From the NCBI GenBank assembly GCA_943788175.1, contig CALSPG010000005.1, positions 320,001 to 384,000 on the forward strand: a stretch of 64,000 bases of DNA, written 5' to 3'. Below the pieces are notes generated by a model. That model saw only the letters and a program-made list of their open reading frames with translations. It ran no database searches and was not told the origin of the DNA. This document shows positions 1 to 64,000 of this stretch, one piece after another. Positions within the stretch are counted from its first letter, which is position 1; each line of letters begins with the position of its first letter. The position numbers and the translations under genes are program-made. The DNA is from an uncultured bacterium. GTDB taxonomy: Bacteria > Fidelibacterota > Marinisomatia > Marinisomatales > UBA1611.

Positions 1-1697
1 TGCCGATGCATTACAGCAATAAGAAATTAAGAATTGTTTCTCAGTCTAGTGCGACAGGAACACAATATCTTCAAGCTGTTGGGTGTGCTTTATCTAGAAA
101 ATTAGACAATTCAAAAGAAGTGGTATACGTCTCATCAGGCGAGGGGACTACTAGTCAAGGTGATTTCCATGAAGCTCTTAATTGGGCTGGGAGGGAAAAA
201 GCTCCTGTCATATTTCATATCCAAGATAATGAATATGCGATAAGTACCCACCGTTCAGAACAGACTGCGGGCTCGGTGTACTCACTGGTAAGTGGTTATG
301 AAAATTTATCAAAATATGAAGTAGATGGCACTAATTTCTTTGAATCACATCTTGCATTTAAACAAGCAGTTGAAAGGGCTAAAAGAGGAAAAGGCCCGTC
401 AGTCATTGTATCAAATGTGGTTAGGCTGCTGCCTCACTCAAGTTCTGATGACCAAAGAAAGTATAGAAGCGATAAAGCCTTGAAAAAAGACCTTGATCGT
501 GACCCTATTATCTTATTCAAGAAAAATTGTATTGATGAAGGTATTTTTTCATTAAAAGATGCAGAAAAAATTGAAGCAAAAGCAAAAGAACAAATTGCTT
601 TAGACGCATCTTGGGCTGAGCTACAAAGTCACCCAGATAAAAAAACAGCCCTGAGGTATGTTTTTAGCGAAGATACGATAAAATCGGAAACTAAATTAAC
701 AAAGATATCCGATAGTGTAGTTATAGTGGACGCAATTAACCACGCTCTTCATGAAGAAATGGAAAAAAATAATCGTATGGTCATTTTTGGACAAGATATT
801 GCTGATCCTAAGGGAGGTGTTTTTACGGCAACTAAAGGCCTTTCAACTAAATTTGGCAAAAAAAGAGTTTTTAACTCACCGTTAGCTGAGTCTAGCATCA
901 TTGGTACAGCGGTTGGGATGGCCGTCACTGGATATAAGCCTGTTGTTGAAATTCAGTTTGGAGATTATATATGGACGGCTATGATGCAGATTCGCAATGA
1001 AGTCTCTGTCATGAGGTACAGGTCAAACAACAATTGGAGTGCTCCCATAGTTATTAGAGTGCCGGTGGGTGGATATATTCATGGTGCATTGTGTCATAGT
1101 CAATCAATTGATGGGTATTTTATACACATGCCAGGTATTTACATAGCTTATCCTTCAAATGCTCGAGATGCTAAAGGATTATTGAAGATGGCTTGCAGAA
1201 TGAAAGATCCAGTAATATTCATGGAACACAAAGGATTATATCGTCAGCCCTACGCCTCTACAGAAGAACCTGGTAAAAACTATATTTTGCCGTTTGGTAA
1301 AGCTAGTTACATTTCTAAAGGGGCTCACATAACTTTAATATGTTGGGGGGCAATGGTTCAAAAAAGTTTAGATGCGATTCAAAGCCTCGAGTTGAGTGAA
1401 GATATTGTAGAAATTATTGATCTTCGAACCCTTAATCCCATTGATTATGATATGATCAAAGAATCAATTACCAAAACAGGTAAAGCACTAGTTGTCTATG
1501 AGGATAATATCACAAATGGTCCGGGTTCAGAAATATGTTCAATCATTGCAGATAAATATTTTGAGTATTTAGATGGTCCTGTTCGAAGGGTAGCTTCAAA
1601 AGATAGTCCAGTGCCATATAATTGGTTTTTAGAAGAAAATGTTTTAGTTCAAACTGAAGATATAGCAAGTGCTATCAAAGAATTGTTGGAGTATTAG
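1..1697 (+). CDS. Fused 2-oxoacid (probably branched-chain) dehydrogenase E1 alpha/beta, 5'-truncated by the window edge
   Basis: TPP motif GEG-x(n)-N (SSGEGTTSQG...DNEYA), HSSSDD, beta-domain FNSPLAES, EIQFGDY, HSQS; followed by E2 and lipA. Confidence 0.9.
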   Translation, partial: PMHYSNKKLRIVSQSSATGTQYLQAVGCALSRKLDNSKEVVYVSSGEGTTSQGDFHEALNWAGREKAPVIFHIQDNEYAISTHRSEQTAGSVYSLVSGYENLSKYEVDGTNFFESHLAFKQAVERAKRGKGPSVIVSNVVRLLPHSSSDDQRKYRSDKALKKDLDRDPIILFKKNCIDEGIFSLKDAEKIEAKAKEQIALDASWAELQSHPDKKTALRYVFSEDTIKSETKLTKISDSVVIVDAINHALHEEMEKNNRMVIFGQDIADPKGGVFTATKGLSTKFGKKRVFNSPLAESSIIGTAVGMAVTGYKPVVEIQFGDYIWTAMMQIRNEVSVMRYRSNNNWSAPIVIRVPVGGYIHGALCHSQSIDGYFIHMPGIYIAYPSNARDAKGLLKMACRMKDPVIFMEHKGLYRQPYASTEEPGKNYILPFGKASYISKGAHITLICWGAMVQKSLDAIQSLELSEDIVEIIDLRTLNPIDYDMIKESITKTGKALVVYEDNITNGPGSEICSIIADKYFEYLDGPVRRVASKDSPVPYNWFLEENVLVQTEDIASAIKELLEY

Positions 1698-2987
1698 ATG
1701 GTTATTGATGTAGTGATGCCTAAAATGGGTGAAAGTATTACTGAGGGTACGATACTTGAGTGGTATAAAAAAATTGGGGATGAAATTGAGCAAGATGAAA
1801 CATTGCTTGAGATAGGAACTGATAAAGTTGACTCTGAGATCCCATCTCCAAGCAGTGGTGTCATTACGATGATAATGGCAGAGCCGAATGATGTTGTAGA
1901 TGTTGGAGAAGTGATTGCCAGAATAGAAACAGATTCCAAGTCAGTAAATTTAGAAAAAAGTTCAGAAGTCCCCAAAGATCAAAAGCCTATTGAAAAGCCT
2001 GAAAAAGTAGTAAAAGAAAAAGATGTTCAAATTCAAAATGAACAAAAATCTTTTAATATATCAAGCTCAACTAAAGGGCCTATCCTTTCTCCGGCAGTCA
2101 CTAAATTGGCGAACCAAGAAGGTATTAGCTTTAGTGAACTGGCATTAATTAAGGGTACTGGGAAGTTAAATCGAATTACAAAAAAAGATTTAGAAATGTA
2201 CTTATCCTCTGGTAATAGATCGATCGACAAAAGTTCAATGCAATTGCCAAAAGAGTCTTCATTAAGTTTTGAATTTGCTTCAAACAGTAAAACAGATAAA
2301 CTAGATAATATGAGGAAAAGAATATCAGAGCATATGCGTTATAGTTTGAATACTTCTGCGCATGTACATATTATGAATGAAGTAGATATGACGGACATAG
2401 TTAATTTTGTCAAGAGAGAGGAGGCTTCTTTTCGCTCTAAAGAAGGGTTTAACCTTACTATAACACCATTTATAATTTTTTCATTAGCAAAAGTTTTAAA
2501 TGAAATGCCTGAATTAAATTCATCTCTTGATGGCGATTTAGTCATTCAACATCCACAAATAAATATGGGCATAGCTGTTTCAGTTGATGGTGGTTTAATG
2601 GTCCCTAGCATTAATAATTGTGGTGAGAAAAATTTGCTGGGTATATGTCGTGATTTAAATGCTATTGTGCAAAAAACTCGAGAGAGAGCTATTAATCCTG
2701 ATGATTTACAAGGCTCAACTTTTACCTTATCTAACTTTGGGGTATTTGGTGCGACAATAGGAACTCCTATCATAAACCAACCTAATGTTGGTATCTTAGG
2801 TACTGGGGTAATTAAAAAGCAACCTGTAGTAATAGAGAAAAATGATTTAGATGTTATAGCTATTAGGCAGATGATGATGCTTTCTCTGGGTTTTGACCAT
2901 CGATTAATTGATGGTGCAGGAGGAGCTTTATTTTTGTCAAAAATTAAAAATATTTTAGAAAATTTTAACTTTGAAAATATTCTTTAA
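1698..2987 (+). CDS. Dihydrolipoamide acyltransferase (E2)
   Basis: Lipoyl domain GTDKV, E3-binding GTGKLNRITKKD, catalytic FDHRLIDG. Confidence 0.95.
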   Translation: MVIDVVMPKMGESITEGTILEWYKKIGDEIEQDETLLEIGTDKVDSEIPSPSSGVITMIMAEPNDVVDVGEVIARIETDSKSVNLEKSSEVPKDQKPIEKPEKVVKEKDVQIQNEQKSFNISSSTKGPILSPAVTKLANQEGISFSELALIKGTGKLNRITKKDLEMYLSSGNRSIDKSSMQLPKESSLSFEFASNSKTDKLDNMRKRISEHMRYSLNTSAHVHIMNEVDMTDIVNFVKREEASFRSKEGFNLTITPFIIFSLAKVLNEMPELNSSLDGDLVIQHPQINMGIAVSVDGGLMVPSINNCGEKNLLGICRDLNAIVQKTRERAINPDDLQGSTFTLSNFGVFGATIGTPIINQPNVGILGTGVIKKQPVVIEKNDLDVIAIRQMMMLSLGFDHRLIDGAGGALFLSKIKNILENFNFENIL

Positions 2988-3850
2988 TGTCAGAATTAAT
3001 ACAAAAACCTCACAAACCAAAGATTAAGCTCCAAATAGGAGAGAATTATAAATTTGTCAATAATGTTGTTAAAAATTATAATTTAAATACTGTATGCGCT
3101 GAAGCCAATTGTCCAAATATATACGAGTGTTGGAATAGAGGAACAGCTACGGTTATGATACTTGGAGATACTTGCACAAGAGCTTGTGGATTTTGTGCTG
3201 TTAAAACTGGTAAACCATCTTGGGATGATCCATTAGAGCCATATAGGACTGCGATGGCAGTCAAAAAGATGGATTTAAATCATGTCGTTATTACTAGTGT
3301 AGACAGAGATGATATAAAAAATGATTATGGTTCATCAATTTGGGCTAAAACAATTGAAGAAATACATAAGAATGTTCCAGGGTGTACGGTTGAAGTCCTG
3401 ACACCTGATTTTCAAGGTCACAGTGCTTCATTGGAAAAAGTTTTTCGCGCTAATCCTGAAATATTTAGTCATAATGTAGAATGCGTTGAAAGAATAAGTA
3501 AAGAGGTAAGAACCCAATCTAATTGGCAAAGAAGTTTAAATGTGCTTAGAAGTTCGGCAAACTATGGATTACGAACAAAAACGGGTATTATGGTTGGTCT
3601 AGGTGAAACTTTTGATGAAGTTCTAAAAACAATGGAAGAAACATATTATGCTGGGGTCTCTATCTTTACAATTGGGCAGTATTTACAACCAACTGGAAAG
3701 CATCTTAAAGTACAGCGGTACGTCTCTGATACAGAGTTTAAAAATTATAAAAATTTTGGTTTGAAAATAGGCTTTGATGTTATCGAGTCTGGGCCTCTAG
3801 TTCGTAGCTCTTATCACGCAGATGAACAAGCTCGAATCATAAGAAGATAA
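2987..3850 (+). CDS. lipA: Lipoyl synthase
   Basis: CAEANCPNIYEC, radical SAM CTRACGFC, C-terminal RSSY. Confidence 0.97.
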   Translation: MSELIQKPHKPKIKLQIGENYKFVNNVVKNYNLNTVCAEANCPNIYECWNRGTATVMILGDTCTRACGFCAVKTGKPSWDDPLEPYRTAMAVKKMDLNHVVITSVDRDDIKNDYGSSIWAKTIEEIHKNVPGCTVEVLTPDFQGHSASLEKVFRANPEIFSHNVECVERISKEVRTQSNWQRSLNVLRSSANYGLRTKTGIMVGLGETFDEVLKTMEETYYAGVSIFTIGQYLQPTGKHLKVQRYVSDTEFKNYKNFGLKIGFDVIESGPLVRSSYHADEQARIIRR

Positions 3851-3945
3851 TTCGGAAAGCTCTTTCAGACAATATGATTATGTTTTATACGCCATAATTG
3901 CATAGTTAGTTATATTAAATGACTAAAATTAAATACATTATATCA

Positions 3946-3960
3946 TGGCATAATGATTGT
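3946..3960 (+). promoter_or_regulatory. Possible sigma54-like -24/-12 promoter upstream of lon
   Basis: TGGCAT-AATGA-TTGT resembles TGGCAC-N5-TTGC, with a mismatch at -12. Confidence 0.3.
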
Positions 3961-3991
3961 CAAATGATAGTAACAAAAATATAGGATTATC

Positions 3992-6397
3992 ATGGCTGAT
4001 AAATTATCAGAAAAAGACATCGAAAACATAAATATTGAAGGCTCCGAGGAGTATGCTGTTATGCCATTGCGTAATACGGTATTATTTCCCCAGCAGGTTA
4101 TTCCGATTTATATTGGAAGAGAAAAATCACTAAAACTCATATCTGACATTGAGCTTGAAAAGAAAAAATATATAATTGTTGTTGCGCAGGAAGATGGTTC
4201 AATCGAAGATCCAAATACTGAGGACCTCTACTCATATGGAACCTTAGCGACTGTTCTTAAGGTTTTTGCGATGCCTGATAATAGTAAATCAGCTATTGTT
4301 CAGGGTATCGCCCGTGTTAAAATTTTAGATTACTTGAGTAAAGAACCATACTTTAAAGCTGTTGCAAGTAAAGTAAATGACGATCCAATAGTAGATGAAT
4401 TAGAAATTGATGGTATTACTGAAAACTTTAGAAAATCTTTTTCAGACCTTATTAAAGTTGCTCCGAACCTAACGGAAGAACATACAGGCATGTTATCTAA
4501 TATAAAAAAGGCGAACAGATTAGTTGATCGAGCTATTTCTCTTATGACTTTATCGAACCAAGAGAAGCAAGAAATTCTTGAGGAAGTCAATATAAAAAGT
4601 AGATTAGAAAAAGCAAATTCGATTATTAATAGAGAGACACAAAGAATTAAGCTTGGCGAAGAGATTCAAACTGAAGTTCATGATGAAATTGCGAAAACTC
4701 AGAGAGAGTATTATCTCAGAGAGCAAATGAAAGCAATTCAAAAAGAACTCGGTGAAGACGAAGGGACAGTAGAAACTAAAGAATTAGAGGAGCGAATTAA
4801 AGCTGCGAAAATGCCAGAAGCTTCTGAATCTGTGGCTATGAAAGAATTAGATAGGTTGTCCCGAATTCCTACCCAGTCTCCTGAGTACAATGTTTCAAGA
4901 ACCTATATAGAATGGATTGTAGATCTCCCATGGAGTAAATCATCAGAGGATAGAGTAGATTTAGAAGAGGCCTTAAAAATTCTTGACCATGATCATTATG
5001 GATTAGGAAAAGTTAAAGATAGAATTATTGAATATTTAGCTGTTAGAAACTTAAAACAGAAAAGAAACCCGGATGGTAGTGTTAGAGGTCCTATATTATG
5101 TTTTGGTGGTCCTCCTGGAGTAGGTAAAACATCATTAGGTAAATCTATAGCTAGGGCAATGGGGAGAGAGTTTATAAGGTTATCTTTAGGTGGTGTAAGA
5201 GACGAAGCAGAAATTAGAGGGCATAGGAGAACTTATATTGGCGCTCTTCCAGGAAGAATAATTCAAAACATTAAAAAAGCAGGAACAAATAATCCCGTAT
5301 TTATGTTGGATGAAGTGGATAAATTAGGATCAGATTATAGGGGTGATCCATCCTCAGCGATGTTAGAAGTTCTAGACCCTGAGCAAAATCATTCTTTTAA
5401 TGATCACTATCTTGAGCTTGATTTTGATTTGAGTAAAGTTATGTTTATTGCGACTGCAAATAATTATGGGAATATTCCACCTGCTTTACGAGATAGAATG
5501 GAAATGCTAGAATTTTCAGGATATATTCAGGATGAAAAGCTTCAAATAGCAAAAAAGCATTTAATACCGAAACAGGTAAAAGAAAACGGACTTACTAAGT
5601 CAGAAGTATCAATGGATAATAACTCGATTAAGGAATTAATTAGTTCTTACACTAGAGAAGCAGGTGTTAGACAGCTCGAGAGGGAAATAGCAAATGTGTT
5701 GAGAAAAGTTGCTAGGGATATTGTTGAAGATAAAGAAAAAAATATAAAGGTAACTAAATCGAAAGTTCAAGACTATTTAGGAGCCTCTAAATTTTATTCT
5801 GATCTAGCAGAAAGAGCGACAGAACCAGGAGTCGTCACAGGTTTAGCTTGGACTGCTGCTGGGGGCGATATTCTCTTTATTGAGTCTTCAAAAATGAAGG
5901 GTAAGGGTAAGTTAACCCTGACAGGTCAATTAGGAGATGTAATGAAAGAGTCAGCAACTGCAGGCATGACATATGTTAGAGCGCATGCGAATGATTTTGG
6001 AATTGAGTCAAATTTTAACGAAGAACTTGATTTGCATGTCCATGTTCCAGCAGGAGCTATTCCGAAAGATGGTCCCTCAGCAGGTGTTAGCATGATAACA
6101 TCATTAGTCTCTCTTATAACTGGTGTCCCTGTTAAAAGCAAAGTGGCAATGACTGGTGAAATAACACTTAGAGGTAATGTCTTGCCGATTGGTGGGGTAA
6201 AAGAAAAAGTTACCGCTGCTCATAGGGCTGGTATTAAAGAGGTCATATTACCTTACTTAAATCAAAAAGACATTGAAGATGTACCTGAAAACGTATCTAA
6301 AGATATTAAATTTCATTTTGCGAAAGAAATCTGGGATGTTTTAAAGGTCGCATTGCCAAAGATTGCAAAGAACAGGAAAAATACTAAAGCTAAATAG
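3992..6397 (+). CDS. lon: ATP-dependent protease La
   Basis: LON N-domain, Walker A GPPGVGKTS, LDEVDK, catalytic PKDGPSAG. Confidence 0.98.
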   Translation: MADKLSEKDIENINIEGSEEYAVMPLRNTVLFPQQVIPIYIGREKSLKLISDIELEKKKYIIVVAQEDGSIEDPNTEDLYSYGTLATVLKVFAMPDNSKSAIVQGIARVKILDYLSKEPYFKAVASKVNDDPIVDELEIDGITENFRKSFSDLIKVAPNLTEEHTGMLSNIKKANRLVDRAISLMTLSNQEKQEILEEVNIKSRLEKANSIINRETQRIKLGEEIQTEVHDEIAKTQREYYLREQMKAIQKELGEDEGTVETKELEERIKAAKMPEASESVAMKELDRLSRIPTQSPEYNVSRTYIEWIVDLPWSKSSEDRVDLEEALKILDHDHYGLGKVKDRIIEYLAVRNLKQKRNPDGSVRGPILCFGGPPGVGKTSLGKSIARAMGREFIRLSLGGVRDEAEIRGHRRTYIGALPGRIIQNIKKAGTNNPVFMLDEVDKLGSDYRGDPSSAMLEVLDPEQNHSFNDHYLELDFDLSKVMFIATANNYGNIPPALRDRMEMLEFSGYIQDEKLQIAKKHLIPKQVKENGLTKSEVSMDNNSIKELISSYTREAGVRQLEREIANVLRKVARDIVEDKEKNIKVTKSKVQDYLGASKFYSDLAERATEPGVVTGLAWTAAGGDILFIESSKMKGKGKLTLTGQLGDVMKESATAGMTYVRAHANDFGIESNFNEELDLHVHVPAGAIPKDGPSAGVSMITSLVSLITGVPVKSKVAMTGEITLRGNVLPIGGVKEKVTAAHRAGIKEVILPYLNQKDIEDVPENVSKDIKFHFAKEIWDVLKVALPKIAKNRKNTKAK

Positions 6398-6428
6398 AGT
6401 AATATTTCTTAATATTATCGTACATATT

Positions 6429-6502
6429 GGGCGTTTAGCTCAGCTGGTCAGAGCGCTGCCCTTACAAGGCAGATGTCGGGAGTTCGAATCTCTCAACGCC
6501 CA
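6429..6502 (+). tRNA. tRNA-Val(TAC), integration target
   Basis: GGGCGTT/AACGCCC acceptor stem, anticodon arm CTGCC-CTTACAA-GGCAG, GTTCGAATC T-loop. Confidence 0.96.
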
Positions 6503-6688
6503 CTTCTCAGAAACCCTCGTTTATTGACGGGGGTTTTTGTTTTTATATAAGTCTGTCAAAGTTATCATTCCTTATCATTGTATGACATTTATAATAATTG
6601 GACACATATTTGGAGGACACAACCTAATTCAATTCTTATCTCAACCAAAGTAGGGGGGCATACCCCGTTTGATAGGGGGGGTAGGTAT
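6450..6688 (+). repeat. Left copy (attL region) of an imperfect ~240 bp direct repeat
   Basis: Matches 16416-16650; exact core 6457-6504 = 16423-16470. Confidence 0.93.
6511..6538 (+). terminator. Intrinsic terminator after tRNA-Val (second copy after attR)
   Basis: AAACCCTCGT-TTATTG-ACGGGGGTTTTT hairpin with T-run. Confidence 0.75.
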
Positions 6689-6739
6689 GTGTATATAAGA
6701 CGCTCACACATTGAAGGGTAATTTTTTGTAGGTTTAGAT

Positions 6740-6892
6740 ATGGAAATAATTAAGAAATTCTTTGATGGTATTGCTAAGTTTAATTTGAGGAAGTTGAAAG
6801 ATGCTTTTCCATCAATAGCAGATAAGATTGATGTAAGACTAACTCCACCCGATGATGATGCATATTTTACTAACCTTTTAAAGGTCATATAA
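6740..6892 (+). pseudogene. 50-codon ORF homologous to the C-terminus of the element integrase
   Basis: AKFNLRKLKDAFPSIADKIDVRLTPPDDDAYFTNLLKVI* aligns with AKFNLRKLRDDFPSLKERINLRLTPPSEDSYFTTLLNAI* ending at 16316. Confidence 0.85.
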
Positions 6893-7070
6893 GGAATCCT
6901 TTTTACTACATACTCGGTTTTAAAGAGGGGACGTACTTACCCATATGATAGTTAAGTGATTGGGTATTTATATAACCAAAATATTCTACAAATTTAATTC
7001 TATCAATATTAAGTTTTCCCTCTGTTTAAACCTTTTTAATTAACATACCTATCATAAATATTTTTAGAAA

Positions 7071-8993
7071 ATGAATGAAGACATTAAACTTGCTATAAAA
7101 ATTCGTTCCATTGAGGAAAATTTTCTTGAAATGTTTTCCGAGGGTTTATTAAATGGTACAGTTCATACATGCATAGGACAAGAGCTGTCAGGCGTAGGGA
7201 TATCAAAATTTTTAAATAGAGACGATTTTGTTTTTAGTAACCATAGGTGCCATGGTCATTATATTTCATTTACTAAAAAATATAAAAACTTAATAGATGA
7301 ACTAATGGGGAAAGAATCTGGAGTATGTGGTGGCATTGGTGGTAGTCAGCATATAGCGAGTGATAATTTCTTTTCTAATGGGCCTCAGGGGTCTTTGGCA
7401 CCTGTTGCAGTTGGCGTAGCTGAAGGTTTAAAACGCAAAAAAAATAACTCTGTTTCTGTTTGCTTCATCGGTGATGGCACAATGGGTGAAGGTATAATCT
7501 ATGAATCTATGAACTTGATGTCCCTTTATGAATTGCCGATGATTTTGGTATGCGAAAATAACATGTATGCACAATCAACTAGTATAAAAAGTAATTTATC
7601 GGGCGATATCAATTTAAGAGCATCTTCATTTGGAATAAAAGTTTATGAACTTAATACTTGGGATTATGAGGGTCTAATAAAATCCTCTCAAGAGGCAATA
7701 TCAAACGCAAGAAAAAATATCCCATCTTTCATTCATATTAATACTTACAGGTTAAAGGCTCATTCAAAAGGAGATGATAACAGAGATGGAAATGAAATTA
7801 AAGAATTCGAAAAAAAGATTTAATAAATAATTTTATCTTAAACAATGATGAATACGCTAAATATTATAAAGAAATAAAAGATAAAATTAGAGCTTATTCT
7901 AATTCAGTTAGTGAAAATTCTCAAATGGACAAAAATAAATATGTGGACGGTGAGAAGCTTAAACTATATAAAAAAATATTCATTATGTGATGTGAGAATT
8001 GAAAAAAAGCAATCAGATTTAATTAATAATTATTTTCATGAAAGCATAAATGATGATAAAAATATTTTATTGATTGGTGAAGATATTAAAGATCCTTATG
8101 GCGGAGCTTTTAAAATAACAAAAGGGTTATCTGATAGATATAATGAAAATGTTATTTCCACCCCTATTTCTGAAGCTGCAATAGTAGGCATGGGTATTGG
8201 ACTATCCATTCTAGGCTTTAAGCCTTACGTAGAAATCATGTTTGGAGACTTTATCACATATGCGTTTGATCAAATAGTTTCTAATGCTTCTAAGTTTTAT
8301 CATATGTACAATAAAAAGTACAATGTCCCTCTAGTTATAAGGACTCCCATGGGTGGAAATAGAGGCTATGGGCCAACACATTCACAAAGTATTGAAAAAT
8401 TCTTCATTGGCGTAAATAACATTCAAATAGTCGCGCTTAATACATTATTGAAGCCAAAAGAAATATATGAATCAATTAAAAATTTTAAACATCTTACACT
8501 TTTAATCGAAAATAAAGTTGATTATGGAAGATTAATCAATTATTCGCCTAAATCTATTAATTATGAATTCAAAAAATCCGACTCTGATTATCCGATAATT
8601 ACTGGAGAGCCTGTCAGTGCTAAAGCAAAAATAAGTGTTATTACTTATGGTGGTTCTATCCATCCTGTATTAGAAAGCATAGACGATATATTTTTTGAGT
8701 TTGAAGAATTTATTAAAGTAATTGTAATTACTAAACTGTATCCACTCGACATGGAAGAATTATCATTACTAACAAAGGATTCTTATTTTATAATTACGGT
8801 AGAAGAGAGTAATATTGAAGGTGGGTTTGGTTCAGAAATAATCTCTGGTCTTTCAGAAATAGAAAATGAAAAACAAAAAAAATACTTAAGGATTGGTTCG
8901 GAAAATGTACCTATACCATCAACAAAAAAACTTGAAAGTGAGATTTTAGTTTCTAAAGATTTAATTGTCCGAAAAATGAAAGAAATGTTATGA
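7071..8993 (+). CDS. Cargo fused TPP-dependent E1 alpha/beta (dehydrogenase/transketolase-like), split by two indels in A7 runs (ORFs 7071-7823 and 7911-8993)
   Basis: HTCIGQE, HRCHGH, GDG...ENN, HSKGDD in the first ORF; TPISEA, EIMFGDF, GPTHSQS in the second; both ORFs share a frame and the linker is open in another frame between A-runs 7810-7816 and 7970-7976. Confidence 0.85.
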
Positions 8994-10189
8994 GCGTAAT
9001 TGAAACTTTGAAAATCCCTCAAGATAATGTAAACGATAATGATGTGACTATATCAAGCATTTTCATTGAAAAGAATGATTATGTTGATGTAAATACTCTT
9101 GTTTTAGATTATGAGACATCAAAAGCAAATTTTGAATTATTTATTACAAAGTCAGGCTATGTGCAGCTTAATTGCAAAGAGGGGGAGATTGTTAAAATTG
9201 GACAAACTATTGGTATTGTTTCAGATGACAAAGATTACGTCCATCAATTTGAAGAAAATATAAATGAGAAAGAATTTTCTAAACAAACATTCAGCAAAAA
9301 AGCAGAAATTTTAATTAATGAAATGTCAATTGATAAGAGTGTCTTTAAGTATGAACAATTTGTCACTGAGGAAATTGTTAGAAATTTTTTAAATGATTCA
9401 AATGACATTATACCAAGTGGTGACATAATTAAAATTTCTCCACGAAAATATTTTGAGATAAAAAACTTAACTAATGTTAGTAGGAACGGGCTCGTTTCTA
9501 CAATTGAAAAAACAATCAATAGTTCTATAGTTGATACGGACTCAATTTATGAAAAAAATGAGTTTAAAGGGTCATTATCTATTTTGCTCATTAAAGTAAT
9601 ATCAGACTTACTTAAAATAGAAAAATATAAACATTTAAATAGTTATTGCGACGGGGAAAATATCTATATTAATAATGATGTAAATTTTGGTCTAGCGCTC
9701 AATTTAGGTTCTGGTCTAAAAATAGGAGTTATAAAAAAATCTAATTCTTTATCAATTAATGAAATAGAATCAAAAACAATACAGTTAATAGATAAATACA
9801 TTGATGATAAACTTCAAAAAGAAGATATTGAGGATTTTTCAATTGTATTGACTGATTTAACAGAAAAAGAGATTGATAACTTTACACCTCTCATTACTTC
9901 TTCAAATACAATAATGATTGGTTTATGTGGAGTAAAAGGTTCAACCCAAAGATTAATAATCTCATTTGATCACAGAGTTTCAGATGGATTAGAAATTGCA
10001 AATTTTATGAATGATATTATATCAACTTTAAAAAATGAATATCCCAATTTTATTGATGAAAATAGTTGTTCATCGTGTTTAAAAACTATTGAAGAAGATA
10101 AAGAGCTTGATACTCCGGGTCTAATAAGAATACTAGGTCATGATAAAACATTAAAATTCATTTGTAGAAATTGTTTAGAAGGATTTTAA
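8990..10189 (+). CDS. Cargo E2-like lipoyl/acyltransferase with a C-terminal Cys4 extension
   Basis: Lipoyl-Lys motif ETSKA, catalytic FDHRVSDG, tail CSSC...CRNC. Confidence 0.85.
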   Translation: MSVIETLKIPQDNVNDNDVTISSIFIEKNDYVDVNTLVLDYETSKANFELFITKSGYVQLNCKEGEIVKIGQTIGIVSDDKDYVHQFEENINEKEFSKQTFSKKAEILINEMSIDKSVFKYEQFVTEEIVRNFLNDSNDIIPSGDIIKISPRKYFEIKNLTNVSRNGLVSTIEKTINSSIVDTDSIYEKNEFKGSLSILLIKVISDLLKIEKYKHLNSYCDGENIYINNDVNFGLALNLGSGLKIGVIKKSNSLSINEIESKTIQLIDKYIDDKLQKEDIEDFSIVLTDLTEKEIDNFTPLITSSNTIMIGLCGVKGSTQRLIISFDHRVSDGLEIANFMNDIISTLKNEYPNFIDENSCSSCLKTIEEDKELDTPGLIRILGHDKTLKFICRNCLEGF

Positions 10190-10191
10190 AC

Positions 10192-10413
10192 ATGAGCGAT
10201 CTAATAATAAAAAAAATAGTTTCAGTATTTCTTAAAACTAAACCGAATAAAATTACAAATGATACCATAATTGACACCTCGGTAATACAGGGGAGTGTGT
10301 TGTTTCATAGAATGATTGCACGTATAAATGATTATTGTAATATTGAAATTGAAAATTATGATAAAATTCATACTTTCCAAGATTTATTAGATCAAATTAA
10401 ATTAAAGCAATGA
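10192..10413 (+). CDS. Acyl carrier protein-like
   Basis: 73 aa, ACP-like pattern (ITNDT..., Ser in QGSV, TFQDL), directly upstream of a PPTase. Confidence 0.65.
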   Translation: MSDLIIKKIVSVFLKTKPNKITNDTIIDTSVIQGSVLFHRMIARINDYCNIEIENYDKIHTFQDLLDQIKLKQ

Positions 10414-10417
10414 GTTT

Positions 10418-10738
10418 TTGTTAAGATTTGGTGTTGATATTATTGAAATTGATTCATTCCCATCTTTTATTAAAGGTAAGGATGATTCTTTCTTTTTGTA
10501 TAATTATACAAAAAGCGAAATAGAATTTGCTAAAAACAAACTCAACCCGGATATTGAGTTTGTTAAAATGTTTTCAATTAAAGAGTCTCTTGTCAAGTCA
10601 GACAATTTATTAGTAGGAAAGAATTTTAATAAAATAGAATTGTCATTTGTTGGGGATTGTTATATTTATAATGATTACAAGATAACTACATCAACTGCGA
10701 ACAATAATTGCATATCATTTGTTTTAAGCACTACGTAA
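10418..10738 (+). CDS. AcpS-type 4'-phosphopantetheinyl transferase
   Basis: GVDII and FSIKESLVK motifs, 106 aa. Confidence 0.8.
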   Translation: MLRFGVDIIEIDSFPSFIKGKDDSFFLYNYTKSEIEFAKNKLNPDIEFVKMFSIKESLVKSDNLLVGKNFNKIELSFVGDCYIYNDYKITTSTANNNCISFVLSTT

Positions 10739-10873
10739 TCTTTTGTAGGCATAATAATTGGTTTAATGTTATGGAGGTGTAAGTAGGGTATGCTTTAAAA
10801 CGGAGGATGAACAGATGAACACTTATTACATATACTACCTACACTATTGAGATGTATGGATTTATATATAAAC

Positions 10874-11773
10874 CTAATTAAGGAGTTCGGGGTAGTCATC
10901 AATATCATCTAAACTATCACTTAAATATTTGGCATCATCGTTACGAAGTAAGTGAGGTGCATATAGAACTAATAGATTAAGAATAGTTTTATCAGTACAT
11001 CCATAGTGTTCAGATAATTTCTTCTTATTGATGTTTCCATTCTTTTTAAATCTGATCGAGTCTACAACCTTTTCTAATCTTCCACTTTCTAAGTCTTCTT
11101 GAAATGCAACTTCGTATCTTTTATTTTTGTATTTCTTTTTTAACTCACGCTCTTTTAATAAGGCTTGTGTTGTTACCCTTAATTGATTTTCTAAAACACT
11201 TGCAGAAGTATGTACCACGGGTTTTTCTGTTTCAGATAAATTTGGTAAAGTATTTGCATCAAGTAAGGTAGGGGCAAAGTCTATCATAACACCCTTTACT
11301 TGAAACCAATTTTCAAATTCTAATTTAGGTTTATAAAGAATATGTTCATCAGATATGAACTTGCTTCTGCCGTCATTAAAACTTTTAGGTAACATATTAA
11401 TTATCCAAGTGTATATCATTTTATTAAAGGCTATACAAAAGTTCTTATTATCAAGATTCAAACCTTTGATGTAAGAATATTGATTATCAAGAGTAACTTG
11501 ATGAACTAATTTTTCTCCTTGCTTATATTTCCAAGTAGTTGGCTGATTGAAATAAACATTAAAAGAATACAATGGGAACTCATATTCTTCACCATAACCC
11601 CATTTCTGATAATTCGCTTCGATACCTAATTCATTTTGTTGCTCATTATAGAACTGATTGAAGTCTTGAATCTTTTTATTGATTCTTGTTAAAACTCTTA
11701 ATCTGTCTTTCTCATCTCCCCTTATCCATTCATCGGTATAGGGTTTTGTTATCTCTCCTATCAGTAAACTCAA
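10874..11773 (-). CDS. Hypothetical protein with a possible C-terminal HTH (candidate element regulator)
   Basis: 299 aa ORF; KKKLSEHYGCTDKTILNLL is HTH-like; divergent from xis. Confidence 0.55.
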   Translation of the reverse strand: MSLLIGEITKPYTDEWIRGDEKDRLRVLTRINKKIQDFNQFYNEQQNELGIEANYQKWGYGEEYEFPLYSFNVYFNQPTTWKYKQGEKLVHQVTLDNQYSYIKGLNLDNKNFCIAFNKMIYTWIINMLPKSFNDGRSKFISDEHILYKPKLEFENWFQVKGVMIDFAPTLLDANTLPNLSETEKPVVHTSASVLENQLRVTTQALLKERELKKKYKNKRYEVAFQEDLESGRLEKVVDSIRFKKNGNINKKKLSEHYGCTDKTILNLLVLYAPHLLRNDDAKYLSDSLDDIDDYPELLN

Positions 11774-11949
11774 CCTTGTTTGTTATATACCCCACCCCAA
11801 GCAAAATTAATAGGGAGTAGTTCTTTTAGTTTATCATTATCGATATAATCTGAATTAATCTTATTAGCCTCACACATTTTGTAGATCATTTCTATCAATC
11901 CTATTTGTTCATAGGCATCTTGTAATGTAGGTGTTTTCTTTTCTTCCAT
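11770..11949 (-). CDS. Small hypothetical protein (59 aa)
   Basis: ATG at 11949; stop overlaps the start of the 299 aa gene. Confidence 0.5.
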   Translation of the reverse strand: MEEKKTPTLQDAYEQIGLIEMIYKMCEANKINSDYIDNDKLKELLPINFAWGGVYNKQG

Positions 11950-11958
11950 ATTTCTTTT

Positions 11959-11992
11959 TTCGGAGTAATTCCGAAATAATTCGGATTTCGGA
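11959..11992. promoter_or_regulatory. Array of four TTCGGA/TCCGAA hexamers in the divergent control region
   Basis: Copies at 11959, 11970 (inverted), 11980, 11987. Confidence 0.55.
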
Positions 11993-12066
11993 TGGCGCGA
12001 ATTTATGATGTAATAGGGTATGGCACAACTAATCAAGGTTGGTCATAAACCAATAGGAAATGAATA

Positions 12067-12285
12067 ATGGAAATAAGAATAGTTGAATTATTAAATGAAA
12101 TAAGAACTCTAATACTTGGCAAGGTAAATGAGAGATGGTTGAATCTCAGAGATGTATCTGAATACACATCTGTTTCAGAAAGTACAATTCGTAGGGCAAT
12201 CAAAAAAGGTGTCCTTAAATCATCAAACAAAACGGGAAGATTACTTTTTAAAGTATCTGATGTTGATAGGTGGCTGAACTCATAA
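12067..12285 (+). CDS. Excisionase/AlpA-like HTH DNA-binding protein
   Basis: WLNLRDVSEYTSVSESTIRRAIKKG...LLFKVSDVDRWL, HTH_17-like pattern. Confidence 0.88.
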   Translation: MEIRIVELLNEIRTLILGKVNERWLNLRDVSEYTSVSESTIRRAIKKGVLKSSNKTGRLLFKVSDVDRWLNS

Positions 12286-14206
12286 TGGATTACACCCATA
12301 TCTTTGAAAGAGACTTCAAATAGAAGTTAATAAGCGAAGTGGGATTCAATGGCAAGGTAGATGTCCATTACCAAGCCACGAAGATAGAAAAGCATCCTTT
12401 TCTTGGAATATAGATAACGGACTATGGAAATGTCACGGGTGCTTTGAATCGGGGAATGCTTATCAATTAGCAGAAATATTAGGTATAGCAAACCCATCCC
12501 AATATATAGAAAAAGAAACGGGGGGATATAGGAACAACCCCCCTCCAATACAGAAAGTTAATGTAATGAGTAGTGAAGAACTCGATGCACTTAAAAAAAA
12601 GTATCACTCAAATCTAACTGAACAAGATACCACATTTACCAATCCATATACAATACACGGAAGACGGGATGATGGGAATTTAGTTTTCTTTCTACCCGAT
12701 GCAATTAAGCATCACAAGTCTCAACCATATTGGGAGGGCAACAATAAGAAGTGTCAAATATTTGGTAGTGAATATCTTGCTGAGATAGATGCGAATGATA
12801 CTCTATACATATTCGAGGGAGAAAAAGAAGTATGTTACTCTCCATACAAGGGAATCAGTTTCACGGCTGGTGCTGGAAATGTTCCCGAAGACTTATCTCA
12901 ATTATACGCCTATAAAGATATTTGCATCATTCCCGATAATGATGATGCTGGATATAAGGGTGCTGATAAATGGGCAAAGGTCTGTTCAAGTAAATGGGGT
13001 GCATCCGTAAGGATTGCACAATGGGATGAGACACTCCCAAAAGGTTACGATGTGTATGATGATTATGTCCGTTCAACAAATGGAGATGAAGATTACATAT
13101 TTGATGAAACCGATAAGGCAATCAGCAAAGCAATCCCCTTTAAAGAAAATAACCACAAAACTGAAATTGGAGGTTTCAATACAATGGCAATAAACAACTA
13201 CATACAAACATATCAAGATGAAGAAGTAAGTCATATCATAGATGGATTATTAGTTAAAGGAGGTGTGACAATCCTTGCTGGTTCTGATGGAGTTGGTAAG
13301 TCTTGGTTAGGTTTACAAATGGGATTCTGTATCTCAAATGGAAATGAGTTCTTAGGTTGGGAAACAAAGAAGATGCCCGTTCTGCTTATTCAATTTGAAT
13401 TAGGTACGGCTCAACTGAAAGATAGATTACAGATACTATCTAAATCCTATGATATGAATACTGATTTCAATGTGGTAGACCTATCAGATGAAGACCTCAT
13501 CTTTACAGATGCTTGGGATAAGATAGAACAGACTATTGATAATCAATCTTTTACGGATGGAGTTATCATTGTAGATAATCTATATGCAAGTACTGATAAG
13601 GATGTATCTCAAAATCACGAACTCAAACCTATCTTAAAAAAGATAAGAAAGTTGTGTGTGGAGTATGACAATGCTTTTGTCTTGATTGCTCATCACAATA
13701 AGAACGAAAAAGATGATGAGCCGATCCTGACAAAAAAACTGATAACGGGAGGGAAGACACTTACAAATTTCCCCAACAATGTTATTCAAGTTGGCAGTAG
13801 CAGTTTAGGTAATGACATCTTTAGAGGCAAGATTACAAAGATAAGAGATAAAGGTAGTGATTTAATAAACATTCCTTTTATCCTCAACTTTGACCAAGAC
13901 ACTTGTGTTTTTTCAAGGGGTGTAATCATTGTATCTGAGATACTTCATTGCCAACCCATTAAAAAGAGATGGGAATATGAATTGCTTATAGACTTCCTTG
14001 CCTATCAATCTAATGAGGCGTTTACTCGTTCAAGGTTATGGCAATTCCTATCTACAAAAGACGGATGGGAAAAGACTCCATCAAATCAAACTAAGGTTAC
14101 AAGGTTTCTAAGTAGAATGAAAACTTGGGGATTCATTATAGAGCGTGAATACAATCTGTATGAATTAAGCCTTGAAGATATAAGGAGGCTGGAAGAAGAA
14201 AGATGA
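12285..14206 (+). CDS. Primase-helicase (CHC2 Zn finger + Toprim + RecA/AAA_25-like helicase), with one indel near 12310
   Basis: Frame upstream of 12566 reads CPLPSHED...WKCHGC; Toprim EGEKE and DNDDAG; Walker A GSDGVGKS, Walker B IIVDN; ATG overlaps the xis stop (TAATG). Confidence 0.85.
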
Positions 14207-14225
14207 TTTACGGGGGGTGAATATA

Positions 14226-14294
14226 GTGTTTAAGTGTTCATCTTAGGTGCTTATGTATTCCCCTCTCAAATGAACAGATAAACAGACTTAACCA
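14226..14294. repeat. Inverted iteron-like repeats (candidate replication origin)
   Basis: GTGTTTAAGTGTTCATC facing ATGAACAGATAAACAG just after the helicase stop; same motif at 10806-10825. Confidence 0.55.
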
Positions 14295-14698
14295 TACATA
14301 GCAAGAGGATTTAAAGATAATGGAATATAAAGTAATGGACTTTCAAAAATATACAGACTACTTAGGTGATAGGTGGGATGATACTATTGAAATGGGAAAG
14401 TTTGATACCTATGAAATGGCATTGGAATCGAATGAGTATCATTGAGCAAGACCTTGCAAACGGGTAAGAATGGATTGCCTAAAGATAGTACTTTAGAACT
14501 AATTCAATTCGTAACAGAGTCACATCATACGGGTGGTAATAAGTCTTAATGAAGATGGCTGGATTGTGGTACTACACAAACCCGATATTGTTACAGATGT
14601 TACAAATGTTACAGATGGCTCAGAAGTAGGTACTCAAGCACACGCTGAACAGGAGGTAAACTAGGGCTATCTCTCACTCAGAACAGAGAGACATCGAC

Positions 14699-15058
14699 TT
14701 GTCAAAACTTGACATTGAAGATGATATTTTCCCCCCTAAAAAAGGTGCAGATGAGGATAGTAACTCCCCCAATTTTGGCAGAGGTCAGCATCCTAATTCA
14801 AAGAAGAATCTGAAGCCATTATGAGAAAGGTGTTAGTGGTAATCCATCGGGTAAACCAAAAAAGGTAGCACAATTAAAAGAGGTCTTAGATTGGTGGGGT
14901 AGGCTTAACTGAATATGATAATTGGTCTTGGGATAAATACACCAATAGAGCAAATGGTAGTCAAAGGTATATGGAAAAGAGCAACCTCATGGTAATAGAC
15001 AAGACTTAGATATTTGCTATCACTTGGATTACTTGATTCAGACAAGTTTAAAGACTAA
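14699..15058 (+). pseudogene. Frameshifted DUF5681/terminase-small-subunit-like gene
   Basis: Reads HPNSKKNLKP/YEKGVSGNPSGKPKK across a 1-nt shift, matching the NLKPFKKGQSGNPxGRP motif. Confidence 0.6.
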
Positions 15059-15200
15059 TTTAGGAACGCTTAAATCAACATGTTAAATATACCTAAATAC
15101 AATTCCCCCTATGAGATGTGGTCAGCAGTAATGCCCCAAACGATTTCAACATGTTATCGTAAGCCATCTTTGGGGGGATGTAGGTAATAGGAGTCAGCAT

Positions 15201-16316
15201 ATGGCTACATATATAAAACAAAGAAAACGTCAGTACTCATCCCGTATTCAATGGAGAGACTGAGAATGGTAATAAGAGAGAACGAAAAATACCTCTTAAA
15301 ACTTCTTCTAAATCTGTTGCAGTAGTCAGAAACAATGAAGTAACGAAAGTTGAAGATACTATTATCGATGGAGATAATTGGTCTTTTGCTTGGATGAATG
15401 ATGATGGTAAAAGTTAAACTAATTAGATTATCTATTAGCGAGGCTTATGAAGAATATAGGATTGTCCAAAACATAGATGGAGTGAGAGCGTCTACGCTCG
15501 ATCGAGTTGATAACTCTATGAAGACACTATATAAAGTCTTTGGAGAGAACTATCCAATAGCATCATTAACATACTCGCATATAGAACAATTCAAAGAGTA
15601 TTGGCACGGAACACATCAACCAACTACAATGAATATTAATCTATCAAAGATTAAAGCGTTTCATAATTGGTGTCTTAAAAAAAGATATACTATAAAAGAT
15701 GTAGAGTTTAAGATGGTTAAGGAAGATGAAAAGCCTCCACAATATCTAACAGATGCTGAGTTTAAAAGCATAATGAAATGTGATATAATAGATGACCATT
15801 TCAAGAAAGCATTTGTATTCTATTTGTATACGGGTTGTAGAAAAACAGAACCATTTATTGCAGACTTAAATGGTAATTGGCTTACAATCAAATCAACAGA
15901 TGCTAAGTCTCACAGAACTCGTGATATTGAATTAAATGAAGTAACTAAGGGCATAGTTCAAGATATGAGAGATAGGTATCATTACTATATGGATGAATAT
16001 GCACAGAAACCAAGAAATGTGATTATGAACTATGGTAAGCAGTTCAAAAAGGCTTGTAGATACTTAGGTATCAAGGGCAAGACCTTACATTCATTGAGAC
16101 ATACTTATGCAGTTAGACGCTGGGCAATCACGGGAGACATTAAGATGGTATCTCAAGAGATTGGTCATAGTCTCAGTAGTGATGACAGAGAAGTATGCTA
16201 AGTTCAATCTTAGAAAGTTAAGAGATGATTTCCCCTCATTAAAAGAGCGTATCAATCTTAGACTTACTCCACCAAGTGAAGACTCATATTTTACTACGCT
16301 TTTAAATGCTATTTAG
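15201..16316 (+). CDS. Tyrosine integrase, three apparent 1-nt frameshifts (~15260, ~15410, ~16170)
   Basis: RBS AGGAG, ATG 15201; TGCRKTE, HSLRHTYA, IGHS/SVVMTEKY with the catalytic Tyr in the next frame; adjacent to attR. Confidence 0.9.
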
Positions 16317-16415
16317 AGGCATAAAATGGCAAAGAGGACACGTTTTGGAGGATACACCTAATAGACCTAAAATGCTAAGTGTAGTAATATATGTAGTTAG
16401 GAGTTAAAAACGCTG

Positions 16416-16650
16416 AGAGCGTTGCCCTTACAAGGCAGATGTCGGGAGTTCGAATCTCTCAACGCCCACTCCTCAGAAACCCTCGTTTATTGACGGGGGT
16501 TTTTGTTTTTCTACAAGTCTGTCAAAGTCGTCATTCCTTATCATTGTATGACATTTATAATAGGAACTTTGGAGGCTACCAAGCCCTAATTCAATTACTT
16601 ATTTCAACCAAAGTAGGGGGGCATACCCCGTTTGATAGGTCGGTAGGTAT
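16416..16650 (+). repeat. Right copy (attR: 3' part of tRNA-Val plus ~180 bp)
   Basis: Matches 6450-6688; lacks the tRNA 5' end. Confidence 0.93.
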
Positions 16651-16714
16651 CTTTGATTTAAAATTTTATGTTTTTATTGAAAAGAACTATCGGAAGAAAT
16701 AACTATAAATGTAA

Positions 16715-16759
16715 ATATTTTGAGGTTCAAACTTTGAATAAATTCAAACCTCAAAATAT
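16715..16759. terminator. Hairpin downstream of the cold-shock gene
   Basis: 13-bp inverted repeat ATATTTTGAGGTT / AACCTCAAAATAT. Confidence 0.55.
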
Positions 16760-16789
16760 CATTTTTAATAAAAAAGTTACTAGAGTAGT

Positions 16790-17002
16790 CTATTTAGGTA
16801 CTACGTTTGTTGCGCAAGGACCTTTATCAGAAGAACCTTCTTCATAATCAACTTCCTGCCCGTCTCTTAAGGTTTTGTACCCATCCATTTGAATCTCATT
16901 CATATGAACAAATAAGTCTTTATCACCATCTTTTGGTGCTATAAATCCAAATCCTTTTTTATCATTGAACCATTTTACGGTTCCTTCTTTTACATCACTC
17001 AT
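16790..17002 (-). CDS. cspA: Cold-shock protein
   Basis: GTVKWFN, KGFGFI (RNP1), LFVH (RNP2). Confidence 0.95.
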
Positions 17003-17159
17003 TTTATTATTTTCCTACTTTTGTTTATTTATTCAATTATTACTTATTTAATTGAATACTGCAATTTAATACTGTTATTACATAAATAAATTTAATTATT
17101 ATTTAAGTCTATAAAAAAATATATTGCATAGTTTAATCACATTATCACAATTTTTGATA

Positions 17160-17483
17160 ATGAAAAAATCGATAAATAAATTCATTTTAACTGGGATAGC
17201 TCTTTTATTTTTTAGCTCGATTTTTCATTTAGATCATACTCCGGCGCACGAGCATCAAAATGGATACAACATATGCAATATAGGATGTAAGGATATTGAG
17301 CATCATTCTTATTCTCATCAATGTGAAAAGTGTTTAAGCAAAACCCAAAGATATGTAAGTGTAAATCTTTTTGATTTATCACTTCATAACAACTCAACAT
17401 CATTTGACAATCCTAAAGACATTACTTTTTCTAAATTCATAAATTTTAATTCAAATAAAAGAGCCCCACCCATTATCCTTTAG
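17160..17483 (+). CDS. His/Cys-rich leader protein ending in RAPP (DUF2946/CruR-like arrest peptide), copy A
   Basis: N-terminal hydrophobic segment, HEH-GYNIC-x3-C-x4-HH-x5-CEKC, C-terminal KRAPPIIL. Confidence 0.8.
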   Translation: MKKSINKFILTGIALLFFSSIFHLDHTPAHEHQNGYNICNIGCKDIEHHSYSHQCEKCLSKTQRYVSVNLFDLSLHNNSTSFDNPKDITFSKFINFNSNKRAPPIIL

Positions 17484-17673
17484 ATTTTATTAAAGGAGCA
17501 ACAGTTTCAGTAAAAATACATTTTGTATGCAATGAGTGCATGCCAGTTTCGTATTTGTCGTAAACATCTATCATCAATTTTTCAGTAATGATTATAATTG
17601 AATTATGATTGAGAAATTTGATGCTCCTAAATCTTTGTTCAAAAATATCTTTTGAAAATCATAAAGGAAACAA

Positions 17674-18087
17674 ATGATGTTAAATTCAATAAATATTTCG
17701 ATAAAAAATATTAAAGTAGATAGTCTTGGCGCTTTGGTAAGCGGCTTATGCATGTTGCATTGTCTTGCAACGCCAATCTTTTTTATTGCTTCAGCTTGTT
17801 CAGCAGCATGTTGTAACTTTGCTCCAACTTGGTGGCAATCATTAGATTATATTTTTCTAGTTATTTCTCTTTTTGCTGTAATCCAAGCATCTAGAAATTC
17901 AAATAGTTCATTGGTTCCTAGGGGGCTACTAGCTAGTTGGTTAGGGTTAGGTTTTTTTATATTGAACGCTAAGTTTGGTTGGATTAGCGTTCATCAGAAT
18001 ATTAAGTTTATTCCTGCGTTTCTTCTTATTGGATTTCATCTATACAATATGAAGTACTGTCAATGTGAGAGCAATGAATGTTGCTAA
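17674..18087 (+). CDS. MerC-domain membrane protein
   Basis: DSLGALVSGLCMLHCLATP MerC signature, 4 hydrophobic segments, Cys-rich tail. Confidence 0.82.
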   Translation: MMLNSINISIKNIKVDSLGALVSGLCMLHCLATPIFFIASACSAACCNFAPTWWQSLDYIFLVISLFAVIQASRNSNSSLVPRGLLASWLGLGFFILNAKFGWISVHQNIKFIPAFLLIGFHLYNMKYCQCESNECC

Positions 18088-18121
18088 ATTATTTAATGTT
18101 TTTTTAATGAGAGGATGAAGA

Positions 18122-18370
18122 ATGAAAGAAAATGAATTTCCACTTCTAAAGATTACAAATATTGATTGGGATCCAGATCATGAAGAATTTGAAAAATTAC
18201 CCAAAAAATTAGAGCTTAAATGGGATAAAAAAAATTGGACCATCGATGATGTTTCAAACTGGTTAAGTCTTGAATTTGACTGGGTTTTTAACAGTCTTAA
18301 TATTAATCAAGTTGGAATTTGGGAGAATGGTGGTTGTAGTTGCTGCGCTGGCGGATGTAGTTGCTGCTAA
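18122..18370 (+). CDS. Small acidic protein with a tandem GGCSCC tail
   Basis: RBS GAGG; ends GGCSCCAGGCSCC. Confidence 0.7.
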   Translation: MKENEFPLLKITNIDWDPDHEEFEKLPKKLELKWDKKNWTIDDVSNWLSLEFDWVFNSLNINQVGIWENGGCSCCAGGCSCC

Positions 18371-18374
18371 ATTT

Positions 18375-20603
18375 TTAAATACGAAACCTGTAATTAATAT
18401 TGAATCCTAGCCCGGGTTCAGGCATTATCATTTTAATTTTAGATAAATGATTATAATAGGTTTCATTTAATATATTAGATACTTGAAATATTAATTGATG
18501 CATGCTATTATTTTTACTAAAAGTATACGTACAGTTATAATTAAAAAGTTTGTATCCATTTGTTGGCGTTTCAAACTCACCAAGTTTATCTTGATTAGAA
18601 ACTAACAAAAATTCAAAAGTGTTATTTAAAAACAGAATATTTTTTTCTATTTGAAATCGAATCAAATCTGGAGGAATGTATGCCAGTGACATATCGTTCT
18701 GTAAATCTAAACCTCGACATATTGAGGCATTTCCTAATAGGTTAAAATATTTTAGATTAATCTTAAAATTTGGCTCAAACCCATAAATCAAGGTTTCAAG
18801 GCCAAATATTTTATATTTATATAACCAACCTGAAGACCCACTACCCCACTCAATCCAATCGGCCCCAGTTTCGTAACCATCTCCCATTTTTTGAAAAATG
18901 TGAAAATTAGAGCTATAGTTTATATAACTGGTAAGATTGAATTCATTTTTATCATTAAAAAAAGAAAAAGTATTTTCAAATCCTAATGTATTCTCCTGAT
19001 CAAGCTTTGGTTCGCCAATCTCATACGAATAGCTTCCTAGATGGGGACCATCAGAATATAGATCTTCGATTTTTGGAGCGCGGCTTGTGTACAGAATATG
19101 ATTGTATATTGAATAATTTTTTCTCTTATTTAGTGCTGATATACCAAAAGAAAACAATATAAAATCACGTTTTTTTACATCTTCGGGTTCAATATTAGAA
19201 AAGAAAGTATCTTCAACACTAGGGTTGATTGATCGGTATTCAATCCTTCCAGAAAATTGCAATTTAAGGTTATCATACTTTCTATTATTTATGCCAAATA
19301 CAGCTAATTTTGTTTCATTGGAATTTGGAGTCCATATAAAACCGCGTGTAAGGTAGTCTCTATTTTGATAGTTAATACCAATTTTTAATGTTTCTCCGCT
19401 CAGTAAAGCATTCAAATAAATAATATTTTGTCTCAAATCAACAGATGCATAATTAGCATCCTTAACAAATTCCTTGTGCCCATATCTAATGTATCCTTGT
19501 TCAATATCTAAAATATTAAATGAAAAAAGTTTAATATCGCTGTGATACATTAATTTTTGGCTTTGATTTTTTAGTTCTAAGTCAACTCCATTAATATGTC
19601 CCTCTGGACTTCCTGGGATTCCATAATCCATTGAAAAATCTTTTATTTGAAGGGAAGTGAAATTTTTGGCACCAAACTTTGTTACAGCTATTGAAAGGTC
19701 GTTTTTTATTAATGCTGTATTTTTTAGAGAACCCAAGGGAGAAGATTGATCATTAGATTTTCTATTAGTTATTGACGTAAAAAGTTGATAGGTGTTTAAT
19801 GGAATACTAATATTTGTTCCTAAAAGCTTTGACTGGTTCGAGCTCTCATGTCCAAAAAATACATTATATAAAGCTCGTTCTATCTTTTTTTGACTATTCA
19901 TTGGAGATAGTATGTTAATTATACCAGCAATAGTGTTTGACCCATAGGCTAAGGTCTCTGGTCCTCGCATTACTTCTATACCTTCTGCAGAAGAAATTTC
20001 CATGCTCACCGCGTGGTCGGCAGTAGTGTTAGATAAATCACCAAGTTCAAAACCATCAGAGGTAATTAGGAATCTATCCCCTGAGTATCCTCTTAGAATA
20101 GGTCTTTGGGTTGCTTGCCCGGATGATCTCATCGCAACACCAGACTCCCCAGTAAGAGTGGTCGCAAGGTCGCTATTAATGTTTTTTTTCAATCTACTAC
20201 CAATCATCGATATTGAAGATGGGGCTTTATTCTTATTGCTCTCTTCATGTGAATGGACTGTTACTCCGCTCATTTGGATTGTTTTAGGAGTCAAAAAAAC
20301 TTTGTATTTATTCTTTATATTTTTGTGACTTACAAATAAGGTTGTATCCTTGAACCCAATCATCGAAATCTTTATTTCATTTTTCTTTAAATTATCTAAA
20401 GAGAGTGAAAAAGTTCCTAATTCACTGGAGACTGTACCAAGATCACTATCTACAATATAAACATTAGCACCAGATATAGGTTTCAGATTACTATTGTCAA
20501 ATATTACTCCTTTAATTGATGCTACTTCTTGAGCAGAAAGTGAGTTGATAAAAAATAGAGCTATATATAGAGGTAGATAACGCACGAAAAGAAGGAGTAT
20601 CAT
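18375..20603 (-). CDS. TonB-dependent receptor, probably for metal (Zn/Ni/Co) uptake
   Basis: Signal peptide, carboxypeptidase-regulatory-like N-domain, plug RPILRG..DHAV..RGP..YGS, GPHL loop, NILNETYYNHLS, terminal aromatic beta-strand. Confidence 0.9.
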   Translation of the reverse strand: MILLLFVRYLPLYIALFFINSLSAQEVASIKGVIFDNSNLKPISGANVYIVDSDLGTVSSELGTFSLSLDNLKKNEIKISMIGFKDTTLFVSHKNIKNKYKVFLTPKTIQMSGVTVHSHEESNKNKAPSSISMIGSRLKKNINSDLATTLTGESGVAMRSSGQATQRPILRGYSGDRFLITSDGFELGDLSNTTADHAVSMEISSAEGIEVMRGPETLAYGSNTIAGIINILSPMNSQKKIERALYNVFFGHESSNQSKLLGTNISIPLNTYQLFTSITNRKSNDQSSPLGSLKNTALIKNDLSIAVTKFGAKNFTSLQIKDFSMDYGIPGSPEGHINGVDLELKNQSQKLMYHSDIKLFSFNILDIEQGYIRYGHKEFVKDANYASVDLRQNIIYLNALLSGETLKIGINYQNRDYLTRGFIWTPNSNETKLAVFGINNRKYDNLKLQFSGRIEYRSINPSVEDTFFSNIEPEDVKKRDFILFSFGISALNKRKNYSIYNHILYTSRAPKIEDLYSDGPHLGSYSYEIGEPKLDQENTLGFENTFSFFNDKNEFNLTSYINYSSNFHIFQKMGDGYETGADWIEWGSGSSGWLYKYKIFGLETLIYGFEPNFKINLKYFNLLGNASICRGLDLQNDMSLAYIPPDLIRFQIEKNILFLNNTFEFLLVSNQDKLGEFETPTNGYKLFNYNCTYTFSKNNSMHQLIFQVSNILNETYYNHLSKIKMIMPEPGLGFNINYRFRI

Positions 20604-20614
20604 AAAAAAACTAA

Positions 20615-20644
20615 AAGCTGCCCAGACATTGATCTAGGCAGCTT
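20615..20644 (-). terminator. Intercistronic terminator-like hairpin just before the receptor start
   Basis: Minus strand GCTGCCTAGA-TCAATG-TCTGGGCAGC followed by T-runs. Confidence 0.65.
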
Positions 20645-20662
20645 CTTGTCTAATTACTACGA

Positions 20663-21188
20663 TTAATTAACAGTTACTGTTACGTTATTTGTAGAGGTGT
20701 AGTCTGCATGACCATCGTGCATTAATTGGATTTGAAAGCTAGTGCTTCCTGAGCTCACCCCAATAATGTGTAAAGCAGCTCCATGTTCTTCTTCATGATC
20801 ATGATCGTGGCTCTTCTTCTTCATGTTCTACTTCGACTATAGCAATACTTGCATCAGAACCAGATACCTCGAGTTCGCCTTCTTCGTGTCCTTCTTCCTC
20901 TTCTTCTTCCTCATCATGTTCAATTTCATTTCCATCATGATCAAGAAAATGGACAGATAATTCAAGAGTGTCGCCGACACTTAAAGCGACAGAACCAGTT
21001 ACGGCGCCTTCAAACTCTCTATAAACTTCAGTTCCGCTTTCATTCTCTAAAATGAAACCATCTGCATCGGTATGTCCGTCATCGTTGTTATCATGGTCGT
21101 CGTCTTCACAACCAGTTATAAATAACATGGCACATGTAAGTGAAAAAATAGTATACGCTTTTAATGAACGTAAGAATAGTGTTTGCAT
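20663..21188 (-). CDS. His/Glu-rich lipoprotein, 1-nt frameshift near 20811
   Basis: Lipobox ITGC; acidic/His tracts; shifted frame continues HDHDHEEEHG...LMHDGHADY...VTVN* to 20663. Confidence 0.8.
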
Positions 21189-21254
21189 AAAATGCTCCTT
21201 TAAAATTTTAAAATAGAATTGTACTAATTTATTAGTACGAGTGTAATACTGTTT

Positions 21255-21602
21255 TTAGTTAAAGGATGAGGGGGGTGCCCTTGAGGGGATATTTAATTGG
21301 TTTAAAAGATTTTTGAAAACATGCTCATCAAAATAATACGAATTTTTTGTTTTTACATAGGTATTGATTTTATATGTGTCATTATATATTTTCTGGTTAT
21401 TCTGATTTCTTGTACACTTATCGCAATCAGCCTTTAAAACATGGTGATCTGATGAGTTACATTCAGGGTTACAGATACTGTATCCTTCTTCTTTTGTGTG
21501 GTCATGCTCAGAAATATGAAGACTACCAGAAAGGAGTAGAAATGATAACGTAATTTGGCAAAGTCCTTGCAAGATGTTTTTTATGTTATTTTTCTTATGC
21601 AT
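21255..21602 (-). CDS. His/Cys-rich leader protein ending in RAPP, copy B
   Basis: Hydrophobic N-terminus, HDH-GYSIC-x3-C-x4-HH-x5-CDKC, C-terminal SRAPPSSFN. Confidence 0.8.
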   Translation of the reverse strand: MHKKNNIKNILQGLCQITLSFLLLSGSLHISEHDHTKEEGYSICNPECNSSDHHVLKADCDKCTRNQNNQKIYNDTYKINTYVKTKNSYYFDEHVFKNLLNQLNIPSRAPPSSFN

Positions 21603-21690
21603 AAAAAGAGAGAACTAATTTAGTAATTAATACAAATAGAGTTACTATTCAAATTTTCACATTATAAAAATTAATTGCATTGTTTTAATA

Positions 21691-21715
21691 ATTGATATTG
21701 AGACTAAATATCAAT
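21691..21715. promoter_or_regulatory. Fur-family box
   Basis: ATTGATATT-N7-AATATCAAT; the central 19-mer matches GATAATGATAATCATTATC at 14/19. Confidence 0.6.
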
Positions 21716-21858
21716 ATGTGTATATTCACCTATTGGTTATTAAAATACAAAAATAAAAACAAATGGGTTCTGTTCTAAATTATAAGTAATACTTAAAATT
21801 GGTTCCAAAACTATGAATGGGACCCGTTTTGTTTTTTTAAATATTTAAAGGATAAAAA

Positions 21859-22374
21859 ATGGAAAAAATAGGTTTATTTTGGGGTAGTAATACTGGGAAT
21901 CAAGAAGAAGCGACAAACTTTCTTGCTGATTATTTAAAGTCATAACGCTGTCAGTTAGATTTGTATAATATTGTTGATACACCACCTTCAAAAATGTTGG
22001 AATATAAAAAACTATTAGTAGGTTGTCCGACTTGGCACATTGGGGAACTGCAAGACGATTGGGATGCAATATACGAAGAGTATAAAAAATTAGATTTTTC
22101 AAATGTTAAAGCTGCTTTTTTTGGATGCGGAGATTAAGTAGGCTACAGCGATAATTTCTTAGATGCTATCGGATTACTCGCGAAACCTTTTATTGGTAAT
22201 GGTGGAACATTAATTGGTCGTTGGCCAACAGAGGGTTATGAATTTGAGCATTCCTTAGCTTTAGATGGCGATGATTTTCTTGGTCTTGGATTGGATAATG
22301 ATAATGAAGAAGAATTAACAGAAGAGCGTTTAATTATTTGGGCTGAATTAATTAGAGATGAATTCGAATCATAG
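21859..22374 (+). pseudogene. fldA: Long-chain flavodoxin with two in-frame TAA stops
   Basis: GLFWGSNTGN, GCPTWHIGELQDDW, FFGCGD*VGYSDNFLDA, GLGLD; stops at 21943 and 22135. Confidence 0.9.
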
Positions 22375-22526
22375 CCAGCATATTTAAACCTCCTTTAAAC
22401 AAATCTTTTAATTACTCTTCATTAAAATGCTCTTTTAAAGAGTTAAGATTATAATATTTAGAAATGGGAAATATCATTATTCGTTAACCTTTTTGTGGCT
22501 TTTTTCTTTTTACGGTATATTCGACA

Positions 22527-23930
22527 ATGCGCCAATATGATCTGAAGAAATTTTATCCTTTAATACTAATATTTGTTTTTTGGTTTTTAAAACCACCTGA
22601 AGAATTAGATATAAATGGCTATCGCGTGTTTATCGTTTTTGTTTCTGTCATTTTTTCGATTTTATTGCAATCTATTCCGACAGCGGTGAGTGTCCTAACC
22701 GGTTTAACTTTTTCTGTTTTAACCGGATTAATGCCTTTAAAGTCTGCTTTGAAAGGCTATAGTGATTCAACAACATGGCTTGTCGTAATTGCATTTTTGA
22801 TTGCTGGTGCAATAATTAACTCAGGACTAGGTAACAGAATATCCCTTCTAAGTATATATTATCTTGGCCGGTCTATCACTGGTTTAGGTTATGCTATATG
22901 TTGTGCTGAGCTTATTTTAGGGCCAGTTGTGCCTTCAAATACAGCAAGGGGAGGTGGTATATTGGCACCAATCGTTGACTCGATTTCAAGGACGCTAGGA
23001 TCTTCACCAAATAGTAACCCTCGAAAAGCAGGGCAGTATCTCAATCTAGTTGGAGCTCACGCAAACTTAATCACGGCTGCTATGTTTTTGACTGGAATGG
23101 CAGCAAATCCTCTAGTATCCAGAGCAGCCTTAGAGGTTTTTGAAATTGAATTTGGCTGGCTAAAATGGGCGTTAGGAGCTATAGTCCCAGGACTAATTGG
23201 GTTAGCTGGGTTACCATTATTAATGAAGTATTTGTCTCCTCCAAGTATTGAATCAATCGAACCAGTTCGGATTAGAATAAATAAAGAGCTCCAAACGCTT
23301 GGTTCTTGGACTAGAGCTGAGATAATCACTGGAATTATAATGGTTCTGATGGTTTTTTTATGGTTGAGTAAAAGTTTTCATGGCTTTGGTACTACGATAG
23401 TAGCTCTAAGTGGACTTATGTTGATTCTATTTTTCAAAGTAGTCTCCTGGGATAACATGGTAAAAAATCATAAAGCCTGGGATACTCTAATCTGGCTAGG
23501 CGGACTATTAACGATAGCAACAAGTTTAAAAGAAGCTGGGTTTATTTTTTGGTTTTCTGGAATACTTGAAAATAGTTTATTAGATTTTTCTCCAATTTTA
23601 ATCACACTATCCTTAGCACTTATTTATTTCTATTCAATGTATTTATTTTCAATGTTAACAGCTCATATTGTTGCATTATCTGGTGCAATGTTTTTAATTG
23701 TACATAACTTGGGGTTTGAACCAATAATTATAATCTGTTTAATTGCATATTTTTCTAACTTGAGTGGTTGTCTAACTAATTATTCAACTGGGCCAATGAT
23801 TATTTATTTTGGGAATGGCTATGTCATGCCATCTGCATGGTTTAAGATTGGATTTATAGTTTCAATATACCACATAGTTGTCTGGCTTGGTATTGGTTCT
23901 ATCTGGTGGAAATTTCTTGGCTGGTGGTAA
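22527..23930 (+). CDS. DASS-family di/tricarboxylate transporter
   Basis: PSNTARGGG, FLTGMAANP, AWDTLIW; many TM segments. Confidence 0.9.
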   Translation: MRQYDLKKFYPLILIFVFWFLKPPEELDINGYRVFIVFVSVIFSILLQSIPTAVSVLTGLTFSVLTGLMPLKSALKGYSDSTTWLVVIAFLIAGAIINSGLGNRISLLSIYYLGRSITGLGYAICCAELILGPVVPSNTARGGGILAPIVDSISRTLGSSPNSNPRKAGQYLNLVGAHANLITAAMFLTGMAANPLVSRAALEVFEIEFGWLKWALGAIVPGLIGLAGLPLLMKYLSPPSIESIEPVRIRINKELQTLGSWTRAEIITGIIMVLMVFLWLSKSFHGFGTTIVALSGLMLILFFKVVSWDNMVKNHKAWDTLIWLGGLLTIATSLKEAGFIFWFSGILENSLLDFSPILITLSLALIYFYSMYLFSMLTAHIVALSGAMFLIVHNLGFEPIIIICLIAYFSNLSGCLTNYSTGPMIIYFGNGYVMPSAWFKIGFIVSIYHIVVWLGIGSIWWKFLGWW

Positions 23931-24117
23931 AAAATTCAATGGTGCATTTTGGATTATTTTAGATATGAAGAGCAATCTTAACGATTTAAATAATCAAAAA
24001 GATAGATATATATCTAATATAAATAGTTTTATGTAATAAAATTTTAAAAAGGGTTAATTAGTTCTCTTTATTAGAGAAAACAATTTTTAATTTGAGCGAT
24101 AATAATTTTAGAGAATA

Positions 24118-24795
24118 ATGATGGTTGATGTATTCGAGTTTATAAAAGAAAAAAGAGCAGATTTAAAAGATAATACAGATCGTTACCGCGTTATGATTGA
24201 ACCAAAATTCAAAGCATTATCTCAAAAATTGAATAGTAGTATCAGTAACACTTTGAATAACCCTTGGATGCTCAATTTACCATCGATTGATAAATCAAAT
24301 ATTTTTAAGAAAAAAGAGCCTATTTCAAATGAAAATATTAAAAAGGCCTACGATAAAATTAAAAACCGAGTAGGGGAAGAGATTTTAGTGGGGCAATGGG
24401 AAACGGTAAATCAAGATCAAATAAATAGGTTTGCGGATTTAACAGGAGACAATCAGTGGATTCACACGGATGTCGAAAAAGCCAAGATTGAATCGCCATT
24501 TAAATCAACAATAGCCCATGGGTTTTTGACTTTGTCACTAATTCCAAAATTAACAGAAAATTTTGACTTTGAAAGTATCCACCCCGGATTAAAAATGATC
24601 GTTAATTGTGGATTAAATCAAGTCCGCTTTCCATATCCTGTAAAGTCAGGCTCGAAAATAAGAGGAAGAGTAAAGATTACTAATTTGACTCCAAAAAAAA
24701 ATAATATTGAGCTAGTGAATGAAGTTAGTATAGAGGTTGAAGGAAGAAAACGATTCGGTTGTGTCGCTGAAACAGTCTTGAGATTATATTATTGA
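24118..24795 (+). CDS. MaoC-family dehydratase with N-terminal extension
   Basis: FADLTGDNQWIH, TIAHGFLTLS. Confidence 0.88.
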   Translation: MMVDVFEFIKEKRADLKDNTDRYRVMIEPKFKALSQKLNSSISNTLNNPWMLNLPSIDKSNIFKKKEPISNENIKKAYDKIKNRVGEEILVGQWETVNQDQINRFADLTGDNQWIHTDVEKAKIESPFKSTIAHGFLTLSLIPKLTENFDFESIHPGLKMIVNCGLNQVRFPYPVKSGSKIRGRVKITNLTPKKNNIELVNEVSIEVEGRKRFGCVAETVLRLYY

Positions 24796-25022
24796 ACTAA
24801 GTTCGTTATTTAAGTGATATTAACAATTTTAGAAGAAGAATAAATATTAAATCCTCTATTTTCAAAATTTTTGCTAGTTATAAAAATCTTCCTAAAAATG
24901 TACATCTATTATTTTTTTTAGAATTTAGCTTAAGCCTTATTCATGTCGCGTTTATCCTAATCCTTAACATTTATTTAAGAAAGAAGGGTTTCTCTGATCC
25001 TGAGATTGCTTCTTTTAATTCC

Positions 25023-26156
25023 TTGCGATTTGTTGGCGCGCTTACCTTTGCCTTACCACTAGGCATATATATCAGAGGGAAAAAATTAAAACCTTTCTTT
25101 GTTTTGTCTTCAATAGCGGTGCCTCTAACTAGTATAATGATTATTGAGTCAATTAGACTGTCTATTATACCTTTAATTCAGCTAGCATTCATCCTTTGGG
25201 GAATAGGCATGATGGTAATGCGAGTATGTTCATTGCCATTTATTATTAGAAGTACATCTGAAAAGAATAGCACTGAAGCTTTATCGCTAAGCGCATCGAC
25301 ATGGTCTCTTTCGACGATTTTTTCAGGCTTGATGATATCTGGTCTCGATTGGATTTCTAGTTTAGAAATAGTTGACAATAAATTTTCATTTTCAGAATAC
25401 AATATTTTATGGATTATTACAATAATTGGATTATCATCTTATTCTTTTGCAATGAAAATTGATGAAAGTGGAGAGGGTAAACCGATAAAAAAAAGTGGTA
25501 TTTTTTCATTACATAAAAATTATGATTGGAAAATAATATTTAGAGCACTTTCGCCTTTGATTCTTATTTCCATTGGAGCTGGATTAACAATACCATTTGT
25601 TAATTTATTTTTTAATTCAGTTTTTGGTCTTAGTTCAAGCAATTTTAGTTTGCTAGGTAGTATCACAGCTATTTTAGTTTTTATATTTTCTTTATTAGTC
25701 CCAACTCTGAGAAAAAAATATGGTTATTGGGCAACAATTGTTGTTGTCCAAAGCTTTGCTATAATATTTTTAATCATTATGTCGCTGACAGAATTATACG
25801 CGAATCATAGCTATGCTTTATTTGTCGCTATTTCAGCTTATATATTGAGGCAACCTTTAATGCATATGGCTCACCCTGCTTCTAATGAGCTAATGATGAA
25901 CTTTGTGGGTAAAAAAAATCAAGAATTAATTAGTGCATTAAGTTCAAGTTTATGGAGCGCTTCATGGTTCATTAGTGCCAAAATATTTGAATGGCTAAGA
26001 CTACTGGACTTCAGATATTATGAAATATTTTCAATAACGGCTGCTTTTTATATAGCGGGTGTTATTCTTTTTGGTTTTATTATAAATGAATATGAAAAAA
26101 ACAAAAATAAGTCTAAACCTGTCTTGCCAATTGCTGAAGAGTTATCAATCGATTAG
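25023..26156 (+). CDS. MFS transporter; the true start is probably upstream (frame open to ~24840)
   Basis: Multiple TM segments, GAGLTIPFVNLFF. Confidence 0.8.
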   Translation: MRFVGALTFALPLGIYIRGKKLKPFFVLSSIAVPLTSIMIIESIRLSIIPLIQLAFILWGIGMMVMRVCSLPFIIRSTSEKNSTEALSLSASTWSLSTIFSGLMISGLDWISSLEIVDNKFSFSEYNILWIITIIGLSSYSFAMKIDESGEGKPIKKSGIFSLHKNYDWKIIFRALSPLILISIGAGLTIPFVNLFFNSVFGLSSSNFSLLGSITAILVFIFSLLVPTLRKKYGYWATIVVVQSFAIIFLIIMSLTELYANHSYALFVAISAYILRQPLMHMAHPASNELMMNFVGKKNQELISALSSSLWSASWFISAKIFEWLRLLDFRYYEIFSITAAFYIAGVILFGFIINEYEKNKNKSKPVLPIAEELSID

Positions 26157-26219
26157 AAAATAATGTTGGATAAGTTCTACTTGAGAATCATATATTTTAT
26201 AAACACTTAGGAGTTAATT

Positions 26220-26519
26220 ATGAAAAATCTGTTATTACCCATATTATTATTCTCATTCTTATTTGCTGAAGGTAATAAAGTTAATTTAAAAATTGATGGT
26301 ATGAAGTGCGCATACAGTTGTGCAGGAAAAGTATCCAAAGTTGTTCAAAATATAAAAGGTGTAGAAGAGTGTAAGGTAGATTTTGCCTCTGGTACAGCTG
26401 AGGTGGTTTATGATGATAAGAAAATTAATTCAAAGAAAATTGTAAATTTTTTGAACAACGAAACATATTACAAAGCATCAATTCAAGACAAAAAAGATTC
26501 GAAAGATAATTCAATTTAA
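26220..26519 (+). CDS. Exported heavy-metal-associated (HMA) domain protein
   Basis: Signal peptide, IDGMKCAYSC, GVEECKVDF. Confidence 0.85.
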   Translation: MKNLLLPILLFSFLFAEGNKVNLKIDGMKCAYSCAGKVSKVVQNIKGVEECKVDFASGTAEVVYDDKKINSKKIVNFLNNETYYKASIQDKKDSKDNSI

Positions 26520-26538
26520 TGTTGAATGTTTAATTTTT

Positions 26539-26565
26539 AAAACCCCGCTTTAAGCGGGGTTTTTT
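26539..26565 (+). terminator. Intrinsic terminator
   Basis: AAAACCCCGCT-TTA-AGCGGGGTTTTTT. Confidence 0.85.
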
Positions 26566-26591
26566 GTTTAAAACTTAGCCATGGAATCAAA

Positions 26592-27236
26592 GTGTGTGGT
26601 AGATACGTAAATAAAAACACTAAGGAAGAAATAATCGAGTTTTTTGGTTCAGAAATTGAGCTTAATGAACCAAATACACTTAAACCCAGTTACAATATCT
26701 GCCCTACTCAGCTTGCTCCGATTTTAAGGGTTGCTTCTAGTGGTATGAAATTAGAAAATATGCATTGGGGTTTGATTCCTTCATGGTCTAAAGATAAAAA
26801 GTATGCATCTAATTTAATTAATGCTCGGTTGGAAACTCTAAATGATAAACCTAGTTTTAAAGGTTTAGTGAAAAATCATAGGTGCATAGTCGTCGCTAGT
26901 GGATATTATGAGTGGGTAAATACACAAAATGGAAAGCAACCTATGTACATACATTCAAATCAATCTGTTTTGCCTTTAGCTGGCCTATGGACTCGTTGGG
27001 GAAATGTGAACTCATTCACTATAGTCACACAGAATTCTTTTAGTCACCTAAAAACACTTCACCATAGAATGCCTTTAATATTAAATAATTCAAGTATCTT
27101 AACATATCTAGATGATAGTATTGAATTTAAGAACTCGTATAAATTGTCCATAGATGGAATTCAATATCACAAAGTTTCAAAAATAGTTAATTCGGTTAAG
27201 TATAATAATGATGCTTGCATAAAAAGTATAGATTAA
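26592..27236 (+). CDS. SRAP (YedK/HMCES) family abasic-site protein
   Basis: N-terminal CGRY, YNICPT, WGLIP, NAR.ET, GYYEW, H.RMP. Confidence 0.93.
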   Translation: MCGRYVNKNTKEEIIEFFGSEIELNEPNTLKPSYNICPTQLAPILRVASSGMKLENMHWGLIPSWSKDKKYASNLINARLETLNDKPSFKGLVKNHRCIVVASGYYEWVNTQNGKQPMYIHSNQSVLPLAGLWTRWGNVNSFTIVTQNSFSHLKTLHHRMPLILNNSSILTYLDDSIEFKNSYKLSIDGIQYHKVSKIVNSVKYNNDACIKSID

Positions 27237-27326
27237 CATTTTTATAATGATTATTCTTTAGGAATAAAATTAAAGAAAATTCTACTTTTTTTGAACTTCA
27301 CATTTTAGATAATTATTGGAGGTTTT

Positions 27327-28019
27327 ATGTATAAATATTTATCAGCTATTTTAGTTTTATTTTTTATTTCATGTTCTGGATCAAAACCAAAAATGTTATT
27401 ACCAGAGAAGGTTTCTCCTGATGTCTATGAGGTTCTATTAGATAATGAAACAGTAAAAGTCATGAAAGTTAGTTTTGCACCTGGGCAGAGTGACAGTATG
27501 CATGATCACTACCCATTTACATTTCACCTCTTAGACGGTGGTAAAGCTCAGGTCACAATGCCAGATGGTACAATAAATGAAAGACAAATTCCTGGGGGAT
27601 TTACAGGACACAACGGGCAGGGTGTTCGTCATCAAGTTAAAAATATTGGATCAGAAGAAATTAACATTATTTTGATTGAACATAAAAAATTAGGCTCTAT
27701 GCCATCTTTTAATACTGATGAAAGCTTTGCTCCTCAAAAAGTATCTCCCGAAATTTATGAGGTAGTTCATGAAGATGAAAAAATTAAAATATATTTAGCT
27801 TCATTTGCTGCAGGTAAAAGTGATAAAGTGCATGAGCATGGTCCAAATACCGCCTATATAATAAACGGAGGGATTGTAAAAGTAGTAGGAGCAGATGGTT
27901 CTATTAGCGAACGATCATTCCAGGATGGTGCAGTTTCTTTTTCAGATAATGTAGTTAGACATCAGGTTGAAAATATTGGAAGTACGAACATAAAAGTATT
28001 AATTGCAGAATATAAATAA
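27327..28019 (+). CDS. Tandem-cupin lipoprotein
   Basis: Lipobox ISC; two repeats with HxH...RHQV.NIG. Confidence 0.78.
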   Translation: MYKYLSAILVLFFISCSGSKPKMLLPEKVSPDVYEVLLDNETVKVMKVSFAPGQSDSMHDHYPFTFHLLDGGKAQVTMPDGTINERQIPGGFTGHNGQGVRHQVKNIGSEEINIILIEHKKLGSMPSFNTDESFAPQKVSPEIYEVVHEDEKIKIYLASFAAGKSDKVHEHGPNTAYIINGGIVKVVGADGSISERSFQDGAVSFSDNVVRHQVENIGSTNIKVLIAEYK

Positions 28020-28110
28020 TGTTATTTTTAATGATTTATACCTTAAAAATAAAAATCAATCATTTGAATCTTTCGCTTTTGATTTTTAAATATTTCTAAT
28101 AATATCCAGC

Positions 28111-28512
28111 ATGCGTACACAAATAATTGCTTTCATTGTGCTTATCGGGTTCGTCTTCTCTCAAGATGGCAGGCCTTTTGAAATAACAGTGACACCTAGA
28201 TATGTTGATGAGAAAAGAATTGTAGTTAATGTTCAATTAACTAATCTCACAAATAAACCCTTAGATTACCTAGAAGGCTTTCTTTTAGAAAGGAATTCCT
28301 CTAGGAAACTTCTTGATGAAAAAAGAGTCGTACTAACTGCTGGTTATGAACCTTCGCTCGAGACTGGCTTTGCTTCAACAAAAAGTATGTCATACCAAGT
28401 AAGTAAAGGTAAACCTAATACATATGAGTTTGTTATTTCTAAATGTAAGTTTTTTGGAGAGTCCAAAATATTTACCTGGCATCCAAAAGCAGGTTACATT
28501 CGAATCGAGTAA
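28111..28512 (+). CDS. Hypothetical exported protein
   Basis: Signal peptide, 133 aa ORF, followed by a terminator. Confidence 0.7.
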   Translation: MRTQIIAFIVLIGFVFSQDGRPFEITVTPRYVDEKRIVVNVQLTNLTNKPLDYLEGFLLERNSSRKLLDEKRVVLTAGYEPSLETGFASTKSMSYQVSKGKPNTYEFVISKCKFFGESKIFTWHPKAGYIRIE

Positions 28513-28534
28513 TAGACAAAAACAAATTGATTTT

Positions 28535-28566
28535 AAAAAGCCCCTGGATTTTTTCAGGGGCTTTTT
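28535..28566 (+). terminator. Intrinsic terminator
   Basis: AAAAAGCCCCTG...CAGGGGCTTTTT. Confidence 0.75.
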
Positions 28567-28766
28567 GTTTTATTAGGTTCCAATGAACATATATTAATGA
28601 AACAAAAACACTGGCAAAGAATAAAAAATATTCATGATATGTCATGGATGGAATCAATTAAGATAGGACTCTTTAATTCTAATTTTAAAAAAGCATTAAA
28701 TAATAAAGTTATAATTTCTGCTATAAATTTTTCAAATTATCAACGAAATAAAAATAGAGGTCAAGA

Positions 28767-29141
28767 ATGAATAAATTTTTTGTTTTTTTTATCTTAACTT
28801 TTTTACAGGGAAATAATTTGAGGCTTGCTCATGATTTTTATGATAACAGGATACCAAAGAGTATATACACTTATAAAGAGACATCATCAGAAATTATTTT
28901 AAAAGAGAGCACTTCTTATTACAAAAATGGTAATATTAGTTATAAAGTTGAATATGATGCTAATGGGCTGAATAGTAGAAAAACTTGGTGGCATAATAAT
29001 GGTAACAAAAGTAAAATGATTACATTCGATGCTGGAAAAATTGATGGCATATGGATCACTTGGTCTTATGAAGGTTTAAAAATAAGCGAGAGATTTTATA
29101 AGGATGGCCTTATGATTAAAGAACGATTTCATCAGAAATAA
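28767..29141 (+). CDS. MORN-variant/YwqK-like repeat protein
   Basis: YYKNGN, WHNNGN, DGIWITW repeats; signal peptide. Confidence 0.75.
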   Translation: MNKFFVFFILTFLQGNNLRLAHDFYDNRIPKSIYTYKETSSEIILKESTSYYKNGNISYKVEYDANGLNSRKTWWHNNGNKSKMITFDAGKIDGIWITWSYEGLKISERFYKDGLMIKERFHQK

Positions 29142-29225
29142 AACTTTTATAGATTCTGTTAAACTATTCAATTTAGATGTATATTTTTTTAGTAGTATAA
29201 TTATAATTATAAACAATTTTAATAT

Positions 29226-29741
29226 ATGGAATTATTTAAAATAAAATCCAATATTGATGAAATAGCTAATGCACTTACTTATCAAGTCACATTGGTTAGT
29301 ACGGTATTTTCAGGACATATTGTTGAAAATTATAATCTCACTTATAAGCAGCATTTAAGATTAATACTTATTTCTACTGCGCAACAAATTCATTTAATTG
29401 ATAGATTGCTGTTGAATAATAATTTGACATCCCGTAAGGCTATTATACATCGTATCTTCATTGGGCAGGCTAGGATGGTTGCAGGATTATGGCCTAATTT
29501 ATATGAAGAAGGCTCTTTAGAGTTTTTTTCAGATAAGCAATTAGAATATACCCAGTATCCTGGAAAAATAAAAAATGATGATATTAACTATCCAGCAGGT
29601 TCACTATTATGGGAGTTTGGTGAGGAAATAGCTTTTAATAGCCGCATGCAAAAAAATCACAAAATTATTTTAACAACAATAGGCACTTATAAATTTTATT
29701 ATATCAATAATGATGAAATAATGTCCTTCATCAGAAATTAA
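29226..29741 (+). CDS. Hypothetical protein
   Basis: 171 aa ORF, co-oriented with neighbours. Confidence 0.55.
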   Translation: MELFKIKSNIDEIANALTYQVTLVSTVFSGHIVENYNLTYKQHLRLILISTAQQIHLIDRLLLNNNLTSRKAIIHRIFIGQARMVAGLWPNLYEEGSLEFFSDKQLEYTQYPGKIKNDDINYPAGSLLWEFGEEIAFNSRMQKNHKIILTTIGTYKFYYINNDEIMSFIRN

Positions 29742-29761
29742 TATCTAATCAGGGAATACAA

Positions 29762-30949
29762 ATGAACAACTTCTTTTTAAGAAATGCAATTATTCTTGCT
29801 TTGTCAATATCTTCACTTTTCTCACAGCAAAAAAGAGTAATGTGGAAAGAGTTAATAGATAAAAAGGGTGTAAAGTATGTATATGGTTCAAAAAAACCAT
29901 TCTCTGGTAGAGTCTTTGATAACTATAGAAATAAGGGAAGAAAACTCACTGGAGAATTAAAAAATGGTAAAATGCATGGTGACTGGACATTCTGGAATGA
30001 AGATGGTAAGACAGATAGAGAAGAATCATATTTGCTAGACCAAAAAAATGGAGAATGGACTTATTACGATGATAAAGGAAATAAAAAAAAATCAGAAAGA
30101 TATATAAAAGGAAAGAAAACTGGTTCAGTTAGTTATTATCATGCGAACGGTAATAAATCTAAAGAAGAAATATACATTAATGATAAGCGGGAAGGGAAAT
30201 GGACGGCCTGGTACTCAAATAGTAAAAAAGAGAAAGAGGAGTTTTATAAAAAAGGTAAAAAAGTTGGTAAATGGAATTATTTTAATGAAAGTGGTAAAAA
30301 GGAAAGTGTTATATCATATAAGAATGATTTTAAAGATGGCAAGTCGATCTATTATTTCGAAACTAATGGTAATAAAAATCGTGAAGAAAGTTGGAAAAGA
30401 GGTGTCGAAAATGGATTGTGGCTATGGCTAGATCAAAATGGGGAAAAAATTAAAGAGGGAAGTTACAGAGCAGGGCAAAAACATGGCTTATGGATGAGCT
30501 TCAATGATGCAGGAAAAAAAATTGAAGACAGTCAATGGAAAGATGGAGAGCTCTTTGGTAAAACTACATTATGGAACGGCGATGGAATTAAGACGGCTAT
30601 GAAAAGTTTTAAATTAGATGAAAAAGATGGTTTATGGGTTTGGTGGGGACCAAAAGGTCGAAAAATTAAAGAAGGTAATTACAAACTTGGAAAGAAAAAT
30701 GGAACATGGACATACTATCATGAAAATGGGTCGAAGAAGCGGATTGAGAATTATGTAAAAGATAAAAAGCATGGGAAACTCATTAAATGGTTTGAGAATG
30801 GGCAAAAATCTCAAGAAGAAGTATATAAAAATGATAAAAAAAATGGGAAATTCATTTACTGGTTTGAAAATGGAAAACTTGAGAAAGAAGAGAAATATTC
30901 AAATGATGTTCAAACAGATGGTAAACATTATGATTATTTTGATAATTAA
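29762..30949 (+). CDS. MORN-variant/YwqK-like repeat protein
   Basis: Many ~24-aa G.W..(W/Y)..NG.K..E..YK repeats; signal peptide. Confidence 0.88.
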   Translation: MNNFFLRNAIILALSISSLFSQQKRVMWKELIDKKGVKYVYGSKKPFSGRVFDNYRNKGRKLTGELKNGKMHGDWTFWNEDGKTDREESYLLDQKNGEWTYYDDKGNKKKSERYIKGKKTGSVSYYHANGNKSKEEIYINDKREGKWTAWYSNSKKEKEEFYKKGKKVGKWNYFNESGKKESVISYKNDFKDGKSIYYFETNGNKNREESWKRGVENGLWLWLDQNGEKIKEGSYRAGQKHGLWMSFNDAGKKIEDSQWKDGELFGKTTLWNGDGIKTAMKSFKLDEKDGLWVWWGPKGRKIKEGNYKLGKKNGTWTYYHENGSKKRIENYVKDKKHGKLIKWFENGQKSQEEVYKNDKKNGKFIYWFENGKLEKEEKYSNDVQTDGKHYDYFDN

Positions 30950-31238
30950 ATCGAAGATATCGTTGATAATAAATGCTTAGATATGCTTATCTTTATAAAG
31001 AAAAAGTCTTTTTTTAATTTGTAGGTTTTTAGTTTATGGTTTTAGTTTGTGGCCTAATATAAATACCAAGCGATTAGTCATATTAAATGTTTATACTAAA
31101 AATTTATTCTTAAAGACAACTTCAAAAAATTACGTGAAAAAATATTTAATTCGGATGTCAATTATTTCCATAATCGGGTTTTTGGTATATTACTATTTAA
31201 TAATTTGGTCTACTCATTTTTAACTTTCTTTCAGATAA

Positions 31239-31409
31239 ATGAAAATAACACCAAAGATACTATTCGTAATGATATTTTGGATGACAGTTATTACGGGAGT
31301 TATTTTTAGTATAAATGCAGCTTTTGATATACCGGATGAAATAACAGGGCCTGCTTTTTTTTTATCGATTGGAATGACAATATCTTCAACTATTAACTAT
31401 TATAAATAA
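31239..31409 (+). CDS. Small two-TM membrane protein (56 aa)
   Basis: MKITPKILFVMIFW...; stop abuts the next ATG. Confidence 0.5.
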   Translation: MKITPKILFVMIFWMTVITGVIFSINAAFDIPDEITGPAFFLSIGMTISSTINYYK

Positions 31410-32241
31410 ATGAAATATAAATTATATATATCAATGCTTTTATTGTCTTCAACAATTTTTTCAGTAGGGGATAAAGAATTAATTTTTATTTATAATGCTA
31501 AAAGTGGTTTAGTTAATGAAATGATTGATTTTGCTCATAAAATAGTCAGTCCCCGGAACTTACGACTGTAATCTTTGTGCTATGTCGTATGGTACATTTA
31601 CGAAAAAAAAAAGATGGTCAGACTATATTAATTCTTTACCAATCAAATCGACATTTACATATAAAGATAAGGTCTCGGCTTTGGAAAAAGAGTTAAGTAA
31701 TTTAAAGTTTCCAACTATAATAATTCGTGACGGTGTGGAGTTAAATGAGATAATTTCTAGGGATGAAATAAATAGTATTAAAAATTTAAATCAATTAATT
31801 AGTCTTTTAAATGAAAGGTTAGATGAAAACGGAATGAAATTAAAAAAGGGTAAAGACAAATATGTTACTGAACAGGAATGGGAAAAAAAATTAACGCCAG
31901 AGGAATTTCATATATTAAGGGAAAAGGGAACTGAAAAACCTTTTACGGGCGAGTATGATAAGTTTGATAAAGAAGGCATGTATAAATGCGCTGGTTGCGG
32001 TACTGAATTATTTTCTTCTGATACAAAGTATGATTCTGGATGCGGTTGGCCTGCGTTTTATGAAGCTCTGCCTGACAAAATTGAAGAGACAGCGGATAAT
32101 ACATTTGGTATGAAGCGTATAGAAATTACATGTGAAAACTGTGGGGGGCATTTAGGACATGTATTTAATGATGGCCCTCAGCCTTCTGGATTAAGGTACT
32201 GCGTAAATTCAATCTCTTTAGATTTTAATTCAGAAAAGTAA
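31410..32241 (+). CDS. msrB: Exported CxxC-domain/MsrB fusion, 1-nt frameshift in the C-run at 31551-31554
   Basis: Signal peptide + LIFIYNAKSG..AHKIVSP/GTYDCNLC; MsrB GTE.PF, CAGC, SGCGWPAF, CENC, HLGHVF.DGP, RYCVNS. Confidence 0.85.
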
Positions 32242-32302
32242 TTAAATAATTAAGTCACGACCATTCTAAAATTGATTTTTTATCGAGTCATAGCTTTAAA
32301 TC

Positions 32303-32968
32303 TTATCTATTTTTTTCATAATCCTTCATTCTGTTTTCAAAGTCATTTTTATCCTTGGCTTGTAGTAGTGGACTAATTTCAATATTTTTTCGAATGCTAA
32401 TGCTTGGTACTTTGCCATAGTTATGGCCTGGATAGATAATCGTACTTTGAGGTAAGGTGAGTATGGTTTTATAAATTGAATTATATAAATCCTTCACATT
32501 GCTGCCATTGCTTACCGTTCTTCCAGTCCTTCCAACAAACATTGTATCTCCTGTAAAAATTATATTTTCTAAATGAAAGCAGATAGAATCAAAGTAGTGC
32601 CCAGGGGTGTGCAATATTTTAATATTTAATTTTCCTACTTTGACCGCTGAATTATGCATTGAAGGAAAATAATTATTTCCACTAATATTAAATTTTGATT
32701 CAGGGTGGCCGACTATTTTTATCTCGGGATAGAGATCAATAAAATTTTTAATGTATTTTACATGATCATGATGCGAATGTGTTATAAAAATGGCTGATGG
32801 TTTATCGCCTTGAGAAAGTTCTAAAATGCTTGGGTGTAAACTAGCATCAATAATTATTGACTTCGTAGTCTTTAAGCAAGTAAGTATATAAGAAAAGTTT
32901 TTATCATATCCACCTTCGAAAGATTGGATCGAAAAGGTTGCTTTAAGTTTATTTATATTTTTACGCAT
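32303..32968 (-). CDS. Metallo-beta-lactamase-fold hydrolase (glyoxalase II-like)
   Basis: THSHHDH, HTPGH, FTGDT, PGH. Confidence 0.9.
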   Translation of the reverse strand: MRKNINKLKATFSIQSFEGGYDKNFSYILTCLKTTKSIIIDASLHPSILELSQGDKPSAIFITHSHHDHVKYIKNFIDLYPEIKIVGHPESKFNISGNNYFPSMHNSAVKVGKLNIKILHTPGHYFDSICFHLENIIFTGDTMFVGRTGRTVSNGSNVKDLYNSIYKTILTLPQSTIIYPGHNYGKVPSISIRKNIEISPLLQAKDKNDFENRMKDYEKNR

Positions 32969-33034
32969 TCTTTAACTTATTTAAACTAATTTATTATACT
33001 AATTTGTCATATAATAAATTTACAAAATGAAAAT

Positions 33035-33208
33035 ATGAGTGATTATAATGAAAAACTTCCGTGGATATTAATCCTAGGGGGATGTGCAATCTTGGCTTTA
33101 CGCCTAATTGTAGCTTTATTTTCCAGTTTGAGTCTAATTGATTGGCTTGCCATTATTATAGTTTTTGCGGGATTAATTATGCTAATTCTGAACAATAACA
33201 ATAAATAA
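33035..33208 (+). CDS. Small two-TM membrane protein (57 aa)
   Basis: MSDYNEKLPWILILGG...; two hydrophobic segments. Confidence 0.5.
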   Translation: MSDYNEKLPWILILGGCAILALRLIVALFSSLSLIDWLAIIIVFAGLIMLILNNNNK

Positions 33209-33256
33209 TTAATAGTTCATTTTTAAAAAAATAAACTCCTTAACAGAAAGAATCCA

Positions 33257-33985
33257 ATGAAAAATAAATTTTACATGAATCCATTTATTTTAATGACTTT
33301 TTTGATATTTTATACATCATGTAGTAGTGGTGGTGTTGACCAAAATCAAGATATTGCAATAAACATCGTTGATAGTGTTGATTCAATAAGCTACTCCATT
33401 GGAGCAGATATTGGAGATAACTTAATTACTCAAGGTATAGATATTAACTATGATGCTTTCTTAGGAGGATTTAAAAAGGGTTATGAAAAGAAAACACATC
33501 TATTAACTACCAATGAAAGAAAGCAACTTTTTAAAACAATGCAAGATCGTATGCGAGTAAAACAGCAAGCTGAATCTAAAAAAGCATTAGAAAAAGCAGA
33601 AAATTTTTTGAAGGATAATAAAGATCAAAATAAGGATATATTAGAAACAAAATCAGGACTTCAATATCGAATCGTAAGAAAAGGAGAGGGTAAGTCTCCA
33701 GACTCTTCTTCTGATCAAGTAAGAGTCAATTATGAAGGGAAATTAGTGGACGGTACAATTTTTGACAGCTCTTATGAAAAAGGGGAACCTTTCGTTACTA
33801 GATTGAACAGGGTTATCAAGGGATGGACAGAAGGTATCCAATTAATGAATGAAGGCTCTGAGTATGAGTTTTTTATCCACCCTAGACTAGCGTATGGTCC
33901 AAGACCAAATAATAATATTCCGGCAAATAGTGTTTTGATTTTTAAAGTGGAATTACAAAAAGTATTTGAGAAGAATATAAAATAA
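33257..33985 (+). CDS. FKBP-type peptidyl-prolyl isomerase (FkpA/Mip-like lipoprotein)
   Basis: SYSIG N-domain, SGLQY, VNYEG.L.DG..FDSS, VIKGWTEG, LAYG. Confidence 0.93.
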   Translation: MKNKFYMNPFILMTFLIFYTSCSSGGVDQNQDIAINIVDSVDSISYSIGADIGDNLITQGIDINYDAFLGGFKKGYEKKTHLLTTNERKQLFKTMQDRMRVKQQAESKKALEKAENFLKDNKDQNKDILETKSGLQYRIVRKGEGKSPDSSSDQVRVNYEGKLVDGTIFDSSYEKGEPFVTRLNRVIKGWTEGIQLMNEGSEYEFFIHPRLAYGPRPNNNIPANSVLIFKVELQKVFEKNIK

Positions 33986-34002
33986 AAAGTCTTTTTAGAT
34001 AG

Positions 34003-34076
34003 TACCCCGGACAGGATTCGAACCTGTGGCCTCCGGATTAGAAATCCGATGCTCTATCCAGCTGAGCTACCGGGGC
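34003..34076 (-). tRNA. tRNA-Arg(TCT)
   Basis: Reverse complement GCCCCGG...TCGGA-TTTCTAA-TCCGG...GGTTCGAATCC...CCGGGGTA. Confidence 0.95.
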
Positions 34077-34178
34077 ATAATATCGAAAAAATTTGATGCC
34101 TTAAATTACTTTATGAATTAGACTTTTTCGAATGAAATATTAGCTTATTTTCTCGACGAGGTCTCCTCGATAAAAATC

Positions 34179-34208
34179 TTGACATGAACCTTTAAAATTT
34201 CGTACTAT
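34179..34208 (+). promoter_or_regulatory. Sigma70-type promoter
   Basis: TTGACA-N18-TACTAT upstream of 34284. Confidence 0.6.
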
Positions 34209-34283
34209 TAATAGGCAGATGGAGTGAGATTTTACTCTAACCACTACCATAAAAAACAAATCAAATAATAATCGGAGGCTTTA

Positions 34284-34514
34284 ATGGCTGAAAAAGTAAA
34301 AAATACAGGTGTATCTAAAGAAAAAGGATACCTATACTATCTTGATAAAGAAGGCGATGTATCTCGTTCGCAAATGGCTCGTGCTGGTAAGGGCGGTGGG
34401 AATGCTGAAAAAGTTTCTACAGCTGGTGTTACCAGAGAGTCTGGTTTTCTATATTTTATTGATAAAGATGGTGATGTCTCAAGATCACCAATGGCCAGAG
34501 GTCGTAAGAAATAG
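34284..34514 (+). CDS. Small basic protein made of two internal repeats
   Basis: RBS GGAGG; AEKV..GV..E.G(Y/F)LY(Y/F).DK.GDVSRS.MAR twice. Confidence 0.85.
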   Translation: MAEKVKNTGVSKEKGYLYYLDKEGDVSRSQMARAGKGGGNAEKVSTAGVTRESGFLYFIDKDGDVSRSPMARGRKK

Positions 34515-34526
34515 AATATGTTCTTA

Positions 34527-34557
34527 AAAAAAGCCCTCATATGAGGGCTTTTTTTTT
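34527..34557 (+). terminator. Intrinsic terminator
   Basis: AAAAAAGCCCTCATATGAGGGCTTTTTTTT. Confidence 0.85.
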
Positions 34558-34619
34558 GTCTTTGCGTATTCATTAAATGTTTTAAATTCTGTGAAGAAAT
34601 TTATTAGATATATAAAATA

Positions 34620-35426
34620 ATGAAATTAAAACATAAAATATTCATACTAACCGCTTCTGCATTACTTTTGTATCCTTTTTCTTCTTTAAAGGCAGAAGAC
34701 CAATTGTTTGGTGGTAAGGAAAAAGATTCTGATTCTAAGAATAAAGCATCCAAACAGATGGTCCAGGAAGAAGCTCCAATTATGGAGATGCCTAAAATTT
34801 TACCACCCATTAGTCGCAATAAGATAGAGTCAGTCATACCTGTAAAAAGGTTACCTGATGGCTGGGTTTTTAGGGACGAGTTGCTTGCTCCGTGGTCAAC
34901 AAGTTTGCCGGCAGTATTAACGATTGTTCCAGACACCACTGTTGAAGTTGTCTATACGGATGAATCTCGTACGACAAAAGATGGTATAGTCTTACCAATC
35001 AAGAGAGCGACTGTTGAGTTTAACTATGTGACGCGTTTAACAATAGAAAGAATTACTCTCGGTTTTGTTAATATTGATTATGTGTACAGTACAACTAACA
35101 ATAGTGATTCGCATTACATACTTGAAAGTGTTGTTAAAAAAATAAAATTGAAAGATACTGGTTTCCCGCAGCTTACAGCTGAAGATGTTATTAAACATAA
35201 AGTCCTCATGGAATATGGTACCCCAAAGGAATATGACGGAGTTTGGCATAATTATGGAGATGAAAATTCAATCTTTAGAGTAAGAAAACTAGATGAACGA
35301 AATGTTAAAGTCGAGGTTGATGGTTTAACCATTGCGGATAAGCTTAATAAAGCGATTGAAGATGTTTATTCTCAGCAGGGTATCGAATATAAGAAGCGTT
35401 TAATGATGGATGGTATTGACCTGTAA
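34620..35426 (+). CDS. Hypothetical exported protein
   Basis: Signal peptide, 268 aa. Confidence 0.75.
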   Translation: MKLKHKIFILTASALLLYPFSSLKAEDQLFGGKEKDSDSKNKASKQMVQEEAPIMEMPKILPPISRNKIESVIPVKRLPDGWVFRDELLAPWSTSLPAVLTIVPDTTVEVVYTDESRTTKDGIVLPIKRATVEFNYVTRLTIERITLGFVNIDYVYSTTNNSDSHYILESVVKKIKLKDTGFPQLTAEDVIKHKVLMEYGTPKEYDGVWHNYGDENSIFRVRKLDERNVKVEVDGLTIADKLNKAIEDVYSQQGIEYKKRLMMDGIDL

Positions 35427-35466
35427 ATTTTTGAAATTTAGAAATGATTATACTGAAAGGCCTGCG

Positions 35467-36714
35467 ATGACAGGCCTTTTTTTATTATTATATTTAATAC
35501 TTAGCTCAATTGTTTTTTCTGCTAATTATAAACCAAAAATAACAAATATTGATGTTATTGGTTTGGATAAAACTTTGCAATATGTTGTGGAGAGGGAAAT
35601 CCATCATTCTTTGGATGTCCACATAGATTCAAGCATTGCAAACCTCGATAGGAATCGAATATTTAATTTGGGGCTTTTTGAAGATGTCGCTTGGCGTTTA
35701 GTTCCTCTTGAAAATGGTGATGCAGTCTTACAGTATATTATGGTTGAATCAATAAATAAAACTCCGCCACTATTATTTCCTAGTTATGATGAAGAAAAAG
35801 GATGGTCATTAAATTCTCTATTAATGATTAAAAACTTGCAAGGTAGAAATCGAACTCTTGAAGTTTTTGCAGGTTTTGGTGGTCAACAAAAAATCCAATT
35901 ATTATTCAGTGATCCATGGTTGTTTGGTGATCATATTTCAATATCCACTTATTTAGAAAAAAATTCATATGATCACCTTTTTTTAGATAGAAGTATAAAT
36001 ATAAGTAGCATAAAAATAAGCATTGGGAAATGGTACGGAGAAAAAATAAAGCTAAGGTTTTCTCCTGCTTTGATTAATAAAAGTTTTACAAACAGTATAA
36101 ATACATTGACCTACAAGTTCTTTATCCCAGAGTTAAAAATAGAGATAGATACTAGAGACATTTTTTGGAACCCAACAAAAGGTTCTAGAATTATACAATC
36201 AATTATTCCAATGTTAGGCAATAATAAGTTTATTGTATGGAATCAATCTTATAGTTTTTTCCTACCTGCACTTAAAAATATAGTTTTAGGAATGAACACA
36301 ACAATACAAAGAAAAATTGGTCATAAAAATGATGTATGGTTAAACTATTTTGGTAATTCTTATAATATTAGAGGTTGGAATCTGCCTGATAAAAATGAAT
36401 CTTTTAATAATTATCGTTTTGGGCATGAGTTCCTATTTTCAAGTTTTGAATTAAGAAAGCTTTTTTTTAATAAGAATGGAGCTTGGTTTGGCTTCAAAAA
36501 GGGCATAGGTATTGTTGCATTTACTGATATCGGAGCTATTAACAAGAATTGGAAATCTATATCCAGAGATACTATGCTTGGAGGAGCAGGGTTTGGAATT
36601 AGATTACCGGTACCGATTCTTCAATCTGTTAGAATAGATTTAGGTTGGGGATTTAAAAATAAGAAATTTAATAAGAATTTTAACTTGCATTTTGCAGTTC
36701 AACAAAAATTCTAA
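35467..36714 (+). CDS. Omp85 (BamA/TamA-family) outer-membrane protein with a POTRA domain
   Basis: POTRA RIFNLGLFEDV, NLQGRN, IRGW, GFGIR..RID.GWG, terminal F; start uncertain (35410 or 35467). Confidence 0.82.
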   Translation: MTGLFLLLYLILSSIVFSANYKPKITNIDVIGLDKTLQYVVEREIHHSLDVHIDSSIANLDRNRIFNLGLFEDVAWRLVPLENGDAVLQYIMVESINKTPPLLFPSYDEEKGWSLNSLLMIKNLQGRNRTLEVFAGFGGQQKIQLLFSDPWLFGDHISISTYLEKNSYDHLFLDRSINISSIKISIGKWYGEKIKLRFSPALINKSFTNSINTLTYKFFIPELKIEIDTRDIFWNPTKGSRIIQSIIPMLGNNKFIVWNQSYSFFLPALKNIVLGMNTTIQRKIGHKNDVWLNYFGNSYNIRGWNLPDKNESFNNYRFGHEFLFSSFELRKLFFNKNGAWFGFKKGIGIVAFTDIGAINKNWKSISRDTMLGGAGFGIRLPVPILQSVRIDLGWGFKNKKFNKNFNLHFAVQQKF

Positions 36715-36814
36715 CACGATATATTATTAGAATTATAAATTACGTTAAATAGGAAAGCTTGTGGCGTATAAAAAAAGGCTAAGAGATTTATGAAGTTGGT
36801 TAGCGGTTGTCGTT

Positions 36815-37738
36815 TTAAGACTTCGGTTGCATATAAACTACAATTAGACTTGCAACAAATATACTAGAATAAGTTCCAACCAGCACTCCAATAATCAATG
36901 CAAAGGAGAAAGAGTGTATTACTTCACCGCCAAAGAAATAAAGTACAAGGACCACAAATAAGGTAGTCATAGAAGTGACAATAGTACGACTTAAAGATTC
37001 ATTGATACTTCTGTTGACAGTATCAATAATGGATCCTCTTTTTAGAGTTTTTAGGTTCTCTCGGATTCTATCAAATATCACAATTGTGTCATTGAGTGAA
37101 TAGCCAACAATTGTAAGAAAAGCTGCAATAACTGATAGTGAAATTTCATAACCAAGTATTGAAAAAATGCCCAGAGTAATAATTACATCATGAGCTATTG
37201 CAGCTATAGCTCCAATAGCAAAAATGAATTCAAATCTCAAGGATATATATATAAGTATTAAAGACAGAGCGTAAATAATTGCCATAATTGCTTTCGCGCT
37301 AAGCTCAGAACCGACTTTAGGACTAATTTTATCTTTTGATAAGACGAAGTCTTTTTTGTCTTCTGGAAGTGAATTTGGGTAGATTGTTTTTAAAACTTCA
37401 ATTACATCTCTAGAAAAATTTTCTGGCTCGTTTTCAAGTTCAGCAATTCGCAAAGCGACGCTAGAAGTGTTACCAAAGTGTTTTATTTCAGATGAGCCAA
37501 AATCAAATTTTTGGCCATTAATATTAATATCACTTAATTTAGACCTGAATTCGTTAATATTGACTGGTTTGGTATATTTAACTGCTATTAATGTCCCTCC
37601 TTTAAAGTCGATACTTAACTTTGGTCCATTATTTATTATTAATGAAAAAATTCCTGCTAAAACTAATGCACTAGAAAGTAAAACAGTTAATTTTGAATTA
37701 TTGATGAAATCAATATTTGAGTTTTTAATAATCTGCAT
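36815..37738 (-). CDS. secF: Protein translocase subunit SecF
   Basis: IDFKGG, GYSLNDTIVIFDRIRE, GTYSSIF. Confidence 0.96.
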   Translation of the reverse strand: MQIIKNSNIDFINNSKLTVLLSSALVLAGIFSLIINNGPKLSIDFKGGTLIAVKYTKPVNINEFRSKLSDININGQKFDFGSSEIKHFGNTSSVALRIAELENEPENFSRDVIEVLKTIYPNSLPEDKKDFVLSKDKISPKVGSELSAKAIMAIIYALSLILIYISLRFEFIFAIGAIAAIAHDVIITLGIFSILGYEISLSVIAAFLTIVGYSLNDTIVIFDRIRENLKTLKRGSIIDTVNRSINESLSRTIVTSMTTLFVVLVLYFFGGEVIHSFSFALIIGVLVGTYSSIFVASLIVVYMQPKS

Positions 37739-39634
37739 TTATATACTTAAAGTTTTGATTGATTTTTTGGTTATTGTATAAAAAATAGTTCGTGTAACAT
37801 AAACAGCAGTAAACATACTTATTAATATCCCCCAGAAAAGTACCGTAGCAAATCCTTTAATGGGACCAGTTCCGAATTGGTATAATACTAATGAAGCAAT
37901 AACAGTAGTTAAGTTTGCATCAATTATAGTTGTAATAGCTCTATTATATCCCGCTTCTATAGCTGACTTAGGTGTCTTACCTTTGCGTAGTTCTTCGCGT
38001 ATTCTTTCAAAAATAATAACATTAGAATCAATGCACATTCCTACTGTAAGGATTAATCCTGCAATGCCAGGTAAAGTTAATGTCGCGCCTAATGATGCTA
38101 ATACAGCTAAAATAAGAACAATATTCCAAATCAATGCGAAATTTGCAATCGCCCCTGCCGCTCTATAGTAAATGAGCATAAAAATAAAAACGACTCCAAG
38201 GCCAATGAGAATAGATTTTTGACCTCTAGCAATAGAGTCTGCTCCTAGACTTGGGCCGACAGTTCTTTCTTCAATAATGTTGACGGGTGCTGGCAGAGCA
38301 CCAGCTCTTAAAATAATTGCTATATCCTTAGCTTCATTTATGTCAGCAAACCCTTCAATTTGAGTTCTCCCTCCAGGGATTTTTTCTCTAATGTTTGGAG
38401 CCATATGAACTTTGTTATCAAGTACTATGGCAATGCGCTGTCCAATATTTGCACCTGTTACTCTGGACCAAGTTTTTGAACCTTCACTATTCATATCGAG
38501 TGATACTACAGGTAAACCTGCGCTTCCGCCACCAAGACTACCCAAGTTTGCCTTTGCTTTTTCCACAACACCGCCAGTTAGTTCTGGAACAGTTTCTAAG
38601 TAATAAAGTCTGAAATATTCTCCTGAGGCTCCTAGCGATTCAGAGTCATTACCAAAAACAAACTGTCCTGAAGATGATTTAAGCTTTAGTTTGGCTGTCT
38701 CTTCAGATAATAACTTTTTTAAAGCGTAAACATTTTTTGATTTCACAACCAGATCGCCTTGAACAAATTCTATTAATGACTGCAACGGTGAATCAAGTGA
38801 AAGGTCAGATTCTCCGCCCAAATTGTCAGAGTTAGAGTCAGTTGTTTCTCCAAAAATCTCATCAACTGTTGTAACATTGTTTTCTGATTGGTTGGAGTCC
38901 TTGGTTGGCTTTTTGTCAAGTTTAGATTCAGAGATAAGTATCTCTAATTCTTCTTCGCTAACTGACTTTTTCAAAATATTGTCTAGCTGAGAAATTATTT
39001 CATTTGTAGAAGCAATGTTTTTAACTAAATAAAATTCAAGTAAAGCGGTACTCTGTAACAGTGCTCTAGCTCTTTCAGAATCTTGAATACCCGCCAGTTC
39101 AACTAAAATTCTATATTTACCTTGCTTTTGGATTGTAGGTTCAGAAACACCAAACTGATCTATTCTGTTTTGTAATATTTCTAATACTCTGTTAATTGAA
39201 TCTTCTGTCTCATCTTCAATTGCTGCAATGATATCTTCGAGGTTGGAACCATATTCATGATAATACCGGACCACCTTAATATCACTATTGGCAATTTTTT
39301 CACGAAAAATATTAAAAAAGTTTTCTCCCCTATTTAATTTAAACTCATTTGTTATTTCTTCAATTAGGTTATCAAATTTTTCATTACGATTTGAAGCAAG
39401 ACTTTTAACTAATGTGGGAATATCTGTTTCTAATAGAATATACATGCCGCCTTTAAGGTCAAGTCCTTGACGTATGATACGAGATTCTATTTGAGCTAAG
39501 TTTCCTTGCTCTCTTAACAACTCTTTTTCTTCTGCATCTAAATTTTGGTATTTTATAGATGGCCATAGAGAGTAAAAAGACCAGCCAAGAAGGACCATGA
39601 TGACTATGTATCTGGGTGTTAAACTATTTTTCAA
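37739..39634 (-). CDS. secD: Protein translocase subunit SecD
   Basis: GLDLKGG, RIDQFGVSEP, GPSLG, D.NVIIFERIREE. Confidence 0.96.
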   Translation of the reverse strand: MKNSLTPRYIVIMVLLGWSFYSLWPSIKYQNLDAEEKELLREQGNLAQIESRIIRQGLDLKGGMYILLETDIPTLVKSLASNRNEKFDNLIEEITNEFKLNRGENFFNIFREKIANSDIKVVRYYHEYGSNLEDIIAAIEDETEDSINRVLEILQNRIDQFGVSEPTIQKQGKYRILVELAGIQDSERARALLQSTALLEFYLVKNIASTNEIISQLDNILKKSVSEEELEILISESKLDKKPTKDSNQSENNVTTVDEIFGETTDSNSDNLGGESDLSLDSPLQSLIEFVQGDLVVKSKNVYALKKLLSEETAKLKLKSSSGQFVFGNDSESLGASGEYFRLYYLETVPELTGGVVEKAKANLGSLGGGSAGLPVVSLDMNSEGSKTWSRVTGANIGQRIAIVLDNKVHMAPNIREKIPGGRTQIEGFADINEAKDIAIILRAGALPAPVNIIEERTVGPSLGADSIARGQKSILIGLGVVFIFMLIYYRAAGAIANFALIWNIVLILAVLASLGATLTLPGIAGLILTVGMCIDSNVIIFERIREELRKGKTPKSAIEAGYNRAITTIIDANLTTVIASLVLYQFGTGPIKGFATVLFWGILISMFTAVYVTRTIFYTITKKSIKTLSI

Positions 39635-39796
39635 TTTTTATCTATATTTGTTTAAATGTTGATTTAAGAGCGGAAATTTAACTTTGGACAAGGCTTAGAG
39701 CAACATAACATATTCATTTTTATTTAGCGGTATACTTTCTTAAATACATTTTTTTGCAAATTAATAAGAATTAATTTAGACGCTATCTATTTAATC

Positions 39797-40561
39797 ATGG
39801 GAAAAGTTTTATCATTTATAAATCAAAAAGGTGGAGTTGGAAAAACAACTTCGGCTGTCAATGTTGGGCTTAGTCTAGCTGTATCAGAAATAAAAACGCT
39901 GATAGTAGATTTAGACCCTCAAGCAAATGCTACGATTGGTTTATCTGATTTAACTAAAAAATCAGATAAAAACATTTATGATGTTTTGATAAATGAAACT
40001 GATATTACTGATGCAATTGTAAAAACGACATTTCCTTGCTTAGATGTTGTGCCCTCTACAAATGATTTAGTTGGCGCTGAGATAGAACTGGTAAATATTA
40101 TGGCTAGGGAGTATCAATTAAAAACAGCGTTAAAAAAAATTGTACGTAAATATGATGTCATAATTTTAGACTGTCCCCCATCCCTGGGGTTGTTAACTAT
40201 TAATGCTTTGACCTCCTCTCATGCTATTATTATTCCAATACAGTGTGAGTACTATGCCTTAGAGGGATTAAGTCAACTTTTAAACACCTTTAGATTAGTA
40301 CAGCGACACCTAAATAAAAAACTTGTAATCGGTGGTGTTTTAATGACAATGTATGATAGTAGATTGAATTTGTCTAAACAAGTAGTTCAAGAAGTTAAAA
40401 GCTATTTTAAAGAAAAATTATTTAAAACATTAATTTACCGTAATGTAAAATTAAGTGAAGCGCCCAGTTTTGGAAAGCCTGCGTTACTTTATGACGCGAG
40501 CTCAAATGGAGCAAAAAACTATCTAAGTCTTACAGAGGAGATATTACAGCGTGTCATCTAA
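39797..40561 (+). CDS. parA: Chromosome partitioning ATPase
   Basis: NQKGGVGKTT, DLDPQAN, DCPPSLG, EAPSFG. Confidence 0.95.
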   Translation: MGKVLSFINQKGGVGKTTSAVNVGLSLAVSEIKTLIVDLDPQANATIGLSDLTKKSDKNIYDVLINETDITDAIVKTTFPCLDVVPSTNDLVGAEIELVNIMAREYQLKTALKKIVRKYDVIILDCPPSLGLLTINALTSSHAIIIPIQCEYYALEGLSQLLNTFRLVQRHLNKKLVIGGVLMTMYDSRLNLSKQVVQEVKSYFKEKLFKTLIYRNVKLSEAPSFGKPALLYDASSNGAKNYLSLTEEILQRVI

Positions 40562-41408
40562 AAGATTAGGAAAAGGTATTAATGCAATAATTAATACGAA
40601 CTCTAAAAAAGGTGAAAAAACCATCAGTGCACCAGGTGTAAGTAAAATACAACTAAAAGATATTAAGCCAAATCCTGACCAACCAAGACGAGACTTTAAT
40701 GAAAAGTCTTTAGATGAATTATGCTCTTCTATTAAAGAGAAAGGTATTATCACCCCGATTACAGTTAGAGAGCATGCCGGGACTTATGAAATCATTGCTG
40801 GAGAAAGAAGGTGGCGAGCAGCAAAAAAGGCAAAGCTTCGCTCTGTTCCTGCGTATGTTATTAATATTAAAAATGCGTCTGAAATGATGGAAGTTGCTCT
40901 CATTGAAAACATTCAAAGAGAGAATTTAAACCCTATTGAAGAAGCTGAAGGTTATGCGATTTTGAATAGTCAGCATAATTTATCCCATGATGACATCGCT
41001 AAAACAATTGGTAAAAAGCGAACTACTGTTTCTAATGCTCTTCGCCTACTTAAGCTCCCGCCAGAAATTCGTAAAAGCATACGGAATGGAAAGATTTCTG
41101 CTGGCCATGGTAGGGCTATACTTCAGAAAAAATCTGTTCCAGCTATGGAAAATTTATGGAAAAAAATTATTAATGATTCGTTAAGTGTTAGAGCAGCTGA
41201 AGCACTTGTAAAACCTAAGCTTAAAACAAGAGTTGTAAAAAAAATAAAAATTCATAAGGCTCCTGCTCGCGCAATTGAAAATCAGTTGGTCGAGATTTTT
41301 GGAACAAAAGTAAAATTGAAGCCCGCTCAGGTTGGAGGGTCGATAGAAATAACCTACTTTTCAGATGATGATTTGGAGAGAATTATTGATCTTCTTCAGT
41401 CACTATAA
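40551..41408 (+). CDS. parB: Chromosome partitioning protein
   Basis: LGKG, PNPDQPR, IAGERRWRA, ENIQRENL, HTH. Confidence 0.95.
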   Translation: MSSKRLGKGINAIINTNSKKGEKTISAPGVSKIQLKDIKPNPDQPRRDFNEKSLDELCSSIKEKGIITPITVREHAGTYEIIAGERRWRAAKKAKLRSVPAYVINIKNASEMMEVALIENIQRENLNPIEEAEGYAILNSQHNLSHDDIAKTIGKKRTTVSNALRLLKLPPEIRKSIRNGKISAGHGRAILQKKSVPAMENLWKKIINDSLSVRAAEALVKPKLKTRVVKKIKIHKAPARAIENQLVEIFGTKVKLKPAQVGGSIEITYFSDDDLERIIDLLQSL

Positions 41409-41413
41409 TTTTT

Positions 41414-42193
41414 ATGGCTAAAAAATTCACTCTTGTTGTTATACCTGACGATGATTCTGAAACAAGGTCCTATAGCTTCAACAAGTTTTTTTTAAACTTT
41501 TCATTAGTTGTATTAGTTGTATTCTTTTTCACGAGTGCATTAATATTATTCTTTTCTATTCCGCGAATTGCTAATTATGAAGAATTAGATAATAAATATA
41601 GCGTTTTAGTAAATGAACGAATGAAAGTTCTTAAACTAGCAGAGAACTTGGAACGATTAAACCAAATGGATGAATTTGTTAGAAATTCTTTGGGCTCAGA
41701 GTTTAATTTTTCTGAAAAACCTGAAATTATTGATAGTGTCTTAATGATCATCCCTGATGACCAGTTAATTTCTTTCTCTGATAATATTCCATCTGTTATT
41801 CCGATAGAAGGGTTTGTAAGCAAGCGGATGGAAGGTGCTTTTTCAAATGTTGATAACTTGCATGGTGGAATTGATATAGTTGCAAAGCAAGGAACTCCTA
41901 TTAAATCTACTTCTGCTGGTGTGGTAGTTTTTTCAGGTTGGACTTATAAAATGGGAAATCTAATAATAATTTACCATGGCGATGATTACTTAACTCATTA
42001 TGGGCATAACCAACAAAACATCGTTTCAAGGCTTGATATGGTCAAAAAAGGAGATGTGATAGGATTAGTCGGTAATACAGGCATTTCATCTGGGCCTCAT
42101 TTGCATTTCGAAATTTGGAAAGGCGGAAGGTCGATTGACCCGCTGATATATTTTCCAGAATTGATTAAAAAAGACTTAACTTTAAAAAAGTGA
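41414..42193 (+). CDS. M23 family peptidase
   Basis: HGGID, YGH, GPHLHFE; N-terminal TM. Confidence 0.92.
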   Translation: MAKKFTLVVIPDDDSETRSYSFNKFFLNFSLVVLVVFFFTSALILFFSIPRIANYEELDNKYSVLVNERMKVLKLAENLERLNQMDEFVRNSLGSEFNFSEKPEIIDSVLMIIPDDQLISFSDNIPSVIPIEGFVSKRMEGAFSNVDNLHGGIDIVAKQGTPIKSTSAGVVVFSGWTYKMGNLIIIYHGDDYLTHYGHNQQNIVSRLDMVKKGDVIGLVGNTGISSGPHLHFEIWKGGRSIDPLIYFPELIKKDLTLKK

Positions 42194-42564
42194 TGATTAA
42201 ATCTAAATTTAAAAATGTTCACACGATGATAGGTCCGGATGCCGTACTAAAAGGCTCTATTAAGCTTGAGCAAGGATTAATTGTTTATGGACAAGTATTT
42301 GGGGACGTTCAAACTAGAGGATCTATTAGAATAGCTCGTGGGGCAATGGTTGACGGCAATGTAACAGGCGCCAGTATTGTGCTTGGTGGGAAAGTTGTAG
42401 GACATTTGAAATCTGAGGGATCTGTTATATTAAAAAAAACAAGCGAGTTAAAAGGGAATATTAGTTACAGAAAATTGCATATTGAAGATGGCGCTCAATT
42501 TGAGGGGCAATGCGACTTGGTCTTGGATTCTTCAGGCCCATCAACACCGAACAAAGTGGTTTAA
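42190..42564 (+). CDS. Bactofilin
   Basis: Beta-helix pattern, L.IEDGAQFEG.C. Confidence 0.9.
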   Translation: MMIKSKFKNVHTMIGPDAVLKGSIKLEQGLIVYGQVFGDVQTRGSIRIARGAMVDGNVTGASIVLGGKVVGHLKSEGSVILKKTSELKGNISYRKLHIEDGAQFEGQCDLVLDSSGPSTPNKVV

Positions 42565-42591
42565 AATAAGAGTTTATTAAAAAAACTTATT

Positions 42592-42807
42592 TTGAATTTT
42601 TTTCAAAAAGTTTTGCAAAAAGCTGTTCCAGTTATGTCTGCAGTTCATTCTTTGTTTTCTTACGTTATTATTTTATCAATCTTTGGGTATTTTTTAGATA
42701 ATAGTTTTAATACGTTTCCACTGCTGTTTTTAATTGCTCTTTTCATGGGCTTAATAATCGGTTTTTATCAATTATCACGAGCAACAAATTTTAAAAAAAA
42801 GAGTTGA
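42592..42807 (+). CDS. AtpZ/AtpI-family protein
   Basis: GYFLD..F.T.P motif, directly upstream of the atp genes. Confidence 0.75.
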   Translation: MNFFQKVLQKAVPVMSAVHSLFSYVIILSIFGYFLDNSFNTFPLLFLIALFMGLIIGFYQLSRATNFKKKS

Positions 42808-43014
42808 TATCACTTATTTGGTTGTCTGTCAAGATTGTTATAATTCTCAGTTTTATGATAAGGCATAGCACATTATTTAAAAAAGTATTTAAATAATCAA
42901 TGATATTTATTTTAAACCCACAGCTTTTATGCTTACCTTTGCGACCTTAAATGTAGTATTTATTTAGTCTTTAACTATAAAACTAATAATTAACGATTAC
43001 GGATTTATATTAAA

Positions 43015-43932
43015 ATGGTAGCTGCCAACTCCAGTCATAGTAATCAGACTGTCCTAGAACAGGTTGGTCCTAATATTATCCATCATGTTTCTAATTCAGA
43101 TATAACTCACCCAATAATACAGTTGCCTTCATTTTTTGGTATTGATTTTTCAGTTACGAAACATGTTCTAATGTTATGGCTTGTAGCGTTTATAGTTTCA
43201 ATCGTAGTGATTCTGCCAATAAGAAAATATTTATCTAGTAATGGTAAAAAGAAGTCTAATTGGGTTTCTCTAATAGAGTATATAGTTGAGTTTGTGAAAG
43301 ATACAATTGCTGCGCCAAATGTTGGTCCTAATTGGGTCATGACATGGACGCCTCTTTTTTTAACATTTTTCTTTTTTATTCTTTTTGCAAACGGTATCGG
43401 CATGATTCCAATATTTGATACCATAGGTTTACTAGATAGGTTCCTTTTAAAGACTGATTCGCATTCAACAATTAATAATTTGCTTCATGGCGGTGTAACG
43501 GCAACTGGAAACTTTAATGTAACAGCTGGCCTTGCGGCAGTCACTTTTTTCTCTATCATAATCGCAGGTGTCAAAAAACATGGTTTTATCAAGCATTGGG
43601 CAAATCTTGTCCCTCATGGCTTAGCTTGGCCAGTATATATTATTTTGATTCCGATTGAACTAATGGGGCTCTTTGTAAAACCATTTGCTCTAACCATGAG
43701 ACTTGCAGCAAATATGACAGGAGGGCATATTGCAATATTAGCTCTTTTATCGCTTATGGCTATAATTGGAGAAATGTTTTCAGCCGCGGCCGGAATAGGT
43801 GTAGCATTTGTATCTATACCAATGGCTGCTGCAATATCAGGTTTGGAAATTATAGTAGTGCTTGTTCAAGCATATGTTTTTACTTTATTATCGGCTGTGT
43901 TTGTTGGCATGGCTATCAATGTACATCATTAA
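43015..43932 (+). CDS. atpB: ATP synthase F0 subunit a
   Basis: KPFALTMRLAANMTGGH, QAYVFTLL. Confidence 0.96.
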   Translation: MVAANSSHSNQTVLEQVGPNIIHHVSNSDITHPIIQLPSFFGIDFSVTKHVLMLWLVAFIVSIVVILPIRKYLSSNGKKKSNWVSLIEYIVEFVKDTIAAPNVGPNWVMTWTPLFLTFFFFILFANGIGMIPIFDTIGLLDRFLLKTDSHSTINNLLHGGVTATGNFNVTAGLAAVTFFSIIIAGVKKHGFIKHWANLVPHGLAWPVYIILIPIELMGLFVKPFALTMRLAANMTGGHIAILALLSLMAIIGEMFSAAAGIGVAFVSIPMAAAISGLEIIVVLVQAYVFTLLSAVFVGMAINVHH

Positions 43933-43956
43933 CAAAATAAAAAAAGGAAGTATATA

Positions 43957-44172
43957 ATGGATGGAACTTTATTAGTACCTATTGGATTAGGAATAGTTGT
44001 AATAGGCGCAGCGCTTGGAATATCAAAATTTGCAGCAGCAGCAGCAGAAGCTATTGCTCGGCAGCCTGAAGCTGCTGATAAGATTAGTGGGGTAGTTCAA
44101 TTGCCGCTTTTCTTATTAGAGGGTGTGGCTATTCTTGCTGAAGTATTCATATTCTTAATGCTGATTCTGTAA
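43957..44172 (+). CDS. atpE: ATP synthase F0 subunit c
   Basis: ARQPE loop, conserved Glu in LLEGV. Confidence 0.93.
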   Translation: MDGTLLVPIGLGIVVIGAALGISKFAAAAAEAIARQPEAADKISGVVQLPLFLLEGVAILAEVFIFLMLIL

Positions 44173-44175
44173 ACG

Positions 44176-44751
44176 ATGAATCAATATTGGACTATTCCAG
44201 GGGATAATGCGCTCCATGAGTCAACTGGTACTCATGGAGCACAATCTGAGCAAAATCCTTTAGTCAAATTAGATCCGGGTCTTTTTATTTGGACGGTTTT
44301 AACATTTGTTTTATTGCTCACTGTTTTAGCCAAATTTGCTTGGAAACCTTTACTCTTAATGCTTGATGAGAGGAATAAGAGTATTGAAGAATCACTCCTA
44401 TCCGCTGAAAAAGCTAGAAAGGAGCTCGAAAACATAAATCAAGAGTCTGAATCAATTTTAATGAAAGCAAGAACAGAGGCTCAGTCTATTGTTGGGGAAG
44501 CAAAATCAGCTGCTGATAATATGAAAGAGGATATTGTCTCGAAAGCAAGGTCTGAAGCAGAGGGTCAACTTGAAAAAGCAAAAATACAAATTAATGTTGA
44601 AAAAGATAAAGCTATGGCTGAAATCCGTGAAGAGGTTGTGAACCTCTCTATTCATGTTGCAGAAAAAATAATTAAAAAAAACATATCAAAAGAAGACAAT
44701 GTTGAATTAATTAAAAAGTCCTTAGATAGTATGGAAGGTTATGAAGCATAA
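44176..44751 (+). CDS. atpF: ATP synthase F0 subunit b
   Basis: TM + KFAWKP + coiled coil. Confidence 0.93.
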   Translation: MNQYWTIPGDNALHESTGTHGAQSEQNPLVKLDPGLFIWTVLTFVLLLTVLAKFAWKPLLLMLDERNKSIEESLLSAEKARKELENINQESESILMKARTEAQSIVGEAKSAADNMKEDIVSKARSEAEGQLEKAKIQINVEKDKAMAEIREEVVNLSIHVAEKIIKKNISKEDNVELIKKSLDSMEGYEA

Positions 44752-45280
44752 GTTTTCCGCAAAAAGGTTAGCAGATGTTCTTTTCGAATCTGCAAAATCC
44801 AACGGCAGTCTTGATTCGGCAAGGGATTCGATTACTGAGTTTGATAGAATTTTAAGAATAAATAATGACTTAAAAAGTTTTGTTCAATCAAAAAGGTTCT
44901 CTCAAACTGAAAAACAAGCAATATTAATTGATTCTTTAGGAGTTTCTTTTAATGGGCTTGTATTGGGCGTTGTGTCTTATGTCGATGGCATGTTAGCCCA
45001 TAGAACTATTAATCAAATCAAAAAATCGTTTGTAGAAAAGTATAAACATGCCAAAAATATAGTTTCTGTTCATGCAATTTTTAGTGATCGAATCGGCGTT
45101 GACGATTTGAAGTTCATGGAAAAAAAAATAGGCAATCTCTTAAAAAAAGAAACAGAATTAACTACTGAAGTTGATGAGTCTTTGATTGGTGGCGCTAAAT
45201 TTAGAATTGAAAACACATTTTTAGACGCATCTATTAAAAGCCAATTGAAAAATATTAAATCAGATTTAATGAAAATATAA
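44741..45280 (+). CDS. atpH: ATP synthase F1 delta
   Basis: VDESLIGG, DASI; operon position. Confidence 0.9.
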   Translation: MKHKFSAKRLADVLFESAKSNGSLDSARDSITEFDRILRINNDLKSFVQSKRFSQTEKQAILIDSLGVSFNGLVLGVVSYVDGMLAHRTINQIKKSFVEKYKHAKNIVSVHAIFSDRIGVDDLKFMEKKIGNLLKKETELTTEVDESLIGGAKFRIENTFLDASIKSQLKNIKSDLMKI

Positions 45281-45291
45281 GTTAGGAAATT

Positions 45292-46816
45292 ATGGAAATT
45301 AAAACAGATCAAATAACAGAGTTGCTCAAAAAGCAATTAGAAAAATATGATAATGATATTGATGTCTCTGAAGTTGGTGAAATTATAGAGGTTGGAGACG
45401 GGGGTAGCAAGGGCTTCAGGCCTAGAAAACGTAATGAGTTCAGAATTGGTTGAGCTTCCCAATGGCGTTTTTGGTATGGCACTGAACCTTGAAGAGGACA
45501 ATGTCGGACTTGTTTTATTTGGAGATACTAGATTAGTCAAAGAAGGTGATATCGCAAAAAGAACTGGGAAAGTTGTTGAAGTACCGGTTGGTAAAGAAAT
45601 GCTTGGTAGAATAGTTAACCCTCTAGGTCAACCTATTGATGGTAAAGGGCCTATTAACACGAGTGAGTCATTACCTGTTGAGCGAAAAGCGCTCGGAGTT
45701 ATGGCAAGAAGTCCTGTGAATCAACCATTACAGACTGGGATCAAAGCAATCGATAGTATGGTTCCAATTGGAAGAGGGCAGCGAGAACTAATCATTGGAG
45801 ATAGGCAGACAGGTAAAACTGCTGTTGCTATTGATGCTATTATTAATCAAAAACATTCTCATTCGACTGATGCACCAGTTTATTGTGTTTATGTAGCGAT
45901 TGGACAGAAGGCATCAACTGTTGCTAGTTTGGTTTCAGAACTTGAAGCACAGGGTGCAATGGAATACACTGTTGTAGTGGCTGCTAATGCTTCTGATCCT
46001 GCGCCTATGCAGTATATTGCGCCTTATGCCGGTTGTTCTATGGGAGAATATTTTAGGGATAAAGGACAACATGCCCTGATTGTTTATGATGACTTATCTA
46101 AACAAGCGGTTGCATATAGACAGATGTCATTGGTTTTAAGAAGGCCTCCTGGAAGAGAAGCTTTTCCAGGTGATGTTTTCTATTTGCATAGCCGCCTTTT
46201 AGAGAGGGCCTCTAAATTGTCAGAAGATCTCGGCGGTGGTTCTCTAACAGCTCTTCCGATAATTGAAACGCAAGAAGGTGATGTTTCAGCATATATTCCA
46301 ACAAATGTTATTTCAATTACAGATGGTCAGATTTTTCTAGAAACAAATTTATTTAATTCAGGAATTCGTCCAGCTATTGATGTGGGTCTATCTGTATCAC
46401 GTGTAGGTGGTAATGCTCAAATTAAAGCAATGAAGAAGGTTGCTGGTACTTTAAGACTTGACTTAGCTCAATTTAGAGAACTAGAAGCTTTTGCTAAATT
46501 TGGATCAGATCTAGATAAATCTACTCTATCGCAACTGGCAAGAGGTGAAAGAATGGTCGAAATTCTGAAGCAAAACCAGTACGTGCCTATGACTGTTGAG
46601 AGGCAAATAGCTATCATATTTGCTGCTTCAAAAGGACATCTTGATGATATTGCGATAGAGCAAGTAGCTAATTTTGAAAGCAGTCTTTTTGACTACCTTG
46701 ATGCAAATGCGGCTGCACAGCTTAAAGCAATAAGTGACGCTGGTGATCTTAATGACGAGCAAGGTAAAGATCTCGAAAAAGTTATTATTGATTTTAAAAA
46801 TAGTTTCATATCATAA
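45292..46816 (+). CDS. atpA: ATP synthase F1 alpha; extra G in run 45400-45404, likely a sequencing error
   Basis: MEIKTDQIT...EVGDG then shifted [25 protein letters not shown]. Confidence 0.96.
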
Positions 46817-46819
46817 TTA

Positions 46820-47674
46820 GTGGCTAGTCTAAAAGACATCCGGGACAGAATAAAATCTGTCAAAAGTATCCAAAAAGTTACCAGTGCTATGAAGATGGTT
46901 GCTGCTGCAAAAGTTCGGAAAGCACAAGAGAAAATGGAGCAGGCTAGGCCTTATACATATGCTCTGGAAGAGACGATAAATCATATCTTGCCAGATGTTA
47001 GTAGAGGGGATTTGGATTTATTAAATGTCCGGGAAATTAGACGAAAAGCATATGTCATTGTTTCGGCTGATAGAGGACTAGCTGGTGGATTTAATTCTAA
47101 CATAATAAAAGTTGCTGAAAAAGAAATTGCAGAATTCGGAAAAGAAAATGTAGACTTGTTCTGTATTGGAAAGAAAGCTAGAGATCATTTTAAAAGAAGA
47201 GACTATAATATTATAGAAAGCCATATTGATTTTTGGAGCGAACTAAATTTCGATAATGCTATGATGATTGGTAGAAGTGCTATTGAGCATTTCACAAGTG
47301 GTAAGGTTGATGAAATACACGTTATCTATAATTATTTTGTAAATATGGCTCAACAAGAAATAAAGTCAGAAGTATTACTTCCTCTATCTTATCACGATGA
47401 GGGTTTTGAAGAAAAAGACAGATTATATGAACCATCGAAAGAGGTATTAGTCAGTTCATTAGTACCTAGGCATTTGAATATCCAAATATGGAAGTATCTC
47501 CTTGAGTCATATGCAAGTGAGCAAGCAGCCAGAATGATGGCGATGGAGAATGCAACAACAAATGCAGGGGATATGATAAAAAGTTTAACATTGGAGTTTA
47601 ATAAGGCAAGGCAAGCGGCTATCACAACAGAAATGCTTGAAATAGTCAGTGGTGCTGAAGCTTTAAAAGAGTAA
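46820..47674 (+). CDS. atpG: ATP synthase F1 gamma
   Basis: AMKMVAAAK, DRGLAG, RQAAITTE. Confidence 0.97.
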   Translation: MASLKDIRDRIKSVKSIQKVTSAMKMVAAAKVRKAQEKMEQARPYTYALEETINHILPDVSRGDLDLLNVREIRRKAYVIVSADRGLAGGFNSNIIKVAEKEIAEFGKENVDLFCIGKKARDHFKRRDYNIIESHIDFWSELNFDNAMMIGRSAIEHFTSGKVDEIHVIYNYFVNMAQQEIKSEVLLPLSYHDEGFEEKDRLYEPSKEVLVSSLVPRHLNIQIWKYLLESYASEQAARMMAMENATTNAGDMIKSLTLEFNKARQAAITTEMLEIVSGAEALKE

Positions 47675-49092
<1,418 letters not shown>

Positions 49093-49093
<1 letters not shown>

Positions 49094-49491
49094 TGGACTC
49101 TTTTGTTGTTGAAATTGTAACGCCTATTAGGGTTGTTAATCAAGAAAATGTAAAGTATTTAAGGTGCCCTGGCATTGATGGGTCCTTTGGTGTGATGAAA
49201 AACCATAGAAACGGTGTCATTGCTCTTGATGTTGGAGAAATTAAAGTTGAGACTAAAGATGATGTTGAATGGTACGCTACTAGTGGTGGCTTTGTTGAGA
49301 TTTTGGATAATAAAGTTGAATTATTATTAGAATCAGTCGAGCGATCTAACGAGATAGATGTTAAAAGAGCTTCTGGCGCTCTGGAAAGAGCAAGCCAGAG
49401 AAAAAAAAATACCAAAGAGCCTATTGACAATATGCGTTTAGAGGCATCACTATTAAGAGCAGTGAATAGGCTGAGAGTATCCAAAAAATAA
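49093..49491 (+). CDS. atpC: ATP synthase F1 epsilon
   Basis: IVTP, G.FGV..NH, SGGFVE. Confidence 0.93.
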
Positions 49492-49562
49492 TCTTAATTG
49501 AATTCACCTGTAAATCCTCTTTTTATTTTTAATGCATTTTCTTTTTACTTTATATTCTTATA

Positions 49563-51314
49563 ATGTATAAACGAACACATACCTGCGGAGAGTTAGACAA
49601 ATCTTACATAGGTGAAAAAGTCATATTAAATGGCTGGGTCAACACATCAAGGTTGCATGGTAAAGTTGTTTTTATCGATTTAAGAGATAGGTATGGTAAA
49701 ACGCAACTAGTTCTTGATGAAACTACTTTTATTAATGAATTCGATAGCATTAAAAAACTGTCCAGTGAAGATGTTATTTCTGTAGAGGGAATAGTTAAAA
49801 TCAGAGATGGTGGCGCTGAAAATACCAAAATGAAAACGGGCGCAATAGAAATAGCTGTATCTAAATTTTTATTGTTGAATAAAGCTTCCACATTGCCCTT
49901 TGTGCTAACTGATCGCAATAGTTCTGAAGAGCAGCTTAGATTAAAATATCGTTATCTCGAGTTGCGATTTGATGAACTTCAAAATAACATTATTACTAGA
50001 CACGAAACATATCAGGCTGTAAGGAAATATCTTTCAAAAAATAATTTTCTTGAAATTGAGACTCCTATTTTAATGAAATCAACTCCAGAAGGTGCTCGAG
50101 ATTTTCTGGTACCTAGTCGCGTTCAAAAAGGTAAATTTTATGCATTGCCTCAATCCCCACAAATATATAAACAAATTTTAATGATATCAGGGTACGATAG
50201 ATATTTTCAAGTTGTAAAGTGTTTTAGAGATGAAGACCTCAGAGCAGATAGACAACCAGAATTCACTCAAATAGATATTGAAATGTCTTTTGTGGATGAA
50301 GAAACTATTTTCTCGCACATGGAAAACTTAACTAGACATATTTTTAAATCAGTGAAGAACATAGATCTGCCCGATACGTTTCCTAGAATTACGTATAAAG
50401 AAGCGATGGAGAGATATGGTTCGGATAAGCCAGACACGAGGTATGGTATGGAACTTATTGATATCAAGCCGTTTACTGATAAATCTGAATTTAAAGCTTT
50501 TAGTAATGTTGAATTTGTCAAGGCTATCGTTGTTGATTCGGGAGCTAAGTTTTCACGGAAAGTAATAGATGAGTTAACTGATATTGCTAAAAAAAGCGGC
50601 GCTAAAGGACTTGCGTGGATGAAATTTCAAGATGGAAGCCTTAGTGGCGGTATATCAAAGTTTTTTTCTGAAGTTTTACAAAAAAATATGGTTAAAAGTT
50701 TAAACCTTAAAAATGATGAGATAATATTAATCGTTGGAGATCAGCAAAATATTGTATGTAAAACACTAGGAAAACTTCGTACTTTGATAGCTTCTAGAGA
50801 AAAATTAACAGATAAAAATTTATTTAACCCTATTTGGGTTACTGAGTTTCCTATGTTTGATTTTGATGAAAAAAGCGACCGTTATGTGGCCATGCACCAC
50901 CCGTTCACAGCTCCTAGAGAGTCTGACATTGATAAACTTAATAGTGAACCAGCTACCGCTCTTAGTCGCGGTTATGATTTAACAATGAATGGCCATGAAA
51001 TTGCTGGTGGTTCTATTCGTATACATTCTCCAGAAATTCAAGAAAAAGTTTTTTCTCTTTTAGGGTTAACTCAAAAAGAGGCTGTAGAAAAATTTGGGTT
51101 TTTGGTGGAAGCGCTACGATATGGTGCTCCTCCACATGGAGGAATTGCATTTGGGTTTGATAGGTTAGTAATGCTGTTAGCTGGAACTGAAAATATTCGC
51201 GATGTCATTGCATTTCCAAAAACTACATCAGCTACATCTTTAATGGATGAAAGCCCAAGTTATGTCGATAATAATCAGCTTAAGGATCTAGGGCTTAAGC
51301 TAGATAGTAACTAA
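49563..51314 (+). CDS. aspS: Aspartate-tRNA ligase
   Basis: RTHTCGEL, FRDEDLRADRQPEF, PPHGGIAFGFDR. Confidence 0.97.
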   Translation: MYKRTHTCGELDKSYIGEKVILNGWVNTSRLHGKVVFIDLRDRYGKTQLVLDETTFINEFDSIKKLSSEDVISVEGIVKIRDGGAENTKMKTGAIEIAVSKFLLLNKASTLPFVLTDRNSSEEQLRLKYRYLELRFDELQNNIITRHETYQAVRKYLSKNNFLEIETPILMKSTPEGARDFLVPSRVQKGKFYALPQSPQIYKQILMISGYDRYFQVVKCFRDEDLRADRQPEFTQIDIEMSFVDEETIFSHMENLTRHIFKSVKNIDLPDTFPRITYKEAMERYGSDKPDTRYGMELIDIKPFTDKSEFKAFSNVEFVKAIVVDSGAKFSRKVIDELTDIAKKSGAKGLAWMKFQDGSLSGGISKFFSEVLQKNMVKSLNLKNDEIILIVGDQQNIVCKTLGKLRTLIASREKLTDKNLFNPIWVTEFPMFDFDEKSDRYVAMHHPFTAPRESDIDKLNSEPATALSRGYDLTMNGHEIAGGSIRIHSPEIQEKVFSLLGLTQKEAVEKFGFLVEALRYGAPPHGGIAFGFDRLVMLLAGTENIRDVIAFPKTTSATSLMDESPSYVDNNQLKDLGLKLDSN

Positions 51315-51956
51315 TTAATTATTAAATAGTTTACTTATTAAACCGACGGAATTTTTTGCACATATTTGTGTTGTGCTTGATAGTTCTATACCACTATACC
51401 AATAAGAATGAGTCCAAACTAAAAGTCCGGTGTCTTCATCTTTGATTTTTAGTATTACTCCAACTCTCGCTTGCGTATATTCAATTTTTCCGCTTTCTTG
51501 GATCGAGCCACCGTCTGTAGTGGTGGTGGTAGATGTTGTCGCAATAGCATTTTTTTCACTGCCGCTGGAAGCCGACGATTGAGTGATTGTAGTTTCAATC
51601 GTCCCTTTATCTTCAAGTCGATAGGGGATTAGAATGGTCTCTCTATCTGTATAATCTGTTAATGTGCACGACAATGTAAGTGTCTTTTTACCTTTGTTAT
51701 TTAGGTTAATCACTGTTTTATTATTGTTAAGCTGAGATACGTTGAAACCATTTTTCATGAACATAAACGATATGTTGTCTTCCATTATTTGTCCTGAACC
51801 AGGCCTATTTACATGGTCAGCTATTTTATCAAGATTTATAACACTTACTAGGTCAAAATTATAGCTTTCATTTATTGCGGGAGCATCAAAGCAACTTACA
51901 TTTAAAGATATTATTACAAAAAATATTAATTTGTTTTTGAACAAGTTAAAACCCAT
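51315..51956 (-). CDS. Hypothetical lipoprotein
   Basis: Lipobox-like VSC, Thr-rich insert. Confidence 0.65.
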   Translation of the reverse strand: MGFNLFKNKLIFFVIISLNVSCFDAPAINESYNFDLVSVINLDKIADHVNRPGSGQIMEDNISFMFMKNGFNVSQLNNNKTVINLNNKGKKTLTLSCTLTDYTDRETILIPYRLEDKGTIETTITQSSASSGSEKNAIATTSTTTTTDGGSIQESGKIEYTQARVGVILKIKDEDTGLLVWTHSYWYSGIELSSTTQICAKNSVGLISKLFNN

Positions 51957-52275
51957 TTAAGTATTCTAAATGTATATTGGCTTCATTGATTATTTCTTGA
52001 TCTTTTGAATAACGAATACAATCTTTCCAAGCAAGAATTGAATTTTCATCTTCTGATAAGGCTTCGTAAAGAAGAGCTTTTAATTTATAAATTTGGGCAT
52101 TTTTCGGTTCATTTTTAAGTGCATTATTAAGCTGCTTTAATGATTCTTCAAATAAGCCGACTTCCATTGCTGATATTGCTCGTTTTAAGTAGTTATCTGA
52201 CTGACCAGACAAAGGGGATGAAAAGGTTAACAGAACCATTAGGGTAAATAATTTTATTATTGATGTTTTTATCAT
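51946..52275 (-). CDS. Exported TPR protein
   Basis: Signal peptide, TPR-like ALKNEPKNAQIY. Confidence 0.75.
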   Translation of the reverse strand: MIKTSIIKLFTLMVLLTFSSPLSGQSDNYLKRAISAMEVGLFEESLKQLNNALKNEPKNAQIYKLKALLYEALSEDENSILAWKDCIRYSKDQEIINEANIHLEYLNGF

Positions 52276-52291
52276 TTTCTAGTTACCCCGT

Positions 52292-53167
52292 TTATTCAAA
52301 TAAAGTGTCTTGCTGCCTGAGCAGTAATTTGGCTCTTTCTTGGTAAAACATGTTTTCTGCCATTATTTCAGGATAAATAGACGCATCAAGTTTTATTACT
52401 GATTTCAGTAGTGTTAAAAAGGATGATTTGTCTTCAGCTTTTTGATAATAAAATTCTGATTTTTGAACTTTATTACCAAAATAATTTTCAGATGATGTAA
52501 TCGCTTTTTCAAAATAAATTTTTGACTGATTTAACTCTACACCAGGTATTCGACTATAAAAGACCCCAAAAAATCTATATGCCCCCCCTTGCTCATATTC
52601 AGGTTCAAGCGAAATTATTCTATGCATAATTACCTCTAGTAATTCTCTGTGGTGTATACGTTCAATAGCTGCTTTATTATTTAGGTACCATAACTTATTT
52701 GTGGCCCACCAATACATTGCAGGAATTAGCTCTTTGGGCGCTTCTGAAAGTGTAGATAAAATTTTAAAACTTGAATCACCAATCATATTGTTTAATTTTT
52801 GTTTGAATGCGAAATTACTTAAAACCGCTGTTTTTGAAATTTCAGATCCTTTTAAAAACAGACTATCTTTTATTTTATTATCTTCTTCTAAGAACATACC
52901 TTGAAAAAAAAGAGATTTGCTGTATAGCTCTAAAATTTCAGGATTGTCTTGTTCAACATCATATGCAAGACCTAGAATGTGATTTGCATTTTTCAAAGCA
53001 GTCGAATCAGATCTTTGTTCCCAAAGCATTTTAGCTTGCTCAATAAGAAAATCTATATTTTGGGACTGAGCATGATCTAATTCTATTTTTTGGCTGCTAC
53101 ATTGCCATGACTTAAATACGCAGAGTATTAATATTAGGAGTCTAGAAAGGGAAAAGATGAATTTCAT
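52292..53167 (-). CDS. TRAP transporter T-component (TatT)-like TPR lipoprotein
   Basis: MYWWA, GGAYRFFGVFY..IP, YFEKAI pattern. Confidence 0.65.
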   Translation of the reverse strand: MKFIFSLSRLLILILCVFKSWQCSSQKIELDHAQSQNIDFLIEQAKMLWEQRSDSTALKNANHILGLAYDVEQDNPEILELYSKSLFFQGMFLEEDNKIKDSLFLKGSEISKTAVLSNFAFKQKLNNMIGDSSFKILSTLSEAPKELIPAMYWWATNKLWYLNNKAAIERIHHRELLEVIMHRIISLEPEYEQGGAYRFFGVFYSRIPGVELNQSKIYFEKAITSSENYFGNKVQKSEFYYQKAEDKSSFLTLLKSVIKLDASIYPEIMAENMFYQERAKLLLRQQDTLFE

Positions 53168-53203
53168 TATTGAGTATTAGACCATTGGAATGTGTAAATT
53201 TAT

Positions 53204-54190
53204 ATGTATAAAATTACGATGTTATTCCTAGATATGGAAAAAATTATAGAACTAAAATCAATTGAATTAGCGGATATGCTTGGCATTGGAGATCAGCACA
53301 TTAAGCTAATAGAGTCAAGTATTCCTGTCTCTATCTCAGCTAGAGGTGGTCGTTTATCTATTAATGGAAATGATGATGACATTCAAAAAGTTGATAGCCT
53401 TTTTAAAGAGATGAGTGGAACCTTTTCCAGTAAAGGAGCTCTGCATTCTACTGATGTAAGCAATTTAATTAAGCTTATTAAAACAAATAGTACAAGCTCA
53501 AATGGAACAATAAATAAAAATAACATTGTTTATAAAAGTCGGAAGGGAGTGATTGGCCCTCGCACAAAAGGTCAAGTCTCTTTTTTAGAAAACGTTATTC
53601 AAAATGATATAGCTTTTGGTATAGGCCCAGCGGGAACTGGTAAAACATTTCTGTCGATGGCTTTTGCACTCTCTTCATTAGAAGAGAATGAAGTTGATAG
53701 AATAATTCTTTGCCGCCCCGCAGTTGAAGCGGGAGAAAACCTAGGCTTTTTGCCCGGCGATTTGAAAGAAAAAGTAGATCCCTATCTATCTCCTCTTTAT
53801 GACGCATTGGATGCCTTGTTACCGAAAAAAAAATTAGGAGCATTGATTGAAAATAAAAATATTGAAATCGTTCCTTTGGCTTATATGAGAGGTCGGACTC
53901 TTGATAATGCATTTATAATTCTTGATGAAGCTCAGAATAGTACGGCAATGCAAATGAAGATGTTTCTTACAAGATTAGGCATGGGGTCTAAAGCAATTAT
54001 TAATGGTGACACAACCCAAATAGATTTAGCTGGAAATAAACTTTCTGGATTAATTCAAGCTAAAAACATTTTACAAGATGTTGAAGGTATCGGTTTTACA
54101 TATTTTGATGAATCTGATATTGTCAGACATCCATTAGTTAAAAAAATCATAGTTGCCTATGATGAGAATGATCAAAAAAACAGGGATTAA
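53204..54190 (+). CDS. phoH: PhoH-family ATPase
   Basis: GPAGTGKT, RPAVEAGE.LGFLPG, YMRGRTL, DEAQN. Confidence 0.95.
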   Translation: MYKITMLFLDMEKIIELKSIELADMLGIGDQHIKLIESSIPVSISARGGRLSINGNDDDIQKVDSLFKEMSGTFSSKGALHSTDVSNLIKLIKTNSTSSNGTINKNNIVYKSRKGVIGPRTKGQVSFLENVIQNDIAFGIGPAGTGKTFLSMAFALSSLEENEVDRIILCRPAVEAGENLGFLPGDLKEKVDPYLSPLYDALDALLPKKKLGALIENKNIEIVPLAYMRGRTLDNAFIILDEAQNSTAMQMKMFLTRLGMGSKAIINGDTTQIDLAGNKLSGLIQAKNILQDVEGIGFTYFDESDIVRHPLVKKIIVAYDENDQKNRD

Positions 54191-54193
54191 GAT

Positions 54194-55342
54194 ATGAAGA
54201 ATGAATCTTACATCGTAAGTGCGCTAAGAACGCCGATTGGCTCTTTTGGTGGGCAATTATCATCATTTTCTGCGCCTAAACTAGGCGCTGAGGTTATAAA
54301 AGCGCTGACGAATAGTGAAGAAATTGGAAAAAATAAATATGACGAAGTCATAATGGGTAACGTTCTATCTGCTGGACTAGGCCAAGCTCCAGCCAGACAA
54401 GCCGCTTTATTATCCGGCTTGAATCAAAATATTGAATGTTTAACTATAAATAAAATGTGTGGTTCTGGATTAAAAGCGGTAATGCTAGCAGATGGTGCCA
54501 TTAAATCCCATGGTGCTAATGCAATCATAGCCGGTGGCATGGAGAGCATGTCAAACGCGCCGCTTCTTATGACAAAGAATCCTACTAAAATTGGTCATAA
54601 TAAAATGTTAGACAGCATGGTTCATGATGGATTATGGGATGCATACAACGATATGCACATGGGTAGTTGCGCTGAAATGCTAGCTTCAAAAAAAGGTTAT
54701 TCGCGAGAAGAGCAAGATAATTTTGCGGTACGATCTTATGAGCGTGCACAAAATGCGATTTCCAATGGTTCTTTTGAAAGTGAATTGGTTTCGATTGATT
54801 TAGTAGAAAAAGATGAAGAACCAGGAAGAGCTAAGTTTGAAAAAATACCTAAAATAAAGCCTGTTTTCGATAAAAACGGCACTATTACAGCTGCAAATGC
54901 ATCAAAGCTAAATGATGGTGCGGCTGCGATAACTTTAATGTCTAAAGAAAATGTAAAAAAATACAACTTAAAACCCCTGGCGAAAATTGTCGCTCATTGT
55001 TCTTTTGCGCATGAGCCAGAATGGTTCACAACTGCTCCGAGTCAAGTTATTAAAAAAATATTAAGCTTATCAGGTTTAACGAAAAATGATATAGATATAT
55101 GGGAAATAAATGAAGCTTTTTCAGCTGTTGCAATGTCAGCGATTGAAGACTTTGAACTAGATGAAACTAGAGTTAACATTCACGGCGGTGCAGTGGCATT
55201 GGGCCATCCAATTGGTGCTTCAGGAGCAAGAATATTGACAACTCTCGTTCATTCTTTAGGTAAGTATGATAAAAATCTTGGTTTGGCAACGCTCTGTATC
55301 GGTGGCGGAGAAGCATCTGCTATGATAGTTGAAAAATTATGA
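54194..55342 (+). CDS. Acetyl-CoA acetyltransferase (thiolase)
   Basis: NKMCGSG, NEAF, GHPIGASG, CIGGG. Confidence 0.95.
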   Translation: MKNESYIVSALRTPIGSFGGQLSSFSAPKLGAEVIKALTNSEEIGKNKYDEVIMGNVLSAGLGQAPARQAALLSGLNQNIECLTINKMCGSGLKAVMLADGAIKSHGANAIIAGGMESMSNAPLLMTKNPTKIGHNKMLDSMVHDGLWDAYNDMHMGSCAEMLASKKGYSREEQDNFAVRSYERAQNAISNGSFESELVSIDLVEKDEEPGRAKFEKIPKIKPVFDKNGTITAANASKLNDGAAAITLMSKENVKKYNLKPLAKIVAHCSFAHEPEWFTTAPSQVIKKILSLSGLTKNDIDIWEINEAFSAVAMSAIEDFELDETRVNIHGGAVALGHPIGASGARILTTLVHSLGKYDKNLGLATLCIGGGEASAMIVEKL

Positions 55343-56364
55343 TGAACAAAAAAGACATAGATTGGGATAACCTTGGTTTTTATGCTCATGAAACCAAAAG
55401 TATGTTTAAGGCTATTTATACAGCCGAAAAAAAATGGCAGGTCGAAGGATTAATTCCATATGGTAATGTAAGTATGTCCCCGGCATCTACAATATTAAAC
55501 TACGGTCAAGGGATTTTTGAAGGAACCAAAGCATATCGAACTTCAAAAGATAGAGTAGCCGGTTTTAGAATTGAAGAAAATGCCGCAAGATTTGCTTCAT
55601 CCTCAGAACGCCTATGTATTCCTCAATTACCTGAGGGCCTGTTTTTAAATGCAGTGCAAGAAGTTGTAAAAGACAATTCTGATTTTTTACCAACTCAAGA
55701 GCAAGGGAGTCTTTACATTAGACCTCTAGCCTATGGAGATGGGCCTATGTTAGGCGTAAAAGCTTCAGATGATTATACTTTCTTGGTTTATGCTACCCCT
55801 GTAGGCTCATATTTTAAATCAGGCTTAAAAATGTTAGATACTATTTTAACAGATAAATATCACAGAATTGCAACAAAAAGCATTGGTTTTGCAAAAGCCG
55901 TTGGTAATTATGCGGGCACATTGCTACCCTACAAAGAAATTACATTGGAAGGATTTGATGAGGTTATATTTTTAAATTCTTCAGATGAAAATATTATTGA
56001 TGAGGCGAGATCGGCAAATGTTTTTGTTCTTAAGGGGAATGTTTTAAAAACACCCGCTTTACAAGGATCTATTCTTCCTGGGATTACTAGAGATTCAACC
56101 ATTAAGGTAGCTCGTGAATTATTTGATTTAGAAGTTTATGAGGAAGATGTCACCGTTGAAGATTTATTAAATGCTGATGAGGTTTTTTTTACTGGAACAG
56201 CTGCTGTTGTTGCACCAGCTGGGAGCATTAATTATAAAAATAATAAAGTTCAATTTGAGACCAGTTATAATGCATCTATGACAAAAAAAATCAGAGAAAA
56301 ACTTATCGATATACAATATGAAAATATCGAAGACCCGTTTGGGTGGGTTGTCCCATTAGGATGA
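55339..56364 (+). CDS. ilvE: Branched-chain amino acid aminotransferase
   Basis: YGQGIFEG.KA, YIRP, K..GNY, LPGITR, GTAAVV. Confidence 0.92.
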   Translation: MMNKKDIDWDNLGFYAHETKSMFKAIYTAEKKWQVEGLIPYGNVSMSPASTILNYGQGIFEGTKAYRTSKDRVAGFRIEENAARFASSSERLCIPQLPEGLFLNAVQEVVKDNSDFLPTQEQGSLYIRPLAYGDGPMLGVKASDDYTFLVYATPVGSYFKSGLKMLDTILTDKYHRIATKSIGFAKAVGNYAGTLLPYKEITLEGFDEVIFLNSSDENIIDEARSANVFVLKGNVLKTPALQGSILPGITRDSTIKVARELFDLEVYEEDVTVEDLLNADEVFFTGTAAVVAPAGSINYKNNKVQFETSYNASMTKKIREKLIDIQYENIEDPFGWVVPLG

Positions 56365-56798
56365 ATATGATTGAAAAAACCATTGAAAAACATCCCAGGC
56401 GTAAAGCAAGGGAGTACACCATGCAGGCACTATATGCTCTTGAAATAAATAATGGTTATCCGACTGATATTCTTGAATTATATGATCAGTCATTTAATGA
56501 GTCGGAAGATGATGAGTATATGAAGGAATTATTTCATTGTGTTGTTGAAAAAAAATCATGGGCTGATGATTTAATTACAGAGTGTCTCCAAAACTGGGAA
56601 TATGGAAGAGTAGCCATTCTTGATAAAATACTCCTCAGAATGGGTGTAAGTGAAATTTATCACATTAGCGACGTACCGCCTAAAGTGACCATAAGTGAAA
56701 TGGTTGAAATAGCAAAAGAATATAGTACTGAAGAGAGCTCAAGCTTCGTCAACGGTATTTTAGATACGATCTATAAAAATTATAGCAAAGAGAATTAA
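56361..56798 (+). CDS. nusB: Transcription antitermination factor
   Basis: RRKARE..MQALY, D..LLR, FVNGILD; start codon uncertain. Confidence 0.92.
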   Translation: MNMIEKTIEKHPRRKAREYTMQALYALEINNGYPTDILELYDQSFNESEDDEYMKELFHCVVEKKSWADDLITECLQNWEYGRVAILDKILLRMGVSEIYHISDVPPKVTISEMVEIAKEYSTEESSSFVNGILDTIYKNYSKEN

Positions 56799-59700
56799 AT
56801 GTTTTTAAAGAAGATTTTTGGAACCAGTTCCACCCGGTATATAAAAAAAATATTTCCAATTGTTCAAAATATCAATGATTTTTATGGCGGGCTTGAATCT
56901 AAGTCTGATCAAGATCTTGTAGATAGGACATTAGAGCTAAAAACTTTAGTTAATCAGGCCAGAGAAGAGGCTAAAGTGAAATATGAAAATGATCTAGAGG
57001 GCAATGAATTAAAGAAGAAAATATTAGAAGCAGAACAAAAAGCTTTAGATGATGTTATGGTGGAAGCTTTTGCAATGGTTAAAGAGACCTGCCGTAGAAT
57101 GGTTGGGCAAACTTTTAGGGTTTCAGGCCAGAACGAAGAATGGAATATGATACCATATGATGTCCAACTGTTAGGTGCAATGGTACTTCATAATGGTAAG
57201 GTTTCTGAAATGAAAACAGGTGAAGGAAAAACGCTTGTTGCTACAATGCCAATCTATCTAAATGCACTTACGGGAAGAGGCGTGCACGTTATTACTGTAA
57301 ATGATTATTTAGCGCAAAGAGATGCTGAATGGATGGGCGAGGTTTATAGAAGACTAGGCCTAACAGTCGGGTTTATTTTGAACTCAATGGATAATGTTAA
57401 GCGTCGCGAAATGTATGCCTGCGATATAACGTACGGAACAAATAACGAATTTGGTTTTGATTATCTTCGAAACAATATGGCGCTTCACCCAGATGAGTTG
57501 TGTCAAAGAGATTACGCCTTTGCTGTAGTAGATGAGGTGGATAGTGTTTTAATCGATGAAGCTAGGACTCCCTTAATTATTTCAGGGGCTGTTGATGCGC
57601 CAGTTGATGACACGTTTGTTAAGTTAAAACCCGATGTCCAAGACCTTGTTAGAAAACAAAATATTTTAGTATCAGAATTAATTAAAGACGTAAAAGAATT
57701 ATTAGAATCGGATAAAGACAAAGCAGGGTTAAAATTATTACAGGCTAAGCGGGCCCTGCCTAAGCATCCACAGGTTATGAAGATTTTTCAAGAACCAGGC
57801 ACGCTGAAATTATCTCAGAGCGTAGAATCGGAATACATAAGAGATAAAAAATTACATGAAGTAGATGACGATTTATATTTTTCTGTTGATGAAAAATCGC
57901 ATGTTATGGATATTACTGAAAAAGGAAGAAATGTTTTAGCTCCCAATAGCCCTGAGACTTTTATCATTCCTGACATAGGAGAACTCCTTCTAGAAATAGA
58001 TGAAAAACAAGATTTGGACAGTAGTGCAAAAGAAATAGAAAAAGAGAAGGCTCATCAATTCCATGCTCAAAGGAGCGGGCAAATCCATAATTTTAATCAG
58101 CTTCTTAGAGCTTATACAATGTATGAAAAAGACGTTGAATATGTTGTCCAAGAAGGTAAAGTGTTGATTGTAGATGAGTTTACTGGGAGAATATTAGCGG
58201 GACGCAGATACTCCGATGGCTTGCATCAAGCTCTCGAGGCAAAAGAAAGCGTAAAAATTGAGAGGGAAACGCAAACATTAGCAACGATTACAATTCAAAA
58301 CTATTTTAGGCTTTATGACAAAATCTCTGGTATGACGGGTACCGCGGAGACTGAGGCCGAAGAGTTAGGGTCAATATATGGATTAGAGGTCGTTGTCATT
58401 CCAACTCACCGTGACATCTCAAGAGACGATAGAGATGATTTAGTTTATAAGACTAAAAGAGAAAAATATAATGCTGTTGTAGATGAAATAGTCGCCGCGC
58501 ACCATCGGGGGCAGCCAGTACTTGTTGGTACGATAGCTGTTGAGACGTCTGAGCTTATAGCCAGGATGTTAAAAAGAAAAAACATTCCGCACAGTGTTTT
58601 AAATGCCAAACAGCATGAAAAAGAAGCTGAAGTTGTAGCTAGAGCTGGTCAAAAAAGTGCAGTGACTATTGCTACGAATATGGCAGGGAGAGGTACAGAT
58701 ATTAAACTCGGTGACGGCGTTAAAGAAGCAGGTGGCTTACATATACTTGGAACCGAGCGGCATGATTCTCGAAGAATCGATTTGCAATTAAGGGGTAGGT
58801 CAGGTAGACAAGGTGATGCAGGTTCGTCGGTGTTTTATTTATCTCTTGAAGATGATTTGATGCGATTATTTGGTTCAGATAAAGTAGCGAGCATCATGGA
58901 TAGAATGGGGATTGAAGAAGGTGAGGTAATTACGGCTGGGATGATTACTCGAGCTATCGGAAATGCTCAGAAAAAAGTTGAAGTAAGAAATTTTGGCGTA
59001 AGAAAACATTTGCTCGAATATGATGATGTAATGAATCAACAGAGGCAAGTCGTTTATGACTTGAGAAGTCAGGCTCTTTCTGGAAAGAATATGAGAGAGA
59101 CAGTCATGCAGGTTATTGAAGACTATATCATTGACGAGATTGAGTCCCATGCGGGAATTGATTCTATGGCTGATTGGGATTGGGATTTAATACGCAATAA
59201 TTTTGCTACTCATTTATTAGTTGATGTTAGTCATCAAAAATTAGTTTCAGAACTAGGCAAAGAAGATATTAGTTCGGATGAACTCATTGATTGGGTCACT
59301 AGCGAAGCAGAGTCTGTCTACAAAGTGAGAGAGTCGTTAGTTTCTCCAGAAGTAATCAGGGGTTTTGAAAGATTTGTTATTTTAAGGACGATAGATGAAA
59401 AATGGAAGGACCATTTATATGCTATGGATCAATTACGAGAAGGTATAAATCTTAGAGCCTATGGACAAAAAAACCCTTTATTAGAGTATAAATCTGAGGG
59501 TTTTGGAATGTTTCAAGAGATGATGAAAGACATGAATGCTGTTACGGCTCAAAGAATTTTCCGTACTCAATTACAGGGGATGGATCAAGCGCCATCATTA
59601 TCGTCAAATAGTGTAAGAAATATTAAAACAGAACACCAAGACACCACGGGAATGGGGTTTGTTGGGCAACCGTCAAGAAGTGCGAGTCAAAAAAAACCAA

Positions 59701-59834
59701 CGACTCCAGTTACTGTTGATAAAAAAATTGGAAGAAATGAGAAAATAAATGTTCAATCTCCTAGTGGAGAAAAGATTCAAATTAAATATAAAAAATTACA
59801 GCAATATTTAAATCAAGGTTATACTGAGGTGTAA
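56799..59834 (+). CDS. secA: Protein translocase ATPase
   Basis: MKTGEGKT, DEVDSVLIDEARTPLIISG, ATNMAGRGTDI, QLRGRSGRQGD. Confidence 0.98.
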   Translation: MFLKKIFGTSSTRYIKKIFPIVQNINDFYGGLESKSDQDLVDRTLELKTLVNQAREEAKVKYENDLEGNELKKKILEAEQKALDDVMVEAFAMVKETCRRMVGQTFRVSGQNEEWNMIPYDVQLLGAMVLHNGKVSEMKTGEGKTLVATMPIYLNALTGRGVHVITVNDYLAQRDAEWMGEVYRRLGLTVGFILNSMDNVKRREMYACDITYGTNNEFGFDYLRNNMALHPDELCQRDYAFAVVDEVDSVLIDEARTPLIISGAVDAPVDDTFVKLKPDVQDLVRKQNILVSELIKDVKELLESDKDKAGLKLLQAKRALPKHPQVMKIFQEPGTLKLSQSVESEYIRDKKLHEVDDDLYFSVDEKSHVMDITEKGRNVLAPNSPETFIIPDIGELLLEIDEKQDLDSSAKEIEKEKAHQFHAQRSGQIHNFNQLLRAYTMYEKDVEYVVQEGKVLIVDEFTGRILAGRRYSDGLHQALEAKESVKIERETQTLATITIQNYFRLYDKISGMTGTAETEAEELGSIYGLEVVVIPTHRDISRDDRDDLVYKTKREKYNAVVDEIVAAHHRGQPVLVGTIAVETSELIARMLKRKNIPHSVLNAKQHEKEAEVVARAGQKSAVTIATNMAGRGTDIKLGDGVKEAGGLHILGTERHDSRRIDLQLRGRSGRQGDAGSSVFYLSLEDDLMRLFGSDKVASIMDRMGIEEGEVITAGMITRAIGNAQKKVEVRNFGVRKHLLEYDDVMNQQRQVVYDLRSQALSGKNMRETVMQVIEDYIIDEIESHAGIDSMADWDWDLIRNNFATHLLVDVSHQKLVSELGKEDISSDELIDWVTSEAESVYKVRESLVSPEVIRGFERFVILRTIDEKWKDHLYAMDQLREGINLRAYGQKNPLLEYKSEGFGMFQEMMKDMNAVTAQRIFRTQLQGMDQAPSLSSNSVRNIKTEHQDTTGMGFVGQPSRSASQKKPTTPVTVDKKIGRNEKINVQSPSGEKIQIKYKKLQQYLNQGYTEV

Positions 59835-59837
59835 ATT

Positions 59838-61001
59838 ATGTCAAAAGAAAATAAATTTGAAACCAATGCCATTCATGTAGGCAATAAGCCCGATCCTTCA
59901 ACCGGGTCTATTTCCCCACCAATTCACCTAACCTCTACTTATGTTCAAGATGGAATCGGGAAAAATAAAGGCTTTGATTATTCAAGAGGCACTAATCCAA
60001 CTCGTGAAAGGCTAGAGAAAAATATAGCTTCTTTAGAGGGTGGCTATGATGCAATTGCATTCTCAAGTGGTATGGCTGCAACCACGGCACTATTACAACA
60101 TCTAAAGCAAGGTGACCATATAATAATTTCTAGAAATGTTTATGGTGGTACCTATCGAATGACCACTCAAGTATTGAGTAACCATGGTTTGAAATTTGAT
60201 TTTGTTGATACAACGGATGTGCAAAATATTAAAAAAGCAATCAAGCCAGAAACCAAGTGGGTTTTTATTGAAACGCCTACAAATCCTATGCTTGAAGTAA
60301 CTGATATTGCTGCGGTTTCAAAAATATGTAAAGAGGGTAATATAAAATTTGCTGTTGATAATACCTTTATGAGTCCTTTTGGGCAACGTCCAATTGAGCA
60401 TGGTGCAGATTGTGTTATGCACAGTACAACAAAATTCATTGGTGGGCATAGCGATGTGCTTGGTGGCGTTTTGGTGGCCAAAGATAAAGAGTTGGCAGAT
60501 AAATTACATTTCATCCAAAAATCGGGAGGAGCTATTCCAAGTCCTTTTGATGCTTGGCTCCTTTTAAGGTCTGTTAAAACATTAGGGATGCGAGTTCAAA
60601 AAGCGTCAGATAATGCTATGGTGATTGCAAAGTATTTTGATTCCAATTCAAAAATTGCTAAAACAATTTATCCAGGCTTGGAATCTCACCCCCAAAATAG
60701 TATATCCAAAAAGCAGCAAATTACGCCTCATGGAGATATCATATTCGGCAGCATGGTTTCTATCGTTTTTCATTCTAAGATTGAGATGGAAGCCTTTATC
60801 AAGAAAATAAATCTATTTTCACTAGCAGAAAGTCTGGGTGGGGTAGAGAGTCTTATGTCTGTTCCGTATTTTATGACTCATGCTGATGTCCCAGCGGATG
60901 TTAAAGCTGAGATGGACTTAGTTCCAGAGTTGTTAAGACTTGCTGTAGGAATTGAGCATATCGATGATTTAATTGAAGATATAGAGAATGCTTTATCTTA
61001 A
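59838..61001 (+). CDS. Cystathionine gamma-lyase/synthase family PLP enzyme
   Basis: YSRGTNP, SSGMAA, ETPTNP, DNTF, STTKFIGGHSD, ESLGG. Confidence 0.93.
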   Translation: MSKENKFETNAIHVGNKPDPSTGSISPPIHLTSTYVQDGIGKNKGFDYSRGTNPTRERLEKNIASLEGGYDAIAFSSGMAATTALLQHLKQGDHIIISRNVYGGTYRMTTQVLSNHGLKFDFVDTTDVQNIKKAIKPETKWVFIETPTNPMLEVTDIAAVSKICKEGNIKFAVDNTFMSPFGQRPIEHGADCVMHSTTKFIGGHSDVLGGVLVAKDKELADKLHFIQKSGGAIPSPFDAWLLLRSVKTLGMRVQKASDNAMVIAKYFDSNSKIAKTIYPGLESHPQNSISKKQQITPHGDIIFGSMVSIVFHSKIEMEAFIKKINLFSLAESLGGVESLMSVPYFMTHADVPADVKAEMDLVPELLRLAVGIEHIDDLIEDIENALS

Positions 61002-61127
61002 TTAATTAGTGGCAAGTTTTACCATTTAATACTTATTATTTTTCGGTACAGAGTCTTAGATTATAACCTTTGCTGATAGAATTGTATTTTATGTGCAATC
61101 AAAAATTTCATTTTGGAGGTAGTTTTA

Positions 61128-64000
61128 ATGTTTAAATATTTAAATAATGCGTTTTTGTCTCTTGCGCTTGTCTTCTCCTTTATTGGGGCGCAGGATGTTG
61201 AGCTTACAATAGTAGACACTTCGTTTGCTGGTTACACGGATGAAATCATTGTGCCTATTTTAATCTCAAACCCGAACAATAATGTCGGTGGAGTTCAATT
61301 TGATGTATCAGTAAGTCCTAACATGGTGAGTTTAACAGGTGTTTCATCCGTGGGTAATGCTTCTAGTTTTTCTGCTGCTTACAATGCGTTAAGTGATGGT
61401 AGTTCAAGAGTAGTATTTTATAATGGGAGTGATCCAAGTGGCCTAAACCCTGGTACAGATGCTAGAGTTCTAAATCTCCATTTTGGAGGCACAGACGTGT
61501 TGTCTGCTGTTCTTGAAATTAAATTAAACAATTTAATTGTAAGTGATGGAGAGGGTGGAGTTCTTACTTCTCAATCGTCATCTGGAAATCTTACAATTGG
61601 TGATGTAGTATACTTAAGCGGATCAACTTCTACTGGGGATGTTGGTGAAACCGTTTCTATTGACTTTAGTATTAGTAATACAGGCGCAGTCGGAGGAGTT
61701 CAATTCGATGTTAAAGATAGCCCAAACTATTTAAGTTTAGTCTCAGTTGCTACAACAGCTAGGACTGCAGAATTTTCTGCTGATTTTAATAATATTAATG
61801 ATGGTGACACTTCACGAATTATTCTTTTTAGCTCTGATAATGTTAACCTAGCACCAGGTACAGGTCCGGTACTTTCAGCAACTTTTGAAATTGTAAATAA
61901 TGCCTATGCTGATTCTGTTTCTGTTTTTATGGAAAACATCCTGGTTACAGATGGTGTTGGTGGTAGTTATTGGATAGCAGCGGCTGACTCTGGTACTGTA
62001 GCAGTTTACCCCGGGTATATCGAAGAGCCTTCTAACTTGCAAGCTATTGATGGTCAAGATGCCTATGTTGCATTGTCATGGAACCCGCCATCAGGCCCTA
62101 TACCAGATAACATAACTGAAGATTTTGAAGATGGGATTCCAGACGATTGGACACTTACAACTAGTTCTGCGCAAGGGTGGTATTTAACTACAGATTGCAC
62201 GAGTGAATGGTGGACAGTTCCTGCACACACAAACTATATGTGTTCTAATGATGACCAGGCAAACGATGACGGAGCGCTGGATTATATGGTTACTCCAATG
62301 CTAAACGTTAGCGGAGCTGCAAGTGTCATACTAAACTTTGATTCATATTTTGATGGGGCCTATGGTCAAACTGCTTCTATTGGTGTAAGTGATAATGGAG
62401 TAGATTTTACAGAGGTGTATCCGTTAGTTGCTGGAACAGAGTGGATTAATGAGACAGTAGATTTAACGCCTTTTATTACTGGCGATAATTTGTATATTTT
62501 ATTTCATTCAAATGATAATGCAGCTTGGGCGTCTGGATGGGCGGTTGATGATATTTCAATTTCTTTTGAAACTCGAGTAATTCCTGAGAGATTAGTACAT
62601 TATAATTTAACAGATCTGGGTGAGTGGGTAGTCAGCGCTCCTAAAGAGGATGTCATGAACAAGTACGGAGGCGGAATTCCTTTTGCAGATAGAATTGATT
62701 TAGACAACCCAGTTAATCTTAATAACCAACGTCCTGTAGCTATTGATGCCTATAAAGTTTACAAATCACTAAGTGAGACGTCTGATTTTGAAGAAATTGT
62801 TGAGCTAGAAGCCAGTGTGACTTCTTATACAGACGAAGATGTCGTAAATAATACTGCCTACTATTATTATGTGACAGCTATATATCCTGATGGTTCTGAA
62901 TCTGTACCGACAAGTACTGTATCAGCAACCCCGGTTGAATGGATAGAGTGTTACATTAGTGATGGTGGCTCTTTGACTGGCATAGCCGATACAATAGATA
63001 TCTCCGTTAATAATGAAAGTTTATTGGGTGGTTTATTTTTTGAAATTGAAGATTTCCCAGATGTCCTTGTTGGAGAGAGTGTTTTGCCAGCTGAAAGAAC
63101 GACTGGAACAAATGGACAACCTTCATGGACCTTTTCATTATTAGATGATAATGGAAAAATTTCAATTGCAGGCTTTGGACCTCTAGCGGGTGCAGCTGCT
63201 CTTGAGCCAGGTAATGGCCCTGTATGTAGAGTCGTCGTTCGACCTCAAGGAGACCAAGCTCAGACTTTAACACTTACAATGACAGATGTTCAGATTCAAG
63301 ACACTAGTAACCCACCAGTACAATTAAACTGGACAGCAGAAACTGCAGCTTATGAAGTGGGAATTGAAACGCAATATATTATGTTAACTGATGGAAACGC
63401 AGCGCCTGGTGCTCAGCTAAGCTCATCAATGTGCTTAGTAAATACACAAGATGTTTATGGAATTCAAGTTGAATTTGTTGCTGATCCGCCATTCGTAAGC
63501 GGGTCGGGTCTACAAGTAACTGATTTACTAGACTTAAGCACTTGGTCAGTTTCTTCTCAACAACTTGGTAATACATTTACACTATTACTTTTTGATAACA
63601 CTCTTAGTAATCCTGTACCTCCAGGATACTGGTACTTAGGCGAGGTTTTAATAGATGTCCTTCCTGGATCTCCTGAAGATTTTATTGTTGATGTTGAATA
63701 TGGAGAGATGATTTTGTCCGATGCTTATAATCAGCCTATGATATCTGTTGGTTTACCTTCAGAAGTTTATATAGGTGCGCCTCCAGTTTCTTACAGTATC
63801 CACAACGTAGAAGGTCTACTAACTCCAGGGGGTGAGGGCTCTTTTGAAGTTCACATGACGAATACAGAAACAGTTGGTACTATGTCTTTTGAAATTGAAG
63901 ATGCTCCAGAGTATCTAACGGTTACTTCTGTAGAAGCCGTTGGTAGATTTGCAAATGGAATTATTGACGGAAGCACGGGTGAAGACTCTAATAATGAGAA
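61128..64000 (+). CDS. Large secreted protein with multiple cohesin-like domains, FN3 and a cleaved-adhesin-like domain (3'-truncated; absent from the ORF track)
   Basis: RBS GGAGG, ATG 61128, signal peptide, open frame to the window end; repeated N...(V/L)GG(V/L)(Q/F)F(D/E)...PG.G.V motifs; EDFEDGIP..W...W.VDDI; YYYYVTA. Confidence 0.85.
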   Translation, partial: MFKYLNNAFLSLALVFSFIGAQDVELTIVDTSFAGYTDEIIVPILISNPNNNVGGVQFDVSVSPNMVSLTGVSSVGNASSFSAAYNALSDGSSRVVFYNGSDPSGLNPGTDARVLNLHFGGTDVLSAVLEIKLNNLIVSDGEGGVLTSQSSSGNLTIGDVVYLSGSTSTGDVGETVSIDFSISNTGAVGGVQFDVKDSPNYLSLVSVATTARTAEFSADFNNINDGDTSRIILFSSDNVNLAPGTGPVLSATFEIVNNAYADSVSVFMENILVTDGVGGSYWIAAADSGTVAVYPGYIEEPSNLQAIDGQDAYVALSWNPPSGPIPDNITEDFEDGIPDDWTLTTSSAQGWYLTTDCTSEWWTVPAHTNYMCSNDDQANDDGALDYMVTPMLNVSGAASVILNFDSYFDGAYGQTASIGVSDNGVDFTEVYPLVAGTEWINETVDLTPFITGDNLYILFHSNDNAAWASGWAVDDISISFETRVIPERLVHYNLTDLGEWVVSAPKEDVMNKYGGGIPFADRIDLDNPVNLNNQRPVAIDAYKVYKSLSETSDFEEIVELEASVTSYTDEDVVNNTAYYYYVTAIYPDGSESVPTSTVSATPVEWIECYISDGGSLTGIADTIDISVNNESLLGGLFFEIEDFPDVLVGESVLPAERTTGTNGQPSWTFSLLDDNGKISIAGFGPLAGAAALEPGNGPVCRVVVRPQGDQAQTLTLTMTDVQIQDTSNPPVQLNWTAETAAYEVGIETQYIMLTDGNAAPGAQLSSSMCLVNTQDVYGIQVEFVADPPFVSGSGLQVTDLLDLSTWSVSSQQLGNTFTLLLFDNTLSNPVPPGYWYLGEVLIDVLPGSPEDFIVDVEYGEMILSDAYNQPMISVGLPSEVYIGAPPVSYSIHNVEGLLTPGGEGSFEVHMTNTETVGTMSFEIEDAPEYLTVTSVEAVGRFANGIIDGSTGEDSNNE

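Follow-up and report, generated by a model that had tools for sequence, protein, structure and literature searches.

A satellite-like integrative element with variable cargo in a tRNA-Val gene of an uncultured marine bacterium

PICIs, including SaPI and their Gram-negative counterparts, redirect packaging with their own small terminase and comprise an integrase, an AlpA-like HTH, a primase-replicase and a TerS-like gene but no large terminase, along with accessory genes and att repeats. According to the part of the report consulted, the marine VEIMEs comprise an integrase, AlpA/excisionase, primase/helicase and TerS homologues, have no capsid gene and occur as concatemers in virions; 2,000 were reported, 8 of which map to Flavobacteria (PMC9618062). 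PICMIs are likewise packaged as concatemers, as outlined in the consulted portion of their description (PMC10803314).

Here we describe a mobile element of ~10 kb integrated in a tRNA-Val gene of an uncultured marine bacterium, within a 64-kb stretch of contig CALSPG010000005.1 (the window). The intact tRNA-Val(TAC) gene (6429..6503, + strand) contains the attL core in its 3' 54 nt (6450-6503), and a partial tRNA-Val consisting of the 3' 54 nt marks attR (16416..16469, +), as disclosed by repeat comparison. The original prediction of a ~10-kb element flanked by a duplicated tRNA 3' half holds, with a repeat spacing of 9966 bp; the repeat is longer than claimed, the last 54 nt of the tRNA and ~190 nt beyond it recurring at 16416-16650. 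Two blocks are recognized: (i) 6450-6596 versus 16416-16562 (96%) and (ii) 6635-6676 versus 16598-16639 (98%). The 26-nt 3' end of the tRNA has two exact matches in the window versus none expected from 100 shuffles; a supposed third repeat copy near 21344 proved to be a 19-nt chance match. The element-borne left arm (R-ext; 6504..6744, +) comprises, besides a tRNA-type terminator hairpin, a conserved hairpin block of 42 nt and a 14-mer common to siblings that target other tRNAs. A second copy of this arm, also identified by repeat comparison, follows attR (16470..16650, +), and we interpret it as the left terminus of an element that occupied the site earlier. The interval bounded by the repeats holds a five-gene core (p358, xis, primase-helicase, DUF5681 and integrase) and a cargo operon for E1, E2, a carrier protein and a PPTase.

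The core gene p358 (10874..11949, − strand) encodes a 358-aa protein of unknown family with a C-terminal HTH-like region; its fold model (pLDDT 55) is too poor for fold assignment, and a protein atlas search gave no usable result. It is divergent from the xis-primase operon, in which an excisionase-type HTH_17 protein of 72 aa (12067..12285, +; HTH_17 E-value 4e-11) stands ahead of the replication module, an arrangement that matches the anticipated divergent pair of HTH-like and xis genes. A sibling copy of xis matches TIGR01764 'excise' (3.8e-9), and the Phage_AlpA model reaches only an E-value of 0.11 on the xis protein. The replication module is a CHC2 zinc finger-Toprim-AAA_25 primase-helicase (12286..14206, +; 640 aa in siblings), the predicted architecture being confirmed by the AAA_25 match (4.1e-27), by a CHC2 finger in the open frame that extends 5' of the called start and by homologues carrying PF01807 and PF13481. 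The DUF5681 (TerS-like) gene (14320..15053, +) encodes 243-257 aa in siblings, and an intact sibling protein scores above the Pfam cut-off (32.4 versus 27.5 bits). The tyrosine integrase (15201..16316, +; 368-371 aa in siblings), already called in the original prediction, matches PHROG 1 with an E-value of 4.8e-28, and an intact sibling of 371 aa displays the HxxR...GH...Y catalytic residues. Its 3' end faces attR, terminating at 16316, 100 nt before the repeat, so that the gene points outward.

The proposed search for sibling elements discloses intact siblings of 6-7.5 kb in marine metagenomes, with the same core and different cargo; an alignment query was needed, a single-primase query of genome and viral contigs having found no relatives. 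Sibling L045 (7569 nt; primase identity 99%) shows the window arrangement in circular permutation, in the order integrase, partial tRNA-Val and arm, three small ORFs and p358, the p358 ORF being split over the contig ends. Sibling L048 (6125 nt) comprises the whole core with almost no cargo; the cargo of L046 and L050 is different again and includes a CDF/HMA metal exporter. In the relative L093 (6710 nt), a 38-nt terminal overlap and a primase ORF running through the junction define a circular contig. The primase is accompanied by at least one of xis, DUF5681 and integrase in 41 of 80 metagenome loci, and all four modules occur in the same order in 13 of the 80. Sibling attP-type junctions are also observed, and a match to a tRNA 3' end (at least 37 nt) lies just after the integrase in nine of the 14 integrase-bearing loci, and corresponds to Val (two loci), Asp (one), Pro (three), Lys (two) and Gly (one). 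No complete tRNA was found by ARAGORN in 19 loci scanned. The data support a discrete integrative element that belongs to a real, widespread marine family with the satellite-typical gene set that had been proposed.

Integrase and primase-helicase modules occur in mobilisable islands and prophages too, and a distant primase relative stands together with an integrase in 2 of the 80 viral loci listed, as might be expected if the locus were a conjugation-mobilised integrative element or the stump of a full prophage. This origin is highly improbable: profile searches for capsid, portal, tail, lysis, relaxase and coupling-protein families found no match in the window element, in line with the predicted absence of capsid and tail genes, or in the intact siblings, and the latter are complete at 6-7.5 kb, with one relative circular at 6.7 kb.

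In the assembled window copy, frameshifts affect four of the five core genes. By tblastn, p358 is read in three frames, the DUF5681 gene, broken by single-letter indels, in three frames, and the integrase in four frame pieces; the primase lacks one letter in an A-run at ~12318. ORFs of at least 120 aa cover 0.45 of the core bins of the element versus a genome median of 0.94, roughly the lowest 1% of the genome, and the C-terminal 39 residues of a second, related integrase survive as a relic (6740..6892, +; 64% aa and 73% nt identity to the C-terminus of the true integrase), showing past decay at the locus. These features would suit a truly decayed, immobile relic, in which the frameshifts are real mutations and the cargo alone is still useful to the host. 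Decay was the first reading of the frameshifts, and was dropped after the comparisons of public contigs, indels, E1 A-runs and the primase cluster; we now consider it unlikely. The many frameshifts are probably assembly errors, because the extra letters are missing from public contigs that are otherwise identical and because 12 of the 17 close primase homologues are full length. Two public-run contigs without substitutions differ from the window by gaps alone, namely X1 record 5 (11391-12044, two gaps) and X2 record 11 (7819-8226, one gap), and the extra letters of the window at 10794, 14819, 14900 and 16172 are absent from every X1 contig; X1 may be the source sample, which makes it weaker as independent support and the right control for assembly error. 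Nine of the 10 coding single-letter indels are extra letters in the window, at least five of them in short single-base runs, and the cargo E1 is affected likewise, at A-runs. In the 90% cluster of the primase, 12 of the 17 members measure 640 aa and the sole 546-aa form is that of the window itself. The case carries a warning, as an element perhaps present in part of a population can assemble with many false frameshifts and then pass for a decayed relic.

The element is not fixed in the genus, the primase being found in none of eight same-genus genomes, and with eight other species genomes the genus is not as poorly sampled as had been assumed. In three other genera, a cold-shock gene lies at most 63 nt after tRNA-Val. 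These were considered as a clean empty site by synteny and rejected, the cold-shock gene being inverted relative to that of the window and the genes beyond mapping to another contig of the source genome; the tRNA-Val is unoccupied in these genera but does not represent a clean empty site for the window element. Public-run contigs yielded no attP or empty-site junction for the window copy and terminate at the repeat, as in X1, where record 1 runs no further than 6486 and record 8 begins at 16616; the similarity of the two repeats makes a joint from 16630 to 6677 in X4 ambiguous. Contig depth, which is not copy number, is 13.7-13.8 in flank-identical X1 contigs versus 3.5-6.2 in the interior, and 17-19.6 versus 3.1-5.6 in X2, which hints that the element is missing from some cells.

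The cargo operon opens with an E1 alpha-beta enzyme of the TPP-dependent 2-oxoacid dehydrogenase type (7071..8993, +), which is read as two pieces of 250 and 360 aa whose linker lies in a shifted frame, between two A-runs; the congener has a single 640-aa fusion. The E2 acyltransferase (8990..10189, +) carries a lipoyl domain and a DHRxxDG motif, ends in a CxxC...CxxC tail and is full length versus its homologues, without an E3-binding domain. A carrier-protein-like ORF of 73 aa (10192..10413, +; weak ACP match, below cut-off) and an ACPS-type 4'-phosphopantetheinyl transferase (10418..10738, +; profile match) complete the operon. The cargo had been called metabolic rather than defensive. PADLOC found no defence system in the cargo, which upholds the second half of that statement; the first half needs rewording, since the homologous operon of a congener lies in a glycan cluster, adjoining a DltB-like MBOAT, and the role is more likely cell-surface acylation, as judged from this gene neighbourhood.

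With moderate confidence, we favour an integrative, self-replicating, satellite-like element of ~10 kb in tRNA-Val(TAC), its activities and its dependence on a helper being inferred. The tyrosine integrase would recombine the chromosomal gene with an attP that mimics the 52-54 nt at the tRNA 3' end, so that the tRNA is restored and a partial copy remains at the opposite end of the element. The HTH_17 excisionase-type protein would direct excision, and the CHC2-Toprim-AAA_25 primase-helicase would copy the circle. The DUF5681 protein, small-terminase-like and with no adjacent large terminase, may recruit the large terminase of a helper phage and direct element DNA into helper capsids. The divergent p358, with its HTH-like C-terminus, is a candidate repressor, and the slot between attP and p358 would accept interchangeable cargo. 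In the window, the module of E1/E2, carrier protein and PPTase would charge the carrier protein with an acyl group, probably an acetyl derived from a 2-oxoacid.

A DUF5681 ORF of 98-136 aa lies directly 5' of an ORF matching large-terminase families in 28 of the 45 viral loci examined among the best 80 IMG/VR matches listed. The occurrence of small DUF5681 genes directly upstream of the large terminase in uncultured phages lends contextual support to the original "TerS-like" label and gives DUF5681 a testable function as a small terminase; "remnant", the other half of that label, probably does not stand, the broken reading frame being a likely assembly artefact. The fold model of the protein is poor (pLDDT 62), insufficient for fold assignment, with a weak match (E 0.04) to other DUF5681 proteins only and nothing matching in the PDB. 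The nearest outside primases (38-40% identity) reside in phages of 34-38 kb. The DUF5681 model, PF18932, had no match in four such complete phages, in a search that is weak evidence because none of its control genomes gave a match either. Searches of deposited phage records, and of the phages with the nearest outside primases, identified no helper phage.

A rather unlikely alternative is an autonomous, tycheposon-like cargo shuttle, phage-independent, integrating, excising and replicating unaided and moving by vesicles or DNA uptake, in which DUF5681 has another DNA-binding role. The cargo slot and the tRNA targeting match tycheposon island dynamics, as do the integrase relics and the tandem cassettes flanked by repeats that congeners carry at this tRNA, and most tycheposons have no packaging genes, in the excerpt of that report consulted (10.1101/2020.12.28.424599). 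Virion evidence is likewise absent from the best IMG/VR matches and the deposited phage records: no family member is found among the best 80 IMG/VR matches to either query, the DUF5681 protein has no match in the 50,697 deposited records, and the primase has none among deposited phage records. Against a phage-independent shuttle, the DUF5681 gene is conserved core, present in 13 of the 13 loci with all four modules, phage DUF5681 homologues hold the small-terminase position, and the nearest outside relatives of the primase are in phages. The satellite-like reading could be extended, tentatively, to a Bacteroidota family that unites two roles found separate in Prochlorococcus according to the tycheposon report, terminase-hijacking satellite and cargo shuttle. 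Such a family would move between tRNA targets, five or more of them, by integrase/attP swap, ferry cell-surface modification genes and use DUF5681 as packaging specificity factor. In that case, the surface seen by phages would be altered by an element that is itself a phage parasite.

Comparison with the known systems highlights both shared modules and differences. PICIs share with the element the integrase with att repeats, the primase-replicase and, with DUF5681 as the candidate, a TerS-like gene without large terminase, their AlpA-like HTH corresponding to its excisionase-type HTH, and the element has its own primase and no structural or lysis genes; nevertheless, it displays no detectable sequence relation to PICIs, another regulator layout and no capsid-remodelling genes. 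P4-like satellites are characterized by Psu, Sid, Delta and a P4 alpha-type primase with D5/SF3 helicase, none of which has a match in the element, whose helicase is of the AAA_25, RepA/DnaB type. The PICMIs of Vibrionaceae, likened here by description from part of their report, are also marine satellites of small size that have a reduced gene content and lack capsid-remodelling genes, in a host family that differs from that of the element (PMC10803314). Tycheposons of Prochlorococcus (Hackl et al., 10.1101/2020.12.28.424599), in the consulted part of the source, similarly use several tRNA targets, leave partial tRNAs, form tandem arrays with relics in islands, and combine integration and replication modules with environmentally relevant cargo. 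The element agrees with them in a full proximal tRNA, a partial distal tRNA and a cargo module; in contrast, their definition there requires an inward-facing integrase, whereas that of the element faces outward, ~100 nt from attR, and their host belongs to another phylum. The same part states that PICI-like tycheposons were never seen with extra cargo, whereas the element combines a TerS-like gene with cargo (10.1101/2020.12.28.424599). VEIMEs (Eppley et al. 2022, PMC9618062) are, in the portion consulted, equally marine, small and integrative, with the same module set; they are defined by concatemers in virions, whereas the element is known from its genes and compared by description, and the words tRNA and cargo are absent from the main text of that paper. 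For marine Flavobacteria-type genomes, the element offers a concrete vehicle for flexible islands beside tRNA genes, one whose core, attP and cargo slot are defined. The kind is already known from VEIMEs, PICI-like elements and tycheposons, and the window element is a further member.

The tRNA-Val(TAC) gene predicted by ARAGORN at 6429-6503 opens an element whose genes run, counted from the tRNA, in the order integrase relic, cargo, p358, HTH_17 gene, primase-helicase, a broken stretch and integrase. The relic comprises 50 codons of an integrase C-terminus (6740-6892; 73% nucleotide identity to 16196-16315 and 64% amino acid identity), followed by five plus-strand cargo genes encoding (i) E1 alpha, (ii) E1 beta, (iii) E2, (iv) a 73-aa carrier-like ORF, and (v) an ACPS-type PPTase. 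The p358 gene lies on the minus strand (10874-11949), the excisionase-type (xis) HTH_17 protein has 72 aa (E 4e-11), and the broken stretch (14206-15200) separates the primase-helicase from the integrase, the last gene. The CHC2 finger named in the original prediction is real, being encoded in the open frame 5' of the first canonical start codon, and primase homologues carry PF01807 and PF13481. Family searches of the window gave no match in the element to capsid, portal, tail, lysis or relaxase families.

The 3' 54 nt of tRNA-Val are present again at 16416-16469, with a start-to-start repeat spacing of 9966 bp, and the 26-nt tRNA-Val 3' end occurs in exactly two copies in the window versus none in 100 shuffles. 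The tRNA call, the 54-nt repeat and the gene content confirm the predicted element in tRNA-Val with a duplicated tRNA 3' half. The repeat extends far past tRNA-Val, with 96% identity between 6450-6596 and 16416-16562 and 98% between 6635-6676 and 16598-16639; because the matches reach past the tRNA, the repeat takes in the tRNA terminator hairpin plus roughly 190 further nt. The latter 42-nt block, 98% alike in both arms, forms a G-rich/C-rich hairpin, and may represent a protein-binding or packaging site. A 14-mer of the left arm, the repeat part beyond the tRNA, also follows the tRNA part in the metagenome relatives L045, L063 and L093, is found in L091, and occurs in congeners, at tRNA-Val or at sites linked to an integrase; the arm is therefore a cis sequence carried by the element.

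The element belongs to a widespread and coherent marine family of small elements, which integrate at tRNA genes, probably replicate by themselves, and have a TerS-like gene and a cargo slot. Within the protein collection, 77 proteins are related to the open primase frame, the nearest being 640 aa long with 97% identity, and an alignment of 33 primase relatives retrieved 80 metagenome loci, two genome loci and the best 80 IMG/VR loci. Primase stands alone in 39 of the 80 metagenome loci, is accompanied by at least one of xis, DUF5681 and integrase in 41, by at least two in 25, and by all three in 13, in the same order in 13 of 13. The core order comprises attP, cargo slot, p353-358 (minus strand), xis, primase-helicase, DUF5681 protein, integrase and attP. 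Six metagenome contigs are close siblings (primase identity 88-99%). L048 (6125 nt) displays a complete core and next to no other genes; L046, with a 97% identical core, carries two unrelated ORFs at the position of the window's cargo, and L050 a cation-efflux/HMA protein. L045 (7569 nt) is collinear with window 11636-16650 and continues with a single partial tRNA-Val plus arm, three small ORFs and the C-terminal part of a p358 homologue, the N-terminal part of the same minus-strand gene being located at the contig start; this junction is of the type expected for an excised circle or a tandem pair, and a terminal overlap is absent from L045. L093, among the 13 loci with all four modules, is circularly permuted with a 38-nt exact terminal overlap and a primase reading frame continuous across the terminal junction, which makes L093 a 6.7 kb molecule, either circular or tandem.

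Fourteen loci with an integrase and some sequence 3' of it were compared with the tRNAs of G000, the element's own genome. Nine of the 14 display a tRNA 3'-end match of 37-54 nt (94-100%) within about 115 nt after the integrase, the targets being tRNA-Val (L045, L048), tRNA-Asp (L054), tRNA-Pro (L059, L094, L113), tRNA-Lys (L063, L093) and tRNA-Gly (L126). Two others show matches of 17-22 nt only, and three no match, with only 14-104 nt of sequence after the integrase; none of 19 loci searched with ARAGORN gave a complete tRNA.

The intact sibling DUF5681 protein (243-257 aa) matches DUF5681 with E 1.4e-7 and 32.4 bits versus a cut-off of 27.5, and distant family members comprise only the 105-125-aa domain. 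Structure prediction for this protein gave a low-confidence model (pLDDT 62), with no match in the PDB and weak structural matches only to DUF5681 proteins of uncultured phages; a full-text literature search found DUF5681 in one paper, merely as a domain listed for a phage proteome. A scan of IMG/VR with the DUF5681 alignment provided the best 80 loci, of which 45, chosen by eye for a match over most of the domain, were examined. The viral DUF5681 ORF comprises 98-136 aa and is followed, in 39 of these 45 loci, by an ORF of at least 200 aa starting no more than 1.5 kb downstream, usually overlapping or abutting it; 28 of the 39 match a large-terminase family (E <= 1e-5). Because adjacent downstream ORFs match large-terminase families, the phage DUF5681 protein appears, from gene context, to occupy the small-terminase position. 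In the element, the DUF5681 gene is followed by the integrase, and a large terminase is absent. Satellites that divert a helper's terminase are organised in this way, with a TerS-like gene and no large terminase, and the element seems to resemble them. Helper-phage dependence is the best-supported mechanism for the element, yet one that we infer.

As assembled, and read by tblastn with intact sibling proteins, p358 and the DUF5681 gene are each spread over three frames, the integrase lies in four frame pieces and the primase is devoid of its first 12 codons; in long-ORF cover the region falls into roughly the bottom 1% of the genome. Real decay of the window copy, the first reading, was given up, since five lines of evidence point against it. 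Ten single-letter indels distinguish the coding sequence from L046 and L045, nine with the extra letter in the window and at least five within short homopolymer runs. The cargo E1 shows the same kind of break: its linker, flanked by two A-runs, is encoded out of frame, and when read with the shifted linker E1 aligns with the single 640-aa E1 of a congener. Contigs of public runs with 0 substitutions differ from the window solely by gaps: X1 record 5 (11391-12044; two gaps, at the positions of the two p358 shifts) and X2 record 11 (7819-8226; one gap). The window's extra letter at 10794, 14819, 14900 and 16172 is missing from every contig of X1 and from most X2-X4 contigs. X1 may be the source sample, which makes it no independent support for biology, but the proper check on assembly error. 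In the primase 90% cluster, 12 of 17 members comprise 640 aa, and the sole 546-aa form is the window's own. The frameshifts are thus quite likely consensus errors.

The cargo E2 is full length against homologues of 98%, 88% and 58% identity and belongs to a clade without an E3-binding domain. The congener genome G007 holds a homologous operon (L210, G007:C2, 1282-7255; 67% nucleotide identity to the cargo) encoding a fused E1, E2, an 80-aa carrier-like ORF, PPTase, MBOAT and a 326-aa unknown, within a glycan cluster ordered glycosyltransferase, fused E1, E2, 80-aa ORF, PPTase, DltB-like MBOAT (TIGR04091, 1.5e-45), unknown gene, sulfotransferases, methyltransferase and glycosyltransferase. The G007 operon resembles a Dlt-type system for surface acylation, with loading by a 2-oxoacid dehydrogenase, not a ligase; by analogy with the Dlt system, the cargo module would charge a carrier protein with an acyl group for MBOAT-mediated surface-polymer acylation. 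The window cargo ends after the PPTase, and neither of the two congener MBOAT types was found in G000 by tblastn. PADLOC gave no match to defence systems in the cargo.

The primase was not found in eight same-genus genomes (completeness 63-95%), and one family relative has it with 34% identity; cargo DNA occurs in one congener only, at a different locus. Congeners display tandem copies of the tRNA-Val arm with other cassettes in between, namely (i) a carbamoyltransferase with SxtJ-like and GDSL proteins, (ii) a TonB-dependent receptor, and (iii) an MBOAT with a partner, and several congener contigs stop at the arm repeat. In three other genera, a cold-shock gene lies no more than 63 nt after tRNA-Val, arm and integrase being absent, and the synteny further out on that side differs from the window's right flank. 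The genes that follow tRNA-Val in these genera map in G000 to C8:73800-86000, and C8:27504-27608, on another contig than the window, repeats the tRNA-Val 3' end and its terminator at 80%; together these suggest a rearrangement between tRNA islands of G000.

Outside the window, G000 has another such island at tRNA-Pro(TGG) (C7:407050-408682 and C8:5275-14706), with partial tRNA-Pro 3' ends at C7:408651 and C8:8369, 9927, 12350 and 14675, and a xis-like gene (54% identity) plus integrase (33%) at C8:5275-8243. A further integrase with xis is located at C2:40249-42350, the integrase match having one internal TAA. The distal portion of the left arm recurs as an 87% copy (C7:276432-276550) right after tRNA-Lys(TTT), tRNA-Lys being the target of siblings L063 and L093. 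ARAGORN also predicts a tRNA-SeC(TCA) at C6:8676-8767, in a stretch of low long-ORF cover. Just past the window's island, within a low-GC segment, 17674-18370 encodes a MerC-family membrane protein and then an 82-aa ORF that contains 21-nt repeats in tandem (18328-18367).

A literature search for phage satellites of Flavobacteria with an integrase and a primase found no description of the element's family. Among known elements, (i) VEIMEs, eight of which map to Flavobacteria, are by description similar to the element in gene set, absent capsid gene and marine habitat (PMC9618062); (ii) a Flavobacteriales element with an unannotated RitB-like recombinase seems different (PMC11876622); and (iii) tycheposons share tRNA targeting, tandem relics and cargo logic with the element, but their definition requires an inward-facing integrase, an orientation that the element does not display, and a packaging gene is described as never seen together with cargo (bioRxiv 10.1101/2020.12.28.424599). 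Because this kind of element is already known, the window element is counted as a further member, not a new kind.

Follow-up and report, generated by a model that had tools for sequence, protein, structure and literature searches.

A putative acyl-carrier loading cassette on a tRNA-Val island of a Marinisomatales bacterium and its possible role in cell-surface glycan acylation

Gene content of the locus

The DNA analysed here, called the window, is a stretch of 64,000 nt from contig CALSPG010000005.1 (positions 320,001-384,000, forward strand; GCA_943788175.1) of a Marinisomatales bacterium (UBA1611) whose source genome is 2.27 Mb and 92%-complete. Five functions are encoded between 7071 and 10738, namely the alpha and beta parts of a ThDP-dependent E1, a lipoyl-E2, a small ACP-fold protein and an AcpS-type PPTase. 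An initial annotation, made from the letters alone, had placed E1, E2, an ACP-like protein and an AcpS-like PPTase here, and the domains were found at these positions by Pfam, NCBIfam and a model of the ACP. The E1 and E2 genes overlap by 4 nt and the remaining intergenic gaps are 2 and 4 nt, while the GC content is 0.25-0.30 across 7501-11000 compared with 0.31-0.40 in both flanks. The spacing and composition agree with the tightly coupled, AT-richer operon described in that annotation, but its fused E1 is present in the assembly as three frame pieces.

Neither an E3 gene nor an acceptor enzyme was detected within the island by Pfam, PHROG and frame inspection, as had been annotated, and the window contains no glycan locus. 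The separate host E1/E2/lipA operon that had been reported upstream was located by profile matches at 6-3850, where the host E1 is fused. The host genome also encodes a lipoamide dehydrogenase (Lpd, 523.8 bits, above the cut-off), and both of the suppliers that had been proposed for the cassette, LipA and E3, are therefore present. We found no published description of this cassette.

The tRNA-Val island

The cassette is cargo of a mobile island integrated at a tRNA-Val gene, as seen from the direct repeats, the integrase, the excisionase-like regulator and the primase/helicase. The tRNA-Val(TAC) lies at 6429-6503 on the plus strand (ARAGORN) and its 3' 54 nt begin the left direct repeat (6450-6676). 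This repeat has two parts, 6450-6596 (147 nt) with 96% identity to 16416-16562 and 6635-6676 (42 nt) with 98% identity to 16598-16639. The right direct repeat (16416-16639) contains part of a tRNA-Val 3' end together with its downstream sequence. A remnant of an integrase C-terminus is found upstream of the cassette (6772-6891, plus strand) with 73% identity to 16196-16315, and contigs from two metagenome runs (X2 and X3) pass from an integrase body straight into position 6772, a layout that is shared by the metagenome contig L083.

Downstream of the cassette, two genes of 299 and 88 aa on the minus strand (10874-12036) have no known function and no Pfam or PHROG match. These are followed on the plus strand by an HTH_17, excisionase-like regulator at 12067-12285 (PF12728, E 4e-11; phrog_66, E 1.7e-8) and by a primase/helicase at 12308-14206 with a CHC2 zinc finger and an AAA_25 domain (first ATG at 12566; phrog_239, E 7.2e-30). 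A degenerate-looking 1.2 kb without any open frame longer than 79 aa (14207-15397) separates the primase/helicase from a tyrosine integrase at 15398-16316 (plus strand; phrog_1, E 4.8e-28). As assembled, the integrase body does not share its reading frame with the last 40 codons, to which the TEKYAKF segment belongs. The mobility genes of the island are decaying.

This decay bears on a rival explanation in which the window copy of the cassette is an inert remnant that was severed from its acceptor genes by rearrangement of mobile DNA at the tRNA-Val and is decaying with the island, while the function of the family may still stand. The frameshifted integrase and the stretch without a long ORF are in line with it, as are two relatives. 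One of them (L093) carries lon, tRNA-Val, the cassette, an MBOAT and an SGNH protein at the same site without any mobile genes, and in the other (L096) the MBOAT is interrupted after about 38 codons by a piece of integrase.

The fused E1

The E1 gene (7071-8993, plus strand) was delineated from Pfam and NCBIfam matches, the reading frames, alignment to the metagenome contigs L100 and L083 and the contigs of three DNA runs. E1_dh (PF00676) was found in 7071-7823 (E 8.4e-44), and Transket_pyr (E 3.2e-22) and Transketolase_C (E 2.4e-11) in 7911/7995-8993; the heterotetramer-type E1 domain set (PF00676 with PF02779/PF02780) is complete in the cassette. The ThDP-binding motif GDG-X(24-27)-NN can be read directly, as GDG-X26-NN, in the translation of 7071-7823.

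As assembled, the gene falls into the pieces 7071-7823 and 7995-8993 with a third, at about 7808-7990, between them in another frame. Two A-runs are affected according to the alignment with L100 and L083, with a -1 indel in the one at about 7810-7816 and a +1 indel in the one at about 7970-7976. These two breaks favour the inert remnant, and homopolymer errors do not seem to be general in the assembly because 49 A/T runs of at least 7 sit in 27 intact long ORFs outside the island, these ORFs having been preselected as intact. On the other side, the E2, ACP and PPTase genes are intact, and an intact 640-aa fused E1 gene was observed in three metagenome DNA assemblies (X1-X3) and two metagenome contigs (L100 and L083). 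As an example, record 4 of X1 differs from the window by 0 mismatches and 2 gaps and has E1 intact. An intact E1 on contigs that are otherwise identical is consistent with breaks that arose during assembly where coverage of the island was low. Fragments of E1 and E2 in a metatranscriptome run also speak against the inert remnant, but only as a weak hint, since such a library may contain DNA. The E1 of relatives is a single ORF of 638-668 aa (8 loci in one survey and 12 in another).

The closest matches of the E1 are pyruvate dehydrogenases, which lends some support to a second rival explanation, an ordinary catabolic 2-oxoacid or acetoin dehydrogenase making acyl-CoA with ACP and PPTase adjacent by chance. 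The top curated matches are TIGR03182 (PDH E1 alpha) and PRK09212 (PDH E1 beta), and among solved structures PDH E1 alpha and beta come closest (E about 1e-29 to 5e-31). Both curated scores fall far short of their cut-offs, however, with 194.2 bits for TIGR03182 (cut-off 393.85) and 140 bits for PRK09212 (cut-off 321), and a complete host E1/E2/lipA set is already nearby. The initial annotation had pointed to the phylogeny of E1 relative to canonical enzymes as informative. A branch with SH-aLRT 100 divides the E1-beta tree, where the 32 cassette-type rows all lie to one side and L011 and 24 canonical E1 rows, the E1 of the host among them, to the other. The cassette E1 is therefore separate from the canonical E1, which argues against a catabolic dehydrogenase.

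The lipoyl-E2 and its two classes

Pfam, alignment and structure matches divide the E2 (8990-10189, plus strand) into a lipoyl domain, a linker, a catalytic domain and a C-terminal CxxC...CxxC tail. The catalytic domain matches 2-oxoacid_dh (PF00198, E 1.3e-23) and the nearest solved structures are E2 cores (E 4e-9). Its motif FDHRVSDG includes H328, and F326, D327, H328, R329 and G333 were found to be invariant in 20/20 relatives. The lipoyl domain (PF00364) scores below the Pfam cut-off in the window protein (17.5 compared with 22.1 bits) and is precomputed in most relatives; in the lipoyl motif ETSKA, T43-S44-K45 is invariant in 20 of 20 E2 relatives. A conserved FSKKA segment is held in the short linker. 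The E3/E1 peripheral subunit binding domain (PF02817) was detected neither in the window E2 nor in the cassette-type hits P0001-P0073, in contrast to the canonical hits P0076-P0081 and most rows beneath them. The lack of both E3 and an E3-binding domain is a further point against a catabolic dehydrogenase, and the conserved FSKKA...VTE segment might be a degenerate binding domain of the PF02817 type.

The relatives fall into two classes with a short E2 and a long E2, where the long form carries the zinc-ribbon tail (about residues 360-399). The window belongs to the long class, and the class switches between close relatives whose E2 are 72% identical. The family is by no means rare, as it comprises 84 E2 clusters at 50% clustering that match at E <= 1e-30 and is spread over at least six bacterial phyla.

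The carrier protein and its PPTase

The gene at 10192-10413 (plus strand) encodes a dedicated carrier protein of 73 aa with a conserved Gly34-Ser35 at the start of helix II, as judged from the alignment, an AlphaFold model and PDB matches. It has no Pfam match, PF00550 included, and the NCBIfam match to PRK00982.1-4 is weak (E 1e-4, 22.5 bits against a cut-off of 66). The model (pLDDT 82.4) has helices at 2-14, 30-33, 36-49 and 62-72 and places Ser35 just before helix 36-49. All the best PDB matches of the model are ACPs with TM 0.72-0.82, the best E being only 3.5e-3. The modelled structure thus indicates an ACP fold with the serine at the N-terminus of helix II. The alignment has an invariant G34 and, in 14 of 15 rows, S35, for which L008 has threonine instead. 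In another relative (L106), a small ORF upstream of E1 looks ACP-like by eye and has no Pfam match.

The 106-aa AcpS-type 4'-phosphopantetheinyl transferase follows at 10418-10738 (plus strand) and matches ACPS (PF01648) with 32.5 bits, above the cut-off of 25. The GxD and KE..K motifs of AcpS-type enzymes are read in its translation as GVDIIEI and FSIKESLVK.

A complex of the E2 trimer (residues 140-399) with the ACP was predicted with a score of 0.55 compared with 0.00 for the best of three controls. The mark for such predictions is reached by 58 of 80 solved complexes and 2 of 110 mismatched pairs, and at 0.60 or below by only 7 of those 80 solved complexes yet by both passing mismatches. 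The runs share at least 91% of contacts and the partner pLDDT is at least 82. The predicted complex weakly backs a transfer from E2 to ACP.

Conservation of the cassette and its neighbourhood

Among 36 cassette-type E2 loci, each with at least 500 nt downstream, PPTase was found directly after E2 in 24 and ACP in 22, compared with 0 of 105 canonical E2 loci for either gene, where the HMMs of the tally were built partly from loci that were then counted and the metagenome loci are not independent. The initial annotation had staked its reading on ACP and PPTase being kept beside the E1/E2 homologues, and this is what the comparison with canonical loci brings out. In addition, ACP and PPTase form one ORF in six loci (L005, L006, L007, L008, L010 and L016) and such fusions come from at least four phyla (Geobacteraceae, Spirochaetaceae, Lachnospiraceae and Planctomycetota).

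An MBOAT gene directly follows E2 without ACP or PPTase in between in six relatives (L009, L104, L106, L112, L116 and L133), four of which are near-identical to each other. In this branch, E2 may make acyl-CoA or the ACP may be encoded elsewhere. Another six relatives have neither ACP/PPTase nor MBOAT. The catabolic dehydrogenase draws some support from six relatives without ACP and PPTase, but the adjacency and the fusions oppose it and the neighbours are glycan genes instead of catabolic genes; we consider it highly unlikely.

Every annotated neighbourhood was observed to contain glycan genes, among them GT1/GT2/GT4, Bac_transf, Polysacc_deac_1, sulfotransferases, Polysacc_synt and MBOAT. 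This survey favours the role in surface glycans that had been suggested initially, and neither the window nor any of the annotated related loci was found to contain an NRPS or PKS gene. The latter result, together with the small genome, weighs against the supply of glycolyl-ACP to an NRPS/PKS line encoded elsewhere, for which the parts do match SclQ1-4 with SclP and QncN/QncL/QncM (PMC6335953). Such a supply appears extremely unlikely.

In two relatives (L156 and L162), what comes after E1 is a PglD-type sugar N-acyltransferase with a lipoyl domain fused to it, and this layout ties the E1 clade to sugar acylation. As a separate observation, the fusion layout also occurs on a viral contig. The cassette was present in 2 of 233 genomes of the order, the window's own genome included, and this patchy occurrence within the lineage fits horizontal spread as a surface-variation module.

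Acyltransferase partners and possible acceptors

In 10 of 14 loci of the short-E2 relatives, the cassette is immediately followed by an MBOAT and a probable DltD/SGNH-like protein. The MBOAT (PF03062, E about 4e-18) directly follows the cassette, and all six that were inspected end in FIYFQF. This ending conforms to FXYXXF, which has been described as an acyl-shuttle motif (PMC12148441). The protein that follows is TM-anchored with an invariant GSS and D..H (DxxH). It has no Pfam match, a poor model (pLDDT 55.8) and weak matches to GDSL, PatB and OatA (E 5e-3 to 5e-2), and is likely to be DltD/SGNH-like.

Neither the window nor the 92%-complete genome as a whole gave an MBOAT (PF03062) match, and the genome likewise gave no match to the SGNH-like protein and no specific acceptor; the LbH matches there are generic. 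The missing partners are what an inert remnant would leave. However, MBOAT was absent from all 10 long-E2 loci with enough flank, and its absence in the window is therefore a trait of the class and not a local loss. We regard the inert remnant as unlikely, if a serious contender.

The acyl-ACP could instead modify a lipid (lipid A, an aminolipid or a phospholipid head group) and not a polysaccharide. Genes for an LPG_synthase_TM protein and for one that is GNAT/FemAB-like lie downstream in one relative (L090), and LpxD/LpxA-like enzymes, which use acyl-ACP, are present in the host. Most neighbourhoods are glycosyltransferase and polysaccharide-export loci, though, and with only generic LbH matches in the host this target seems very unlikely.

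Proposed mechanism

We consider it probable that the cassette is a self-contained acyl-carrier loading module that serves as a private donor for cell-surface glycan acylation. From the observed domain content, conserved catalytic and attachment residues, synteny and fusions we infer the chemistry and the glycan target. The fused ThDP E1 would convert a small 2-oxo acid, pyruvate-like going by the nearest solved and curated families, to an acyl equivalent; its substrate may alternatively be a ketose phosphate as in the Qnc system. E1 would then reductively acylate the lipoyl-Lys45 arm of the cassette's own E2, whose catalytic domain (His328, FDHRVSDG) would pass the acyl group to a phosphopantetheine arm on Ser35 of the carrier and not to CoA. 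The 73-aa carrier would have been primed by the adjacent AcpS-type PPTase, the lipoyl group would be made by the host LipA pathway and the dihydrolipoyl arm would be reoxidised by the host lipoamide dehydrogenase. The resulting acyl-carrier protein would act as the private donor of a short acyl group, perhaps acetyl, glycolyl or another, to a glycan at the cell surface. For the short-E2 relatives, the acyl group could move from the ACP to the MBOAT with its C-terminal FXYXXF and on to the TM-anchored GSS/DxxH protein, in a Dlt-like route with E1/E2 replacing the DltA ligase. As a first guess, a cytoplasmic sugar N-acyltransferase of the left-handed-beta-helix type would be the acceptor for the long-E2 class.

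A bolder and rather improbable extension is that the long-E2 class is a portable acyl-donor cartridge, where an integrative element imports only E1, the zinc-ribbon E2, ACP and PPTase. A resident sugar or lipid acyltransferase that uses acyl-ACP would take up the acyl-ACP and the zinc ribbon would do the docking. In a wider sense, acyl supply to glycans from a lipoyl arm would be a general and so far undescribed strategy with at least three output layouts. These would be ACP to MBOAT and SGNH, ACP to another acceptor, and a lipoyl domain fused to a PglD-type transferase. If true, a 3.7-kb insert would alter the acyl decoration of the surface, a serotype conversion by donor supply and not by a new transferase.

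Comparison with known systems

The cassette has the ThDP, lipoyl-lysine and DHRxxDG motifs in common with canonical PDH, BCKDH and acetoin dehydrogenase, but differs from them in having no E3 or detectable E3-binding domain, a fused E1, a separate clade and linkage to ACP and PPTase.

In scleric acid (SclQ1-4 and the PPTase SclP) and quinocarcin (QncN/QncL/QncM) biosynthesis, a ThDP/lipoyl route delivers glycolyl to an ACP and not to CoA. An E1-alpha-like ThDP domain, a pyrimidine and transketolase-C part, a lipoyl-acyltransferase and a small ACP are shared with the cassette, as is the PPTase in scl, according to the section of the source consulted (PMC6335953). The Qnc and Scl systems belong to actinomycete NRPS clusters feeding a peptide line, whereas the cassette is found in glycan loci or on a mobile island. 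Furthermore, the beta part is fused to E2 in Qnc but E1 alpha to beta in the cassette, and the zinc-ribbon tail of the cassette E2 is unlike Qnc/Scl. The likeness was drawn at the level of the domain set.

PatA-type MBOATs of the PatA/PatB- and AlgI-type MBOAT-SGNH systems have a C-terminal FXYXXF, which corresponds to FIYFQF in the relatives. These pathways use acyl-CoA without a carrier protein, and bacterial MBOAT/SGNH glycan acylation outside Dlt is thought to be carrier-free and fed by acyl-CoA (PMC12148441). Unlike them, the relatives encode a carrier protein, a PPTase and a loading enzyme beside the MBOAT.

The D-alanylation of teichoic acids by Dlt (DltA, DltC, DltB, DltX and DltD) shares with the short-E2 relatives a small carrier beside an MBOAT and a TM-anchored Ser...Asp-x-x-His protein. 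The shared logic would run from a carrier thioester through an MBOAT/tyrosine shuttle to an SGNH protein and the polymer, following the Dlt steps in the passages of PMC12148441 used here. The Dlt carrier is loaded by an adenylating ligase, whereas that of the relatives is proposed to be loaded by E1/E2 and lipoate. FXYXXF is on the DltX microprotein in Dlt but on the MBOAT itself in the short-E2 relatives, and the acyl group is an amino acid in Dlt but would not be one in the cassette. The window copy, unlike Dlt, has neither an MBOAT nor an SGNH protein.

If the proposal is true, the cassette family would be the second route of glycan acylation fed by a carrier protein after Dlt, and the first to have its carrier charged by a thiamine/lipoate enzyme pair and not by an ATP-dependent ligase. 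Acyl groups that are not maintained as CoA esters in the cell would thereby become accessible. To this the window adds that a tRNA-Val island can carry the loading half by itself, that the zinc-ribbon E2 marks the MBOAT-less class, and that a class switch is possible between close relatives.

Genes of the cassette

Four genes on the forward strand, with five functions between them, were found to make up the cassette within positions 7071-10738 of the window (G000:C5:320001-384000, part of a genome of 2.27 Mb on 12 contigs, 92% complete). The first encodes a ThDP-dependent E1 whose alpha part matches PF00676 (E = 8.4e-44) and whose beta part matches PF02779 (E = 3.2e-22) and PF02780 (E = 2.4e-11). 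The E2 that follows has a lipoyl domain and matches PF00198 (E = 1.3e-23), and it is succeeded by a 73-aa carrier protein (ACP) that none of the Pfam models matched and an AcpS-type PPTase of 106 aa (PF01648, 32.5 bits with a cut-off of 25). The genes overlap or are separated by gaps of 2-4 nt, and the GC content of the cassette (0.25-0.30 at 7501-11000) is below that of its flanks (0.31-0.40), in agreement with the tightly coupled, AT-richer operon described in the initial annotation. The separate host E1/E2/lipA set which it placed upstream was also located: a fused E1, E2, lipA, lon and tRNA-Val (6429-6503) precede the island. Promoter-like sites were no more numerous than in shuffled sequence, and the tRNA terminator was the sole feature to stand out in the promoter and terminator scan.

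The predicted structure of the 73-aa protein is a four-helix bundle (pLDDT 82.4) whose best PDB matches are acyl carrier proteins only (TM 0.72-0.82, with a best E of 3.5e-3 that is weak because the protein is short). Gly34-Ser35 immediately precedes helix II in this model, and the alignment of relatives shows Gly34 in 15/15 and Ser35 in 14/15. In E2, the lipoyl lysine K45 (ETSKA) and the catalytic motif FDHRVSDG were observed to be invariant in 20/20 relatives. A C-terminal CxxC...CxxC zinc-ribbon tail occurs in 12 of 20 aligned E2s, among them that of the window; we refer to E2s with this tail as long and to those without it as short.

Conservation of the gene order

Related loci (L-numbers) were gathered by an E2-alignment search of genome, metagenome and viral contigs, and their six-frame ORFs were scanned with HMMs for ACP, PPTase, MBOAT and the SGNH-like protein. 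Cassette-type E2s, defined by E <= 1e-20 and a match reaching residue 340 or beyond, were found in 40 of the 160 E2-matching loci. Of these, 36 have 500 nt or more of sequence downstream, and in this set PPTase was observed directly after E2 in 24, ACP in 22, MBOAT in six and none of these in six, where the HMMs were built from 15 loci that were themselves counted, L009, L112, L116 and L133 are near-copies of each other and the metagenome loci are not independent. At that place, neither ACP nor PPTase was found in any of 105 canonical E2 loci. The initial annotation had named beforehand a lack of ACP and PPTase beside E1/E2 homologues as one of two findings that would refute it, and the reverse was observed (22-24/36 versus 0/105). 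A single ORF encodes both ACP and PPTase at L005, L006, L007, L008, L010 and L016, six loci that belong to Geobacteraceae, Spirochaetaceae, Lachnospiraceae and Planctomycetota. One Spirochaetaceae MAG contains two long-E2 cassettes (L008 and L016), both with the fused ACP-PPTase; one lies within a glycan locus (AT3, LbH) and the other among genes that seem unrelated, judged by their first residues.

Phylogeny against canonical E1s, part of a check proposed at the outset, also sets the cassette apart. In the E1-beta tree, a branch with SH-aLRT 100 divides all 32 cassette-type rows from L011 and 24 canonical rows, one of which is the host's own E1. The tree covers one third of the canonical loci and leaves out L116, L133 and L157 as near-copies; L105 has been wrongly labelled canonical and belongs with the long-E2 loci. 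Profiles compared all against all gave 84 E2 clusters, formed at 50% identity, with E <= 1e-30. The cassette E2 is present in 2/54 genomes of the window's family and in 2/233 of its order, with the window's own genome included in both counts.

Proposed loading reaction

From the parts, residues, synteny and fusions, which are observed, we infer each chemical step. E1 would generate an acyl equivalent and place it on lipoyl-K45 of E2, and the private PPTase would prime the private carrier protein with phosphopantetheine on Ser35, to which E2 would hand the acyl group. Host Lpd and LipA would complete the cycle, and the acyl-carrier protein would serve as donor to a glycan-acylating enzyme. The host LipA and E3 on which the cassette was expected to draw are both encoded in the genome (Lpd, 523.8 bits).

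When an E2 trimer (residues 140-399) was modelled in complex with the ACP, the score was 0.55 and that of the best of three controls 0.00, with at least 91% contact agreement between runs and a partner pLDDT of at least 82. The mark used was reached by 58/80 solved complexes and 2/110 mismatched pairs, and scores of 0.60 or lower at the mark belong to seven of the 80 solved complexes and to both passing mismatches; the prediction lends weak support to the E2-ACP pairing. Among solved structures the E1 alpha part is closer to PDH (E ~1e-29) than to BCKDH (E ~3e-17), and E1 scores far under the cut-offs of every curated PDH model. A role for the ACP in supplying octanoate for E2 lipoylation was also considered and rejected, as it has no genes of fatty-acid synthesis beside it and its association with MBOAT in relatives speaks against such a role.

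The E1 reading frame

The E1 alpha frame of the window ends at 7823; a stretch of ~55 codons after it uses a different frame, and the beta part then resumes the first. E1 of the relatives is a single ORF of 638-668 aa (8 loci in one set and 12 in another). At ~7810 the window has A7 where L083 and the metagenome contig L100 (97% identity to the window across 2,817 nt) have A8, and at ~7970 it has A7 where both have A6. In three DNA runs, each belonging to a different study, the contigs were observed to have an extra A behind 7809 (changed/total depth 3.8/3.8, 23.4/23.4 and 3.92/3.92) and one base fewer at 7970 (3.8/3.8, 23.4/23.4 and 3.87/3.87), and the extra A behind 7809 is likewise present on a contig of an RNA-library run (2.7/2.7). 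The same runs show further one-base differences from the window at 7028 and 10794. One contig of run X1 has no mismatches to the window and its gaps are the two E1 indels alone; X1 may be the source sample of the window assembly. The indels may have arisen during assembly, where coverage of the island was poor, or they may be real lesions. Elsewhere in the window, 49 A/T runs of at least 7 lie inside 27 intact long ORFs, which argues against a general homopolymer problem, a soft control because these ORFs were picked for being intact. Whichever origin the indels have, an intact fused E1 is carried by the population. The fused E1 of the initial annotation is thus found as a single ORF in relatives and population contigs but is split by the two indels in the window assembly.

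Probable output enzymes in relatives

All annotated neighbourhoods of the relatives were found to be glycan loci, with genes for GT1/GT4, GT2, Bac_transf, Polysacc_deac_1, methyltransferases, sulfotransferases, an ATP-sulfurylase fusion, AT3, Polysacc_synt and LbH acyltransferases. The suggested role in surface-glycan modification is favoured by this setting in every annotated relative, but an acceptor was not identified in the window genome. A 737-aa protein at L088:1158-3371, in a glycan locus shared with a long-E2 cassette, combines a pyruvate kinase barrel, a PUA-like domain and an ATP-sulfurylase.

In the short-E2 relatives L003, L085, L093, L096, L097 and L099 an MBOAT gene immediately follows the PPTase. 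PF03062 was confirmed for the MBOATs of L003 and L009, and the C-terminus is FIYFQF in all six MBOATs inspected. PMC12148441 describes FXYXXF as an acyl-shuttle motif whose tyrosine receives the acyl group at the MBOAT and delivers it to an SGNH partner, and the paper presents the MBOAT/SGNH pathways besides Dlt as operating without a carrier protein. The protein encoded after the MBOAT has 302-329 aa, an N-terminal TM helix and invariant GSS and D..H motifs, and found no match in a Pfam search. Its model, from four sequences, is poor (pLDDT 55.8) and gave weak Foldseek matches to GDSL, PatB and OatA, which do not contradict a putative SGNH identity. At L096:1099-1321 the MBOAT after the cassette ends after ~38 codons and is followed by an integrase piece with 80% protein identity to residues 203-247 of the window integrase; an acceptor gene has therefore been lost to mobile DNA in this relative.

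Where the sequence extends 1 kb or more past E2, MBOAT was found in 10 of 14 short-E2 loci and in none of 10 long-E2 loci; three further short-E2 loci with shorter flanks also have it. The two classes are intermingled on the E1 tree. L085, the nearest MBOAT-bearing relative of the window, has identities of 80-85% in E1, 72% in E2, 58% in ACP and 33% in PPTase. The lower ACP and PPTase values suggest that the downstream half was exchanged as a block.

Other layouts were also noticed. An LbH acyltransferase gene lies directly upstream of E1 in two long-E2 loci (L088 and L016). In a third layout (L156, L157 and the viral L162), the protein encoded after a fused E1 joins a lipoyl domain to PglD_N and a hexapeptide sugar N-acyltransferase, and a DegT aminotransferase piece and glycosyltransferases adjoin the pair. 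At L162:8001-11017, on an IMG/VR contig classed as viral, a fused E1 of 666 aa precedes a 345-aa lipoyl/PglD_N/hexapeptide LbH protein with GT4/GT9 beside it, and the lipoyl arm here appears to be fused straight to the sugar N-acyltransferase. With regard to the possible phage link, this lipoyl-PglD layout was the one relative among 59 pattern matches in the viral-contig search. At L110:2282-2695 and L111:3-419 a stand-alone 137-aa lipoyl-domain protein follows E1, with a 70-aa GNAT-like piece, a GFO_IDH_MocA oxidoreductase and a B12-binding radical SAM enzyme after it.

Searches of the window's own genome with the MBOAT family, the SGNH-like protein of L093 and the 456-aa membrane protein of L086 gave no match. 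The LbH acyltransferases of L088 and L016 retrieved generic LbH genes on other contigs, probably LpxA/LpxD-like, and no specific acceptor. These absences are not proof because the genome is 92% complete.

The tRNA-Val island

Direct repeats were found at 6450-6596 and 16416-16562 (96% identical) and at 6635-6676 and 16598-16639 (98%), and the last 54 nt of tRNA-Val lie within them. An integrase C-terminus remnant (6772-6891) precedes the cassette; in other populations (run contigs and L083) a full integrase runs into position 6772. The cassette is followed by two genes of the opposite strand that gave no Pfam or PHROG match, and then by an excisionase-like HTH_17 gene, a primase/helicase gene and a tyrosine integrase gene (15398-16316) with its last 40 codons out of frame. 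The integrase body stops at 16201 and the conserved C-terminal ...VVMTEKYAKF... is in another frame (16098-16316), so that the segment expected to carry the catalytic tyrosine is cut off in the integrase as assembled. The CHC2 zinc-finger part of the primase (12308-12565) is open in frame upstream of the first ATG (12566), and its start may be non-canonical or misplaced. No ORF above 79 aa was found in any of the six frames across 14207-15397 (1.2 kb), where short pieces in shifting frames are suggestive of a decayed gene or of numerous indel errors. Immediately outside the right repeat there is a gene for a MerC-family membrane protein (17674-18087), and the remainder of the window consists of housekeeping genes. 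The corresponding site of L093 is free of mobile genes and carries lon and tRNA-Val with the cassette, MBOAT and the SGNH-like protein. The tRNA-Val locus is a recombination hotspot where the cassette acts as exchangeable cargo.

Comparison with known systems

The loading half is alike in parts to the Qnc/Scl glycolyl-ACP systems, as described in PMC6335953, and the output half of the short-E2 relatives shares the logic of Dlt and Pat, as treated in PMC12148441. In a search of the main texts of mostly open-access papers, we found none in which E1/E2 and a lipoyl group are linked to a carrier protein that serves glycan or MBOAT acylation; a neighbourhood survey may be contained in a supplement, for instance to PMC12148441 or its reference 25. 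Three features are specific to the window: it belongs to the zinc-ribbon class without MBOAT, its cassette travels alone on a mobile island, and it has frameshifts that may well be artefactual.

Follow-up and report, generated by a model that had tools for sequence, protein, structure and literature searches.

Paralogous R-x-P-P leader peptides with a Cys/His sensor motif, probably metal-responsive arrest switches, ahead of metal-uptake genes in an uncultured Fidelibacterota bacterium

Two small open reading frames (ORF A and ORF B), together with a third paralog that lies on a different contig of the same genome, are likely to encode leader peptides that regulate in cis in the manner of CruR and CutF, each working as a metal-responsive arrest switch with zinc as the probable metal, and each heading, on the same reading, one part of a metal-uptake gene set. 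The window, which is the whole stretch of 64,000 nt analysed here, was taken from the forward strand of contig CALSPG010000005.1 (positions 320,001 to 384,000) of assembly GCA_943788175.1, the 2.27-Mb genome of an uncultured member of the Fidelibacterota (SAR406/Marinimicrobia; Marinisomatia, Marinisomatales, UBA1611). The leader family, its motifs and their spacing, the gene neighbourhoods, and the covarying RNA complementarity were computed in this analysis. The general kind of system, an arrest-peptide metal switch, has been published; the family described here is a new variant with a Cys4/His sensor and is not detectable as Pfam DUF2946. The pairing of the leader tail, as an anti-Shine-Dalgarno (anti-SD) sequence, with the next Shine-Dalgarno (SD) region is new here and gives the putative stall a plausible read-out.

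Leader ORF A (17160..17483, + strand) starts with the ATG at 17160, encodes 107 aa ending in NKRAPPIIL-stop, and was recovered by family hmmsearch at E 1.3e-35. Leader ORF B (21255..21602, - strand) encodes 115 aa ending in PSRAPPSSFN-stop and is also a family member; the two products are 29% identical (BLASTP E 3e-7), and the third paralog ends in RPPP. The layout of ORF A is ...HLDHTPAHEHQNGYNIC-NIG-C-KDIE-HH-SYSHQ-CEKC, 42 residues, and RAPP-IIL-stop, and that of ORF B is ...HISEHDHTKEEGYSIC-NPE-C-NSSD-HH-VLKAD-CDKC, 44 residues, and RAPP-SSFN-stop. ORF A begins with a hydrophobic signal-anchor (17181..17225, +; about residues 8-22, Lys ahead), assigned from an AF2 helix and from the hydropathy and K/R statistics of the family. 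This is followed by the Cys/His sensor from H23 to C58 (17226..17333, +), delimited in a 44-sequence alignment, by a spacer of 42 residues (17334..17459, +) that family comparison indicates to be fixed in length and unconserved in sequence, and by the RAPP arrest-type motif (17460..17471, +), recognized from the sequence and the motif statistics of the family, with 3 codons and TAG behind it. In ORF B the sensor, placed by sequence and alignment, extends from H29 to C63 (21414..21518, -), and the RAPP arrest-type motif (21270..21281, -) is followed by 4 codons and TAA. An AF2 model of the leader contained a helix at residues 2-24 with pLDDT above 90, and the sensor was folded without confidence (pLDDT about 50). 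The initial annotation had described two paralogous leaders with an export signal, a Cys4/His sensor richer than that of DUF2946, a spacer of 42 or 44 residues without sequence conservation, and RAPP 3-4 codons ahead of the stop; all of these features were recovered, and the family data presented below extend them.

A phmmer search against 1.84 billion representatives yielded 58 matches at E<=1e-3, including 2 repeat-protein false positives; 47 of the remaining 56 end in R[APGS]PP plus 3-5 residues, and the 9 without this ending look truncated or frameshifted. A single-protein scan with the leader returned 7 related loci, and members of the family turned up in 74 of 201 genomes from the same Marinimicrobia order. 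Pfam and NCBIfam scans of all 44 aligned family members gave scattered chance matches only; the family is unannotated. The conserved sensor positions in the 44-sequence alignment (ORF A numbering) are H23, C39, C43, H48, H49, H53, C55, and C58; C58, R101, P103, and P104 never vary, and C39, H48, and C55 are kept in at least 90% of the sequences, the CXXC cysteines being present in 43/44 (C55) and 44/44 (C58) sequences. The export signal of the family consists of a 15-residue hydrophobic window with a mean hydropathy of 2.1 and K/R ahead. An RxPP-type motif is located near the end of 186 of 203 distinct sequences (RAPP 88, RPPP 81, RGPP 8, RSPP 5, KSPP 2, HPPP 1, KGPP 1), with exactly 3 residues after it in 143 of the 186, and the spacer from CxxC to R is 42, 43, or 44 residues long in all 174 sequences that have CxxC. 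R-x-P-P is written with the full set of six Arg and four Pro codons, as 51 distinct 12-mers in 64 loci, and selection is therefore attributed to the peptide and not to the RNA alone. Chance ORFs were ruled out as an explanation of the leaders by this codon-level evidence and by family conservation. Within the 2.27-Mb genome, R[APGS]PP occurs in the last 12 residues of 4 of 15,540 stop-to-stop ORFs of at least 40 aa, a count that is ordinary by itself (permuted control motifs gave 6, 2, and 1), and three of the four are the homologous paralogs.

ORF A is followed at a distance of 190 nt by a gene for a MerC-family membrane protein (17674..18087, +; PF03203, E 2.5e-17) and then by a gene for an 82-aa protein with the Cys-rich C-terminal tail GGCSCCAGGCSCC (18122..18370, +), which adjoins MerC in relatives too (cluster c6, 9 members). 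ORF B is followed at 66 nt by a His/Asp/Glu-rich lipoprotein gene (20663..21188, -; cluster c1) and then by a gene for a ZnuD-like TonB-dependent receptor (18375..20603, -; Plug and CarbopepD_reg_2 domains), with a terminator-like hairpin of 15 pairs and a T run between the two (20613..20646, -; terminator scan). These genes, including MerC and the Cys-tail gene behind ORF A, had been named in the initial annotation, and the Pfam domains agree with it. In the lipoprotein gene as assembled, a GAA/GAT/CAT repeat has an 8-base gap, which splits the gene into frames of 129 aa and 53 aa. An AF2 model of an intact ortholog was an Ig-like sandwich (pLDDT 80.5), for which Foldseek retrieved generic Ig-like matches only, e.g. 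SbsC and filamin. The two units converge tail to tail, with ends at 18370 and 18375. RNA-library contigs cover this region, X15 by one contig of 4,244 bases and X16 by pieces over 18787-21750 only; the X15 contig spans both convergent units and may thus be DNA, and contigs of this kind, which cannot show transcript ends or exclude DNA carry-over, do not allow expression to be deduced.

A survey of downstream genes with a family HMM, which the initial annotation had proposed as a check, was carried out on 67 leader copies, and the downstream gene was readable for 65. The lipoprotein gene comes first on the same strand in 45 of these and an ABC ATPase gene in 8; in the rest the first place is taken by a gene for a TonB receptor (6), for a 340-aa protein (4), or for MerC (2), and in 65/65 loci the first gene belongs to a single metal-uptake gene set (lipoprotein and TonB receptor, ABC/DUF3526, MerC, ZnuA-type). 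The His-rich lipoprotein is followed by a TonB receptor in 40 of the 45 lipoprotein-first loci, and the 340-aa protein is followed by ZnuA/ABC-3 genes in all 4 of its loci. In relatives, the leader, lipoprotein, receptor, ABC, DUF3526 permease, and MerC genes form one long operon. In the genome studied here this operon is broken into three units, with a leader copy at the head of each, and in one relative a leader copy is located even between the lipoprotein and receptor genes. No conserved operator was seen when 58 upstream regions were inspected by eye, and the 8-7-8 inverted repeat that precedes ORF B has no counterpart in the sister genome.

The likeness to CruR and CutF that had been claimed from the sequence proved apt, the CXXC, the RAPP, their constant spacing, and the export signal all matching the definition of DUF2946 in the CruR paper (a distance of 45 residues between CXXC and RAPP that varies by no more than 1-2, and RAPP lying three residues ahead of the C-terminal end; PMC9426467). 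In the prototype CruR (Bp2923, Bordetella pertussis), as in the leaders, an N-terminal export signal, a CxxC, a fixed-length spacer, and RAPP 3 residues before the C terminus are present in a peptide that heads an operon with a TonB-dependent transporter. Regulation by CruR requires both RAPP and CXXC, and its arrest is relieved by copper (PMC9426467); toeprinting placed Pro-Pro in the P and A sites (PMC12992588). The proposed logic of the leaders, in which metal relieves the arrest and uptake is turned off, is that of CruR. The leader family differs in several respects: its spacer is 42-44 residues, i.e. 1-3 shorter than the 45 of CruR (45 was also measured in a Ralstonia DUF2946 gene), its sensor is richer, with four Cys and three or four His, and half of its members carry RPPP instead of RAPP. 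The genes behind it encode a ZnuD-like receptor, lipoprotein, ABC/DUF3526, and MerC or ZnuA-type proteins, whereas CrtA and PepSY_TM follow CruR; its likely read-out is unmasking of an SD instead of Rho; and its host phylum, Marinimicrobia, is not that of CruR. PF11162 matched 0 of 44 family members at E<=1, nothing in the genome itself at E<=10, and 0 of 301 phylum genomes at E<=1e-3, and control genomes did match. Alignment of the family with DUF2946 by hhalign gave a probability of 1% with CxxC alone aligned, the DUF2946 side being a shallow alignment of 5 Ralstonia sequences, and a language-model search listed at rank 30, with a score of 0.95, a cluster in which 36% of the members carry PF11162.

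ORF A and ORF B are also shorter than 150 aa, carry PP in the last 15 residues and a signal, and have a same-strand neighbour within 1000 nt, which is the operational definition of CutF-like proteins (PMC9973294; also bioRxiv 10.1101/2025.02.05.636593). CutF of Rhodobacter capsulatus resembles the leaders in being small and exported, with a Cys motif and, near the C terminus, a proline-rich stall; in the leaders the stall is predicted. That of CutF melts a stem-loop shielding the next ribosome-binding site (PMC9973294) and acts in cis only, and a comparable unmasking of the SD is proposed for the leaders. The direction differs: CutF induces a detoxifying oxidase at high copper and metal is proposed to strengthen its stall, whereas the leaders precede uptake genes. 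The same paper lists 5,334 CutF-like proteins and gives TonB-like neighbours as their second most frequent class; zinc is absent from its main text. Small RAPP/RGPP uORFs upstream of TonB-dependent receptors, surveyed in PMC12992588, share the RAPP-type motif near the C terminus and a localisation signal; the accessible text of that survey does not mention a Cys4/His sensor, a fixed spacer, an anti-SD tail, or zinc. The string RPPP, about half of the leader family and there a predicted arrest motif, is likewise absent from this text, and its single occurrence in PMC10987492 is as a motif used to search E. coli and B. subtilis sequences, most of which did not stall.

RAPP is the ribosome arrest motif of ApdA and ApdP, which monitor Sec/YidC and carry no metal motif. 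They share with the leaders a RAPP-type motif near the C terminus, a localisation signal, and a position upstream of the regulated gene. A Sec/YidC-monitoring arrest peptide (ApdA/ApdP, RQH family) was rejected as an identity for the leaders, the downstream genes being metal-uptake genes in 65/65 loci and not secA, secDF, or yidC.

At the ORF A locus the last codons, the stop, and 5 following bases (UAUCCUUUAGAUUUU; 17475..17488, +) pair in the MFE fold with the SD region of the MerC-like gene (AAAAUCAUAAAGGA; 17655..17668, +), which was also analysed in an accessibility model. At the ORF B locus the last codons (AUCCUUUAAC; 21258..21267, -) pair in the MFE and centroid structures with the SD region of the lipoprotein gene (UUAAAGGAG; 21195..21203, -), which was located by sequence and fold. 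Between these lies an inner intergenic hairpin (GUACUAAU-AA-AUUAGUAC; 21221..21238, -), whose family equivalent covaries. The tail:SD helix is present in the MFE folds of both window loci (z -2.53 and -2.09). RNAalifold alone predicted no consensus structure for the full 48-sequence intergenic alignment, and a hand-named structure and duplex energies were therefore tested. When the 15-nt leader tail was paired with the 22 nt ahead of the next start codon, the mean energy was -6.6 kcal/mol for cognate and -4.9 kcal/mol for non-cognate combinations, and 0 of 10,000 permutations, which ignore relatedness, reached the observed mean. Pro codons are inherently anti-SD-like, and some pairing is favoured by default. 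In the 48-sequence alignment 76.5% of cells were paired, vs 42-52% with slid partners, the covariation score was 0.276, vs 0.09-0.14, and both-sided changes occurred in 13 of 15 pairs; the observed values were reached by 0 of 500 shuffles, which ignore relatedness and were applied to a structure drawn from one of the aligned sequences. Clade-specific compensatory complements were ATCCTTTTG/CAAAAGGAT, ATATCCTTA/TAAGGATAT, and CTCAGTTAA/TTAACTGAG.

A ribosome stalled at RxPP would, as modelled, cover the anti-SD tail. An SD-shielding structure within reach of such a ribosome was predicted at both window loci and in the main locus classes and was not seen in 8 ABC-class loci. Tail:SD pairing was not clear for the leaders of these 8 loci (mean -3.0 kcal/mol), the third paralog being one of them, and the fold of the third paralog's locus had a z of -1.13. 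With the modelled stalled footprint the SD gained more than 0.2 in accessibility in 19 of 59 loci, vs 2 of 59 with the footprint 21 nt upstream. The modelled probability that the MerC-like SD is unpaired was 0.21 free, 0.51 with the stalled footprint, and 0.21 with the footprint shifted upstream; in the main locus class the modelled accessibility rose from 0.23 to 0.38, a modest gain. A search of Rfam over 16500-22300 found nothing at E<=0.1 and nothing near the gathering score.

We infer a stall at the motif, zinc as the metal, and relief rather than strengthening of the stall by that metal. In the proposed mechanism, the signal-anchor would insert the peptide N-in and place the Cys4/His3-4 site on the periplasmic side. 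Translation would arrest at R-x-P-P, 3-4 codons ahead of the stop, when the two Pro codons occupy the P and A sites; by then the spacer of 42-44 residues would have let CxxC just emerge from the tunnel or translocon. The 42/44-residue spacer may roughly span the exit tunnel, as the initial annotation had suggested. CruR functions without its export signal (PMC9973294), so the geometry at the translocon exit may not matter. The arrested ribosome would cover the last codons and the stop and free the SD of the next gene, and the uptake genes would be translated for as long as the stall lasts. When metal, most likely Zn2+, is present, the sensor would fold around it, pull on the chain, and release the arrest, whereupon termination would let the anti-SD:SD helix re-form and shut down uptake. 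A more specific version is put forward tentatively and is rated below even chances: a zinc force switch, in which a Cys4/His mini-domain of the nascent chain folds on Zn2+ just when a length-calibrated tether of 42-44 residues has brought it out of the ribosome or translocon, its pull frees the RxPP arrest whose footprint had held the SD open, and the module, being portable, has been copied ahead of each sub-operon of a zinc regulon, possibly replacing a Zur-type repressor.

The family is probably zinc-responsive, a reading that rests on the predicted downstream proteins, and among the Zn, Ni, and Co considered initially zinc is favoured for the sensor. Among solved structures the receptor matches ZnuD best (4rdr, E 4.3e-27, the runner-up reaching 2e-6), loops of the lipoprotein are rich in His, Asp, and Glu, and ZnuA (PF01297, E 5e-58) and ABC-3 genes are located behind the leader in 4 loci. 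The alternative that survives best, although it is unlikely, is the same arrest leader with another metal (copper, or Co/Ni/Cd) or with the opposite logic, metal strengthening the stall as has been proposed for CutF. The sole tested relatives, CruR and CutF, sense copper (PMC9426467, PMC9973294), Cys-rich sites, MerC, and the Cys-tail protein suit soft metals too, and the ZnuA-type binding protein is ambiguous, Mn and Zn binders having matched it equally well. Of the solved receptors, however, ZnuD is by far the nearest to the one encoded here. Copper is further opposed by the PepSY_TM-type genes that follow more than 75% of crtA, the CruR-linked copper receptor gene (JBC 2026, PMC12914433), none of which was seen among the downstream proteins scanned, and the opposite logic would be counter-productive, with uptake genes induced by metal excess.

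A stall acting on transcription, the parked ribosome blocking Rho or termination at an intergenic hairpin, is rated as slightly less probable again. CruR works in this way, via Rho-dependent termination in its intergenic region (PMC9426467), every locus has a covarying hairpin 15-25 nt past the stop followed by an A/U-rich stretch, and the ABC-class intergenic regions, at 130-150 nt, lack SD pairing. Against this, no U run directly follows the hairpin and the terminator scan called none there, most intergenic regions are just 60-90 nt long, and the tail:SD complementarity covaries, which a pure termination model does not need. That the ORFs are small exported metal-binding proteins, e.g. uptake chaperones, whose proline tail works in the mature protein without any regulatory stall is very improbable. 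In its favour, the Cys/His motif is strongly conserved and the peptides share operons with metal transporters, and they might serve in both roles. Against it, the length of the spacer is constrained and its sequence is not, R-x-P-P is invariant and always stands 3-5 codons ahead of the stop, the tail shows complementarity to the SD of the next gene, and the duplication of the leader ahead of each split sub-operon, once between lipoprotein and receptor, fits a cis-acting module better.

Bacterial metal homeostasis is usually ascribed to transcription factors, e.g. Zur, Fur, and CueR. CruR and CutF established that a nascent peptide can sense copper; if the present family senses zinc, it would be the first nascent-chain sensor of zinc, and indeed of any metal but copper, and co-translational metal sensing would be a general strategy. 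The compact design, in which a fixed-length tether joins a sensor to an arrest motif and an anti-SD falls within the stalled footprint, is directly testable in vitro. About 200 unannotated small genes are flagged by the analysis, and a ZnuD-like receptor, a His-rich lipoprotein, an ABC/DUF3526 transporter, and a MerC-like protein are linked into one probable uptake pathway in SAR406/Marinimicrobia, an abundant, uncultured lineage of the oceans that lives where trace metals are scarce.

ORF A, the leader peptide gene at 17160-17483 on the plus strand, starts with an ATG at 17160 and encodes 107 aa, in which a Lys-rich start and a 15-residue hydrophobic segment are followed by HLDHTPAHEH, GYNIC-x3-C-x4-HH-x5-CEKC, 42 residues, and RAPP-IIL-stop. 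ORF B, at 21255-21602 on the minus strand, encodes 115 aa with the same order of elements, 44 spacer residues, and RAPP-SSFN-stop. The two products are 29% identical (BLASTP, E 3e-7), and the initial annotation's observation of two paralogous ORFs, with their coordinates and motif order, was thus confirmed. A third paralog of 106 aa, which ends in HSRPPPNLS, is encoded elsewhere in the genome, on the minus strand of a separate contig (G000:C2:3125-3445). Among the 15,540 stop-to-stop ORFs of at least 40 aa in the genome, four have R[APGS]PP within their final 12 residues, and the paralogs account for three of the four.

Neither the Pfam nor the NCBIfam library, both of which were scanned, contains a model that recognizes the leader peptides. 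A phmmer search of 1.84 billion representative proteins (E<=1e-3) returned 58 matches, including 2 repeat-protein false positives; R[APGS]PP followed by 3-5 terminal residues was present in 47 of the remaining 56, and the other 9 look truncated or frameshifted. A profile search of a 5.8-billion-protein collection added 87 cluster representatives, none of them named informatively or assigned a Pfam domain. The family occurred in 74 of the 201 genomes sampled from the host's own order and in 49 of 301 genomes of a phylum-wide sample, just 2 of the latter lying outside that order.

In an alignment of 44 leaders, C58, R101, P103, and P104 are invariant, C39, H48, and C55 reach 90% conservation or more, and H23, C43, H49, and H53 are each kept in 33-39 sequences. 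Motifs and spacers were counted in 203 distinct leader sequences, many of which are close relatives and hence not independent. The terminal motif was present in 186 (RAPP 88, RPPP 81, RGPP 8, RSPP 5, KSPP 2, HPPP 1, KGPP 1), with exactly three residues behind it in 143 of them, and the distance from CxxC to R was 42 (n=93), 43 (n=9), or 44 (n=72) in all 174 leaders with CxxC. The spacer is thus kept in length but not in sequence. RxPP is encoded by all six Arg and all four Pro codons, with 51 distinct 12-mers across 64 loci, and therefore the peptide is what is conserved. A hydrophobic window near the N terminus (mean hydropathy 2.1, K/R ahead of it) fits an N-in signal-anchor, and the N-terminal helix was the only part of the leader modelled with confidence by AF2.

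Behind ORF A come a MerC-family gene (PF03203, E 2.5e-17) and an 82-aa ORF whose product has a Cys-rich tail; behind ORF B come first a gene for a lipoprotein rich in His, Asp, and Glu and then one for a TonB-dependent receptor. The two units converge tail to tail, as had been annotated initially. Just upstream of ORF A, window positions 12566-16201 (+) encode an AAA_25 (primase/helicase-like) protein and a phage-integrase-SAM-like protein, beside which a cold-shock gene is located at 16790-17002 (-). The third paralog precedes an ABC ATPase gene and two large permease-like genes; its locus (L002, G000:C2:1-3445, outside the window) comprises the RPPP leader, the ABC ATPase, a 467-aa ORF whose ortholog in the related locus L037 carries DUF3526 and ABC-2, and a 285-aa ORF cut by the contig end. 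For many leader loci in these metagenome-assembled genomes the nearest contig end is a few kb away at most, and the assembly breaks may stem from paralogous copies or strain variation.

The profile search and downstream-gene survey that the initial annotation had proposed recovered the family and, as next genes, a metal-uptake set. For the survey, ORFs were called in the flanks of 60 further places, downstream proteins were clustered, and Pfam domains were assigned. A downstream gene was readable for 65 of 67 leader copies; the first on the leader's strand encodes a 170-aa lipoprotein with His/Asp/Glu-rich loops at 45 loci (with a TonB receptor behind it in 40), an ABC ATPase at 8, a TonB receptor at 6, a 340-aa protein ahead of ZnuA (PF01297, E 5e-58), ABC-3, DsrE-like, and ABC ATPase genes at 4, and MerC at 2 (this genome and a congener). 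The 340-aa protein of the four ZnuA loci (L078, L080, L083, L086) has no Pfam match. Four related loci (L037, L046, L054, L061) contain a single long operon of leader, lipoprotein, receptor, ABC ATPase, DUF3526/ABC-2 permease, second permease, and MerC, and another four (L040, L056, L066, L070) contain leader, ABC genes, MerC, and Cys-tail protein. In this genome the uptake gene set is divided into three units with one leader copy each, and in locus L035 (G171:C20:18429-28258) two leaders occupy one operon, before the lipoprotein gene and between it and the TonB receptor gene. Such copying, before split units and within one operon, is the behaviour of a cis-acting module.

Compared with solved structures, the TonB receptor of the window matched the zinc receptor ZnuD (4rdr) with E 4.3e-27, the runner-up reaching just 2e-6, and a zinc link of the leader family is probable. 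The lipoprotein was modelled by AF2 as a generic Ig-like sandwich (pLDDT 80.5). Compared with a congener's 176-aa ortholog, its gene at 20663-21188 (-) has gaps of 8 and 3 bases in a GAA/GAT/CAT low-complexity repeat, which break it into frames of 129 and 53 aa; misassembly, strain variation, and a true frameshift are all possible causes. The lipoprotein gene is separated from the receptor gene by a strong terminator-like hairpin at 20613-20646 (-), with 15 pairs and a T run, and the ratio in which the two proteins are made may depend on it.

Across the intergenic regions compared, the final codons of the leader, together with its stop, form the reverse complement of the Shine-Dalgarno (SD) region of the next gene, commonly as CUCCUUUA(G) against UAAAGGAG, with clade-wise matched changes (ATCCTTTTG/CAAAAGGAT, ATATCCTTA/TAAGGATAT, CTCAGTTAA/TTAACTGAG, and ACTCCT/AGGAGT). 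One clade uses the Ala-Pro-Pro codons themselves for the pairing, with AGGGGAG as their partner. A short hairpin 15-25 nt past the leader stop also shows compensatory changes. Cognate tail/SD duplexes averaged -6.6 kcal/mol against -4.9 for non-cognate ones (0 of 10,000 permutations as low); the value was -2.9 with a mid-intergenic window and -3.5 with a window taken upstream in the leader. These energies come from relatives that are not independent, and Pro codons are anti-SD-like by nature. In a 48-sequence alignment of relatives that are not independent, the named structure, which was drawn from one of the sequences, had 76.5% of cells paired (42-52% with slid partners), a covariation score of 0.276 (0.09-0.14 with slid partners), and both-side changes in 13 of 15 pairs (0 of 500 shuffles as high). 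RNAalifold by itself predicted no structure on the intergenic alignment. The fold of the ORF B locus includes the tail:SD helix (-16.9 kcal/mol, z -2.53), and at the ORF A locus UAUCCUUUAGAUUUU pairs with AAAAUCAUAAAGGA before MerC, 190 nt off (z -2.09). The 8 loci whose next gene is the ABC ATPase, the third paralog included, showed no clear tail:SD pairing, and these leaders may be read out differently. Right behind the ORF A stop, at 17490-17499 (+), lies a second AAAGGAGCA, the same as the ribosome-binding site of the lipoprotein gene; it has no ORF behind it, is retained in the congener (L047), pairs with UGCUCC further downstream in the MFE fold, and looks like a relic of an ancestral leader-lipoprotein junction.

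With an arrest like that of CruR, in which two Pro codons occupy the P and A sites (PMC12992588), three codons and the stop would put the anti-SD about 9-17 nt from the P site. Given the size of the ribosome footprint on mRNA, the anti-SD would then be inside or at the edge of the mRNA channel, an arrangement that would explain the fixed codon number behind RxPP. When the stalled footprint was forced to be single-stranded, 19 of the 59 loci gained over 0.2 in modelled SD accessibility, versus 2 of 59 with a footprint 21 nt upstream; the accessibility changed from 0.21 to 0.51 at ORF A and from 0.03 to 0.22 at ORF B.

The initial annotation had interpreted the ORFs as metal-sensing leaders in which folding or export would release a stalled ribosome. 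This is supported at the sequence level, where an arrest-peptide switch is the best-supported reading. The ribosome would halt at RxPP and keep the anti-SD occupied, so that the uptake gene would be translated; on release of the stall the anti-SD:SD helix would form again. The logic of CruR, by which metal would relieve the arrest and turn the genes off, was adopted because the downstream genes are importers. The length-calibrated spacer would put the CxxC just beyond the exit tunnel or translocon at arrest, and metal-driven folding of the sensor could tug the nascent chain. The main rivals of this reading are that the leader responds to another metal (the ZnuA-type protein is ambiguous, matching Mn and Zn binders alike) or works with the opposite logic; that the read-out is based on termination, as it is in CruR; and that the peptide is a plain metallochaperone.

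According to the CruR paper (PMC9426467), DUF2946 is defined by 45 residues between CXXC and RAPP, a spacing that varies by no more than 1-2 residues among over 2000 proteins, by a RAPP three residues from the end, and by an export signal, which over 95% have. The leader family shares every architectural feature compared but not the sequence membership: PF11162 matched 0 of 44 family members, 0 of 301 phylum genomes, and nothing in the host's own genome. hhalign against a shallow Ralstonia DUF2946 alignment gave a probability of 1%, and a language-model search pointed weakly to a cluster with 36% DUF2946 members. The family therefore probably works like CruR/CutF, and it may be related to them very distantly or have converged on their design.

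In the CutF paper, 19% of 5,334 'CutF-like' proteins are from Bacteroidota, TonB-like genes are the second commonest neighbour, and zinc goes unmentioned in the main text (PMC9973294). The EMBO J 2025 survey demonstrates the CruR arrest and describes RAPP/RGPP uORFs ahead of TonB receptors across Gram-negative bacteria, with neither 'zinc' nor 'RPPP' occurring in it (PMC12992588). Among the papers listed by a full-text literature search and by a search on DUF2946 and copper, none tied an arrest peptide to zinc uptake. What sets the leader family apart is its Cys4/His sensor and probable link to zinc, the occurrence of RPPP as a form of the motif, an anti-SD that covaries, and the use of the module three times within one genome.

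Follow-up and report, generated by a model that had tools for sequence, protein, structure and literature searches.

The closest described counterpart of the locus reported here is CutF of Rhodobacter capsulatus, a leader on which stalling melts a stem-loop that shields the RBS of cutO (bioRxiv 10.1101/2025.02.05.636593). The same logic is described for SecM and secA, in which the stalled ribosome opens an SD-sequestering stem-loop (PMC10987492). In CruR, a CxxC motif is followed by 45 residues and then by RAPP, 3 residues before the end of the protein; the proposal there is that the metal lifts the stall and thereby stops uptake (PMC9426467). RAPP and RGPP are the strongest published core arrest motifs (PMC12992588), RPPP is listed as RAPP-like only (PMC10987492), and the PPP stall reported for CutF can be relieved by EF-P (bioRxiv 10.1101/2025.02.05.636593). 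Whether and how arrest controls downstream genes outside the Sec system is left open in the sections of PMC12992588 drawn on here.

The window (the whole 64,000-nucleotide stretch of DNA analyzed) carries two copies, A and B, of a candidate leader of this kind. Copy A and its downstream genes were located as follows.

17160 to 17483, + strand: leader ORF of copy A, 107 aa (ORF translation; homologues)
17460 to 17471, + strand: RAPP codons AGA GCC CCA CCC, the presumed stall site (sequence; R[P/A/G/S]PP kept in the family)
17677 to 18087, + strand: MerC-like membrane protein gene (Pfam PF03203; start conservation)
18122 to 18370, + strand: gene for an 82-aa protein with a Cys-rich C-terminus (GGCSCCAGGCSCC), the last gene of the copy A operon (ORF list)

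The copy A leader begins with a hydrophobic signal or TM helix, continues with a His/Cys cluster ending in CEKC and a 42-residue spacer, and ends with RAPP, Ile-Ile-Leu, and the stop codon TAG (17481-17483). Following the published RAPP literature (PMC10951233 and PMC12992588), a stall would place the peptidyl-tRNA on CCA (17466-17468) and Pro-tRNA on CCC (17469-17471). In the AF2 model of the leader, built from an alignment of 29 sequences, a confident helix was obtained at residues 2-23 only, and the model (mean pLDDT 58.7) was too poor for a metal site. No name for the leader or the spacer was found in Pfam, NCBIfam, or Rfam. The MerC-like protein matched PF03203 (MerC) over profile positions 1-108 of 108 (E 2.5e-17; 63.8 bits versus a cut-off of 27.6) and no NCBIfam model, and the 82-aa protein matched neither Pfam nor NCBIfam. 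The preliminary description had assigned the RBS to the ATG at 17674; this was corrected, as the start kept in 6/6 relatives is the second ATG, at 17677. The extra in-frame ATG at 17674 was present in the window-like sequences and L046, replaced by ACG in L041, and missing in L001, L043, and L044.

The spacer between the copy A leader and merC is 190 nt long. A promoter of merC's own in this spacer had been named in advance as evidence against a leader-controlled RBS. Neither a sigma-70-like promoter nor a terminator was detected in 17484-17673, which answers the point for sigma-70-like promoters only, as the promoters used in this phylum fall outside the scan. Contigs from the RNA libraries of one study (runs X1, X2, and X4) run from the leader through the spacer into the merC-like gene. 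The same contigs also cross neighbouring genes on the opposite strand, and are therefore no evidence for a single transcript or for the lack of an internal start. An inverted repeat overlapping the copy A start codon (ATTATCA-N7-TGATAAT) was considered as a Fur-family box and rejected because L001 does not preserve the right arm and L043 and L044 carry altered forms of it.

The long-range pairing of copy A involves four elements.

17476 to 17488, + strand: anti-SD segment TCCTTTAGATTTT, running from the last codons through the TAG stop to 5 nt past it (folds, duplex energies)
17491 to 17500, + strand: proximal SD-like "decoy" TAAAGGAGCA, which pairs with TGCTCCT or, in a local hairpin, with the anti-SD
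17622 to 17628, + strand: TGCTCCT, 3' strand of the inner helix and second anti-SD-like element (MFE, ensemble; one pair varies in relatives)
17655 to 17668, + strand: AAAATCATAAAGGA, RBS region of the MerC-like gene and 3' strand of the long-range helix (sequence, MFE, ensemble, relatives)

The anti-SD segment starts 4 nt 3' of the last Pro codon. Its pairing with AAAATC-A-TAAAGGA over 13 bp with one bulge was reported in the preliminary description together with a nested 7-bp inner helix, AGGAGCA (17494-17500)/TGCTCCT, and a second TAAAGGA (17491-17497); all of these strings were found in place. RNAfold, the check suggested there, returned an MFE structure of 17460-17690 that contains both the outer and the inner helices (-44.3 kcal/mol, z = -2.83); an equally good fold was reached by 2 of 200 dinucleotide shuffles. 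Over the ensemble of 17400-17700, the expected number of pairs is 10.44 of 13 for the outer helix and 5.90 of 7 for the inner one. The earlier observation is confirmed in that the helix is the MFE and the dominant ensemble fold. The local hairpin via the second TAAAGGA is possible, its forced fold lying 1.5 kcal/mol above the MFE, but only 0.41 of its 7 pairs are expected; in this alternative, TCCT of 17625-17628 takes over the masking of the RBS. For L042, which stands for the window's locus L002 (merged by the duplicate filter; post-RAPP and RBS segments identical), the 28-nt post-RAPP segment and the RBS segment formed a duplex of -12.2 kcal/mol, a value reached by 0/86 other 28-nt windows of the leader ORF and 0/100 shuffled RBS segments. 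The complementarity of copy A exceeds chance.

The position of the anti-SD is such that a stalled ribosome would keep its first nucleotides (17476-17480, about 15 nt or less from the P-site codon) single-stranded. Counted from the first P-site base, it lies at +11 to +17, and that of the family majority at +10 to +17. In the ensemble of 17400-17700, the SD bases of copy A were unpaired with a probability of 0.04 in the free state and 0.24 when the footprint of the stalled ribosome was blocked; in the L042 context, the probability rose from 0.19 to 0.54. A terminating ribosome unmasked the SD likewise in the model (0.25 versus 0.24 for copy A), and the effect therefore hinges entirely on the duration of the stall. 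Both the stall and the RNA structure of copy A are predictions made from sequence and folding.

The copy A leader is a member of a Marinimicrobia family with a common order of putative signal peptide, Cys/His cluster up to CxxC, spacer, and motif. CruR and CutF, metal arrest peptides of the DUF2946 family that have been studied by experiment, are built in the same way. The hydrophobic N-terminal segment, modelled by AF2 as the helix 2-23, is conserved in the leader alignment. An R[P/A/G/S]PP-type motif was present in 113 of the 142 family representatives (RPPP 77, RAPP 23, RGPP 7, RSPP 4, and KSPP 2), and CxxC in 93 of these 113; C55 and C58 were nearly invariant in 29 sequences. The distance from CxxC to the motif was 42 residues in 64 representatives, 43 in 16, 44 in 12, and 45 in one (42-45 aa in 93/93). 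The tail after the motif was 3 aa long in 57, 4 in 33, and 5 in 12 (3-5 aa in 102/113). The majority motif of the family is RPPP, at which stalling is predicted here. With the DUF2946 profile (PF11162), 0/29 family members matched at E <= 10, and the whole genome gave no match at E <= 1. In the nearest named ESM-Atlas clusters (score of 0.95, 161/256 shared features), 12-36% of the members carry DUF2946, which is taken as no more than a lead.

Downstream of the leaders were found a MerC-like gene, an H/D/E-rich lipoprotein gene with a TonB receptor (partial ZnuD-like match), or an ABC ATPase, instead of the protein-localisation component expected below a Sec/YidC monitor, of which there was none. 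The main paralogue class has the layout leader, H/D/E-rich lipoprotein, and TonB receptor. Judging from annotation only, the leaders appear to head metal-homeostasis operons. Copy B has this layout, with the following features.

21255 to 21602, - strand: leader ORF of copy B, 115 aa, CDKC ... SRAPPSSFN and then the stop (copy A architecture; BLASTP E 3e-07 to copy A)
21259 to 21266, - strand: copy B anti-SD TCCTTTAA, in codons TCC TTT AAC after RAPP (RBS partner in MFE and centroid)
21221 to 21238, - strand: intergenic hairpin GTACTAA-(loop)-TTAGTAC (the family's conserved inner hairpin)
21196 to 21203, - strand: copy B RBS TTAAAGGA(G), 7 nt 5' of ATG 21188 (sequence and fold)
18375 to 21188, - strand: copy B target operon, H/D/E-rich lipoprotein gene and TonB-dependent receptor (ORFs, profile matches)

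The fold of copy B (-16.9 kcal/mol, z -3.08) contains the anti-SD:RBS pairing in both the MFE and the centroid structures. Its lipoprotein gene is broken by a frameshift (20799-21188 and 20663-20827), and the best NCBIfam match of its TonB-dependent receptor (18375-20603) is a partial one to ZnuD (E 2.3e-35; 122 bits versus a cut-off of 950).

In the main class, the codons that follow the stall point, CTC-CTT-TAx, are predicted to pair with a strong TAAAGGAG site located 63-86 nt farther downstream. This prediction, with half or more of the SD bases paired to the post-stall segment, was obtained for 30 of the 46 lipoprotein-class loci, and the other 16 showed no such pairing. The post-stall segment bound the RBS with a mean of -9.33 kcal/mol in these 46 loci, compared with -5.41 for other windows of the same ORF, and was the best of 86 windows in 20 of them. 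The strong and conserved TAAAGGAG site is conspicuous because the genome seldom uses SD sequences: an SD core motif precedes 147 of 890 long ORFs against a background of 7.4%, and AGGAG or GGAGG precedes 30/890. The same anti-SD pairing was sought in the ABC-class paralogues and rejected, being absent in 14 loci (-2.97 versus -4.41 for the controls).

Codon choice in the tail is skewed. CTC occupies position -2 in 28 of 57 leaders, whereas it accounts for 4.8% of Leu codons genome-wide. Among the 79 codons for Leu in the last two positions, CTC was used 28 times, CTT 45 times, and TTA twice; the corresponding shares of CTC and TTA were 6.5% and 43.1% in the leader body and 4.8% and 43.6% in 890 long genomic ORFs. 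This synonymous bias points to selection on the RNA; the tail residues would not yet have been made at the stall. The two strands also vary together by lineage (CCTTTTG/CAAAAGG, CCTATAA/TTATAGG, CTCCCTT/AAGGGAG, and GATTTT/AAAATC in copy A). Own pairs averaged -9.01 and crossed pairs -7.91, and the own-pair value was reached in 0/5000 permutations; the loci are related by descent, and such counts and permutations overstate their independence.

Over 44 loci, the outer helix was 78-92% paired, compared with 35-55% when the partner was slid. Double changes in it were few (3/8 pairs, 4 cells), and the RNAalifold consensus of the family alignment did not include it. Both of its strands are otherwise constrained, one coding for protein and the other being an SD. 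The family's inner hairpin showed compensatory changes at 7/7 pairs in the same 44 loci. Blocking the footprint raised the mean unpaired probability of the SD modestly in the lipoprotein class, from 0.17 to 0.31. The family hairpin was also considered as an intrinsic terminator and rejected: its T-run lies about 20 nt off, beside the SD, and departs from the canonical form. A terminator scan of the copy A region listed none.

Among the six relatives of copy A, the pairing capacity was retained in 6/6 (95.7% of cells paired versus 44-60% with a slid partner), and the sequences were nearly invariant. Of the covariation that the preliminary description had proposed to look for, this conserved capacity was found, but double changes amounted to one, in the inner helix, and shuffle controls were not exceeded; one inner pair shifts from G-C to G-U to A-U. 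The RNAalifold consensus of these relatives left out the outer helix and preferred the local hairpin TCTTTTG/TAAAGGA. By partition function, the long-range pairing fraction was 0.66-0.74 in window-like sequences only and about 0 in L001/L045, L044, and L046. In L046, an ancestral hairpin and an SD that lacks a start codon lead into the same spacer and MerC gene; about 46 nt of this ancestral hairpin/SD region are missing from the window type. The decoy TAAAGGAGCA is apparently a relic of the RBS of an ancestral lipoprotein gene, because L046 keeps the ancestral hairpin and TTTTTTAAAGGAGCA with no start codon after it. The extension GATTTT/AAAATC is confined to copy-A-type loci, and the window-type segment ranked 1/48 for its own RBS.

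These observations bear on a different account of copy A, in which its helix is an evolutionary leftover of a leader-hairpin-SD module fused to a new cargo, the MerC-like gene. In that case, the anti-SD would pair mainly with the adjacent relic SD, and MerC would be translated by local context or from its own promoter. The layout of L046 and the shortened window type would fit this history, as would the preference of RNAalifold for the local RBS hairpin, the near-zero probability of the long-range helix in distant relatives, and the small cost of forcing the local anti-SD:decoy hairpin. It does not explain why the GATTTT/AAAATC extension is limited to copy-A-type loci and ranks first for its own RBS, nor the pairing capacity kept in all six relatives with the changing inner pair; the alternative fold still masks the RBS through TCCT, and the spacer has no sigma-70-like promoter. 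We regard the leftover history as unlikely, and equally so the relic-centred pairing that goes with it.

The preferred reading is that the RBS is unmasked by a stalled ribosome, in a CutF/SecM-like manner, at a metal-sensing arrest-peptide leader, and we consider this on balance probable. The SecM/MifM logic had already been applied to copy A in the preliminary description; the family-level comparison and the CutF/cutO precedent uphold it, and the 180-nt helix of copy A itself is partly supported, more weakly than the family-level logic. The reading builds on the complementarity, predicted folds, conservation, codon bias, and family architecture obtained here; we infer that ribosomes stall at RAPP/RPPP and that the RNA takes up this fold inside the cell, as well as which metal is sensed and with what polarity.

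In the proposed mechanism, the leader would be an exported 107-aa protein with its Cys/His cluster, ending in CxxC, 42 residues before RAPP. The ribosome would stall when RA-P occupies the P site and the last Pro codon has reached the A site, and would hold the next ~12-15 nt, the 5' half of the anti-SD (TCCTTTA), single-stranded. When no ribosome is stalled, the anti-SD and its extension would pair with the MerC-like RBS around the helix of the decoy SD and the second anti-SD; in the near-isoenergetic alternative, the anti-SD would pair with the decoy and the TCCT of the second anti-SD would lie on the RBS, which would be masked either way. When a stalled ribosome is present, the helix of the decoy and the second anti-SD alone would form, leaving the RBS free. 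Metal binding to, or folding of, the emerging Cys/His cluster and/or pulling by Sec would presumably free the stall, and the metal-acquisition genes would then be translated only under metal scarcity.

The output of the stall could also be of the CruR type, in which the stalled lead ribosome bars Rho so that transcription continues, with the anti-SD complementarity being secondary or incidental. CruR has an equal protein architecture, heads a TonB-receptor operon, and exerts its effect by Rho-dependent termination within 162 bp of intergenic sequence (PMC9426467); Rho is encoded in the present genome (PF07497, E 3.1e-33), and the 190-nt spacer of copy A is long. Most spacers of the family are, however, just 63-86 nt, the intergenic regions are A/T-rich and not C-rich, and the CTC-CTT bias, the lineage-matched anti-SD/SD variants, and the strong SD in an SD-poor genome would be left unexplained, all of which make a Rho-based output distinctly unlikely as the main one. 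The Rho output and RBS unmasking are not mutually exclusive.

That there is no programmed arrest at all, the leader being an ordinary secreted metal-binding protein with a structural Pro-rich tail and the helix serving plain translational coupling, is very improbable: a terminating ribosome would unmask the SD as much as a stalled one and the AF2 fold (pLDDT 58.7) argues neither way, but RAPP, RGPP, and RSPP belong to the tetrapeptides that bacterial proteomes avoid most strongly, and they are enriched near the C-termini of small secreted proteins preceding regulated genes (PMC12992588), and R-x-P-P, the CxxC spacing, and the tail length are tightly kept in the family and are features of consequence in CruR (PMC9426467).

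Extending RBS unmasking by a stalled ribosome to the phylum, we tentatively suggest, as a possibility more doubtful than the mechanism itself, that the leader serves much of the SAR406/Marinimicrobia family as a nascent-chain metal sensor, instead of or atop classical metalloregulators. A Cys4/His3-4 cluster, at a distance of 42-64 residues from the peptidyl-transferase centre, may bind zinc or another thiophilic metal at the ribosome exit or during membrane crossing, and this binding may pull the chain out of the R-x-P-P arrest. The read-out may lie in the three codons left untranslated at the stall (CTC CTT TAx), which would mimic the 16S anti-SD. One design may have been copied before three transport operons (ZnuD-like receptor and lipoprotein, MerC-like permease, and ABC system), and copy A may have been rewired into a four-element switch of anti-SD1, decoy SD, anti-SD2, and SD spanning 180 nt.

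The family gives a purely comparative answer for one lineage, in which the partner of the RBS is encoded just past the stall point, is maintained by synonymous codon choice, and changes together with its binding site. It adds an abundant uncultured marine phylum, and a sequence family missed by the DUF2946 model, to the range of presumed metal-linked arrest leaders, with the same putative sensor placed before three kinds of transport operon. Short portable constructs of about 110 codons plus 70-190 nt could be derived for metal-dependent arrest release. No new principle is claimed, as the same logic has been reported by experiment for CutF/cutO.

Compared with known systems, SecM and ApdA/ApdP/ApcA combine an N-terminal export signal with a C-terminal RAPP/RAGP-type stall (PMC10987492, PMC7897499, and PMC10951233), a combination predicted for the Marinimicrobia leaders too; their targets are Sec/YidC components and they are described as secretion monitors, whereas the Marinimicrobia leaders have metal-related targets and a conserved Cys/His cluster. 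The class of Fujiwara et al. 2025 (PMC12992588) is likewise small and equipped with R[A/G]PP near the C-terminus in Gram-negative phyla; its proteins bear a signal sequence, as predicted for the Marinimicrobia leaders, and also occur upstream of TonB-receptor or metal genes. That survey, as described in its text, extracted RAPP and RGPP only, whereas the Marinimicrobia family mostly uses RPPP; no mention of Marinimicrobia or MerC was found in the main text, and its supplements may list family members. CruR-bfrG of Bordetella pertussis (DUF2946) likewise heads a TonB-dependent-transporter operon (PMC9426467). It belongs to another sequence family and another phylum, and its control involves Rho-dependent termination where the intergenic DNA is rich in G+C; the sections of that paper drawn on here report no RBS hairpin, in contrast to the conserved anti-SD/SD helix of the Marinimicrobia loci.

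CutF-cutO (bioRxiv 10.1101/2025.02.05.636593) resembles the Marinimicrobia loci, for which export, stall, stem-loop, and target function are predicted, in that a small exported leader unites a metal motif of Cys residues with a Pro-rich stall motif near its C-terminus, a stem-loop between leader and target shields the RBS until the stalled ribosome melts it, and the target serves metal homeostasis. CutF carries CxxxC and PPP and matches Pfam DUF2946, whereas the Marinimicrobia family has a larger C/H cluster up to CxxC and no DUF2946 match. The target of CutF is a detoxifying oxidase and Cu induces its stall; the Marinimicrobia targets look like uptake systems, and the opposite polarity would therefore be expected. 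In contrast to CutF, the Marinimicrobia anti-SD lies within the post-stall codons, and that of copy A is predicted to act across 180 nt, with two further elements involved, a decoy SD and a second anti-SD.

The leader family was found by profile search in 28 of 61 related genomes, and the window's own genome carries a third copy, which precedes an ABC ATPase gene on a different contig. A wide profile search of 1.84 billion representatives (E ≤ 1e-3) retrieved 142 matches, and 113 of them had [R/K]xPP within the last 14 residues (RPPP in 77, RAPP in 23, RGPP in 7, RSPP in 4, and KSPP in 2); the 29 without the motif were mostly short or partially matched entries. The motif was followed by three residues in 57, four in 33, and five in 12 of the motif-bearing representatives, and it lay 42–45 residues from the CxxC in all 93 representatives having one. 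The 74 non-identical loci, metagenome loci included, comprised 46 of a lipoprotein class, 14 of an ABC class, five with MerC, two with damaged MerC, and a few others after the downstream starts were refined.

Pairing between the anti-SD, which lies just past the stall motif, and the downstream RBS was calculated as a duplex of 28 nt (last five codons, stop, and 10 nt) with the 25 nt ending at the start codon. The mean for the lipoprotein class (n = 46) was −9.33 kcal/mol versus −5.41 for other 28-nt windows of the same ORF and −5.01 kcal/mol for shuffled RBS segments, although pairing figures of this kind overstate independence because the loci are related. The post-stall segment was the best of 86 windows at 20 of the 46 loci; by the partition function, at least half of the SD bases were paired with it at 30 loci, and 16 lacked that level of pairing. 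Lineages with variant RBSs bear matching anti-SDs (CCTTTTG/CAAAAGG, CCTATAA/TTATAGG, and CTCCCTT/AAGGGAG), own pairs averaged −9.01 versus −7.91 for crossed ones (0 of 5000 permutations as low), and the copy A type segment ranked first of 48 for its own RBS.

Across 44 aligned spacers, the eight outer pairs were 78–92% paired versus 35–55% when the partner was slid by 1–3 columns; double changes in the outer helix were few, and it was missing from the RNAalifold consensus, which kept only the inner hairpin. Compensatory changes in all seven pairs of this intergenic hairpin (44 loci; spacer alignment A5, columns 60–66/83–89) point clearly to selection, and its candidate roles are uniting the anti-SD with the SD, a protein site, or a pause/termination signal. 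The hairpin is lost in copy A of the window and kept in its relative L046.

As both strands of the outer helix are constrained for other reasons, codon choice was examined. The two residues past the stall are mostly Leu-Leu, and the Leu codons at these positions (79 codons, 57 leaders) included 28 CTC, 45 CTT, and 2 TTA, while elsewhere in the same leaders CTC and TTA made up 6.5% and 43.1% of Leu codons, and 4.8% and 43.6% in the genome's 890 long ORFs. These residues are unmade at the stall, and therefore selection on them cannot come from the arrest itself. If the third motif residue occupies the P site and numbering begins (+1) at the first base of its codon, the majority layout (R-P-P-P-x-L-L-stop) places CTC CTT TA at +10 to +17, and copy A places TCCTTTA at +11 to +17. 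Up to about +13 to +15, mRNA is kept single-stranded by the bacterial ribosome. Within the anti-SD, the C-rich half, partner of the GGAG core, would sit inside the stalled ribosome, which would account for the conservation of a tail of about three codons.

The short-range version is found in the window at copy B.

21255–21602, minus strand: copy B leader ORF, ending ...SRAPPSSFN-stop (BLASTP E 3e-07 to copy A)
21221–21238, minus strand: intergenic hairpin, the family's inner hairpin (A5 columns 60–66/83–89)

Here, TCCTTTAA, which lies within the codons that follow RAPP, is paired with TTAAAGGA immediately before the next gene; the pairing bridges a 66-nt spacer holding the small hairpin. The MFE and centroid structures both show this fold (z −3.08). 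An H/D/E-rich lipoprotein gene follows, and then a TonB-dependent receptor whose best NCBIfam match is ZnuD (partial). The lipoprotein gene (20663–21188, minus strand) is split: 20799–21188 stops after ...EEEEPRS, and another frame, at 20663–20827 (minus strand), encodes the remaining conserved C-terminal portion (HDHDHEEEHGAALHIIGVSSGSTSFQIQLMHDGHADY...), whereas relatives have a single ORF of about 156–184 aa. A frameshift in a GAA-rich repeat, genuine or introduced by the assembly, causes the split.

No anti-SD pairing was detected in the ABC class (n = 14; −2.97 versus −4.41 for controls), and its leaders may therefore rely on a different relay. A spacer of about 139–150 nt, with a hairpin after the stop, separates these RPPP leaders from the ABC-transporter ATPase downstream (own-genome contig C2 of G000, about 3134–3442, minus strand; loci L004, L017, L020, L022, L076, and others). 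The class also has a possible mini-ORF (MKLLYICNLVL in the own genome), preceded by AAAAAGAG.

Copy A has a long-range arrangement, with the following elements on the plus strand.

17160–17483: leader ORF, 107 aa, C-terminus ...NKRAPPIIL-stop
17460–17471: RAPP codons AGA GCC CCA CCC
17476–17488: anti-SD segment TCCTTTAGATTTT, beginning 4 nt past the last Pro codon
17481–17483: leader stop TAG
17491–17497: second TAAAGGA
17494–17500 and 17622–17628: inner-helix strands AGGAGCA and TGCTCCT
17655–17668: RBS-side strand AAAATC-A-TAAAGGA, complementary to TCCTTTAGATTTT with one bulged A
next gene after the leader: MerC-family membrane protein gene (PF03203, E 2.5e-17)
18122–18370: 82-aa protein with Cys-rich tail GGCSCCAGGCSCC, after the MerC-like gene

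The pairing strings, RAPP, and spacings of the preliminary description agreed with the sequence at every position, but the RBS had been assigned to ATG 17674, and the start codon common to all six copy-A-type relatives is ATG 17677. The 82-aa protein is without a family match, and its tail may be a thiolate-rich metal-binding one. A cold-shock-domain gene (16790–17002, minus strand) immediately precedes copy A, and farther upstream is a 267-aa ORF (15398–16201, plus strand) whose only match is to phage-integrase N-terminal SAM-like domains (PF13102, E 8.2e-07).

The proposed 13-bp one-bulge helix and the inner helix were both contained in the RNAfold MFE of 17460–17690 (−44.3 kcal/mol, z −2.83; 2 of 200 dinucleotide shuffles folded as well). 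In the ensemble of 17400–17700, the expected number of pairs was 10.44 of 13 for the outer helix and 5.90 of 7 for the inner, and the SD bases had an unpaired probability of 0.04 in free RNA. The suggested local hairpin of the anti-SD with the adjacent TAAAGGA had 0.41 of 7 expected pairs, but forcing it cost only 1.5 kcal/mol, and the RBS then paired with TCCT of 17625–17628 instead. Blocking the stalled-ribosome footprint raised SD accessibility from 0.04 to 0.24, and from 0.19 to 0.54 in a shorter context of L042, a locus that the duplicate filter merged with the window's own. A modelled terminating ribosome had the same effect on copy A (0.25); thus, any regulatory effect must stem from the stall duration.

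Conservation of the copy A pairing was compared in six sequences (the window, L041, L001, L043, L044, and L046). The 20 proposed pairs were kept at 95.7% versus 44–60% with a slid partner, but the columns are nearly invariant, with one double change (inner helix, G-C to G-U to A-U), and shuffle controls were not exceeded in this set. The RNAalifold consensus retained the inner helix but had, in place of the outer one, the local hairpin TCTTTTG/TAAAGGA. By the partition function, the long-range helix reached a fraction of 0.66–0.74 in window-like sequences only and was about 0 in L001/L045, L044, and L046.

In L046, the leader stop is followed by the ancestral hairpin and TTTTTTAAAGGAGCA without a start codon behind, after which come the spacer and MerC gene also seen in copy A. 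This suggests that copy A arose when a lipoprotein-type module was joined to new cargo, and that the window type subsequently lost about 46 nt. This loss would have left a relic SD as a decoy, partnered with TGCTCCT. From the modelled folds, we infer a four-element switch, in which the RBS would be masked in both low-energy folds and freed only when the first anti-SD is occupied. The spacer (17500–17650, plus strand, about 150 nt) is well conserved among the six relatives, has two predicted conserved hairpins (spacer alignment A6, columns 120–129/141–150 and 164–174/179–191), and is overlapped by a 34-aa antisense ORF (17473–17577, minus strand). The MerC-like gene looks damaged in the metagenome relative L043 (later start or broken N-terminus), and in the metagenome locus L044 a MerC-like 41-aa ORF is followed by sequence resembling the reverse strand; both may be assembly artefacts.

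A sigma-70-like scan, which does not cover the promoter types of this phylum, saw neither a promoter nor a terminator in the spacer. No Rfam family matched the spacer. Metatranscriptome contigs span both the leader and the MerC gene; as they run across opposite-strand genes too, they carry no verdict. An SD core motif preceded 147 of 890 long ORFs (16.5%) versus 7.4% of random windows, AGGAG or GGAGG preceded 30 of the 890, and the genome has a 16S-like 3' end carrying CCTCCTTT. Given this sparse usage, the strongly conserved TAAAGGAG ahead of the regulated genes is unusual, and the handful of strong SDs may flag genes under special regulation.

Stall-driven unmasking of the RBS, as the preliminary description proposed by analogy to SecM/MifM, is the best explanation, and we hold it with somewhat better than even confidence. 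Comparative sequence evidence argues strongly for the family's short-range version and less so for the 180-nt helix of copy A.

A class of small secreted proteins that carry RAPP/RGPP near the C-terminus and are encoded ahead of TonB-receptor and metal genes was reported in 2025, and the article text leaves their mechanism open (PMC12992588). Searches of its main text found neither Marinimicrobia nor MerC, and searches within PMC10987492 found no Marinimicrobia. A literature search on arrest peptides with TonB-dependent targets and Shine-Dalgarno sequences and on CruR, DUF2946, or RAPP found no paper on the leader family. The DUF2946 model matched none of 29 family members at E ≤ 10 and nothing genome-wide at E ≤ 1, and a language-model search placed DUF2946-bearing clusters nearest to the family (score 0.95, a lead only). 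CruR (DUF2946) has the same protein plan as the Marinimicrobia leaders, and its output runs through Rho (PMC9426467). Rho is encoded in this genome. CutF stalling melts a stem-loop shielding the cutO RBS (bioRxiv 10.1101/2025.02.05.636593), and SecM acts on secA in a like manner (PMC10987492). The leader family is a divergent, newly found case of metal-linked arrest-peptide leaders with RBS masking, and it adds no new principle.
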